Assembly: GCA_014305015.1 (NCBI GenBank)
Contig: JACRUB010000039.1
Span: 1 to 35,789, forward strand
Source: Vulcanimicrobiota bacterium
GTDB lineage: Bacteria > Vulcanimicrobiota > Vulcanimicrobiia > Vulcanimicrobiales > Vulcanimicrobiaceae
DNA: 35,789 nt
Reading direction: 5' to 3'
The stretch's first letter is position 1. Each line of letters starts with the position of its first letter. The position numbers were made by a program, and so were the translations under genes. A model generated the notes under the pieces. It was given only the letters and a program-made list of their open reading frames with translations, was not told where the DNA came from and did no database searches. Shown one piece after another: positions 1-35,789 of this stretch.

Positions 1-92
1 ATGCCGAGCAACGTCAAGAAGACCGGCCCGATCGCGAGCGGCCAGTTAAAACTTCGCAGCCAGCGGCGGCCGGCAAACGACAGAGTCGCCAT
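1..92 (-). CDS. 5' end of a membrane-protein gene leaving the window (RodA/FtsW-like SEDS N-terminus?)
   Basis: Minus-strand ATG at 92..90 reads MATLSFAGRRWLRSFNWPLAIGPVFLTLLG..., a basic stretch followed by the start of a TM helix. It lies 12 nt downstream of the minE stop, a position where rodA follows minCDE in some bacteria. Only about 30 codons are visible. Confidence 0.3.
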   Translation of the reverse strand, partial: MATLSFAGRRWLRSFNWPLAIGPVFLTLLG

Positions 93-104
93 GCCGGCTT
101 TGTT

Positions 105-464
105 CTACGAGGCGGGTGCTGGATTACTCGTTGCGGTTGGACGTTTCCGGCGGCGGCGCGGCCTTTTCGGCGCATCGCCTCCCCCGGGATGCGTGGGCGT
201 CTCGACTTTGGGCGGATGCATCGAGAGGATCGGAACGTTTGCCATCATTGCAATTGCGCTGTCGTGCTGCTCGAAATTGACCTCGATCTTGGTGCGATCG
301 ACCTCCACATAGCGGGAGAGCACTTCGATGAGTTCCGCCTTGAGCTTATCGACGAGCTCGGGAGCAAGCGATAAGTGATCCGAAAGGAGAACTAAGCGCA
401 GCCGTTCTTTAGCCGTCGCACTCGAGGTCTGTTTCCCGAAGAGGCGATTAAATAAATCGATCAT
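105..464 (-). CDS. minE: Cell division topological specificity factor MinE, with an atypical Pro/Arg-rich C-terminal tail
   Basis: N-terminal amphipathic membrane-targeting helix MIDLFNRLFGK. This is followed by KERLRLVLLSDHLSLAPELVDKLKAELIEVLSRYVEV, the MinE anti-MinCD/beta-hairpin region. The ATG directly abuts the stop of the upstream minD (0-nt gap). Confidence 0.9.
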   Translation of the reverse strand: MIDLFNRLFGKQTSSATAKERLRLVLLSDHLSLAPELVDKLKAELIEVLSRYVEVDRTKIEVNFEQHDSAIAMMANVPILSMHPPKVETPTHPGGGDAPKRPRRRRKRPTATSNPAPAS

Positions 465-1313
465 TTAGCGGCGCCCTCCGAAGAACGATCCGAGTTTAGC
501 CATGAATCCTTGAGCCTCCAGCTCGACCGTGGGCGCCGGAACGTTTTCGCCTGCAACCCTGGCGGCAATTGCGCGATAGGCGGCGCCGGTTTTTGAATCC
601 GCTCGCAGAGCGACCGGTTCGCCCTTGTTGGTTGAGATGATGACGTCCGGCTCATCCGCAATGACGCCCAGCAGCGGCAGGCGCAGAATCGAGTTGACGT
701 CTTCCACCGAGAGCATTTTGCCCTTTTGCACCAGCAGCGGACGGACGCGATTGATGATGAGCTGCGGCCGGAACTTGTTTCCCAGCAAGCCGACGACGCG
801 GTCGACGTCGCGAACGGCGGAGACTTCCGGCGTGCAGACCACGATCGCTTCGTCCGCGCCCACGACGGCGTTCGTGAAGCCCTTTTCGATGCCGGCCGGG
901 CAATCGATCAGGACGTAGTCGAACTGCTCGCAGAGCTCTTCGATGAGCTCGCGCATGGCTTCCGTATCGACATCGTCTTTCTCGCGGCTTTGCGCGGCCG
1001 CCAGCAAGAAGAGATTCTCGGAGTGCTTATCATGCACGAGCGCTTCTTGGAGCTCGACTTTTTCTTCGAGCACATCGAGCACATGATAGCGCACGCGGCT
1101 CTCCAAGCCCAGCACGATGTCGAGATTGCGTAAACCTACATCGGCATCGACCAGCGCAACGCGCGCGCCCCGGTGCGCAAGCGCCGTTCCGAGATTAGCG
1201 GTCGTGGTGGTCTTTCCGACGCCGCCTTTGCCGGACGTGATGACGATCGCCTTGCCGCGTTTTGCCGGCGGGGATTCCGCGGCGGGTTCGGGATCGACTT
1301 TAAGCTCGTGCAT
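465..1313 (-). CDS. minD: Septum site-determining ATPase MinD, paralogue 2 (N-terminal ~20 aa Pro/acidic extension)
   Basis: Deviant Walker A ITSGKGGVGKTTT, switch I DADVGLRNLD, switch II DCPAGIE. C-terminal amphipathic membrane-targeting helix QGFMAKLGSFFGGRR. 1-nt gap to the upstream minD. Confidence 0.9.
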   Translation of the reverse strand: MHELKVDPEPAAESPPAKRGKAIVITSGKGGVGKTTTTANLGTALAHRGARVALVDADVGLRNLDIVLGLESRVRYHVLDVLEEKVELQEALVHDKHSENLFLLAAAQSREKDDVDTEAMRELIEELCEQFDYVLIDCPAGIEKGFTNAVVGADEAIVVCTPEVSAVRDVDRVVGLLGNKFRPQLIINRVRPLLVQKGKMLSVEDVNSILRLPLLGVIADEPDVIISTNKGEPVALRADSKTGAAYRAIAARVAGENVPAPTVELEAQGFMAKLGSFFGGRR

Positions 1314-1314
1314 A

Positions 1315-2085
1315 CTAGCCTGCTTTCAGTCCGCCAAGTAGGCGGTCCAAGAATCCGCGTGCCTCGAGGTTGCTAAAGGGAACAATTTCGCCTTCGATCC
1401 GCCGCGCGATTTTATCGTACATAATTGCCAAACGTTTGGTGGGATCGAGCACGATCGGTTCGCCCCGGTTGGTCGTATCGATAACTTCTTCGTCATCGGG
1501 GATGATACCAAGCAACTCAGCGGAAAGAATTTCGCAGACGTCATCAACTGAGAGCATGTCGCCGGAGCGTACCATTTCTGGACGGATGCGATTGATGATA
1601 AGACGAACGGGCAGTTTCTTTTCCGAGACCTTTCCAATAACGCGGTCCGCATCGCGAATAGCGCTCACTTCCGGCGTGGTAACGATGATCGCTTCATCCG
1701 CGCCGGCGATGGCATTACGAAAACCACGTTCGATTCCGGCCGGACAGTCGATCAAGACAAAGTCCGCCATCTCTGCGAGATCGGAGATAACTCTTGCGAA
1801 TTGCTCCTCGGTGACGGAATCTTTGTCGCGCGTCTGGGCCGCCGGAAGAATCTGCAGCGATTCGAAGCGCTTATCTTTGATCAGCGCTTGCTTGAGCTGG
1901 CAGCGGCCTTCCACCACCTCGACCAAATCGAAAACAATGCGTTTCTCAAGGCCGAGCACCAAATCGAGATTGCGCAGACCAATATCGGCATCCACCAGAA
2001 TTACTCGATGCCCGCGCTTGGCGAGCGCCGCGCCGACATTGACGGTGGTCGTGGTTTTGCCGACGCCGCCTTTGCCGGAAGTCAA
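1315..2085 (-). CDS. minD: Septum site-determining ATPase MinD, paralogue 1 (true start probably upstream at CTG 2106, see findings)
   Basis: LTSGKGGVGKTTT Walker A, DADIGLRNLD, DCPAGIE. C-terminal amphipathic helix RGFLDRLLGGLKAG. The first canonical start is TTG 2085, but the in-frame upstream codons LSARKIV complete the conserved MinD beta-1 strand. Confidence 0.9.
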   Translation of the reverse strand: MTSGKGGVGKTTTTVNVGAALAKRGHRVILVDADIGLRNLDLVLGLEKRIVFDLVEVVEGRCQLKQALIKDKRFESLQILPAAQTRDKDSVTEEQFARVISDLAEMADFVLIDCPAGIERGFRNAIAGADEAIIVTTPEVSAIRDADRVIGKVSEKKLPVRLIINRIRPEMVRSGDMLSVDDVCEILSAELLGIIPDDEEVIDTTNRGEPIVLDPTKRLAIMYDKIARRIEGEIVPFSNLEARGFLDRLLGGLKAG

Positions 2086-2102
2086 GACGATTTTTCGTGC
2101 GC

Positions 2103-2927
2103 TCAGTGGACGCCCTCCCTGGAGAGTTGTTGTGCTTGATCGTGCGCGACAATGGTGATGCGGCCGTCAATGACGCACGCAACCTCCGGTGCGGCGCCCG
2201 TCTTTTTGCTGGCATCGTCAGCCGCGATAAACGTTGCGATTCGTAATTGCGTCGCCGCCAGTTCCAATGCGTACACACGCGCCGCCGCGTCACCTTGCGC
2301 GCCGGCATGCGCAACACCGCGCAGCGATCCGAACACGACGATGTCGCCGCTCGCAACGAGTTCCGAGCCGGGATTGACGTCCCCAACCACGACGAGATTG
2401 CCGACGTGATGCAGCGACTGGCCGCCGCGCACCGTGCCGACATGGTACATCGTCGTCACGACCGCGCTCTCGAGGACGGTGACGGGCGCTGCCGCGCTGC
2501 TAGCTGGGGCGGTAATGGTCACACCGGCCGGCGCCGGAGGGGTGAATTGCCTGATTGGGGCCGCCGTTCGACGGGCAGCGAGATCGGCCCGTGCCCCGGC
2601 GAAATCTGCCGCGAGAGAACGAGCGGCATCGGAAAGTTCGATTTCGCGCCGGGGCCGGTTCGCGCGCCGGCGGGCCAGCTCTTCGCCCGGAATAACCGCA
2701 GTCCGAACGCCGGCCAGGGTAACGCCGGCAACCTCGAGGACCGCTCGCAGCTGGGCCAATTCTTCTTCGGCGGGGCCCGTTTGTCCGAAAACCGCAGTGG
2801 CCGTTGAGCCGTTGTAGAAGGTAGCCCGTTCTTCGAGGCGCGCCCGCAATTCCAAAAGCGCCTCGTCGAAGGCGCGATCGGCAAACATGAGTTCCAGACC
2901 CCGGCCTTTTCCACGCACCACGCTCAT
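2103..2927 (-). CDS. minC: Septum site-determining protein MinC
   Basis: C-terminal MinC beta-helix signature VRGGQSLHHVGNLVVVGDVNPGSELVASGDIVVFGSLRGVAHAGAQGD...LELAATQLRIA. Start placed at ATG 2927: MSVVRGKGRGLEL matches the beginning of MinC N-domains and AAGGAAG lies upstream. The ORF stays open up to GTG 3101, so the start is uncertain. Confidence 0.8.
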   Translation of the reverse strand: MSVVRGKGRGLELMFADRAFDEALLELRARLEERATFYNGSTATAVFGQTGPAEEELAQLRAVLEVAGVTLAGVRTAVIPGEELARRRANRPRREIELSDAARSLAADFAGARADLAARRTAAPIRQFTPPAPAGVTITAPASSAAAPVTVLESAVVTTMYHVGTVRGGQSLHHVGNLVVVGDVNPGSELVASGDIVVFGSLRGVAHAGAQGDAAARVYALELAATQLRIATFIAADDASKKTGAAPEVACVIDGRITIVAHDQAQQLSREGVH

Positions 2928-3142
2928 ACGAAGAAGCGCTTCCTTCTTAAAAGAGGCATTGCCATGCGGCGTTCCAGAGTACAGCGGGACACCCTCCGCC
3001 ATCCACAATCCCCTCACAAGTTCTTTTAGATTATCCACACAAAATTCACACAGCCCGTGGGTAACGGTACCACCTTTCCGGACGTTGTCTCTCATACGCA
3101 CTTTCTACTCGACATTGGCCCGCTGCAGCGGGTAAGGACTAG

Positions 3143-5188
3143 ATGAAGATGTTCCGTCGCTTGCTACCCCTTGCGCTCATCCTTGCATTTATCAGTGCCA
3201 GCATCCCGGCACCCGCGCTCGCGCTTTCTACCGAAAGCGAGATTTCGATGGGCGAATCCGCGGATATGGACATCGTCCAGGGCACCGAAGTCGAGACCGA
3301 TCCCCTGCTCAACAAATGGGTCAAGGGAATCTCGGACCGTCTCTTCCAACAGACGGCCCGCAAAGACGTGCCATACAACGTAAAAATTCTCAATACAAGC
3401 GACGTCAATGCTTTCTCAACCATGGGCGGCTTCATGTACATCAATGAAGGCGCGCTCGATTTTGCGCAGTCCGACGATGAAGTCGCCGGCGTACTCGGCC
3501 ATGAGACCGGTCATATCGAACGCCGTCACGCGGTAACGATGCAAGCGAAATCCCAGGGCATCAGTTTGTTGCTCGGAATCGTCTCGCTCTTCTCTCCGTT
3601 CGTGTATCGCTTCGGCCAGCTGATGCAGGCGGGCATCATGGCCAAATTGTCGCGCGTGGATGAGCTTCAAGCCGATCAATATGCGGTTCTCCTGATGTCG
3701 CGCGCAGGTTACGATCCCGAAGCGATGGTCTCATTCATGTCGCATCTGGGGCAGCTCGATAAATCGCGGCCGGACTTGCTTACAAAATATTTGGCGGATC
3801 ACCCAGAACCGGCTAAGCGTCTCGGGCACATTATGGGATACGAACAACTCGACCCAAAGAAAGTCTCGACGCAAACGCTGCTTGTTGAAGGCGTTCATGA
3901 TTTCGATGAGGCGCGCTATAACGTCGCCGCCATGAAGCTCAATCGCGTTCTCAAAGCCGATCCTGGGAATGCGCAAGCCTTGCTCGATCTCGGTCAGGCG
4001 CAACTCGCGCTCGGTCAAGTCGGCAAGAGCGAACAGTCGCTGGCGGAAGCCGCGCAAAAAGGCAACGCGCAAACGCGCGATCTTGCCCTTGCGCGCATGA
4101 CCTCACTGCGTGCAATGGAGAAACATCGCGTCAGCCTTACGCATCCAAATCTGCAGCCGCTGCGCGCGCAGATCTCGCAAGCGCAATCAAACCTCGATAA
4201 CGCTGCTGCAGAAATTTCAAACCGGCGCGATGCTGCTCGCGATCAGCTTAAAAACATGGGTGACCGCCTGCAGGCAGTCACGTATGAGATTCCCGATTTT
4301 AGCCGCATGAACATTCGCCAGGGCACGCGCCTTGCGGCAGTGGTAAAAAATCTGGAGAGCATGGCGCGTTCGATTGATTCCGCACTCGATCACAACGGCG
4401 TCGTGATTAAAGATACAGGCTCGCTCGAGCGCAATAAAGAGGGGGGCGTGCTCGCCGAAGGCGCGGCCATCCTGCATGAATTGCAAGCCCCGCTCAATCA
4501 AACGCCCCTCACCCCCGATGCACTCGCGCTGCTCCCCTCCTATCCACGAATGATCTCCGAACTCAATGCAAGCAACGGCGATCTCCTTCGCGGCGTCGAC
4601 GCGAGCCGCGCATCGCTGCAAATGGCCGATCTATCGCTCGGCGACTTGGATGCGTTCCTCAAACAGCTCTCGCGCGTAAACACCGACTTCATGGGCGACA
4701 TTACGGTCGTTGATTACAACGCACTCGTGCCGCTCATGCAGAAGGCCAGCGACTCGCTTGCAAAATCGGCGATCGCAGCATCGCAGGCACAGCAGCTCTT
4801 CAACATGGCTCGTTCACGACAGCTCGAGACGCGCGTTACGATGCTTGGTCTCGGCGATTCGCCGCAACGCTATGCGACGCTGCAAAATGCACTGAACGCG
4901 CGCGTCGGCATGACCGGGATCGACTATGCGGCTATGCTGCACGCCGGCCTCACACCGGGTGAGGTCGCAGCCGCCACGATCATCGCGGCGGACACGAATA
5001 CAACCCCAGGCGCCATCATTCAGGAAGCCGCCGCTTCCGGCCGCACCGTTACCGATATCGCGAACCGCCGCGGAATGCACGCCGAGGCGCTTGAGATCTT
5101 CATGGGGTTGGTATATCTGGACTACACGGACGATCCCGCCAAAGAAAACAGCGCGCCCGTGCAACAAGGAACCAATACCAACGTATAA
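3143..5188 (+). CDS. Secreted M48-family Zn-metallopeptidase with TPR-like repeats (BepA-like) and a long uncharacterised C-terminal region
   Basis: Signal peptide MKMFRRLLPLALILAFISASIPAPALA. M48 core NAFSTMGGFMYINEG...VAGVLGHETGHIERRH (HExxH). TPR-like segment ARYNVAAMKLNRVLKADPGNAQALLDLGQAQLALGQVGKSEQSLAEAAQKG. AAGGA Shine-Dalgarno 5 nt before the ATG. Confidence 0.85.
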   Translation: MKMFRRLLPLALILAFISASIPAPALALSTESEISMGESADMDIVQGTEVETDPLLNKWVKGISDRLFQQTARKDVPYNVKILNTSDVNAFSTMGGFMYINEGALDFAQSDDEVAGVLGHETGHIERRHAVTMQAKSQGISLLLGIVSLFSPFVYRFGQLMQAGIMAKLSRVDELQADQYAVLLMSRAGYDPEAMVSFMSHLGQLDKSRPDLLTKYLADHPEPAKRLGHIMGYEQLDPKKVSTQTLLVEGVHDFDEARYNVAAMKLNRVLKADPGNAQALLDLGQAQLALGQVGKSEQSLAEAAQKGNAQTRDLALARMTSLRAMEKHRVSLTHPNLQPLRAQISQAQSNLDNAAAEISNRRDAARDQLKNMGDRLQAVTYEIPDFSRMNIRQGTRLAAVVKNLESMARSIDSALDHNGVVIKDTGSLERNKEGGVLAEGAAILHELQAPLNQTPLTPDALALLPSYPRMISELNASNGDLLRGVDASRASLQMADLSLGDLDAFLKQLSRVNTDFMGDITVVDYNALVPLMQKASDSLAKSAIAASQAQQLFNMARSRQLETRVTMLGLGDSPQRYATLQNALNARVGMTGIDYAAMLHAGLTPGEVAAATIIAADTNTTPGAIIQEAAASGRTVTDIANRRGMHAEALEIFMGLVYLDYTDDPAKENSAPVQQGTNTNV

Positions 5189-5210
5189 CTAGCGAGTAGG
5201 AGGCCAGAAC

Positions 5211-6206
5211 ATGGCAGCGACGATGGGTGCGGCGGGCGATCTCTTTCGCCTTGTCCGAAAGGGTATCGATGTGCGCGCGGTCCAGGCGCACACGCGCAAA
5301 CCGTTCCGCTTTCTGCTCTGCGGTGACCCCGCGTACGTCGCAGACCTGCGTTCGCTGCTGCTCGCGGGGCACGAAGGCGGCGGCATCCCGATGGAAGCCG
5401 CCGCAACGCTCGAGACCATTAGCACGCAATTTACAACAGAACTACAAACCGGCGAAGCTCGCTGCATTATCTTCCTCGGACGCCGCGGCGATGTGAACTC
5501 GCAAGCGCTCACGACGCTCAAAGCCGCACGCCTCCCGATTTTCGCACTGACCATTGACGAGAGCGCGCAGCCAAGCGGCCCGGCTTCGCCGCCGGTCCCC
5601 GGCACATGGGCCGAATACACCGTGGCTGCCGTTTCTCGAGAAGCACTCAAAGGGCGCTTCTTTCCGCATCTGATTGAAGTCTGCAAAGGCGTGGAGATTG
5701 CGGTCGGACGAAACTTGCCCGCACTGCGCGAAACGGTCGCTGCAAAACTCACGCGCGATGCGGCAAACAATGCACTCAAAGTTGCGCTGGCAAGCGCCCT
5801 CGTCGATCACATCCCGGTCATCGGCATCGTGCTCGGCGCGCTTGCCTCCGCGGGTGATACCGTTGCAATTACGGGCATTCAGATGATGCTGCTTTTGCAC
5901 ATTGAAGCCGCGTACGGAAAAGACCCAGATGTGCAGCGCATGTGGCAACTCTTACCGGTCCTCGGCGGCGGATTCGGATGGCGCATGCTCGCGCGCGAAC
6001 TCTCAGGTTTCATTCCGGTTGCGGGTATCGGGATCAAAGGCGCGATTGCGTATGCCGGAACGATTGTTGTCGGCGAAGGTGTGACGTTCTACTACGAGCA
6101 CGGCCGCCACATGAGCAAGGGCCAAGCCGCCACGATCTACGAGCGCACAAAGAACGACGCGATGACGTTCGCGCGCGACCTCATCGACAAATTTAAAAAG
6201 CGCTAG
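5211..6206 (+). CDS. Hypothetical protein with a C-terminal DUF697-like membrane-associated domain
   Basis: AGGAGG SD upstream. C-terminal half DHIPVIGIVLGALASAGDTVAITGIQMMLLLHIEAAYGKDP...FIPVAGIGIKGAIAYAGTIVVGE resembles the DUF697/YcjF-type domain. The N-terminal half (FRFLLCGDPAY...CIIFLGRRGD) looks like a Rossmann/G-domain-like fold lacking a P-loop. Confidence 0.5.
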   Translation: MAATMGAAGDLFRLVRKGIDVRAVQAHTRKPFRFLLCGDPAYVADLRSLLLAGHEGGGIPMEAAATLETISTQFTTELQTGEARCIIFLGRRGDVNSQALTTLKAARLPIFALTIDESAQPSGPASPPVPGTWAEYTVAAVSREALKGRFFPHLIEVCKGVEIAVGRNLPALRETVAAKLTRDAANNALKVALASALVDHIPVIGIVLGALASAGDTVAITGIQMMLLLHIEAAYGKDPDVQRMWQLLPVLGGGFGWRMLARELSGFIPVAGIGIKGAIAYAGTIVVGEGVTFYYEHGRHMSKGQAATIYERTKNDAMTFARDLIDKFKKR

Positions 6207-6209
6207 TCT

Positions 6210-6971
6210 CTACAAAAAACCTTCAACACGCTCGATGAGCGTTTCGTCGTCCAGTCCCGCGAAATCAGCGCTCACTTTGGGGCGAACGATGTCCGCAATT
6301 TGCTGCGCAAGCGCAGTGCGGCGTTCCGGCAAGAGACCGGCACGGCGATCTATGAAACGTGCGATGAGTGCGCGCTCGTCTTCGCTCAGGCGCAGCAACG
6401 GACGGACGCCGGCGGCCACCGGAAGTTCGGGAAGCGCGCTGTGTGAATCGCGCACCACGATTGTCCCCGCCGCATAGTCGCCTAAGCGTTTATTTTCCAC
6501 CGACAGCAGCGACGAAATCGCGCTCATAAGATAGAAACCAACGCCAAACTCAAGCGTCCGGATCAAATTTCGAATGAGCGCGTTCATGAAATCAAGCGGA
6601 TAGCCGCCGTCGCGTACAACGCGTATGCCCAGCATGCGTTTTCCTGGCGTTTGACCGTTCCACGCAGCCTCGAACGCAATAAAGTAGCCGAAAAAAATCA
6701 GGAAGACAATGCAAATGAGGATTGCATAGCCGAGCGAGAGCGCTGCTCGTTCTTCGCTTGAAGAGAGCGCCGGTGTTTTCGGAGCATGGGCCGCAATCGC
6801 GACAATTCCCCAGAAAATCAACGAGACGAGAATCAACTGGATAATCAGATCCACTAAGACAGCAAGAAAGCGGCTGCCCAAACCGGCGAGCTCGTAAGAA
6901 AACGCGATGCTTTCAGGTGTACGAATAGCAACCGTGCGGTCCATCGTCTTGCAAAGTGCGGTGGCGAACAC
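6210..6971 (-). CDS. RDD-family membrane protein
   Basis: RDD-domain layout: GLGSRFLAVLVDLIIQLILV (TM1), a second TM pair, then WNGQTPGKRMLGIRVVRDGGYPL. C-terminal soluble tail. Confidence 0.8.
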   Translation of the reverse strand: MFATALCKTMDRTVAIRTPESIAFSYELAGLGSRFLAVLVDLIIQLILVSLIFWGIVAIAAHAPKTPALSSSEERAALSLGYAILICIVFLIFFGYFIAFEAAWNGQTPGKRMLGIRVVRDGGYPLDFMNALIRNLIRTLEFGVGFYLMSAISSLLSVENKRLGDYAAGTIVVRDSHSALPELPVAAGVRPLLRLSEDERALIARFIDRRAGLLPERRTALAQQIADIVRPKVSADFAGLDDETLIERVEGFL

Positions 6972-7035
6972 AGGTTATCCTCGCGTAAGGCTGGGTAAGT
7001 CCTACATCCAGCTTTTCATGAGGAGTGATGCTAGC

Positions 7036-7509
7036 GTGACCACAATGGATCAGGTTAAGACTCAAGCACAAGAACAAGCCGGTGAACTCGCAGGGCGCGC
7101 AAAAGGCGTCATCATCGGGCAAATCGATCAGCGCTCAACGGAATTCGGCGACACGATTGTTACCCACGCGACGAATATGAGACAGCTCAGTGATTCACTT
7201 CGCACACAGGGTCAAGACTCGACCGCAAAGCTGGCCGACACGGCTGCCGACCGGCTCGAACAGCTCGGTTACTATCTCACGGAAACCGACGGCGAGCGGA
7301 TCGTTGCCGATGCAGAACGCTTAGCGCGGCGGCAACCATTACTGACGCTCGGTGTCGGACTGCTTGCCGGCGTTATCGCTGCGCGCCTACTTAAGGCAAG
7401 CGCTACGGAGCGGTACCAATATTACAGCGCGCGGCCCACGGGCGATGCATTCAATCAATCTTCTTACCAGAATTCCTACGGCCGTAACGCCGCGTACTAC
7501 GAGGACTAA
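7036..7509 (+). CDS. Small tail-anchored membrane protein, DUF883/ElaB-YqjD-like
   Basis: Helical, charged N-region and a C-terminal anchor motif RRQPLLTLGVGLLAGVIAARLLK, similar to the ElaB/YqjD xNPlxxxGxAxxxGxxxGxLL tail. Start ambiguous: GTG 7036 has AGGAG 10 nt upstream. In-frame ATGs also occur at 7018 and 7045. Confidence 0.5.
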   Translation: MTTMDQVKTQAQEQAGELAGRAKGVIIGQIDQRSTEFGDTIVTHATNMRQLSDSLRTQGQDSTAKLADTAADRLEQLGYYLTETDGERIVADAERLARRQPLLTLGVGLLAGVIAARLLKASATERYQYYSARPTGDAFNQSSYQNSYGRNAAYYED

Positions 7510-7511
7510 AG

Positions 7512-7937
7512 ATGGATCACGACTATTCGACCGATGGCGATCTGCGCGAGCGCCCGATCGGCGAACTCATGAAACGCCTCGGCGAAGACTTGAACCTATT
7601 GATCCGTCAGGAGCTGGCCCTTGCCAAAGCCGAGATTATCGAGAAAAGTAAAATCGCGGGCGCCGGTGCCGGCATGTTCAGCGGCGCTGCCATTGTAGGC
7701 TTGCTTGCACTCGGGGCCTTTACCGCATTTTTGATTTTGGCGCTCTCAACGCAAATGCACGCGTGGCTTGCTGCCCTGATCGTCACAATCGTGTACGGCG
7801 CCGTCGCCGGGATTCTCGCGATGACGGGCAAGAAAAAAATCGAAGAAGCCGGGCCGCTCTACCCAGAACAAACCGCAAACACTGTGAAGGAGGATGTACA
7901 ATGGGCAAAGACCCGGATCAAATCCGCAGGGAGATAG
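7512..7937 (+). CDS. Holin-X / DUF1469 (YqjE-like) family two-TM membrane protein
   Basis: RPIGELMKRLGEDLNLLIRQELALAKAEIIEK followed by two TM helices (AGMFSGAAIVGLLALGAFTAFLILAL; WLAALIVTIVYGAVAGILAM) and a KKK tail. GAGGA SD before the ATG. Confidence 0.65.
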   Translation: MDHDYSTDGDLRERPIGELMKRLGEDLNLLIRQELALAKAEIIEKSKIAGAGAGMFSGAAIVGLLALGAFTAFLILALSTQMHAWLAALIVTIVYGAVAGILAMTGKKKIEEAGPLYPEQTANTVKEDVQWAKTRIKSAGR

Positions 7938-8449
7938 AAGATACTCGCGACCGTATGGGCGAGGCGGTGGATGCACTTGCCTATAAGGCCGATGTTCCCA
8001 GCCGCGTGAAAGATTCGATTTCGGATCGCGTGGACAGCGTGAAGTCCGCAATCGGCCATACTGCAACGAAGATGAGCTCCGCCGTGACGGGTACCACCTC
8101 CAAAGTGGGGCACACCGCCCGAGATACGACGGGCGACGTGCGCGATGGCGCAGTTCGGACGGTCGGTATGATCAAGGAAAACCCGCTCGGCGTGTTGCTC
8201 AGCGGCGTTGCGCTCGGATTCGTAGTCGGCTCCTTATTGCCGTCTACCGAGATGGAGAACGAACGCATCGGCGAGCTCTCCGACAATCTGAAGTCGCAAG
8301 TCCAAGATGCCGGAAGCCAAGCCCTCGAACACGGCAAAGCCGTGCTGCGTGAAACGGCGCAGGCTGCTAAAGACTCCGCACAAGAGCATGGTCAGCAACT
8401 TGCAGATCAAGCCAAGGACCAAACCACGAGTTACAACGCCGGCTCCTAA
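7901..8449 (+). CDS. DUF3618-domain protein with an internal membrane anchor
   Basis: MGKDPDQIRREIEDTRDRMGEAVDALAYKADV is the typical DUF3618 N-terminus. There is an internal ENPLGVLLSGVALGFVVGSLLP anchor. ATG 7901 is preceded by GAAGGAGGA. The 228-aa ORF from 7763 is an Arg-rich artefactual extension. Confidence 0.65.
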   Translation: MGKDPDQIRREIEDTRDRMGEAVDALAYKADVPSRVKDSISDRVDSVKSAIGHTATKMSSAVTGTTSKVGHTARDTTGDVRDGAVRTVGMIKENPLGVLLSGVALGFVVGSLLPSTEMENERIGELSDNLKSQVQDAGSQALEHGKAVLRETAQAAKDSAQEHGQQLADQAKDQTTSYNAGS

Positions 8450-8472
8450 GAAGCAGTAACCGAAACGACCGC

Positions 8473-8510
8473 AGAAGACTCTCGTTCGAAGAACGGGAGT
8501 CTTCTTTTTT
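8473..8510 (+). terminator. Rho-independent terminator after the DUF3618 gene
   Basis: AGAAGACTCTCG (8473-8484) pairs with CGGGAGTCTTCT (8494-8505), a 12-bp stem including one G-U pair. The loop is 9 nt (TTCGAAGAA) and is followed by TTTTT (8506-8510). Confidence 0.7.
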
Positions 8511-9489
8511 GAGCGAATCGCAATTTCTTGCGCGGCGAGGCGAGGCCTGGAAACGTCTTGAGGCGCTGCTGGCGCACGCGGGAACGCACGGGCTGCGACG
8601 GATGGATCCCGAGGAGGTCGCTGAACTCGGACGACTTTACCGGTGGGTGACTTCCGATCTTGCCTTTGCCCAAGGCCACCGCTTCGATGCGGGGATTATC
8701 GCCTATCTGAACCGATTGACGGCGCGCGCGCATGCGCAAGTCTATCGCGGTACGGCGCAAAGCGGACGCGAACGTATTGTGGAATTTTTCTCGCAGCGTT
8801 TTCCCGCCGAATTCCGCCGTTCGTTTCTCTTTATCTTCCTCTGTATTGGATTGACGGCGCTCGGTTCTATCGTTGCCTATTCCGCAATCTCTGCAGACCC
8901 CGACCGCGCCCTTGCGCTCTTGCCCCAGGGGACGGTTCCCGCGCACATTCAAAAGAGTTTGCACGATTCAAACTTCGCCTTTAAGCCCGACGAGGCCGCA
9001 ACGATGTCCGCAGAAATCATCACCAACAACATTCGCGTTGCCGTCATCGCATTTGCGGGGGGCATCGTCACACTTGGCCTCATGACGATTTGGATCATCT
9101 TGACGAACGGACTTATGGTGGGCGGAATGGGCGCAATGTTTGGGCAAGCGGGTTTCGGTTATGATTTTTGGGCGACTATCGCTCCGCACGGGGTGATCGA
9201 ACTACTCGCAATTCAAATCGCGGGCGGCGCCGGACTCCTGATCGCGTCCGCAATTCTCTTTCCGGGGCGCTTGCGTCGCAGGGATGCAGTTCGAGAAGCC
9301 GGTGCTCGCGCAGGCGTCTTGATTGCGGGCGTGTGCGCCATGCTGCTGGGCGCGGGAACGATCGAGGGATTCTTCTCGCCTTTGCGGTTCGGACCGGAGA
9401 TCCGGCTCTCGGTGGGCGCCGTCACGGCGGTCGCGCTCTTGCTGTATTTCACTCGCGCGGGACGCACTACAAGAGCGCGCGCGCTTTGA
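8509..9489 (+). CDS. SpoIIM-like / DUF95 polytopic membrane protein
   Basis: N-terminal helical domain FLARRGEAWKRLEALLAHA...VAELGRLYRWVTSDLAFAQ. TM core with TNNIRVAVIAFAGGIVTLGL...TNGLMVGG...APHGVIELLAIQIAGGAGL, the SpoIIM/DUF95 signature. TTG start overlaps the T-run of the upstream terminator. Confidence 0.75.
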   Translation: MSESQFLARRGEAWKRLEALLAHAGTHGLRRMDPEEVAELGRLYRWVTSDLAFAQGHRFDAGIIAYLNRLTARAHAQVYRGTAQSGRERIVEFFSQRFPAEFRRSFLFIFLCIGLTALGSIVAYSAISADPDRALALLPQGTVPAHIQKSLHDSNFAFKPDEAATMSAEIITNNIRVAVIAFAGGIVTLGLMTIWIILTNGLMVGGMGAMFGQAGFGYDFWATIAPHGVIELLAIQIAGGAGLLIASAILFPGRLRRRDAVREAGARAGVLIAGVCAMLLGAGTIEGFFSPLRFGPEIRLSVGAVTAVALLLYFTRAGRTTRARAL

Positions 9490-10795
9490 TATCTAAATAC
9501 GCATCGATCAACGCTACGCTCAGCTTGGCCGCCGGGGCATCGACGACTCGCACGCCGAGCTTGGTCAAGAGCGCGCGCGCAGAGCGGCGTTCTTCTAAGA
9601 GTGTGGCGGCCACGCCGGCGCGATAGACATCGGCCGTTTCCTTCGGTGCGGTCTGTAACGCGTTCTCAATGGCGGCATCGTTCATGAAAACACACATCAC
9701 CAAATGACGGCGCGCGAGCACGCGTATTTCCGAAAGAACCGTTGCCGAGGCAACCGGATCGAACATATCCGTAAAGAGAATCACCAAGCTGCGCTTGTGC
9801 AAGTGCGAGCGCACATAGGTAAACGCGCGCGAATAATCCGATTCCTCAAAGCGCGGTTCCAAGTCGTAGAGGCGTTCAGCCGTCTGTGCAAGGGCCACTT
9901 TGCTCGGCCGGGGCGCCGCGGTAAAGAGTATTTGATTCGCAAAGGCTACACAGCCGATTTTGTCATTGGCGAGGCCGGCTATCGTAGCAACCGAAAGCGC
10001 AGCGGTCACAACGTAGTCAAACTTGCGCTGCTCGTCGAGGCGCGGCGTCATTAGCCGGCCGCAATCCAAGAGCAACATGATGTTCTGAGAGCGCTCTACC
10101 TCATGCTGGACCACCATCAATTTGCCGCGACGTGCGGTGGCTTTCCAATCGATCCCGCGGAACGCATCGCCGGTCGACCATTCACGCAGGCTTTCGAATT
10201 CCGTTCCCGCGCCGCGCAGCCGCATCTTTCGCAAACCCGCATCGATCACCCGGTTGCGCGCATGCAGGGATCCGTAGCGCTCCACCGCCGAGAGATCCGG
10301 GTAGACGCGGACTCGCTCAGGTGCGGCAACCCGAACGTGGCGTCGAATCAGTCCGAGCGGATTTTCATACCACACAAAGAGATCGAGCAACTGCACTTCT
10401 CCCCGCGAAATCGGCACAACCGGGCGCGCGAGCTCCATTTGAGACCGCGGAGGGACGCTTGCGCGAAGTTCATCCACGCCGTACTGCAATTGTTCGACCG
10501 ACGTTTCAATCAGCGCGACGCGAAGCGCGCGATCGCCCCTGTTCCAAACACGATACTGCAACACATTTGGAACGCGCAGCGCAAAATGACGCAGATCGAT
10601 TCGCTCAACCGCAATCTGCGCGGGCTGCGGCCCGATCACAAGATCGCAGATCGTTAGCGCGATGAGCAGCACAACCGCCGCCACTGCAACCGGATAGAGC
10701 CCCGCAGCCGCGCCAGTCGTCGCAAAGAAGGCGGCGAGGAGTACGATCGACCACAAGAAACGTGGTCCCGGCCACACGGCGGGCTGCCATTTCAT
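9467..10795 (-). CDS. DUF58 (vWA-like) protein, MoxR partner
   Basis: Two N-terminal TM helices. Conserved DUF58 core GAGTEFESLREWSTGDAFRGIDWKATARRGKLMVVQHE followed by IMLLLDCG. The ATG overlaps the moxR stop (ATGA). Confidence 0.85.
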   Translation of the reverse strand: MKWQPAVWPGPRFLWSIVLLAAFFATTGAAAGLYPVAVAAVVLLIALTICDLVIGPQPAQIAVERIDLRHFALRVPNVLQYRVWNRGDRALRVALIETSVEQLQYGVDELRASVPPRSQMELARPVVPISRGEVQLLDLFVWYENPLGLIRRHVRVAAPERVRVYPDLSAVERYGSLHARNRVIDAGLRKMRLRGAGTEFESLREWSTGDAFRGIDWKATARRGKLMVVQHEVERSQNIMLLLDCGRLMTPRLDEQRKFDYVVTAALSVATIAGLANDKIGCVAFANQILFTAAPRPSKVALAQTAERLYDLEPRFEESDYSRAFTYVRSHLHKRSLVILFTDMFDPVASATVLSEIRVLARRHLVMCVFMNDAAIENALQTAPKETADVYRAGVAATLLEERRSARALLTKLGVRVVDAPAAKLSVALIDAYLDIKARALL

Positions 10796-11748
10796 TCCCG
10801 CGGCACGGCTACCGAGGCAAGAACGCCGTCGAGAATTTCGGTCGCTGTCACGCCTTCAATCTCCGCGTGCGCATGCACGATCAACCGGTGCGCCAGCACC
10901 AATTGCGCGACAGCCTTTACATCATCCGGCGTCGCGAACTCCCGCCCCTCCATCGCAGCCGCGGCTTGGGAGGCTAGCATGAGACCAAGTGCCGCACGTG
11001 GACTCGCTCCGAGCGCAAGTTGAGGAGAGTTTCTCGTAGCGGCAATGACGTCGTACACGTATCGCTGCATCACCACTGAGACGTGAACCGTGCGCACGGC
11101 GCGTTGGGCCGCCAAGATTTCTTCTGCATTCGTAACAGGCGTGATCCCCGAGGTCTCAAGGGCTTGGGCATCAAAGCCGCCGGCGGCGCGCGCTAGCAGC
11201 GCAAGCTCTTGATCGGGCAGTGGATACTGGGCGGAAACTTTGACGAGAAACCGGTCGAGCTGCGCTTCCGGTAGGGGATAGGTTCCTTCATACTCGATGG
11301 GGTTTTGCGTCGCGCACAAGAGAAATGGCGCCGGCAGCGCAAGCGCCACACCGTCGATCGTTACGCGGCCTTCTTCCATCGCCTCGAGCAACGCCGATTG
11401 TGTTTTGGGGGGCGTGCGATTGATTTCATCCGCGAGCAAGATGTTGGTCATGATGGGGCCAGACCGCGTACTGAACTCGGCCGTTTGCGGATTGAACACC
11501 GTCGTGCCCACAACGTCGGCCGGCATGAGGTCGGGCGTAAACTGAATGCGCCGGAACGGCAAGCCGAGCAGAAGTGCCAGCGCGCGCACCAGCAGTGTCT
11601 TGCCCGTCCCCGGAACCCCTTCGATGAGCGCATGTCCGCGGCCGAACAAAGCAATGAGCAACGCGAATGTTGTACGGTCTGCGCCTACGAGCACCGCGGA
11701 GAGTCCGCGTTCCAGCCGTTGTGCGAGTTCTGCAACGGAGCCGCTCAT
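10792..11748 (-). CDS. moxR: MoxR-family AAA+ ATPase
   Basis: Walker A GVPGTGKTLLVRALA; FRRIQFTPDLMPADVVGT; Walker B ILLADEINRTPPKTQSALLEAMEE. Start placed at ATG 11748, which overlaps the upstream stop as ATGA. The ORF is open to 11778. Confidence 0.9.
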   Translation of the reverse strand: MSGSVAELAQRLERGLSAVLVGADRTTFALLIALFGRGHALIEGVPGTGKTLLVRALALLLGLPFRRIQFTPDLMPADVVGTTVFNPQTAEFSTRSGPIMTNILLADEINRTPPKTQSALLEAMEEGRVTIDGVALALPAPFLLCATQNPIEYEGTYPLPEAQLDRFLVKVSAQYPLPDQELALLARAAGGFDAQALETSGITPVTNAEEILAAQRAVRTVHVSVVMQRYVYDVIAATRNSPQLALGASPRAALGLMLASQAAAAMEGREFATPDDVKAVAQLVLAHRLIVHAHAEIEGVTATEILDGVLASVAVPRE

Positions 11749-12908
11749 AAACCAAAGTCCTTTCGAAGTTGCGAACACAAGATGCCGGCGCGCAGTAATT
11801 CCGCGTCGGATGGTTTTTCAAGATCGCGGAGCCGGTCGAGTTCGAGAACGGCCTCACGGTGGTGCGGATCCTGCAAACGCGCTAAAAAAGCGACAACTTT
11901 TGTCCGGTCGGAAACGCCACATGCGCGCCGTACGGCACGAAGCGCGCAGTCCGCATCGTCACGCATTGCTTTTCCCGAAGCGCGCGCACGCGCGAGCAAG
12001 TTTGCCATCGAGGTGATGTAGGCGGACGAATCGCGTTCGCTTTGACGTTCGCTCACAAGCGGTGGCGCAAAACGCCAGATATTCCCCACGACCCCGAGCA
12101 GCAAGGCGAAGGCCGCGAAAAAAACCGCTACATGCACCGGCCACGGTAAGGCCTCCCAGAGCGATTGTCCTTCTCCATACCCGTGAACGGTTTCATCAAA
12201 GGCAACCGGCGCGGGAAGTGCGGCGAAGAGTTGCACCGCAAACTGCGCGTTGTTCTCATGCGTGAGAAGTCCATTGCTGAAGATGCCTGGATCGGTGAAG
12301 ACGATTACCTTGCCGGGCCCAAGATGATACGTAAGCGCCGCAAGCCCCTCGTGCGTCTGAAGCAATGGAACCGCTTTTTGCGACGCATCCAGCGCAAAGA
12401 GATTCGCGAAATTGCCCGCAATGCGTGAGACGCCACGCATCCCCGGAAAGGAAGAAAACGGCACGGCCTCATGGTACGTTGTCTTCGATTTTTTGCTGGC
12501 GGGAATACCCACGAGCGTATCCTCCGGGCTTCCGTAAGGGGGAGCGAGCACGACCAAGGTACCGCCGTGGCGGATCCAATCTTTGATGGAGATGAGGTCG
12601 TTGCGCGAAACGCCGGGGCCGCCCGCGAGTGCATCGAACGCCGATTGCGCGAGGACAAGCGTGCCGATCTGCCGGTTCAGAAAATGATGGTCTTTGGTAA
12701 ATCGAGTGACCGGCACGCCTTCGCGCCGGAGCAACTCATAAAATGCACGATAGCCGTAGCGTCCGGTATCGAAAGAAGCCGGCGTCGAAAATGTCGCCTT
12801 GGGCTCCTGGCTCGCGCGCGCAAGGGTCAGGAAGATAATCAGCACCAGCGCGCCGATCCCCAAGAGCACATCGCCGCTGGACCTACGCCGCATCGTCGGC
12901 TTCTCCAC
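11745..12908 (-). CDS. DUF4350-like membrane-anchored protein
   Basis: N-terminal TM (VLLGIGALVLIIFL). Periplasmic flavodoxin/GldG-like region with GGTLVVLAPP and VIVFTDPGIFSN. A second TM (VHVAVFFAAFALLLGVV) and a cytoplasmic tail. It occupies the position between DUF4129 and MoxR typical for DUF4350. Confidence 0.6.
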   Translation of the reverse strand: MEKPTMRRRSSGDVLLGIGALVLIIFLTLARASQEPKATFSTPASFDTGRYGYRAFYELLRREGVPVTRFTKDHHFLNRQIGTLVLAQSAFDALAGGPGVSRNDLISIKDWIRHGGTLVVLAPPYGSPEDTLVGIPASKKSKTTYHEAVPFSSFPGMRGVSRIAGNFANLFALDASQKAVPLLQTHEGLAALTYHLGPGKVIVFTDPGIFSNGLLTHENNAQFAVQLFAALPAPVAFDETVHGYGEGQSLWEALPWPVHVAVFFAAFALLLGVVGNIWRFAPPLVSERQSERDSSAYITSMANLLARARASGKAMRDDADCALRAVRRACGVSDRTKVVAFLARLQDPHHREAVLELDRLRDLEKPSDAELLRAGILCSQLRKDFGL

Positions 12909-13686
12909 CGGAAACGAGCGACCGATATGCGTCGCGCGCGTGTTCCCAATCCTGAGGGCCGACGGCGGCGTCGGCGTACACCGCCATCGTCACGGCGCGA
13001 GCGAGGACGTCGAATTCGCTGCGGTGCACGCGCCGGCGCAATTCACCGACCGTTTTGCTTTGCTCGCCCACCGCAAGGCCTCGGCGCTGCAACGCGCAGA
13101 GTGCCGCCGCAAAGATCGTGGTGACCGATTCGCCGTAGCGCCCGCTTTGCGCGGCGCGTTCCGCCTGCGCGTAGAGCGCGCTCGGATTCGCGAAGGCGAC
13201 TTGATTCTGCTCGAAACTTGTACCGGACGTTCGCCTGCCATAGTGCCACGCCAACCGCACCACGAAAAAGAGAAACGCTGCAATGGCACTTGCGAGTAAG
13301 ATGTCGCCGAATGCGACGCTCGCGGCGCGTGAGACATGCACGTTCTTGAAAAGCGCGTTCACGATGGCGCGCCAGCGTGCCGCGGTCCATTCGGTGAGCC
13401 GGTCCCACCAAGTCTTTGGCGCCGCTTTCTGCACCTCGCCGAAACGGTAGAGACGATGGTTCGAGAGGATCGATTGAGCGGTACGTGCAGCATTCGCGCC
13501 CGTACGCGGCGGCGCCGCAGCTTGCATCTTCACAAAGTCGCGCTCGCTTTGGGCGAAAATGCGCTCGCGCGCTTTGCGTTCTTTGGCGTTGTGGATGCGG
13601 CCGCTGCTCTGCCGGTTTGCATCGACCCATCGCTCGACTTGCGGACCCGACGCGAGCGCGACGGCAAGCGCCGCAGCGATCATCAC
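12883..13686 (-). CDS. DUF4129-domain membrane protein (no transglutaminase core)
   Basis: Central TM (ILLASAIAAFLFFVV). C-terminal ALCALQRRGLAVGEQSKTVGELRRRV...FDVLARAVTMAVYADAAVGPQDWEHARDAY matches the DUF4129 pattern (tail of TgpA-type transglutaminases). GTG/ATG start overlaps the upstream stop. Confidence 0.6.
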   Translation of the reverse strand: MMIAAALAVALASGPQVERWVDANRQSSGRIHNAKERKARERIFAQSERDFVKMQAAAPPRTGANAARTAQSILSNHRLYRFGEVQKAAPKTWWDRLTEWTAARWRAIVNALFKNVHVSRAASVAFGDILLASAIAAFLFFVVRLAWHYGRRTSGTSFEQNQVAFANPSALYAQAERAAQSGRYGESVTTIFAAALCALQRRGLAVGEQSKTVGELRRRVHRSEFDVLARAVTMAVYADAAVGPQDWEHARDAYRSLVSGGEADDAA

Positions 13687-14573
13687 GCTAACCGCGCGGC
13701 CATCGATTCCAAATCTACGCCTTCGCGCCGGACACGCAAGTCGTAGTAAAACAGCGCGATAAAGACGACGAAGAAGCCGTATTGAATCATTGCGACCACT
13801 GCGTTGATAACGACCAGCGGTATTCCCGTCTTGAGCGCGGCCAGCAAACCGAATCCGGCGAGCGATCCGATGATGCTAAAGCCAATTGAGATCGCGAAGA
13901 GCACGAGGCCGAAAAGCGTTGAGCGCCAGAACATTTGGCGGTTGATGGTACGCGAGATTCCGGAACCGAACGCAGTTAGCACGCCTGCATTTTCGATAAT
14001 GGCGGCCATAAAGCCGACGCCCATGCTTACCGAAGCGACGACGATCAAGAAAATCGTCGCAAGGAAGATCACGATCACGAGCAAGACCGCCACGGCCGCG
14101 GACTTCAAGAGGGTGATCAAGCCAACCGTGAGCAAGCTCAAAATGAGGATCACGCCGAAAAAGACTGCGAAGAGCGCGGCGATCCACAGCAGCGCGAAAA
14201 GAACGACGCGGCCCCAGCGGGTGAGCGCGAAACGAAGCGACTCTCCAAAGGATGTCGCTGTTCCGGTGAGCAGATTCCCTGTAACGTGCGCCATGGCCGA
14301 GGCAACGAGCGGTCCTGCGACGACCAAAATGATGAACGTGAAGGAGCCGACCGGCCCGAACTTTTGCACGAGAGCGCGGTCGAGTGCAAGCGCCGTTGCC
14401 GGATCTCCCGGTTGCGCGATCACCTTCGAGAACTGGTTCATGTACCAGACCCAAAAGTCGCCCATTGAAAGCTGCGCGACAGCAACCGGGACGTAAACGA
14501 TCGCCGCGAGCGCAATAAAGAGCCACGCATTCTTGACGAAAAGGGTGACGGCGCGGTCGAGAAGCTCGCCCAT
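13683..14573 (-). CDS. Polytopic membrane protein (GPDPase-membrane-domain/DUF-type), first gene of the MoxR operon
   Basis: MGELLDRAVTLFVKNAWLFIALAAIVYVP..., six or more hydrophobic segments. Characteristic C-terminus FYYDLRVRREGVDLE. Start placed at ATG 14573. The longer ORF to 14837 would overlap the divergent MOSC gene and has no membrane-protein character. Confidence 0.6.
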   Translation of the reverse strand: MGELLDRAVTLFVKNAWLFIALAAIVYVPVAVAQLSMGDFWVWYMNQFSKVIAQPGDPATALALDRALVQKFGPVGSFTFIILVVAGPLVASAMAHVTGNLLTGTATSFGESLRFALTRWGRVVLFALLWIAALFAVFFGVILILSLLTVGLITLLKSAAVAVLLVIVIFLATIFLIVVASVSMGVGFMAAIIENAGVLTAFGSGISRTINRQMFWRSTLFGLVLFAISIGFSIIGSLAGFGLLAALKTGIPLVVINAVVAMIQYGFFVVFIALFYYDLRVRREGVDLESMAARLA

Positions 14574-14639
14574 GGTCAACGGTCTCACTACCGCGGCGTT
14601 CTTGAGGATTCGACACTGCTCCTGGAGTACGTTAACCCC

Positions 14640-15272
14640 ATGAAAGAAGTCGGTGAGATCACGGCGATCTGGAGCTATCCGGTCAAGAGCCTGGCTCCGC
14701 AAACACTGCAAACCACCGCGGTTGGACTTGGCGGCATCCCCGGGGATCGCGCCGAGGCACTCTTCGTAGAGTCGGGGCACGCACGCGAGGGTAAAGAGTA
14801 CCGCGGCAAAGAGAACAATCTCTTGCACCTTACCCACGCGACGGATGATGCCGTTCGCCTCGCATCAGAGCGCAACGTGAGCGTTCGCGTCGCAAACGAG
14901 CATGAGCATTATTTCGATCTTGGCGAAATTTCAATCATCTTTGACCGGTGGCTCGAGCAAGCATCCTCGCTCGTGGGCTACGAGCTCGAACCGCTGCGTT
15001 TCCGCCCGAACTTCTTTGCGCGCGCACTTGCCGCTTTTCCCGGCACGGAATCGACCTTCACGGGAATGACGCTGCACATCGGCGATTGCGTTCTGGAGGT
15101 CTTCCGCCCGATCGGCCGGTGCGCTACGCCCACCTACGATTTAAAATCGGGCGAACCGGACCCGAACGTGTTACGCCAAATTGCGCAAAAGCGCAACAAC
15201 GAGATGGGCATCTATTGCAGCGTCGTCCGCCCCGGTACGATCAGCATCGGGGACGTGATACGCGCTACTTGA
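14640..15272 (+). CDS. MOSC-domain protein (YcbX-like)
   Basis: MOSC N-terminal beta-barrel motif ITAIWSYPVKSLAPQ...GGIPGDR. MOSC core with the conserved cysteine in FRPIGRCATPTYD. Confidence 0.8.
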   Translation: MKEVGEITAIWSYPVKSLAPQTLQTTAVGLGGIPGDRAEALFVESGHAREGKEYRGKENNLLHLTHATDDAVRLASERNVSVRVANEHEHYFDLGEISIIFDRWLEQASSLVGYELEPLRFRPNFFARALAAFPGTESTFTGMTLHIGDCVLEVFRPIGRCATPTYDLKSGEPDPNVLRQIAQKRNNEMGIYCSVVRPGTISIGDVIRAT

Positions 15273-15297
15273 CCGCAGTCGCGCGCGACCGGTTTGG

Positions 15298-15648
15298 CTA
15301 CTCGGTGGCGAGGCGAGGAGTGCGGCCCTTAGCCGGATGGGCGGCGGCCGATTGCTGCACGCTGCGCACGACCGCTTCAAGCGCATCGATATAGGCCAAG
15401 AAACGTTCGCGGCCTTTCGGCGTGATACGCACAAGGGTCTGCGGCCGGCCGCCGCCGGTTTTTCGGACGATCGCAACCACCCCGAGTTCGGCAAGAGCAT
15501 GCAGATGCCGGTTGAGATTTCCGTCCGTTAAATCGCAGGCATCTTGCAGTTGCCGGAACGACATTGGGCTTGCACCTTCGGCCACGAGCGCGCTGCAGAT
15601 TGCAAGCCGTCCACGTTCGTGAAAGACGCGTTCGAGAGCATCAAACAT
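15298..15648 (-). CDS. Small winged-helix transcriptional regulator (ArsR/HTH_34-like)
   Basis: ALERVFHERGRLAICSALVAEG.PMSFRQLQDACDLTDGNLNRHLHALAELGVVAIVRKTGGGRPQTLVRITPKGRERFLAYIDALEAVV is a complete wHTH with wing. It overlaps the upstream membrane-protein gene by 8 nt. Confidence 0.75.
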   Translation of the reverse strand: MFDALERVFHERGRLAICSALVAEGASPMSFRQLQDACDLTDGNLNRHLHALAELGVVAIVRKTGGGRPQTLVRITPKGRERFLAYIDALEAVVRSVQQSAAAHPAKGRTPRLATE

Positions 15649-16252
15649 CGCGCGCTACCAAAAAGGCAATCGCGATTTGACCAAGCCCGAATCCGAGGGC
15701 GTTCACCCAGAATTGCAACGCGAGCTGAGGCGGAGCGAAGAGCAGCCCGACGCCGGCCAAAACAAATGCGCCCGCAATCGGTATGACGCCACGCGGAACG
15801 GTCAGACGCGATGCAAAGAGACCGACGCCGTAGCACGCAAACCAAACGCCGGGCAGAGGCGCAAATAACCCGGCCTGCAGAAGCGCCAGCGACAGCGCAG
15901 CGCCCAAAACAATGGAAGGCAGCATGGTCAGGCCAACCGTGCGCGTTTGCCAGCGTTCGCGCGCGGTCGCATCATTGACGAACCAGTGCGCGATCGCGGA
16001 ATAGTTGACCACAATCGAGGCCGCGCAGCATACGAACCAAATCGCAAAGTAAATGCGGCCGTCATTAGGCGTGTGCGGCGTGCCGACGAGCACGGCTTGC
16101 ACGACGCCGGCCACGAGCGCAAAAATGCCGCTCGCGCCTGCCGCGATTGCCGAGTAACCCTTAAAGCGCTGGACACCTGCCAAGCGGTCCCGGACTTCGG
16201 CGATATCTTCAAGCGCACGTTCGATTTCCGTCACTATTACTTTGTACCACAA
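15641..16252 (-). CDS. Hypothetical integral membrane protein co-transcribed with the wHTH regulator
   Basis: 203-aa ORF with about 5 hydrophobic helices (e.g. IAAGASGIFALVAGVVQAVLV, IYFAIWFVCCAASIVVNY, LTMLPSIVLGAALSLALL). No recognisable catalytic motif. The start may be internal (GTG 16234). Confidence 0.55.
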   Translation of the reverse strand: MWYKVIVTEIERALEDIAEVRDRLAGVQRFKGYSAIAAGASGIFALVAGVVQAVLVGTPHTPNDGRIYFAIWFVCCAASIVVNYSAIAHWFVNDATARERWQTRTVGLTMLPSIVLGAALSLALLQAGLFAPLPGVWFACYGVGLFASRLTVPRGVIPIAGAFVLAGVGLLFAPPQLALQFWVNALGFGLGQIAIAFLVARDV

Positions 16253-16257
16253 AGCTA

Positions 16258-16911
16258 ATGGAGAATCAAGCTCGCACCGCCAATTGCCGCTGCATGCGCA
16301 ACGAGCGGTTCGAGGGCTTTGTCCAGGAGTGGCTGCGAAACCCCGGCCGCGTTCTTGAAATCGGTTATGGCGACGGGGAGCTCACTAGATTTCTTGCGGC
16401 GCATGGTCATGAGGTCGTCGCGATCGATCCGCAAGGTGAAGACCGGCCGCCTTACGCGCGCACCTCGTTTGAGGATTTCGCAGCTCCAGAGCGTTCGTTT
16501 TCTGCGATCGTTGCAAGCCGTTCGCTGCATCACATTCCGGATCTCAGCGCCGCGCTGCAAAAAATGGCCGGCCTGCTGGATTCAAGCGGCGTCGTTTTGA
16601 TCAACGAATACGGGTGGGAACGTTTTGATATGCGCACCGCCAGCTGGCTGCTCAAATTTCGCCCGAACTTCGCGGACCCGGGCGAGTTATTTGCAGAGTG
16701 GACCGCCGAGCTCTCGGACCTACATACCTCGCTCGCGATGCGTGCCGCGCTCGATGCGCTCTTCGACGAACGTGCCTTCTCCTGGCAGCCGCATTTGAGT
16801 GCGGAATTCCGCGACTCCTTGAGCGAACGACTTGAAATCGACGCAATCGATCGCGGCGAGATCTCGCCGCTAGGCTTTTTCTACGCCGGCGCACTCCAGG
16901 ATGTCGGCTAG
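16258..16911 (+). CDS. Class I SAM-dependent methyltransferase
   Basis: Motif I plus acidic loop: RVLEIGYGDGELTRFLAAHGHEVVAIDP. Post-I/II region FSAIVASRSLHHIPD and GGLLDSSGVVLINEY. The start could be ATG 16294, because only 5 nt separate 16258 from the divergent gene. Confidence 0.75.
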   Translation: MENQARTANCRCMRNERFEGFVQEWLRNPGRVLEIGYGDGELTRFLAAHGHEVVAIDPQGEDRPPYARTSFEDFAAPERSFSAIVASRSLHHIPDLSAALQKMAGLLDSSGVVLINEYGWERFDMRTASWLLKFRPNFADPGELFAEWTAELSDLHTSLAMRAALDALFDERAFSWQPHLSAEFRDSLSERLEIDAIDRGEISPLGFFYAGALQDVG

Positions 16912-17501
16912 AGCGTGCGGCGGCCTTCGAGCGCTTTTGCGAGCGTGATTTCATCGGCGTAGTCGAGATCGCCGCCGATGGGTAAACCGTAGGCAAGACG
17001 CGTAACGCTCACGCCGAGCGGTGAAAGTAACTTGGAAAGGTACAGCGCAGTAGCTTCGCCTTCCGCATTCGGATTGGTTGCGATAATAACTTCGTGGGGC
17101 GATTCGGAGCCGATGCGTTCGACTAATTCTTTGACCCGCAATTGCGCGGGGCCGATGCCGTCCATAGGCGAGATCAAACCGCCAAGCACGTGATACCGTC
17201 CCTTATACGCCGAGGTGCGTTCTAGCGCAAAAATATCCTTGGCTTCCGCAACCACGCACAACAGGGTGCGGTCGCGCCGTTCGTCCGTGCAGAATGGGCA
17301 CGGGTCTTCTTCAGTGATCGAATAACAGATCGAGCACAAGCGAACGCGATCTTTGACCGCGAGAATTGCTTCGGCCAAAGCCTGCGCTTCATTGCGCGGG
17401 CGGTTGAGAAGATAAAAAACAAGCCGAGCGGCGGTCTTTGGTCCGACGGTCGGAAGTTTGCTGAATTCGTTGATAAGGGCTTGAACCGGCCCCGCGATCA
17501 T
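16908..17501 (-). CDS. recR: Recombination protein RecR
   Basis: HhH LPTVGPKTAARLVFYLL; Cys4 zinc finger CSICYSITEEDPCPFC; Toprim LLCVVAEAKDIFALE...YHVLGGLISP. Confidence 0.95.
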   Translation of the reverse strand: MIAGPVQALINEFSKLPTVGPKTAARLVFYLLNRPRNEAQALAEAILAVKDRVRLCSICYSITEEDPCPFCTDERRDRTLLCVVAEAKDIFALERTSAYKGRYHVLGGLISPMDGIGPAQLRVKELVERIGSESPHEVIIATNPNAEGEATALYLSKLLSPLGVSVTRLAYGLPIGGDLDYADEITLAKALEGRRTL

Positions 17502-17522
17502 GTTGCTGACGGAAGAGCCCGC

Positions 17523-17831
17523 CTACATCAAGCCGGGAATCTTGAGCCCGCCGGTCACCGCGCCCATGCGCTTCTCCGATGCGGCCTGTGCTTTTTGCAC
17601 TGCATCGTTCATTGCCACAACAAGCAGATCTTCAAGGGTCTCGGAATCTTCTGGATCGATCGCTTCCTTGGCAATCTTGACGCTTTTGATGCGATGGTCT
17701 GCGGTCATTTCAATCTTCACTGTTTCGCCGGCAGCTGCACCGGTGACAACCGTATTGGCAAGTTCTTCTTGCGCCTTGGCCATCTCCATCTGCATCTTTT
17801 TCATCTGCTGCATGATTTGAGCTTGATTCAT
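17523..17831 (-). CDS. ybaB: Nucleoid-associated protein YbaB/EbfC
   Basis: MNQAQIMQQMKKMQMEMAKAQEELANTVVTGAAAGETVKIEMTADHRIKSVKI...DLLVVAMNDAVQKA is a full-length YbaB. It occupies the classical dnaX-ybaB-recR position. The 209-aa ORF to 18152 runs into dnaX in another frame and is an artefact. Confidence 0.9.
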   Translation of the reverse strand: MNQAQIMQQMKKMQMEMAKAQEELANTVVTGAAAGETVKIEMTADHRIKSVKIAKEAIDPEDSETLEDLLVVAMNDAVQKAQAASEKRMGAVTGGLKIPGLM

Positions 17832-17832
17832 T

Positions 17833-19431
17833 TTATCTAATCCGTTCGCTGGCATATTGTAAGAGATCGGCGGGATCGTCGGCTGGCTGCGCGGGTGAGG
17901 GACCCCGGGCGCTGCGCGCACTGCCGCCGCCGTCGACACGAAATGTGACGCGCACCGGCTCGCCGACGACATCGGCAATCGCGTGCTCGACCAGTTTTTG
18001 TTCGCCGCGCAAAATATCCGCCTCGACATCGTTCGGAAGTTTGATCGTGAGGACATTGCCGTCCAGTGCATCCAAAAGCGCGCGAGAGAGGGGCCCGCGC
18101 AGTGGCATTCGCTCGCCTTCGATACGGGCACGAACGTTATTCCAGCTGGCACGAATTTTTTGCAGGGTTAGCGGTCCACCGTTTGAGGGCTTCTCCGCTT
18201 CCACTTTTGGTTGCGCTTTTGTGGCAGCCGGCGCAGTTTTTGGCGGCGGAGCCTCGGCCGTTTTTGGTTGCGGCATGGCGGTCACGGCAATGGGCGCCGG
18301 GGATCCCGATTCAAGTGCCAAGACCCGTGCGCTCAGCGCATCGATACTCGGGTCTTCCGTAGCGAGCACGAAGCGCAATAGTGCACTCTCGAGTTCAAGA
18401 CGCGGATGTCCCGACGCGCGTGCGGTTGCAAGCGATTCCGTGAGTAGGCGCAGTGCGCGAATGACTTGTGCTTGGGTTATTTCAGCCGAGCGCGCGACCG
18501 CGGCCTGCGCATCTTCGGGCGCGAGATCGCGCGAAAGCAATTGCGGTTCGATACGGCCGACGAGCAAATTACGAAATTCCGAGATCAAGGTGCGAATGAG
18601 CACTTGCATATCGGTGCCGCCGTCGCTCGCCTCGTCGATCGTTTTGAGTATGAGTGCAGCATCGCGGTTTATCATCGAATCGACGAGCGTGCGCGCGTAG
18701 TTGCGGCCGGTAACGCCGAAAGCAAGATCGATCGTTTGCGCCGTGATCCGTCCCTCGGCAAAGGCCGCAGCCTGCTCCAGCAACGTGAGCGCGTCGCGCA
18801 AGCCGCCGTCGGCACGATAGGCGATCGCGGCAAGCGCTTCATCGTCGACTTCGATCTTCTCGCCGGCAGCAATTTCGCGCATGCGCTCGATCATGACCGG
18901 AATCGCGATGCGGCGGAATGCGTAGCGCTGGCAGCGCGAGAGAATCGTTGGAGGCAGCTTCTCGGGCTCCGTCGTCGCAAGAACGAACACGACATGCGGG
19001 GGCGGTTCTTCGAGCGTTTTTAGAAACGCATTTGCGCCTTCTTTGGTGAGCATATGCGCTTCATCGACAATGTAGACTTTGCTGCGCATTGAGCTTGGCG
19101 CAAACTTGACCGCGTCGCGCAACGCGCGAATTTCATCAATGCCGCGATTGCTTGCCGCGTCGATCTCCAGGACGTCCATAGCCGTGCCATTGAGAATGGC
19201 GATGCAATTTTCGCACGTGTTATCGGGCGTGGCCGTCGGGCCGTTGACGCAATCAATGCAGCGCGCGAGAATTTTTGCGGCGGAGGTTTTTCCCGAGCCA
19301 CGCGGGCCCGAAAAGAGGTAGGCGTGTGCAAGGCGCCCATTTTCGAGGGCACTCGTAAGGGTGCGGACGACCGCATCTTGGCCGACTAGATCGGCGAAGG
19401 TTTTCGGGCGCCAGGTTCGATAAAGGGACAC
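17833..19431 (-). CDS. dnaX: DNA polymerase III subunit gamma/tau
   Basis: Walker A GPRGSGKTSAAKILA; Zn module CIDCVNGPTATPDNTCENC; Walker B VYIVDEAHMLT; sensor ATTEPEKLPPTILSRCQ. Confidence 0.95.
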   Translation of the reverse strand: MSLYRTWRPKTFADLVGQDAVVRTLTSALENGRLAHAYLFSGPRGSGKTSAAKILARCIDCVNGPTATPDNTCENCIAILNGTAMDVLEIDAASNRGIDEIRALRDAVKFAPSSMRSKVYIVDEAHMLTKEGANAFLKTLEEPPPHVVFVLATTEPEKLPPTILSRCQRYAFRRIAIPVMIERMREIAAGEKIEVDDEALAAIAYRADGGLRDALTLLEQAAAFAEGRITAQTIDLAFGVTGRNYARTLVDSMINRDAALILKTIDEASDGGTDMQVLIRTLISEFRNLLVGRIEPQLLSRDLAPEDAQAAVARSAEITQAQVIRALRLLTESLATARASGHPRLELESALLRFVLATEDPSIDALSARVLALESGSPAPIAVTAMPQPKTAEAPPPKTAPAATKAQPKVEAEKPSNGGPLTLQKIRASWNNVRARIEGERMPLRGPLSRALLDALDGNVLTIKLPNDVEADILRGEQKLVEHAIADVVGEPVRVTFRVDGGGSARSARGPSPAQPADDPADLLQYASERIR

Positions 19432-19553
19432 GAGCCATGGTTTGACAGGGGCGTTTAGGCGCGCCTGCCGCCGGGTAGAATCACTACAGGAGCCGCTTCC
19501 TCGTTTATGAAGGAGTGGCGTTCTTCGTCACTTGAGGCCAGCCAGCGAACTCT

Positions 19554-21188
19554 TTGGAAACCACAACTATCGATCTGCGAGCCGCGCTTGTTGAGAAGTT
19601 CGGATTCGCTTCGTTCCAGCCGGGTCAAGAAGAGGTCGTCCGCCGTGTTGTGGACGGTCAAGATACGCTTGCGATTTTAGCGACCGGCGCAGGCAAGAGT
19701 TTGACATATCAGCTGCCTGCACTGCTTCTCGAGGGAACGACCGTCGTAGTCAGCCCGCTGATCGCGCTGATGAAAGATCAGCTCGACATGCTCAAACAGC
19801 TCGGCGTCACGCAAGTCGTCGCGCTGAATTCGACGCTGAGCGAGGATCAGGAAGCGGCGGCCCTCGAGCGCATCCGCGCGGGCAACATCAAGATCGTTTT
19901 TGTGACCCCGGAGAAGCTCGAAGATGAGGCCTTTGTCGCAATCCTACAGGGCCTGCACATCCCGCTTTTCGTGGTCGATGAAGCCCACTGTATCAGCCAC
20001 TGGGGGCACGACTTCCGTCCCGCCTATCTCGCCCTCGGGCACGTGATCGCGAAGCTGAGCCATCCGACCGTCCTTGCGCTGACTGCGACGGCCACGCCTG
20101 CTGTCCGTGAGGATATTCTCGCGCAGCTCGGCATCCCGCACACGAAACCCATCGTCAAAGGATTCGATCGTCCCAATCTTGTGTACGAAGTCCGCCGCGC
20201 CGAGAGCGAAGCGGATAAGTTCAAGATTCTTAAGGCGCTCTTCGCCGAAGGCAAGACGCTCGAAGGCACCGGCATCATTTATACCGCGACGATTAAGAAC
20301 GCGCTTGAGGTGCAGAAGTACCTGCACGATTCGCTCGACATTCCGGCAGCCGTCTACCACTCGAAGTTACAAAAGCAAGACCGCATCTCGGTGCACGAGC
20401 TCTTTATGGACGAGTCGATTCGCGCCGTCGTTGCGACAAACGCCTTTGGTCTGGGAATCGACAAGCCGAACATCCGCTTCGTGATGCACTACGATTTGCC
20501 GGGCTCGGTTGAGGCTTACACCCAAGAGGCCGGCCGCGCAGGACGCGATGGCGAGCGCTCCCGCTGCATTTTGATCTACCGCATGAGCGATACACGCGTG
20601 CAAAACTATTTCCTCACCGGCAAGTATCCCAACATTGAAGAAGTGCAGAAAGTCTTCGGAACGCTTGAATATTTCGCCACGCAAGACGGTGGCGTTTCGC
20701 TCACCGACATGCGCAAGATCTCGCAGCTGCCGCTGACCAAGCTCAAAGTTATCCTAGCGTTGCTCAAGAAGTCGGGCTTTATTCAAACGCCGGCGCGTTC
20801 GAAATACGCGCTTACCGAAGACGCGCTGAAGAACCGCGAGCTCGTGCTCAACTTGGCCAACTACGAAACCAAGAAGTCGTACGACCAGAGCAAACTCGCC
20901 ATGATGTTGCAGTATGCCGAGACCACCTCGTGCCGGCGGCGGTTCATCCTGAATTACTTTGGTGAGGACTACGACGTGCCGAACTGCGGTGCGTGCGATA
21001 ACTGCCAGCGAGGCACGAGCGGCATTACGGCCTCCGGCTACCGCATCGCGGATATCGTCTATCATCCCAAGTGGGGACAAGGCACTGTCGAACGCACTGA
21101 AAAAGACTTAGTAACGGTCTTGTTTCCAACAGTGGGATACAAGACGCTGTTGGCCTCGGCGGTAAGTCGCGAAGCGAAGATAGCCTAG
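19554..21188 (+). CDS. recQ: RecQ-family ATP-dependent DNA helicase with a short C-terminal Tudor/DUF3553-like tail instead of HRDC
   Basis: FQPGQEEVV; motif [15 protein letters not shown]; DEAH box [19 protein letters not shown]; motif [12 protein letters not shown]; Zn-binding [28 protein letters not shown] start with no obvious SD. Confidence 0.9.
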
Positions 21189-21224
21189 AACTCTCTAACG
21201 GAGGAGCAGCTGCACAACCGGGTT

Positions 21225-22847
21225 TTGCTGAGCGCGTTTCTCGCGGCCGGACTACTTGCCGCATTTCCGCTCGCCCTCGTCGCGCAGACCCAAGAGCAAC
21301 CCACGCCGCCGCCGAGCGCGCCGGTGGCTACCAGCGTGCCACTGGGAACGCCGACTCCAATTCCGGTGGGCACCCCGATACCGACGACAACGGCCGTCCC
21401 GATTACCGTCGATCCGCAGTCCGCGGGCGTTCCCGTCGGGGGCACTGCGATCGTGCATGCAAGCGGTATCTTCGGCGATGCGACGGTGACTGTCTCCAGT
21501 CCGGCGTTGCTCGATGCGAGCATCGACCAGGGCACGCGCATCATTACCCTTTCGGGCAAAGCGATCGGCGTGACGACCGTAACGGTTAAGGATGCGCGCG
21601 GCCAGACCCGCGATGTTCCCGTGCGCGTCGCGTACAATGCCGGCACGATTGCCGAGGGGACCGTCATTCACACGACAGGCGATCCGGCCTCCGCAGAGTT
21701 TCTTCGGACGATGGCGGCTGCTGCTGCCGCAAAGCTCGCACGTCCGCGACCCGGAGCAACCGTGATCGCCCCGCCCGATGGCCTGGGCGTTCCGGCTTCA
21801 CTGCAACAAGACAACGTCGTCGATGTAGCCGTGCCCGTGCTCATCCAAGGTCACGACATGTTTTCGGTGCAGGGAACGACGCACGTACGCATCTACAACG
21901 ATGCTGCGCCGCGCATCTCCCCCGATGAGCTGACGGTGAGCGATTTTCCGGAACGCTTAACGGAAAATGGGGAACTCTTCACACGCGAATTAGAACGCGG
22001 CGTTCCAACGCGCTTTTTATACTTTCATTACAACCCGGCCGATCAACCCGCGCGCCGCATTGTCTTGCGCGCACAAAACGCCTCGGGCGAACCGGCACTC
22101 GTGCAGTTCATCTCCGGCAGCGCCGCGGATACAAACGAAATGGCCGCCGGGCACGATTCCACCGAACGCTTCCTCGTTCGTTTGGTGCAAAACGAAGGTT
22201 CGCTCATTACGATTCCGGGAAATTCAAGTATCAATTTGGTCGAGCAAGATCTGCCGCCGAAATACGTCGTCAGCAATCTCTTACAGCTACGCGTGCTTAA
22301 TGGATCGAACGTCCATCTCACGCTCTTTGCGCAAAATGCGGCCGATGACCCGAACGTGCCGCTTGGCGCAGAAACACTGCTCACAAGCACGGTACGGCAT
22401 GCTCGTGGGATCTACAGCATTCCGGAATTCAAACAGCCCGCGACATGGAGCACCACGGATTCGTACCTGGAGCTGCGGATCGGCGAAGTTCCGGTGCCCA
22501 ATGAATTGCACGGCGAGGCGCTCTCGGGCGACTACGGCGTCCTGCAATCCTTCGTCGTGAAGATTCAGAACCCGACGTCTTCACCGCAACCGATCGCCAT
22601 CTATGAAAATCCGCGCGGTGGGCGCGCGACCGGCACGTATTTAATCGACGGCGTGCTGATCCGCTCGCATGGCGTCCCTGCGTTCTCACGCTACAAAATC
22701 CGGCAGTATGTTGTTCCCGCAAAAGGCTACATTCGGGTTACGATTCGCACCATTCCGGAAGCGGGCTCGAGCTATCCATTGCGTTTAGTCTTTGCGCCGG
22801 ACGACGGCAGCGTCGCTCCTGGCGCCCCAGGGTCGCCGGTCTACTGA
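21225..22847 (+). CDS. Secreted protein of unknown function (signal peptide, Pro/Thr linker, Ig-like/pilus-N-like domain, ~380-aa novel domain)
   Basis: Hydrophobic leader LSAFLAAGLLAAFPLALVAQ, then PTPPPSAPVATSVPLGTPTPIPVGTPIPTTT. A beta-rich repeat follows: ITVDPQSAGVPVGGTAIVHA...ITLSGKAIGVTTVTVKDARGQTRDVPVRV. The remainder has no motif I recognise. Start may be CTG 21210 (see findings). Confidence 0.6.
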   Translation: MLSAFLAAGLLAAFPLALVAQTQEQPTPPPSAPVATSVPLGTPTPIPVGTPIPTTTAVPITVDPQSAGVPVGGTAIVHASGIFGDATVTVSSPALLDASIDQGTRIITLSGKAIGVTTVTVKDARGQTRDVPVRVAYNAGTIAEGTVIHTTGDPASAEFLRTMAAAAAAKLARPRPGATVIAPPDGLGVPASLQQDNVVDVAVPVLIQGHDMFSVQGTTHVRIYNDAAPRISPDELTVSDFPERLTENGELFTRELERGVPTRFLYFHYNPADQPARRIVLRAQNASGEPALVQFISGSAADTNEMAAGHDSTERFLVRLVQNEGSLITIPGNSSINLVEQDLPPKYVVSNLLQLRVLNGSNVHLTLFAQNAADDPNVPLGAETLLTSTVRHARGIYSIPEFKQPATWSTTDSYLELRIGEVPVPNELHGEALSGDYGVLQSFVVKIQNPTSSPQPIAIYENPRGGRATGTYLIDGVLIRSHGVPAFSRYKIRQYVVPAKGYIRVTIRTIPEAGSSYPLRLVFAPDDGSVAPGAPGSPVY

Positions 22848-23872
22848 CCGAGCGCCGCTTGGTAGACCGCGCACATGCGAGCGATTGAAGCCGCCCATGC
22901 AAAACGCGTAATTGCTCCGTGGCGGATCGCAGCCGCGCGGCGTTCGGCCTTCTCGCGGTCGTCCAAGATCGCGTTGATGTGAGTAACCCAAGCTTGGACG
23001 TCGTCGCACGGCAGCGTCGGTGCTTCGCCTTCCACCACTTCGGGCAGAGAACTGGAATTGGAAACCAGCAGGGGTACGCCCGCGCACAACGCCTGTGCGG
23101 CGCCATAACCGAAGCCTTCATACTTCGAGGGCATCACGAACACCGCTGAGCGCGCGAAAAGCTCCAGGAGCACCTTGCGTTCGACGTAGCCGCGCCACAC
23201 GATCCGATCCTCGACGCCATACTCGGCCGCTACCTGCTTGCAATGGTGTTCATACGGCGTCGGCGGGCCCGCAACCACGAGACGAACACCGTTTGGTATG
23301 TCGCGAAGTGCGCGAATGACGACCTCGAGATTCTTTCGCGCTTCCACGGTGCCGACACTCAGAATGAATGGCTCGCGCTCGGGATCACGCACGACCTTGC
23401 AGTAGTCTTCTGCCACGCCCGGATACACCACGCGCACGCGGCTTGGTGAAATGTGCAAGAACTGCAATAATTCGCTACGCGAAAATTCACTGTCAACAAC
23501 GATTTGCCGTGCGCGGCGGTAGCGCGCAAGCGAGAAGGCGCCAAAGTAATAGCGCGCGTAGTTCCGCGTATGTCCCTGCGCTCTCAACCATGCGACGTCG
23601 TGGACGGTTACGACCGCAGGACCGTTTAAGAGTAAGGGCATCGTGCCCGCGGTGCAATGCAAGAGAGAGGCGCCGCTTTTTTTGAACGCCATGGGTAGCA
23701 ACACTTGATCCCAGAGAAGGCGCCGATCGAAACGCCACGGATTGAGTGAGTGCTGCTCCAAGACGGAAACCTCCACGCCGTGCGCGTGCAGGCCGCCGAT
23801 TAGTCCCCGGACATACTCCCCGATTCCCGTGGCGGTTCCCACTGCAAGTTGCGCGTCAACCGCAACCTTCAC
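22841..23872 (-). CDS. GT4-family (GT-B) glycosyltransferase
   Basis: MKVAVDAQLAVGTATGIGEYVRGL N-terminus. C-terminal nucleotide-sugar motif VFVMPSKYEGFGYGAAQALCAGVPLLVSNSSSLPEVV. GTG start overlaps the upstream stop (GTGA). Confidence 0.8.
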   Translation of the reverse strand: MKVAVDAQLAVGTATGIGEYVRGLIGGLHAHGVEVSVLEQHSLNPWRFDRRLLWDQVLLPMAFKKSGASLLHCTAGTMPLLLNGPAVVTVHDVAWLRAQGHTRNYARYYFGAFSLARYRRARQIVVDSEFSRSELLQFLHISPSRVRVVYPGVAEDYCKVVRDPEREPFILSVGTVEARKNLEVVIRALRDIPNGVRLVVAGPPTPYEHHCKQVAAEYGVEDRIVWRGYVERKVLLELFARSAVFVMPSKYEGFGYGAAQALCAGVPLLVSNSSSLPEVVEGEAPTLPCDDVQAWVTHINAILDDREKAERRAAAIRHGAITRFAWAASIARMCAVYQAALGQ

Positions 23873-24687
23873 TTCAGGTCGCGATCCAATGCTGCAAGCA
23901 TCTCCGAGTTGGGGTCCAGCGAGCGGCTTCGCCGTTCGTAACTCTCTGCGCTTGCCCGGTTACCCTGCCGCAATGCGACAACACCCATCCCGGCATAGGC
24001 GTCCGCACTCGCGGGATCGACGCTCATGCTCCGCTCAAAATAGTCGCCGGCATTCTTGTACTGTTGCAAGTTGATGGATTGGGTACCGGCCGCCAAGAGA
24101 TATTTCTCCGAAAAAGGTGCAAGCGCGAGCGCGTCTCGATAATCGGCAAGCCCCGCCTGGAGTTGACCGAGTTTACTCGCGAGCACACCGGAGCGCCAGT
24201 AGCTTTCCGCGACCGCATCCGGATGCGTCGCATTCGAGCGCAGCCGCACGCGCACGGCATTTTCAAGTGCGTACGCCCTGTCGAGGTGGCCCGCCTCACT
24301 GAGATGGTCGACCTCCGCCTGCACTGCATCAAGATCAACCGCGTCGAGAAAATGGTTCATTGCCGCACTATGATCGCCTTGCTCGAGCGCGATCCGCGCC
24401 GCTAACTCGCTCCGCGTGACCGAAGGTTCCATGCGAGCCAAGTGCGTCTGCGCGTCCAAAAGATTCTTATCCGAGAGCGCGGAGCGAACGAGCATCGATT
24501 CAACCCATGAAGCCGGAAAAATGCGCTCGATCGCTACGTACACGTTGCGGCCGAATTCCGATGGAATACGCGCGGGAATCGACGCCGGGCTGCCGGCGCT
24601 TGAATAAATGGATGCCGACGCCGCTTGGAGCACAGCCAAACTCACGAGGAATGCCATCGCTGCGGTGTAGAGAACCCGCCTAAGCAA
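23869..24687 (-). CDS. Secreted TPR-repeat protein
   Basis: Signal peptide MLRRVLYTAAMAFLVSLAVLQAASA. TPR-like repeats, e.g. YKNAGDYFERSMSVDPASADAYAGMGVVALRQGNRASAESYERRSRSLDP. 3-nt gap after the OmpM-like gene. Confidence 0.6.
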   Translation of the reverse strand: MLRRVLYTAAMAFLVSLAVLQAASASIYSSAGSPASIPARIPSEFGRNVYVAIERIFPASWVESMLVRSALSDKNLLDAQTHLARMEPSVTRSELAARIALEQGDHSAAMNHFLDAVDLDAVQAEVDHLSEAGHLDRAYALENAVRVRLRSNATHPDAVAESYWRSGVLASKLGQLQAGLADYRDALALAPFSEKYLLAAGTQSINLQQYKNAGDYFERSMSVDPASADAYAGMGVVALRQGNRASAESYERRSRSLDPNSEMLAALDRDLK

Positions 24688-24690
24688 GTC

Positions 24691-26550
24691 TTAGAATTTG
24701 ACCGTGAAGTTTAGATCGGCGCGATTTTGCGTCAGGTTGTAATTTGGAACGAACGCGTCGCGATAGCGATACTGTTTGGCCGAAAAGGTAATGGCACTTG
24801 CCGTGTGCGGAATCGTATACGTCAAGTTTCCGAGATAGAAATCTTTACGTCCGTCGATGTTTTGATTCAAACTCGAGTACGACCCCGTGTAATACTGCGT
24901 ATTGTATTGGAGGCTCAAGCGCAGGTCATGACCGAGCGGCATGGCCGCGGCAGCGTTGAGCGAGCGCCGTGTGATGTTGACGAAGTTCGGATTGTAGGTT
25001 TGACCTAGGGCCGCCGGTGCGGTTGCAAATTGGCCGGGATCGGGTCCTTGCGCGTTGCCGTTGTACGGCAGGTACGTGAGCGCAGTCGAATCGTTGCGAT
25101 GCAGCTGCTCAAGCGACGCGCTGAGATCCAGACTGACCGGTCGTCCCAATGCGCGCAGATCAAAGCTTGCGCCGGCACTCAAGCTGTCTTGGGTTCCGCG
25201 CACTGCCGGATTGACGGTATAGGCGTTGGCCGCGAGTTCTTGCAGATGAGCAGCGCCGAAGTTTCCTTGAACTGTATACGCTCCAAGGCGGACCGGCGTA
25301 CTGAGGCTGACCTTGACGCCCTGGCTGTTGGGGACATAAGCGGCCGAGCCGGCACTCGCCCCATCGAAGGGTGTAAACGCGGGCGCCGACACAACAACGC
25401 TCGGGCCGGTTGCGGGGGTCGCGACATCACCAAAGAATCCGGCCGCCGATTGCACGCCGGCGGCAAAATTCGGCCCGACGGCTTGATACTGAATAGTGGC
25501 GGCCACCGAACGAACTTTGAATCGGATCCCCGCTACCAGCGCATTATCGATCTGCGGTTGGCTCGTGAACAAGAGCGCCGGTGCGGCGCCCGGGACGTAC
25601 CGGTTACTCGAAGCACTCGACGCCGCTTCGGCATAAAAAGACGAATGCCAGCGGCTACGCGCAAAGACCGGCACGGCAACGTCCATTCCGAAAACGGTAT
25701 TGCTCACAAGGCCGGAGACGGCCACACTCTGCGATGAATCAAAAAGATGATTGTATGTAACGCCGATGGTTGCACCGGGAGCGAACCGCAAATGGTGAAC
25801 CAGGCGTCCGGTCAGCACTTCGTGTTGCCCGAACTGGATGTAGCCGCCCTGCTCGGGAGTCACACGGAACGAAGCGCTTGTGAAGGAAGAGCCCGCAACA
25901 ATGTTCGCGGGACTTGCGTAGAGCGCATTTGCTTCCACGCGTGCAACCGAAAAGTAGAAATCACTCACGCCGCCAGCGGTTCCGGAAATCGAAACACCGT
26001 TCTGCACAGGTTGCAGCGGTGCGCGCGAATTTAGGGCCAAGCCGGCGACTCCGCCGGGCGCTGCTTGCAACGCGCCGATGCGTGCCGCAAGTCCGGTGAC
26101 CGCTCCGGCGCTGGGCAGGCTCAGCGTCAGGCTTGGTTCGAAGCCAAGACTGCTCCCGGCAAGAAGTTCGCCTGCGAGTGCGGCATGCTGCGTTTTTCGC
26201 GTCCGTGCCTCAAGCGAAGCGCGCAGTTTGGAAAGGTCGCTCTCGCGCACGCCGAGGGCATCCAGTTCGGGCCGGAATTCGGCGCTAAGCGCCTGAACGC
26301 GCGCCTCATCGGCGGCCGAGGCGCCCGACGCTTCGACTTTGGCAACGGCACGGGCGGTGAGAAGCGCCATCTCGTTTCGGGACAAACTCTTCTTATCGTT
26401 AAAAGCATCCGCGGGATAACCGTCGATCACGCGGTCGGCGATAAGCGTGCGTAAATCGGAGAGCGTCCGATCGGAGGGCGCGCTGGCCATGGCTGTGCCC
26501 TGCAGCGCCAGCAGCGCCGCCAGTGTAAGAACCCCGGCCAGACGTTTCAT
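24691..26550 (-). CDS. SLH-domain outer-membrane beta-barrel protein (OmpM/Slp-type OM-peptidoglycan tether and porin)
   Basis: Signal peptide MKRLAGVLTLAALLALQGTAMA. SLH motif LSDLRTLIADRVIDGYPADAFNDKKSLSRNEMALLTARAV, then a coiled-coil stalk (VQALSAEFRPELDALGVRESDLSKLRASLEAR). About 450 aa of alternating beta-strand pattern follow, ending in the OMP beta-signal ADLNFTVKF (terminal Phe). Start placed at ATG 26550; the ORF is open to 26646. Confidence 0.7.
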   Translation of the reverse strand: MKRLAGVLTLAALLALQGTAMASAPSDRTLSDLRTLIADRVIDGYPADAFNDKKSLSRNEMALLTARAVAKVEASGASAADEARVQALSAEFRPELDALGVRESDLSKLRASLEARTRKTQHAALAGELLAGSSLGFEPSLTLSLPSAGAVTGLAARIGALQAAPGGVAGLALNSRAPLQPVQNGVSISGTAGGVSDFYFSVARVEANALYASPANIVAGSSFTSASFRVTPEQGGYIQFGQHEVLTGRLVHHLRFAPGATIGVTYNHLFDSSQSVAVSGLVSNTVFGMDVAVPVFARSRWHSSFYAEAASSASSNRYVPGAAPALLFTSQPQIDNALVAGIRFKVRSVAATIQYQAVGPNFAAGVQSAAGFFGDVATPATGPSVVVSAPAFTPFDGASAGSAAYVPNSQGVKVSLSTPVRLGAYTVQGNFGAAHLQELAANAYTVNPAVRGTQDSLSAGASFDLRALGRPVSLDLSASLEQLHRNDSTALTYLPYNGNAQGPDPGQFATAPAALGQTYNPNFVNITRRSLNAAAAMPLGHDLRLSLQYNTQYYTGSYSSLNQNIDGRKDFYLGNLTYTIPHTASAITFSAKQYRYRDAFVPNYNLTQNRADLNFTVKF

Positions 26551-26681
26551 TGCTCCCCCGTGGAGTAAGTGAGGCAATTTCTTATATCGACAGAAACGCG
26601 CCCACGTTTCACGTTGTGAGGGCATTCCCATACTATTATGACCCACGCTGAGGGTATTCTAACGTACCCGATCGACTAATC

Positions 26682-27086
26682 TTAACCTTCCTCTAACCGG
26701 CCAAGGTAGCGGCGGGCGATTAGAACCGCTGCGTAGTCGTCGATCGGCCGTGGCGGCAACTGCATTCCCAGAGGAATGAGCCGTCGCCACCCCCGAGGTG
26801 GGTGGTCGGCAAAATAAAGGGCGCGCGCCTGGAGAGTCGTTTCGTGTTCATCCACCAGATGGACGGGCAATTTGAGCGACTCCAGCATCTGCCCAAGCGT
26901 GCCGGCGTGCGTCCCGTGACCAAGTGCCACTGCCCCGATATCGTACTGAGTGGAAAGTGCAGACATGCGTTCTATGAGGGTCTGGAGCGGTTCGATTCCC
27001 TGGGCGAGAGGCGGCGTCGCAGGGCCGTCTTTCACCAGCGCAAAGCCGGCTTTCTGAGTGCCCGGATCAATGCCGAGAACGATCAT
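26682..27086 (-). CDS. RNase H-fold YqgF/RuvX-like protein
   Basis: MIVLGIDPGTQKAGFALV (first acidic residue), VHLVDEHETTLQAR (the DE..TT motif of YqgF), IDDYAAVLIARRYL (C-terminal D..AA..I motif). The ATG overlaps the DUF3084 stop (ATGA). Confidence 0.5.
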   Translation of the reverse strand: MIVLGIDPGTQKAGFALVKDGPATPPLAQGIEPLQTLIERMSALSTQYDIGAVALGHGTHAGTLGQMLESLKLPVHLVDEHETTLQARALYFADHPPRGWRRLIPLGMQLPPRPIDDYAAVLIARRYLGRLEEG

Positions 27087-28018
27087 TTCGGACTGATCGA
27101 AATTGCGACGGGGATATACGTGAGATCGGGATAGACATCCCCAACCGAGGTCGCGGTAATCCGGTAGAGTCCGTGGCCGGCGAGATCGCGTTGAAGGACT
27201 TCCGCACTGGGACGGACGTCGGTAATCTTGACGTTCTGTGCGAAGACGAAAGGCATGCCGTTTTTAAGCGCGCCCTGGGTGATCAACTCTTCAAACTGAC
27301 TCAAAATAAACTGAACGTTGTTCGTCGGCGATGCCGGGACCACGAACGACGCGATCGTCACATTCCGCGGGAAGACAAGAATGTCGCGAATGGCCCGCAA
27401 CTCAAAATGGATCGGATCGTTCTGAAACAGATTCTGATCGGCGACCGCGATCATCACCACCTTCGACTGTATGAGTGCAGAGGTGAGGTCAAAGTTCGAA
27501 GCATTTTGGCGAATGAGCTGATCAACTTCTGATCTTGGCTTTTCGATCTTCTTGAGACCGCGCGGCACGAGCGATGCGTTTGCGAATGCTGCAACGTGAT
27601 CGTAGTATTGCCTTAAGGCAAGCATGCGGTCATTGACGGAAGCGTTCTGCGGGATGACAACGATTTCAGGACTTATGAGATCACCAACGCCGACAATCAC
27701 TTGCTCGTTGCGCGTATGGCGCTGCATTTCGTCGGCCTGAGCCTGAAGCTGCGTCACGCGAGTGCTGATCGCGTTGAGATGAAAGAAGGCGGTCTTTACG
27801 CTGTTGTTGGCAAACACCGCGCCCAGCGTGACGACGAGAGCGATGAGCATTCCCGTGCCGATCGCAACGATCGTTGAGGTATAGCGTGGGCGGATTCCAA
27901 ACAGCGAGAGGCGCTTGCGGCCAACTTGATGTCCGACGCGATCACCGACGTAGGCAATTGCTCCCGCGAGACACACGATGAAGAGCACGAGGAAGATGCC
28001 GCGTACCAGATCCCCCAT
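27083..28018 (-). CDS. DUF3084-like membrane protein
   Basis: TM1, then AYVGDRVGHQVGRKRLSLFGIRPRYTSTIVAIGTGMLIALVV, which matches the GDrlG..vGKkRLSLFgLRPr.T motif I associate with DUF3084. A coiled coil follows (VTQLQAQADEMQ), then a ~200-aa C-terminal domain. The start shares 1 nt with the lptF/G stop. Confidence 0.6.
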   Translation of the reverse strand: MGDLVRGIFLVLFIVCLAGAIAYVGDRVGHQVGRKRLSLFGIRPRYTSTIVAIGTGMLIALVVTLGAVFANNSVKTAFFHLNAISTRVTQLQAQADEMQRHTRNEQVIVGVGDLISPEIVVIPQNASVNDRMLALRQYYDHVAAFANASLVPRGLKKIEKPRSEVDQLIRQNASNFDLTSALIQSKVVMIAVADQNLFQNDPIHFELRAIRDILVFPRNVTIASFVVPASPTNNVQFILSQFEELITQGALKNGMPFVFAQNVKITDVRPSAEVLQRDLAGHGLYRITATSVGDVYPDLTYIPVAISISPK

Positions 28019-29163
28019 TACGTCGCCGCCGCCTTACGCAACCGTTGTGCTCCTAAAAAAGTGAAGAGCAGGTTGGGCAACCAGGCTGCAATCGGCGCCA
28101 GTCCCAGCGACGCATCGCCGACGAACGAAAAGACCGAAAGCACGACGTAGTAGACGAAGACGATCGCGACGGCGAGCCCGAAACCGATGCTCGCACTTCC
28201 GCCGCCGCGCGTCGCCCGCACGCCGAACGGAATGGCAATCAACATAAAAACGAAGCACGAAAACGGAAGCGCCAATTTTTGGTGATACGTTGCGGTATAT
28301 TTGCGTAGCTCGCTTTCATTGAGTTGCCCCGAGCGAATGATATCCGCAATCTGCGCGCGACTCATATCTTGCGGATTATCGTGCGTCGCCCGTTTGATCA
28401 ATTCAGTTGGCTTTTGTCCGATGTCAACCTGCGTGACGGGCACGGGCGGCTCGGAGTCAATTATCCCGTCCGGCGCGAACCGGTAGGTGCTCGCGTTCTC
28501 GAGCTGCCATCGCTCGGCGGTGAAAACCGCCCGGTCGGCAAAGAGAATCTGCGTTGGTTCGCCTTTCGCATTATATTGAATGAGGGTGACTTTAAGCAGA
28601 GCACCGGATTTGTCGATCGAACGCGCGACCGTCATCTGCCGCCCGCCGCCCGGAAGGGGCGCAGAGACGGTCAGGTCGCGGCTGAACGCACTTTGGTGTT
28701 TGATAACGTCGTTGAGCAGATATGTCTGCGCATCCGATGCGAGCGGCACGACCGCCTCTTGCAAGACTAGCATCACGAACGACATGAAGAGGCCGGCTAG
28801 CAACAGTGGTGCGATGATGCGCGTGAATGCGATTCCGCCCGCTTTCATCGCGATAATCTCGCTCTCTCCCGAGAGCCGTTGCATGGCAAGCAGCGTGCCG
28901 AGTAAGAGCGCCATCGGAATCGCGAGCACGAAGATGCCGGGCAGCGACCATAGGAAAAACACGATCGCAGCCCACAGCGGGGCATGTTCGGTCGCGACCA
29001 ATTTTTCGATGTTCAAAATGTCGGCCGCGGCCAAGATCAACGCGAACGCCGAAAGCCCGAAAAAAAACGTGCCCCCGAGCTCAGAGAGCATGTACCGGTC
29101 CAAAATCGCGGGAGGCCACAATTTCCAAACGGTGGCGGGCCGCTGCGCCATCTGAAAATGCAT
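28018..29163 (-). CDS. LptF/LptG-family LPS export permease
   Basis: N-terminal ILDRYMLSELGGTFFFGLSAFALIL signature of YjgP/YjgQ permeases. Three TM helices, a ~130-aa periplasmic beta-jellyroll insert, then three TM helices. The start shares 1 nt with the lptB stop. Confidence 0.8.
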   Translation of the reverse strand: MHFQMAQRPATVWKLWPPAILDRYMLSELGGTFFFGLSAFALILAAADILNIEKLVATEHAPLWAAIVFFLWSLPGIFVLAIPMALLLGTLLAMQRLSGESEIIAMKAGGIAFTRIIAPLLLAGLFMSFVMLVLQEAVVPLASDAQTYLLNDVIKHQSAFSRDLTVSAPLPGGGRQMTVARSIDKSGALLKVTLIQYNAKGEPTQILFADRAVFTAERWQLENASTYRFAPDGIIDSEPPVPVTQVDIGQKPTELIKRATHDNPQDMSRAQIADIIRSGQLNESELRKYTATYHQKLALPFSCFVFMLIAIPFGVRATRGGGSASIGFGLAVAIVFVYYVVLSVFSFVGDASLGLAPIAAWLPNLLFTFLGAQRLRKAAAT

Positions 29164-29912
29164 TACAGGCGGAAGCCTTCGCCTAAATAGAATTCGCGCG
29201 CAACCGGACTCTCGAGTACTTCCTGCGCGCTGCCGGAAACTTCGATCCGCCCGTTGTTCAGAATGTACGCGCGATCTACAATTGCGAGCGTTTCGCGCAC
29301 CTGGTGATCGGTGATGAGCACTCCCAGTCCACGATCGCGCAGCTGCCGAATCATCGTCTGAATATCCGCAACCGCAATTGGGTCGATACCCGTAAACGGT
29401 TCATCGAGCAAGAGAAATGCGGGTTCCGTGGCGATTGCTCGCGCGATTTCCACGCGCCGCCGTTCACCGCCCGAAAGACTGTCACCGCGCGCGTCGATAA
29501 ATTTGAGCAGTCCGAATTCTTCGAGCAACCCCGGCAAGCGTTCTTCTTGCTCGGCGCGCGGCACGCCGTTCATCTCCCAGATCAAACGGATGTTGTCGCC
29601 GACCGAGAGCTTTCGGAAGATGGAGTTTTCTTGCGCAAGATAGCCGATGCCGCGGCGGGCGCGCATGTACATCGGCGAGTTCGTGAGATCAATTTCCTGG
29701 GCTGCGTCATCGAGCAATACTGTTCCGGAATCCGGTTTGACCAGGCCGACCACCATATAAAATGTCGTGGTTTTTCCCGCGCCGTTCGGACCGAGCAATC
29801 CGACAACTTCACCCGTACTCACATCGGCGCGGACATGGTCGACCACAACACGTTCGCCGTAACGCTTGACCAAATCGCGCACGATTATACGGCGGTTGCG
29901 GCCATCGATCAT
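29163..29912 (-). CDS. lptB: LPS export ABC transporter ATP-binding protein LptB
   Basis: Walker A GLLGPNGAGKTTTFYM; Q-loop GIGYLAQENSIFRKLSV; signature LSGGERRRVEIARAI; Walker B FLLLDEPFTGIDP; H-loop VLITDHQVRE. Confidence 0.9.
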   Translation of the reverse strand: MIDGRNRRIIVRDLVKRYGERVVVDHVRADVSTGEVVGLLGPNGAGKTTTFYMVVGLVKPDSGTVLLDDAAQEIDLTNSPMYMRARRGIGYLAQENSIFRKLSVGDNIRLIWEMNGVPRAEQEERLPGLLEEFGLLKFIDARGDSLSGGERRRVEIARAIATEPAFLLLDEPFTGIDPIAVADIQTMIRQLRDRGLGVLITDHQVRETLAIVDRAYILNNGRIEVSGSAQEVLESPVAREFYLGEGFRL

Positions 29913-30466
29913 TGCATGTGCACCTGGGTGAGCCGCAGATCGCTTGTGAAGCTGCCGCCCGTGAGCGTATATCCGTCTTTAGAGGTGATATGCACGTTGC
30001 CCGTTCCGTGCAGTCTTCCGGTCGAGCGGTCGTATTCGAGCTGATCGCAGGTAAGCACGACTCCCTCTGAGGTGTGAGATTTGACGCCGCCTTGCATGAG
30101 CACGCTTTCCTTTGCGCGGTCTACGGTGGTTATCGGTGCATCACCGGTGAGCGTGGCCCCCGAGGTTGCGCCGTAAAACGTCACGTGCGTTTGCGCGAAC
30201 GTTCCGCGAAATTGGCTTTGTGATTGCAGTGTGGATTCGGTGGACTTTGCAGTGAGTTCGTAGAGCCGCCGATTGCCCTGCTTTTCAACGATACGGACCG
30301 GTTGGTTTGCGTTCCCGTGGCTGCGCACCGTAATCGGAGGCAGGCCGTTGCTCGCTGTGGGAGCGGCACTCGGCACGGACGTTTGCAGGGCCGAAGCATG
30401 CTGCGGCTTGGGACTGCACGCGCAGAACCCTGCGAGGAACAGAACCAGTCCCAAAGTGACGCGCAT
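29909..30466 (-). CDS. LptC/LptA-family (OstA-like beta-jellyroll) protein, probably a lipoprotein
   Basis: MRVTLGLVLFLAGFCACSPK is a signal peptide with Cys-containing lipobox-like end. The C-terminal strands LTCDQLEYDRSTGRLHGTGNVHITSKDGYTLTGGSFTSDL resemble LptC/LptA. It sits directly upstream of lptB with an ATGA overlap. Start placed at ATG 30466 rather than 30502. Confidence 0.5.
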   Translation of the reverse strand: MRVTLGLVLFLAGFCACSPKPQHASALQTSVPSAAPTASNGLPPITVRSHGNANQPVRIVEKQGNRRLYELTAKSTESTLQSQSQFRGTFAQTHVTFYGATSGATLTGDAPITTVDRAKESVLMQGGVKSHTSEGVVLTCDQLEYDRSTGRLHGTGNVHITSKDGYTLTGGSFTSDLRLTQVHMQ

Positions 30467-30471
30467 GTCCA

Positions 30472-31668
30472 CTATTCTACGAGCCCATCCTGAGCACAGC
30501 ATAAGGCGATCGCCATAAAAGGAAGCCAGAGTCCGAAGATAACGACGCTAACAGTATCGATCAGCCCTTGTACCCAAGTTCCGAGAAGTCCCGCCGCCAC
30601 TGCGAGGGCCAGGGTCGCGTTCGCACGATTCGTCGTAGCAAGCCGGGCCCGGAAGATCACGATAAAACGCCACCAAGCGAAGAGCACCGCCGCTATCCCC
30701 ACGATCCCGAGCTCCGCGGCAACTGTCAAAAGGAAGCTATGCGCGTGAAATGCCGTCGGTTCTCCATCAGGCAGACGAACGAACGGATAGATTTTTTCAA
30801 ACACAAACGGGCCGACACCGGTGAGTGGGAAACGCTCAAACATGAGAACGCCCGCCTGCCAGATCGAAAGCCGCGTGTAGTTTTCAGACGGATTGTGGTG
30901 ATAGTTGAAGACAAAGAGGACGGCGACGATTGCAGCGGCGATAATGCCGAGCGCCGAGCGGCCCCGCCACCGGCGCATCTGCGTAAAAACGAAAAACGCA
31001 ACCGCCACTGCCAGGCCCATCCAACCTGCGCGCGAGAAGGTCATCAAAAACGCTGGAATTCCCGCAGCAAGACCCGCGATCGCGAGAAGGCGCAAATCGC
31101 GGCGGGTCGTTACACGCGCGATTGCAAAGGCCAGCGGCAAATAGATGATTAAATAGCCGGCGAGTTCGCCGGGCAAAATGAATGTACCGATTGCGCGCCC
31201 ATGTCCCACCGTATACTCCGCCGCCGGTGTTTTTGTTAGAACCATAAGGATTGCAGCCAGAGCGGCAATCAGCCCCGAGGCGAGATACGCGCGATAGATC
31301 GCCGGAACGACGCCCGGCTCGCGATAAAAGCGCATGAGCAAAACGTGCCACAACACACTGAGACAAAAGATCGCGAGAAAGAGCGCTCCGGCAAGCGGAT
31401 CGAACCCCAGCAGCAAACTCAAGACCGATGCGCCGAGCCATACCATCAGCCCCAATAATGTAGGAACCGGCGCGCGCGGCGGCACGAGAGCGACTGCCAA
31501 TGCGTACACGGCAATAACCGCGACGAGGCCGAGCAGCCCTAATGCCAGTGAGTGCGGCAAGAGCGAAATACCCGGCACGGTGACCGCGGTAAGCGTAATG
31601 AACGACGGAAAAAGCGGCACGATAAAGAAAGTAAAGGCCAGTGTCGCGGGCAGGCCCCGTCTTAGCAT
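30472..31668 (-). CDS. O-antigen ligase/polymerase-like (Wzy_C domain) membrane protein
   Basis: Ten or more TM helices. FLMTFSRAGWMGLAVAVAFF and the periplasmic-loop motif FHAHSFLLTVAAELGIVG are typical of WaaL/Wzy_C. Confidence 0.75.
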   Translation of the reverse strand: MLRRGLPATLAFTFFIVPLFPSFITLTAVTVPGISLLPHSLALGLLGLVAVIAVYALAVALVPPRAPVPTLLGLMVWLGASVLSLLLGFDPLAGALFLAIFCLSVLWHVLLMRFYREPGVVPAIYRAYLASGLIAALAAILMVLTKTPAAEYTVGHGRAIGTFILPGELAGYLIIYLPLAFAIARVTTRRDLRLLAIAGLAAGIPAFLMTFSRAGWMGLAVAVAFFVFTQMRRWRGRSALGIIAAAIVAVLFVFNYHHNPSENYTRLSIWQAGVLMFERFPLTGVGPFVFEKIYPFVRLPDGEPTAFHAHSFLLTVAAELGIVGIAAVLFAWWRFIVIFRARLATTNRANATLALAVAAGLLGTWVQGLIDTVSVVIFGLWLPFMAIALCCAQDGLVE

Positions 31669-32810
31669 TGCACCACTTGGGCAATCTTCGCGGCAATGGC
31701 TGCAGAACCACCCGGTCCGCCCATCCGATCGCGTCCAATCCGTCCCATGGCAGCTCGCGTTCCCTCGTCATCGAGCAGCTTCTCGACTTCGGTTGCCGCA
31801 ACCGGAGGGTTGCCCGGGATCACCTTCATCGCCGCGCCGAGAAGACCACGCTGACGCATGCGATACCAACCATGTTGGCGCGCACCCGGCTCCTGGAATG
31901 CAATAACGGGAATACCGCTTGCGGCCGCGGCTTCGTTAGCCGTTCCCGCCTGGCCCAATACGAGTTTTGCACCCGAGAGCATCGCCCCCGGAGGCCCCGT
32001 CCATGCATGAACTATTGTCCGTCCGCTGCTGTGCAACACAAACGGGCAATGCGTGACCTCTGAGAGGCGCACGTCCCATCCATCCGCTCGTAACTCCTCA
32101 ATGAACCGCTGCGCGCTCAGTCCCGGTGCGATTGAAAGCGTTGCCCCGAGGAGCGGACGCCGCTTACTCAAGTCGCGAATCACCGCGCATAAAAACACTG
32201 CGTCGGAATAGGCCGCTTCGCGGCTGCCGGGAAAAATTGCAAGCCGCTCGTGGAACGGCGGAACGGAGGGATCCGTTTCGCTGAACAAATCTACTATCAC
32301 GTTCCCGGGAGCGAGCGCGAGCACGCCACGTTCGGTGAGGCGCTGCGCCGTCTGCAGATCGCGAACGAATACGGCATCTGTGTTGCGCAGTAAACGTTCT
32401 TCGAGCGTTCCGTACGGGGCGACATAGACGCTCTTTGCGGTACCGACGAAAATCGTTCGCGTTGCGCGCGCTTGTTGGGCCATCAACAGCGCAAAAATAT
32501 CGCCGACGGCTACCGCTGCGTCATACTGCCGGCGGCTCTTGCGCAAGAAGCCCAGTTGCGCAAGCGTGTGTGCAATTAAGCCACTGCGAAAATCGCGCAG
32601 GATGTTCCGCACGTTTCCCATCGCGATAAGGCCGCCGCTGGGCATCGCGCGGCGGGGACCCACTTGCCGCATAGTCGAGGGATGATTCGACTCACCAACT
32701 AACGCCAGATGGTCGCTTTGCACCTGGCAATGCAATTGCAGATCGCGCGCAAGACGAGCAGCAATTGCTTCTTCGCCGTGCCCATTGCTTACGAAAAGAA
32801 TGCGTTTCAT
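31662..32810 (-). CDS. Lipid-A-disaccharide-synthase-related GT-B protein (LpxB paralogue, TIGR03492-like)
   Basis: N-terminus MKRILFVSNGHGEEAIAARLARDL matches the SNGHGED start of the LpxB-related family. C-terminal GT-B half GQAGTANEAAAASGIPVIAF. ATGA overlap with the upstream phosphoesterase gene. Confidence 0.6.
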   Translation of the reverse strand: MKRILFVSNGHGEEAIAARLARDLQLHCQVQSDHLALVGESNHPSTMRQVGPRRAMPSGGLIAMGNVRNILRDFRSGLIAHTLAQLGFLRKSRRQYDAAVAVGDIFALLMAQQARATRTIFVGTAKSVYVAPYGTLEERLLRNTDAVFVRDLQTAQRLTERGVLALAPGNVIVDLFSETDPSVPPFHERLAIFPGSREAAYSDAVFLCAVIRDLSKRRPLLGATLSIAPGLSAQRFIEELRADGWDVRLSEVTHCPFVLHSSGRTIVHAWTGPPGAMLSGAKLVLGQAGTANEAAAASGIPVIAFQEPGARQHGWYRMRQRGLLGAAMKVIPGNPPVAATEVEKLLDDEGTRAAMGRIGRDRMGGPGGSAAIAAKIAQVVQC

Positions 32811-33532
32811 GCAGCCGGGAGCAGCGGCAGCAATTCGAAGTGCTCTATCTGCGCGCGGCCGCCGGCCGGATCGATTGCAATGTCCGTCGCCGAAACGTAT
32901 TTGCCATAAGGCCCCGCGTGTACGACCGGCACGCCGCCGATGAATTCCGGCTTGCTCAGCGTATCGTGACTATGTCCGCCGAGCAAGAGATCGATGCGCG
33001 GAACGGCCGCCGCGAGCTTTCGGTCGAGCGAGAGTCCGATGTGTGAGAGCACGATAAAGAGGTCGCCCGGCGCGACTCGCGCCGCGTGCGCCGCGATGAC
33101 CTCAGCCGGGTCCAAAAAGCGCCAGCCGAAAATATGTTCCCAGAAGCTGCCCTGCGGATACTGCATGATGAGCAACCCCGTCAGATAGACGTTGCCTTGC
33201 GGCGTGCTCATCCGTAAGTGATCGACGAACGGAAGCGCACGTCCCTTTAGATCCACGAGATTGGAACAAATCAGCGGATGATGCATTTTTGCCGCACGCG
33301 CTGCAAGCAATGTAAAGAGATAGTGGAATTCGCGATTGCCGATAGCTTGTGCGTCGTAGTGTGCGGCGTCTATTTCTGCAATGATCGGTTCGTCGCGATG
33401 GTAGACGGTTTGACTTCCACGTAGCGAATCGCCGCAATCGAAAAGCAGGCCCGGATGCGCCGAACGCAAGGCCGCGAGCGGCGCTATGATCCCGCGGTTA
33501 TTGTGCAAGTCGGAGGTGTGATAGATCCGCAT
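32807..33532 (-). CDS. Calcineurin-like metallophosphoesterase, UshA/5'-nucleotidase N-domain type, stand-alone
   Basis: All five metallophosphatase motifs are present: HTSDLH (DxH), CGDSLRG (GDxxxG), GNREFH (GNHE variant), LSHIG, GGHSHD. At 241 aa it lacks the 5'-nucleotidase C-terminal domain. Confidence 0.75.
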   Translation of the reverse strand: MRIYHTSDLHNNRGIIAPLAALRSAHPGLLFDCGDSLRGSQTVYHRDEPIIAEIDAAHYDAQAIGNREFHYLFTLLAARAAKMHHPLICSNLVDLKGRALPFVDHLRMSTPQGNVYLTGLLIMQYPQGSFWEHIFGWRFLDPAEVIAAHAARVAPGDLFIVLSHIGLSLDRKLAAAVPRIDLLLGGHSHDTLSKPEFIGGVPVVHAGPYGKYVSATDIAIDPAGGRAQIEHFELLPLLPAA

Positions 33533-34638
33533 TACGAGCGCGCGAGCGCCACGGCGAACGCGGCAGATTGCTCCAGCACCTCAGCCGGTCCCAGAGCGGC
33601 TCGTAAACCGAGCAGCTCTTCATATTGCGTCTCGGGACTGAGTAAAACGGATTCCATCTCTCTGGAAAGCGCATCCGCCGTAACATCTTCCTGCAAGAGT
33701 TCGGGAACGACCCGCTTCTTGAGCACGAGATTGGGAATGGTGATATGCGGCCCGGAATAGATACGGCGCGCTATTCTTGCCTGCGCTTGTGAGAGGACAT
33801 AAAACGCAATCGCGGGCACGCCGGTGAGCGCGCTCTCCAGCACGGCAGTCCCCGAGGCAACCCATGCGGCATCCGCTTGCGCGATCGCCGCCTGCGCCGA
33901 TTGAACAATGGTGAGGCCGGATAGCGTGCGGCGCTCGAGTTCAGCGCCAATCATTTGCTCGCCGGCGCGATCCGCCGCGCCGAGGATCGCTTTCAAGTTC
34001 GGACGCCGCGCGCGAAGCTGGACGTAGGCATCTAGCAAAACGGGGAGATGGCGTTTGATTTCCCCTGCGCGGCTGCCCGGCAAAATCGCAATCGTTCCGC
34101 CATCGCGCGGGGGCGCCGGACGCGGCGGGCGCATCGTGTATGCGGGCGCTAAGGGATGTCCAAAAAAGTGCACCGGCAACCCGTGCTTGGTGTAAAAATC
34201 ACGCTGATGTTCGAAGGCCACGAGCGGAACGCTGAGCTCCGCAACGGCTTGTGCCTGTTGCGGTTTGTCGAGCCATGCGCCGGGCGGAAAGAAATACAGG
34301 ATCGGCCGGCGGTACCCGATGCGGCGCAGCGTCTTAGCTAAACGCATGTGCACCGCGCCGAAATCGACGACCACAATGAGATCGGGTGGATTCTTTTTTA
34401 AGCGCAGAGCATTGCGCCACATGATCAGCCAGAGTTTTGGAACGTTCATGAGCGCTTCAAAGATGCCCATCGTGCTCCAGCCGCGCGTATGATTCCACAG
34501 TTTAACGCCCTGCTCGCGCATCCGGTCGCCCCCGATCCCTTCGAAATGCGCATCCGGATCGAGGTCTGCAATAGCACGGGCGAGCGATGTGGCGCTCACT
34601 TCACCGGACGCTTCGCCGGTTGAGAAGAAATAGCGCAA
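33532..34638 (-). CDS. lpxB: Lipid-A-disaccharide synthase LpxB
   Basis: MRYFFSTGEASGEVSATSLARAI (the GEaSGD motif), IGGDRMREQGV, DLIVVVDFGAVHMRLAK, YFFPPGAWL, GTAVLESALTGVPAIAFY. Confidence 0.85.
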   Translation of the reverse strand: MRYFFSTGEASGEVSATSLARAIADLDPDAHFEGIGGDRMREQGVKLWNHTRGWSTMGIFEALMNVPKLWLIMWRNALRLKKNPPDLIVVVDFGAVHMRLAKTLRRIGYRRPILYFFPPGAWLDKPQQAQAVAELSVPLVAFEHQRDFYTKHGLPVHFFGHPLAPAYTMRPPRPAPPRDGGTIAILPGSRAGEIKRHLPVLLDAYVQLRARRPNLKAILGAADRAGEQMIGAELERRTLSGLTIVQSAQAAIAQADAAWVASGTAVLESALTGVPAIAFYVLSQAQARIARRIYSGPHITIPNLVLKKRVVPELLQEDVTADALSREMESVLLSPETQYEELLGLRAALGPAEVLEQSAAFAVALARS

Positions 34639-34646
34639 GCCCGCGC

Positions 34647-35414
34647 CTACTTCAAGATGCCGCGGTCGGAGTCGGCTTGGAGAAACGCAATGAGATCGCG
34701 GCCCGCTTGCGTCTTGACCGTCGCTTCCATTTCCTGAAGTGCTTGCGAAAGATTGCGCTTTGATCCGTAAATTAAACGGTAAAAGGCTTTGAGTTCCGCG
34801 ATATCCTCAGCAGAGAAGCCCGCGCGCTTTAAGCCTGCGCTATTGAGGCCGTACGTTTTCGGCGGATTGCCGTCGCACAAAAAAAACGGCGGCAAATCGC
34901 GCGAGAGCTTTGAGAATCCGCCGACGAACGCATACTTACCGACGCGCACGAATTGATGCATGCCCACCATGCCGCCGATGCCGGCATAATCGTCAACCAC
35001 GACGTGGCCCGCCAACTGCGCGAGGTTGCTCATGGTCACGCCGTTTCCGACACGGCAATTGTGCGCGACATGCCCGTAGGCTAGCAGCAAACAATCATCC
35101 CCGATTGAAGTGATTTCTTCTTCGCCGGTAGCACGCTGCACGCTCACATATTCTCGCAGCACCGTTCGGTCGCCGATCGTGGTATACGCGCGTTCGCCCT
35201 TATATTTGCGGTCTTGCGACGTGCTTCCAATCGTAGCGAACGGATAAATCTGGCAGTCTTCGCCGATGGTCGTGTGTCCATTCACCACAACGTTTGCCTG
35301 GAGTACCGTTCCACGTCCGATCTTCACGTGTTCGCCGACTAAGCAGAACGGACCGATCTCAACACCGCGAGCGAGCTGCGCATTCGGGTGAACGACTGCC
35401 GTAGGGTGAATCAC
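34647..35414 (-). CDS. lpxA: Acyl-ACP--UDP-GlcNAc O-acyltransferase LpxA
   Basis: MIHPTAVVHPNAQLARGVEIGPFCLVGEHVKIGRGTVLQANVVVNGHTTIGEDCQIYPFATIGS hexapeptide repeats. Also QDRKYKGE, HVAHNCRVGNGV and a C-terminal helical domain. The start overlaps the fabZ stop. Confidence 0.9.
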   Translation of the reverse strand: MIHPTAVVHPNAQLARGVEIGPFCLVGEHVKIGRGTVLQANVVVNGHTTIGEDCQIYPFATIGSTSQDRKYKGERAYTTIGDRTVLREYVSVQRATGEEEITSIGDDCLLLAYGHVAHNCRVGNGVTMSNLAQLAGHVVVDDYAGIGGMVGMHQFVRVGKYAFVGGFSKLSRDLPPFFLCDGNPPKTYGLNSAGLKRAGFSAEDIAELKAFYRLIYGSKRNLSQALQEMEATVKTQAGRDLIAFLQADSDRGILK

Positions 35415-35789
35415 GCATGCAGCACGGTGGCATCATAACCAAACAAGCGCGGATCGCTTGCGATTGAAAACATGAGATCGCCCGAACACACCAGCTGATC
35501 GTTGACTTTTGCCGTCGCTTTTATCCACCCAATGTTTTTGCGGATTTTGACGACGATGGTTTCCATCATCAAACAGTCGCCGGGAACAACCGGGCGCCGA
35601 AACTTTACTTTGTCGATGCCGGCAAGGTATGGCGTCTTGCGAGAGAATTCGCCGGGCTCCAGCACCGTCGTACCGCCGAGTTGCGCGAGGGCCTCGATCA
35701 TGTAGACGCCTGGAAAGAGCGGATTGCCCGGAAAATGCCCGGTGAAGACCGGCTCGTTGAAGGTGATATTCTTGTAGCCGAGTGCGCGC
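35411..35789 (-). CDS. fabZ: 3-hydroxyacyl-ACP dehydratase FabZ (5' end outside the window)
   Basis: Extending the frame beyond the listed 96-aa ORF gives ...LGYKNITFNEPVFTGHFPGNPLFPGVYMIEALAQLGG. This is the FabZ hot-dog active-site motif (GHFPxxPxxPGV..iEa.AQ). Confidence 0.85.
   Translation of the reverse strand, partial: RALGYKNITFNEPVFTGHFPGNPLFPGVYMIEALAQLGGTTVLEPGEFSRKTPYLAGIDKVKFRRPVVPGDCLMMETIVVKIRKNIGWIKATAKVNDQLVCSGDLMFSIASDPRLFGYDATVLHA

Follow-up and report, generated by a model that had tools for sequence, protein, structure and literature searches.

To our knowledge, the step that forms lipid X is the only non-universal step of the Raetz pathway. It takes place at the cytoplasmic face, and one of its enzymes, LpxI, is metal-independent. 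UshA, which converts UDP-sugars to UMP and sugar-1-phosphate, cleaves the same type of bond as is cleaved in the LpxH step. Three enzymes for lipid X formation (LpxH, LpxI and LpxG) have been described, which target different phosphates, and only these were named in a 2025 review. LpxH and LpxG were the only metallophosphoesterase steps named for the Raetz pathway in the literature found, and no description of a fourth class of UDP-diacylglucosamine hydrolase was found there. LpxI (PF06230/PF17930) adjoins lpxB in many bacteria, and the gene order of the diderm Firmicutes is lpxACDIBK. LpxG, the Chlamydia protein Ct461, is a calcineurin-like UDP-diacylglucosamine hydrolase with little similarity to LpxH or LpxI, and it was discovered because the step was "missing" (PMC4807358). 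The His-to-Arg change in motif III was reported as known only in LpxH, in whose structures the equivalent Arg binds the 1-phosphate of lipid X (PMC5016852). Several diderm lineages have been described with lpxA, lpxC, lpxD and lpxB only. No lpx inventory was given in the Eremiobacterota and Vulcanimicrobium papers found; for the cultured relative Vulcanimicrobium, an outer membrane and an abundance of 3-OH iso-C13/C14 fatty acids have been described, which indicates that lipid A is made.

The window, the whole stretch of 35,789 nt analyzed here from a Vulcanimicrobiota bacterium, carries an lpx/lpt operon whose genes, as listed below, all lie on the minus strand. The 3' part of fabZ (35411..35789; PF07977, a FabA-like match from profile position 55) runs off the window, and it is followed by lpxA (34647..35414; NF003657, 342 bits), the lipid-A-disaccharide synthase gene lpxB (33532..34638; PF02684, 223 bits; TIGR00215, 177.7 bits), an ORF of 241 aa with an ATG start (32807..33532; Pfam Metallophos, 21.7 bits), and the gene of a TIGR03492 "lipid-A-disaccharide synthase-related" glycosyltransferase (31662..32810; 210.8 bits, just below the cut-off of 219.2). 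Further downstream are the gene of a Wzy_C/O-antigen-ligase-like membrane protein (30472..31668; PF04932, 73 bits), the LPS export genes lptC (29909-30502), lptB (29163-29912) and lptF/G (28018-29163), a DUF3084 protein gene (27083-28018) near the end of the string of overlapping genes, and, at its end, a weak RuvX-like ORF (26682-27086; 28.8 bits, just below the cut-off of 29.2). In the relative L001, lpxD-lpxC-fabZ was found upstream, and the composite order is lpxD-lpxC-fabZ-lpxA-lpxB-[phosphoesterase]-TIGR03492-wzyC-lptC-lptB-lptFG. No LpxH, LpxI or LpxG was detected either in the window or in the corresponding cluster (20 kb) of a relative whose genome is closed, in agreement with the sequence-only reading, which had seen no such gene in the cluster.

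The phosphoesterase ORF overlaps both of its neighbours. At the lpxB junction (TAATG), the lpxB stop codon TAA (33534-33532) and the ATG (33532-33530) have base 33532 in common, and at the TIGR03492 junction (ATGA) the stop codon TGA (32809-32807) overlaps the next ATG (32810-32808). Both overlaps were as previously read, and the placement between lpxB and a supposed paralogue was borne out by the profile matches on either side; the similarity of the TIGR03492 protein to LpxB was marginal only. Overlaps of 1-31 nt were observed at every junction from lpxA to ruvX (35414 to 26682) except lpxA-lpxB, where a gap of 8 nt forms the sole non-overlapping junction. The overlap of start and stop codons is thus not peculiar to the phosphoesterase gene but common to nearly the whole operon, and co-translation with the lipid A enzymes, which had been claimed from it, can only be inferred.

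The ORF was confirmed as a real gene by its homologues, its invariant residues and its AlphaFold2 model. At E <= 1e-3, 1684 homologues were found, and the best 120 of 1684 were 64-93% identical. The motifs that had been quoted as a dinuclear-metal set in the 5'-nucleotidase/UshA arrangement were all located in the translation: SDLH at residues 7-10, CGDSLRG at 33-39, GNREFH at 65-70, LSHIG at 162-166 and GGHSHD at 185-190. Motif I, DLH (33503..33511, minus strand), supplies the metal ligands Asp8 and His10 and is invariant across the family, and motif III, GNREFH (33323..33340, minus strand), was aligned with GNHEF of CD73 and GNRDF of E. coli LpxH. Arg67 (codon CGC, 33334-33332) stands where GNHE has its catalytic His, and His70 where the His-Asp dyad has its Asp (GNHEFD to GNREFH). 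D8, H10, D35, N66, R67, E68, H164, H187 and H189 were invariant in 39 aligned sequences; the metal-ligand set is intact, and the His-to-Arg change noticed earlier at residues 65-68 (GNRE) held across the family alignments.

Based on the AlphaFold2 model (mean pLDDT 89, pTM 0.90), the protein is a 5'-nucleotidase/UshA-type N-domain that stands alone. When the model was compared with UshA and CD73 by Foldseek, the whole query and ∼40% of the target were covered, with TM values of 0.75-0.83 (query) and 0.37-0.45 (target), and the earlier suggestion that only the catalytic N-domain is present was upheld. The 50 listed Foldseek matches were 5'-nucleotidases, CpdB-type enzymes and YunD (UshA 1ush and YunD 9a7h among them), and LpxH was absent from these 50. 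The PDB sequence matches were CD73 and 5'-NT (E ∼1e-7), the NCBIfam matches were only N-domains of SoxB/UshA-like models, far under the cut-offs, and Pfam matched Metallophos and Metallophos_2 only, with no match to the 5'-nucleotidase C-domain (PF02872, 5_nucleotid_C) in the 241-aa protein. No signal sequence was found at the N-terminus (MRIYHTSDLH, no hydrophobic stretch), where DxH begins at residue 8, and 39/39 aligned homologues start within 3 residues of motif I. The protein has a cytoplasmic, one-domain architecture; unlike UshA, CD73 and SoxB it has no signal peptide, which fits the cytoplasmic face of the lipid X-forming step.

To delimit its relatives, a short GNRE clade was defined by a length of 225-290 aa, a single domain, the GNRE motif and monophyly with respect to the two-domain relatives. 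The library has 70 representatives with a length of 225-290 aa, and GNRE was present in 68 of them; the two exceptions are P0141, which is frameshifted, and P0215, which has GNHE. In a neighbour-joining tree of 70 members (the query, the 68 GNRE representatives and P0215, with P0141 left out), the short clade was monophyletic with a bootstrap of 82/100 and GNRE was carried by 69/70 members, whereas the two-domain relatives carry GNH(E/D). The Arg in motif III is thus a hallmark of the whole clade of short, signal-peptide-less phosphoesterases, which was previously without a name. A genome scan with a 12-sequence family alignment gave at least 600 matches. Among the matches listed, the named clade members belonged to Eremiobacterota and Armatimonadota only, and no cyanobacterial member was found in the library or the genome scan. 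The homologues from Deltaproteobacteria, Bacteroidales, Planctomycetota, Paenibacillus and others were set aside, being long two-domain 5'-nucleotidases with GNH(E/D) that lie outside the clade.

LpxH (TIGR01854-type; PDB 5B49, 5K8K, 8QJZ) resembles the phosphoesterase in being cytoplasmic, ∼240 aa long and equipped with binuclear-metal motifs, in having Arg in place of His in motif III, GNR(D/E), and in being tied, through gene context or pathway, to lipid A synthesis. The GNRD motif of LpxH, as given in the sequence-only reading, agrees with the published description (PMC5016852). Family-level homology between the two was not detectable: no LpxH family model was among the NCBIfam matches at E <= 0.01, and when the family alignment was compared with E. 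coli LpxH by hhalign, GNREF fell on GNRDF at a probability of 0.45% and an E of 0.13. Motif V is GGHSH in the phosphoesterase versus HGHTH in LpxH, and LpxH has a helical lid, whereas the AlphaFold2 model shows between motifs III and IV the short helices and strands of a 5'-NT N-domain. No helical insertion of the LpxH kind, in which the acyl chains are held, was present in the model. LpxG is a precedent for the role proposed here, as a calcineurin-like phosphoesterase that was recruited independently for this step, but it is a 37-kDa protein with an N-terminal transmembrane helix and GNHD (PMC4807358), whereas the phosphoesterase is soluble, 241 aa long and has GNRE. Since LpxG performs the same reaction with GNHD, the Arg is suggestive, not diagnostic or required. 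LpxI, whose place next to lpxB is comparable to that of the phosphoesterase, differs in chemistry and is unrelated in fold, and no LpxI_N or LpxI_C domain was found in the phosphoesterase by Pfam or NCBIfam. The protein falls outside the LpxH, LpxI and LpxG families. Its best sequence and structure matches were UshA, 5'-nucleotidase and CD73 (PF00149 + PF02872), and also SoxB and CpdB, with an identical metal-ligand arrangement; these are exported two-domain enzymes whose C-terminal domain binds the nucleotide and whose catalytic dyad is His-Asp, whereas the phosphoesterase lacks both the signal peptide and the C-domain and carries Arg-His instead of the dyad.

The best single explanation for the phosphoesterase, to which we assign a probability of about 45%, is that it is a UDP-2,3-diacylglucosamine pyrophosphatase. 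It would be a pyrophosphatase with a binuclear metal site that was drawn from the metallophosphoesterase superfamily, namely from its 5'-nucleotidase/UshA branch, and UDP-2,3-diacylglucosamine would be its substrate. A metal-bridged hydroxide would attack the α-phosphate, with UMP as the leaving product, and Arg67, at the site of the usual catalytic His, would hold and neutralise the departing sugar-1-phosphate; this role is assigned to Arg67 by analogy with Arg80 of LpxH. The product would be lipid X, which LpxB, encoded immediately upstream, would condense with a second UDP-2,3-diacylglucosamine. We infer that no other enzyme of these genomes performs the step. With slightly more reserve, the short clade as a whole can be proposed as a fourth class of UDP-2,3-diacylglucosamine pyrophosphatase with an evolutionary origin of its own, which would have arisen when an exported 5'-nucleotidase lost its signal peptide and C-domain and would have converged on the LpxH-type His-to-Arg switch. 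Such a class would be the source of lipid X in two diderm phyla of the Terrabacteria, Eremiobacterota and Armatimonadota, in which the Raetz pathway would otherwise be incomplete, and it might work in complex with a partner, LpxB or the TIGR03492 glycosyltransferase, that contributes the missing substrate-binding domain.

The gene context was then compared among genomes. In Eremiobacterota-type loci the order was lpxB, phosphoesterase, TIGR03492, with lpxB directly upstream in 11/11 Eremiobacterota loci with upstream sequence and, among 8 loci of greater divergence (34-38% identity), no farther than 4 kb upstream in 7. TIGR03492 was directly downstream in 19/19 Eremiobacterota-type loci and also in L088, where the pair was kept and no lpx gene was nearby; TIGR03492 is therefore the most constant neighbour of the phosphoesterase, tighter than lpxB. 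In P0156 the phosphoesterase was fused in frame to TIGR03492, and the other genes of the contig were intact. These observations favour a reading that is possible though on balance doubtful, in which the phosphoesterase and the TIGR03492 glycosyltransferase form a module of two enzymes and the phosphoesterase serves another lipid A/LPS step. It might cleave the pyrophosphate of a UDP-linked compound that TIGR03492 makes or uses, or it might dephosphorylate lipid X or the disaccharide 1-phosphate on the cytoplasmic side, giving a phosphate-poor lipid A; cyanobacterial LPS has been reported to be without phosphate and Kdo. Cyanobacteria carry TIGR03492 according to the family description, yet no clade member from them was among the matches listed, which speaks against such a module, and the natural fusion is one sequence on one contig. 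In 9 loci of Armatimonadota the order was kdsD and/or kdsC, phosphoesterase, a LIC_10190-like membrane protein and a GT2 glycosyltransferase. The large membrane protein and the polyprenyl-phosphate-sugar-synthase-like GT2 are typical of lipid A/core decoration and would suit a module, but no TIGR03492 gene was found beside the Armatimonadota orthologues in the loci examined. Moreover, to judge from the LpxH structures (PMC5016852), an Arg in place of the general-acid His would be better suited to a departing phosphate than to a monoester.

The Eremiobacterota-type and Armatimonadota loci are both LPS contexts with different neighbours, and the linkage of orthologues to lpx genes, named as a check in the sequence-only reading, was found at lpxB in the former; in the latter the LPS neighbours are kds genes. 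The LPS linkage was missing from six Fimbriimonadales loci and one MAG locus, in which no LPS neighbours were found; the Fimbriimonadales members adjoin trpC, DUF1385 and ccmB-type genes. Those members, together with the broad-specificity 5'-nucleotidases and UDP-sugar hydrolases that are nearest in sequence and fold and with the AlphaFold2 model, which has no obvious lipid-binding element, would agree with a general cytoplasmic nucleotide or UDP-sugar pyrophosphatase/nucleotidase, maybe clearing UDP or UDP-sugars, whose placement in an LPS operon is incidental or merely regulatory. This is improbable, however, as two phyla with differing neighbours strictly keep the gene inside LPS operons, the C-terminal nucleotide-binding domain that confers specificity is absent, and a catalytic dyad altered throughout the clade speaks for a substrate that is new and specific. 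The replacement of the dyad and the tight coupling of the gene to two glycosyltransferase genes might also suggest a catalytically dead or regulatory metallophosphoesterase-fold protein, maybe a membrane scaffold for LpxB or TIGR03492, but this is very improbable, given that 7/7 metal-ligand positions are invariant down to ∼30% identity and that LpxH is fully active with Arg in motif III (PMC5016852).

The assignment as a UDP-2,3-diacylglucosamine pyrophosphatase, first raised as a candidate analogue of LpxH, LpxI and LpxG, thus gained from GNRE and from the LPS linkage in a second phylum with other neighbours, and it lost from the closer tie to TIGR03492, the lack of a lid and the Fimbriimonadales loci without an LPS link. 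If it is true, a fourth solution would close the Raetz pathway in two phyla that are widespread in soil and freshwater, and the clade would offer a clean case of convergent active-site evolution (His to Arg) inside one superfamily. Attention would also be drawn to the uncharacterised TIGR03492 glycosyltransferase, and the phosphoesterase would become a marker for LPS capacity in metagenome-assembled genomes, in which its homologues are currently annotated as "hypothetical", "metallophosphatase" or "2',3'-cyclic-nucleotide 2'-phosphodiesterase". Cyanobacteria, with TIGR03492, reportedly without LpxH and with no clade member among the matches listed, suggest that another solution to the missing step may exist, which could be shared.

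Five apparent fusions of LpxB with the phosphoesterase (P0126, P0143, P0149, P0155 and P0258), considered as Rosetta-stone evidence, were rejected as frameshift artefacts. Split genes are numerous on the contig of P0258, a sign of indel errors, and among the others some match the phosphoesterase over part of the length only. The RecA of the low-GC fusion-bearing contig had its best named matches in "Firmicutes bacterium" MAGs, at 76% identity.

The 241-aa phosphoesterase ORF (MPE; 32807-33532, minus strand) lies directly downstream of lpxB (minus strand; PF02684, 223 bits). As the sequence-only reading had claimed, its codons are shared with both neighbors: base 33532 of its ATG (33532-33530) also belongs to the TAA of the upstream gene, and its TGA (32809-32807) overlaps, within 32810-32807, the ATG of the downstream gene. 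The latter (31662-32810, minus strand) encodes a glycosyltransferase of the 'lipid-A-disaccharide synthase-related' family TIGR03492 (210.8 bits, just below the cut-off of 219.2), with only marginal similarity to LpxB itself. The minus-strand gene order is fabZ (partial)-lpxA-lpxB-MPE-TIGR03492-wzyC-lptC-lptB-lptF/G-DUF3084-ruvX-like. The gap between lpxA and lpxB is 8 nt, and from lpxB to the ruvX-like ORF (26682-34638, minus strand) all nine junctions overlap by 1-31 nt each; these genes are predicted to form one long translationally coupled string. Since overlaps occur throughout the string, the proposed co-translation of MPE with lipid A genes stands as far as the codon overlaps go, and these are a property of the operon, not peculiar to MPE.

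All five motifs quoted for the dinuclear-metal center (SDLH, CGDSLRG, GNREFH, LSHIG and GGHSHD) are present, and MPE keeps every metal ligand (D8, H10, D35, N66, H164, H187 and H189), whereas the catalytic His...Asp dyad (GNHEFD) is swapped for Arg...His (GNREFH). In the PDB sequence search the top matches were CD73 and snake-venom 5'-nucleotidases (E~1e-7), and Arg67 was paired with the His of GNHEF. The sole Pfam match was a borderline one to Metallophos (21.7 bits); among the NCBIfam models searched, only the N-terminal halves of the SoxB, UshA-like, CpdB and 5'-nucleotidase models were matched, far below their cut-offs, and the LpxH model was not. When the AlphaFold2 model (39 homologs as input; pLDDT 89, pTM 0.90) was searched with Foldseek, YunD, E. 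coli UshA, CD73 and CpdB-type N-domains were matched with TM-scores of 0.75-0.83 on the query and 0.37-0.58 on the targets. These results identify MPE as the catalytic N-domain alone, in agreement with the sequence-only reading. MPE has neither a C-terminal nucleotide-binding domain nor a signal peptide; within the 5'-nucleotidase superfamily it is atypical, since three defining features are missing (C-domain, His-Asp dyad and export).

The best 120 homologs share 64-93% identity, the named ones being Vulcanimicrobiaceae/Baltobacteraceae-like Eremiobacterota, and sequence likewise places the source organism in this group. An exhaustive HMMER search over 1.84 billion representatives yielded 5476 relatives. 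Of the best 150 of these, 70 are 225-290 aa long, and all but two of the 70 (68) have GNRE. P0141, a protein of this size class without GNRE, is a frameshifted sequence, and P0215 (243 aa), unique in the short clade in having GNHE, could represent an intermediate state or a reversion. The longer relatives in which motif III was found carry GNH[ED], apart from two with GNQE/GNNE (best 150; apparent fusions and frameshifted ORFs set aside). In a neighbor-joining analysis, 82 of 100 bootstrap replicates recovered the split between the short proteins and the N-domains of the longer relatives; identity within the short clade falls to ~30%, yet the metal ligands and GNRE are invariant. Named matches in a profile search came solely from Armatimonadota and Eremiobacterota. 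Among the matches listed in a scan of GTDB species genomes, short GNR[ED] proteins were confined to Eremiobacterota (Xenobia among them), Armatimonadota and three further MAGs, and matches from other phyla were rejected as clade members, being ordinary two-domain GNH[ED] enzymes.

In the close Eremiobacterota loci, lpxB is directly upstream of MPE (11/11 with upstream sequence) and TIGR03492 directly downstream (12/12). The outer-membrane supercluster is complete in a closed 2.96-Mb relative genome (tamB-bamA-skp(x3)-lpxD-lpxC-fabZ-lpxA-lpxB-MPE-TIGR03492-wzyC-lptC-lptB-lptFG-DUF3084), and lpxH, lpxI, lpxK, waaA and kds genes were not found inside it. The earlier remark that the cluster has no LpxH-, LpxI- or LpxG-like gene therefore holds for this supercluster and for the 35.8-kb window, across which no other metallophosphoesterase or LpxI-like gene was found. 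Eight more divergent loci (34-38% identity) all have TIGR03492 as the next gene after MPE, and seven of them have lpxB within 4 kb upstream. The pairing is seen at 31662-32810 (minus strand) of the window and in relatives' loci L085 (8001-9953) and L088 (8001-9956), the last having the pair alone, away from lpx genes. The two are fused in frame once, in P0156 (650 aa; TIGR03492 part 305 bits), whose contig has its other genes intact. Apparent LpxB-phosphoesterase fusions were rejected as Rosetta-stone evidence, being frameshift artifacts from indel-rich assemblies (as in L086, contig ERZ25039590:contig_110512), where lpxD and lptB are among the genes broken into pieces. Divergent relatives also carry GnnB/GnnA-like DegT aminotransferase and/or GFO_IDH oxidoreductase genes between fabZ and lpxA (L004 5290-7457; L087 3421-5582; L085 4399-5403, oxidoreductase only), which suggests that lipid A in these lineages is built on GlcN3N, and a conserved ORF of ~600 aa between lpxD and lpxC (L004 2207-4021; L087 384-2156) without a Pfam or NCBIfam match.

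In nine Armatimonadota loci the MPE ortholog follows kdsD and/or kdsC, and in seven of them a LIC_10190-like membrane protein comes after it. Two loci with full gene tables (L002 8866-13223; L003 8433-13205) read kdsD-(kdsC)-MPE-LIC_10190-like 600-aa membrane protein-GT2 (AglJ/ArnC-like); here the MPE and membrane protein genes overlap, the next gene is the polyprenyl-phosphate-sugar-synthase-like GT2, and the arrangement looks like a Kdo-synthesis and lipid A/core decoration operon. Linkage to lpx genes was thus found in Eremiobacterota, and linkage to kds genes in Armatimonadota, whereas in six Fimbriimonadales loci and one further MAG the neighbors are unrelated to LPS.

LPS synthesis is the common denominator of both conserved contexts. 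Arginine serves poorly as a general acid but binds a leaving phosphate well, which points to a nucleotide-diphosphate rather than a monoester as the likely substrate. Metallophosphoesterases are known in the Raetz pathway solely as the UDP-2,3-diacylglucosamine hydrolases LpxH and LpxG (PMC4807358; 2025 review). The Arg-for-His exchange given for LpxH in the sequence-only reading, matched by GNRE in MPE, agrees with the LpxH structure paper, in which it is described as occurring 'only in LpxH' and Arg80 forms a bidentate salt bridge to the lipid X phosphate, i.e., the substrate beta-phosphate (PMC5016852). In a profile-sequence alignment of the MPE family with E. coli LpxH (probability 0.45%, not significant overall), DLH, GD, GNRE/GNRD and GHxH were in register. 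Based on the LPS contexts, the LpxH Arg chemistry and a cytoplasmic location that fits the lipid X step, the most economical hypothesis (probability roughly 0.45) is that MPE would be a cytoplasmic LpxH analog making lipid X, which arose by a separate recruitment out of the 5'-nucleotidase branch and converged on the His-to-Arg switch.

TIGR03492 is present in cyanobacteria, which reportedly are without LpxH, and no cyanobacterial clade member was found in the HMMER library search, the profile search or among the matches listed in the genome scan. The proposal of a missing LpxH-step enzyme is partly supported, by the contexts and GNRE; its probability is kept down by these observations, by the Fimbriimonadales loci, by the motif III His retained in LpxG (PMC4807358), and by two further points. 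The AlphaFold2 model has no LpxH-like lipid lid, so recognition of a lipidic substrate may need a partner protein. In addition, the tightest gene partner across loci is TIGR03492, not lpxB, which makes a serious, though less probable, rival of the reading that the two form a pairwise module at another step. There, a UDP-linked intermediate might be cleaved, or phosphate might be removed in the cytoplasm on the way to phosphate-poor lipid A, such as has been reported for cyanobacteria; for TIGR03492, a role as first core glycosyltransferase or as second disaccharide synthase is conceivable. MPE belongs to none of the LpxH, LpxG and LpxI families, and no description of the short GNRE clade or of a fourth UDP-diacylglucosamine hydrolase class was found in the literature; public annotations read 'hypothetical', 'metallophosphatase' or '2',3'-cyclic-nucleotide 2'-phosphodiesterase'. 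The LpxH-analog reading, if confirmed, would be the third independent metallophosphoesterase recruitment to the lipid X step.

Elsewhere in the window, a 651-aa ORF (24691-26646, minus strand), without a Pfam match even at E<=1, has a signal peptide arising from an internal Met (MKRLAGVLTLAALLALQGTAMA) and ends in ...NFTVKF; an outer-membrane beta-barrel and an OmpM-like tether are candidate identities. The DUF3084 gene (27083-28018, minus strand) ends the LPS/Lpt cluster, as in the Eremiobacterota-labeled loci containing that region. DUF3084 proteins are otherwise characteristic of cyanobacteria, and such common features add to the cyanobacteria-like look of the envelope cluster.
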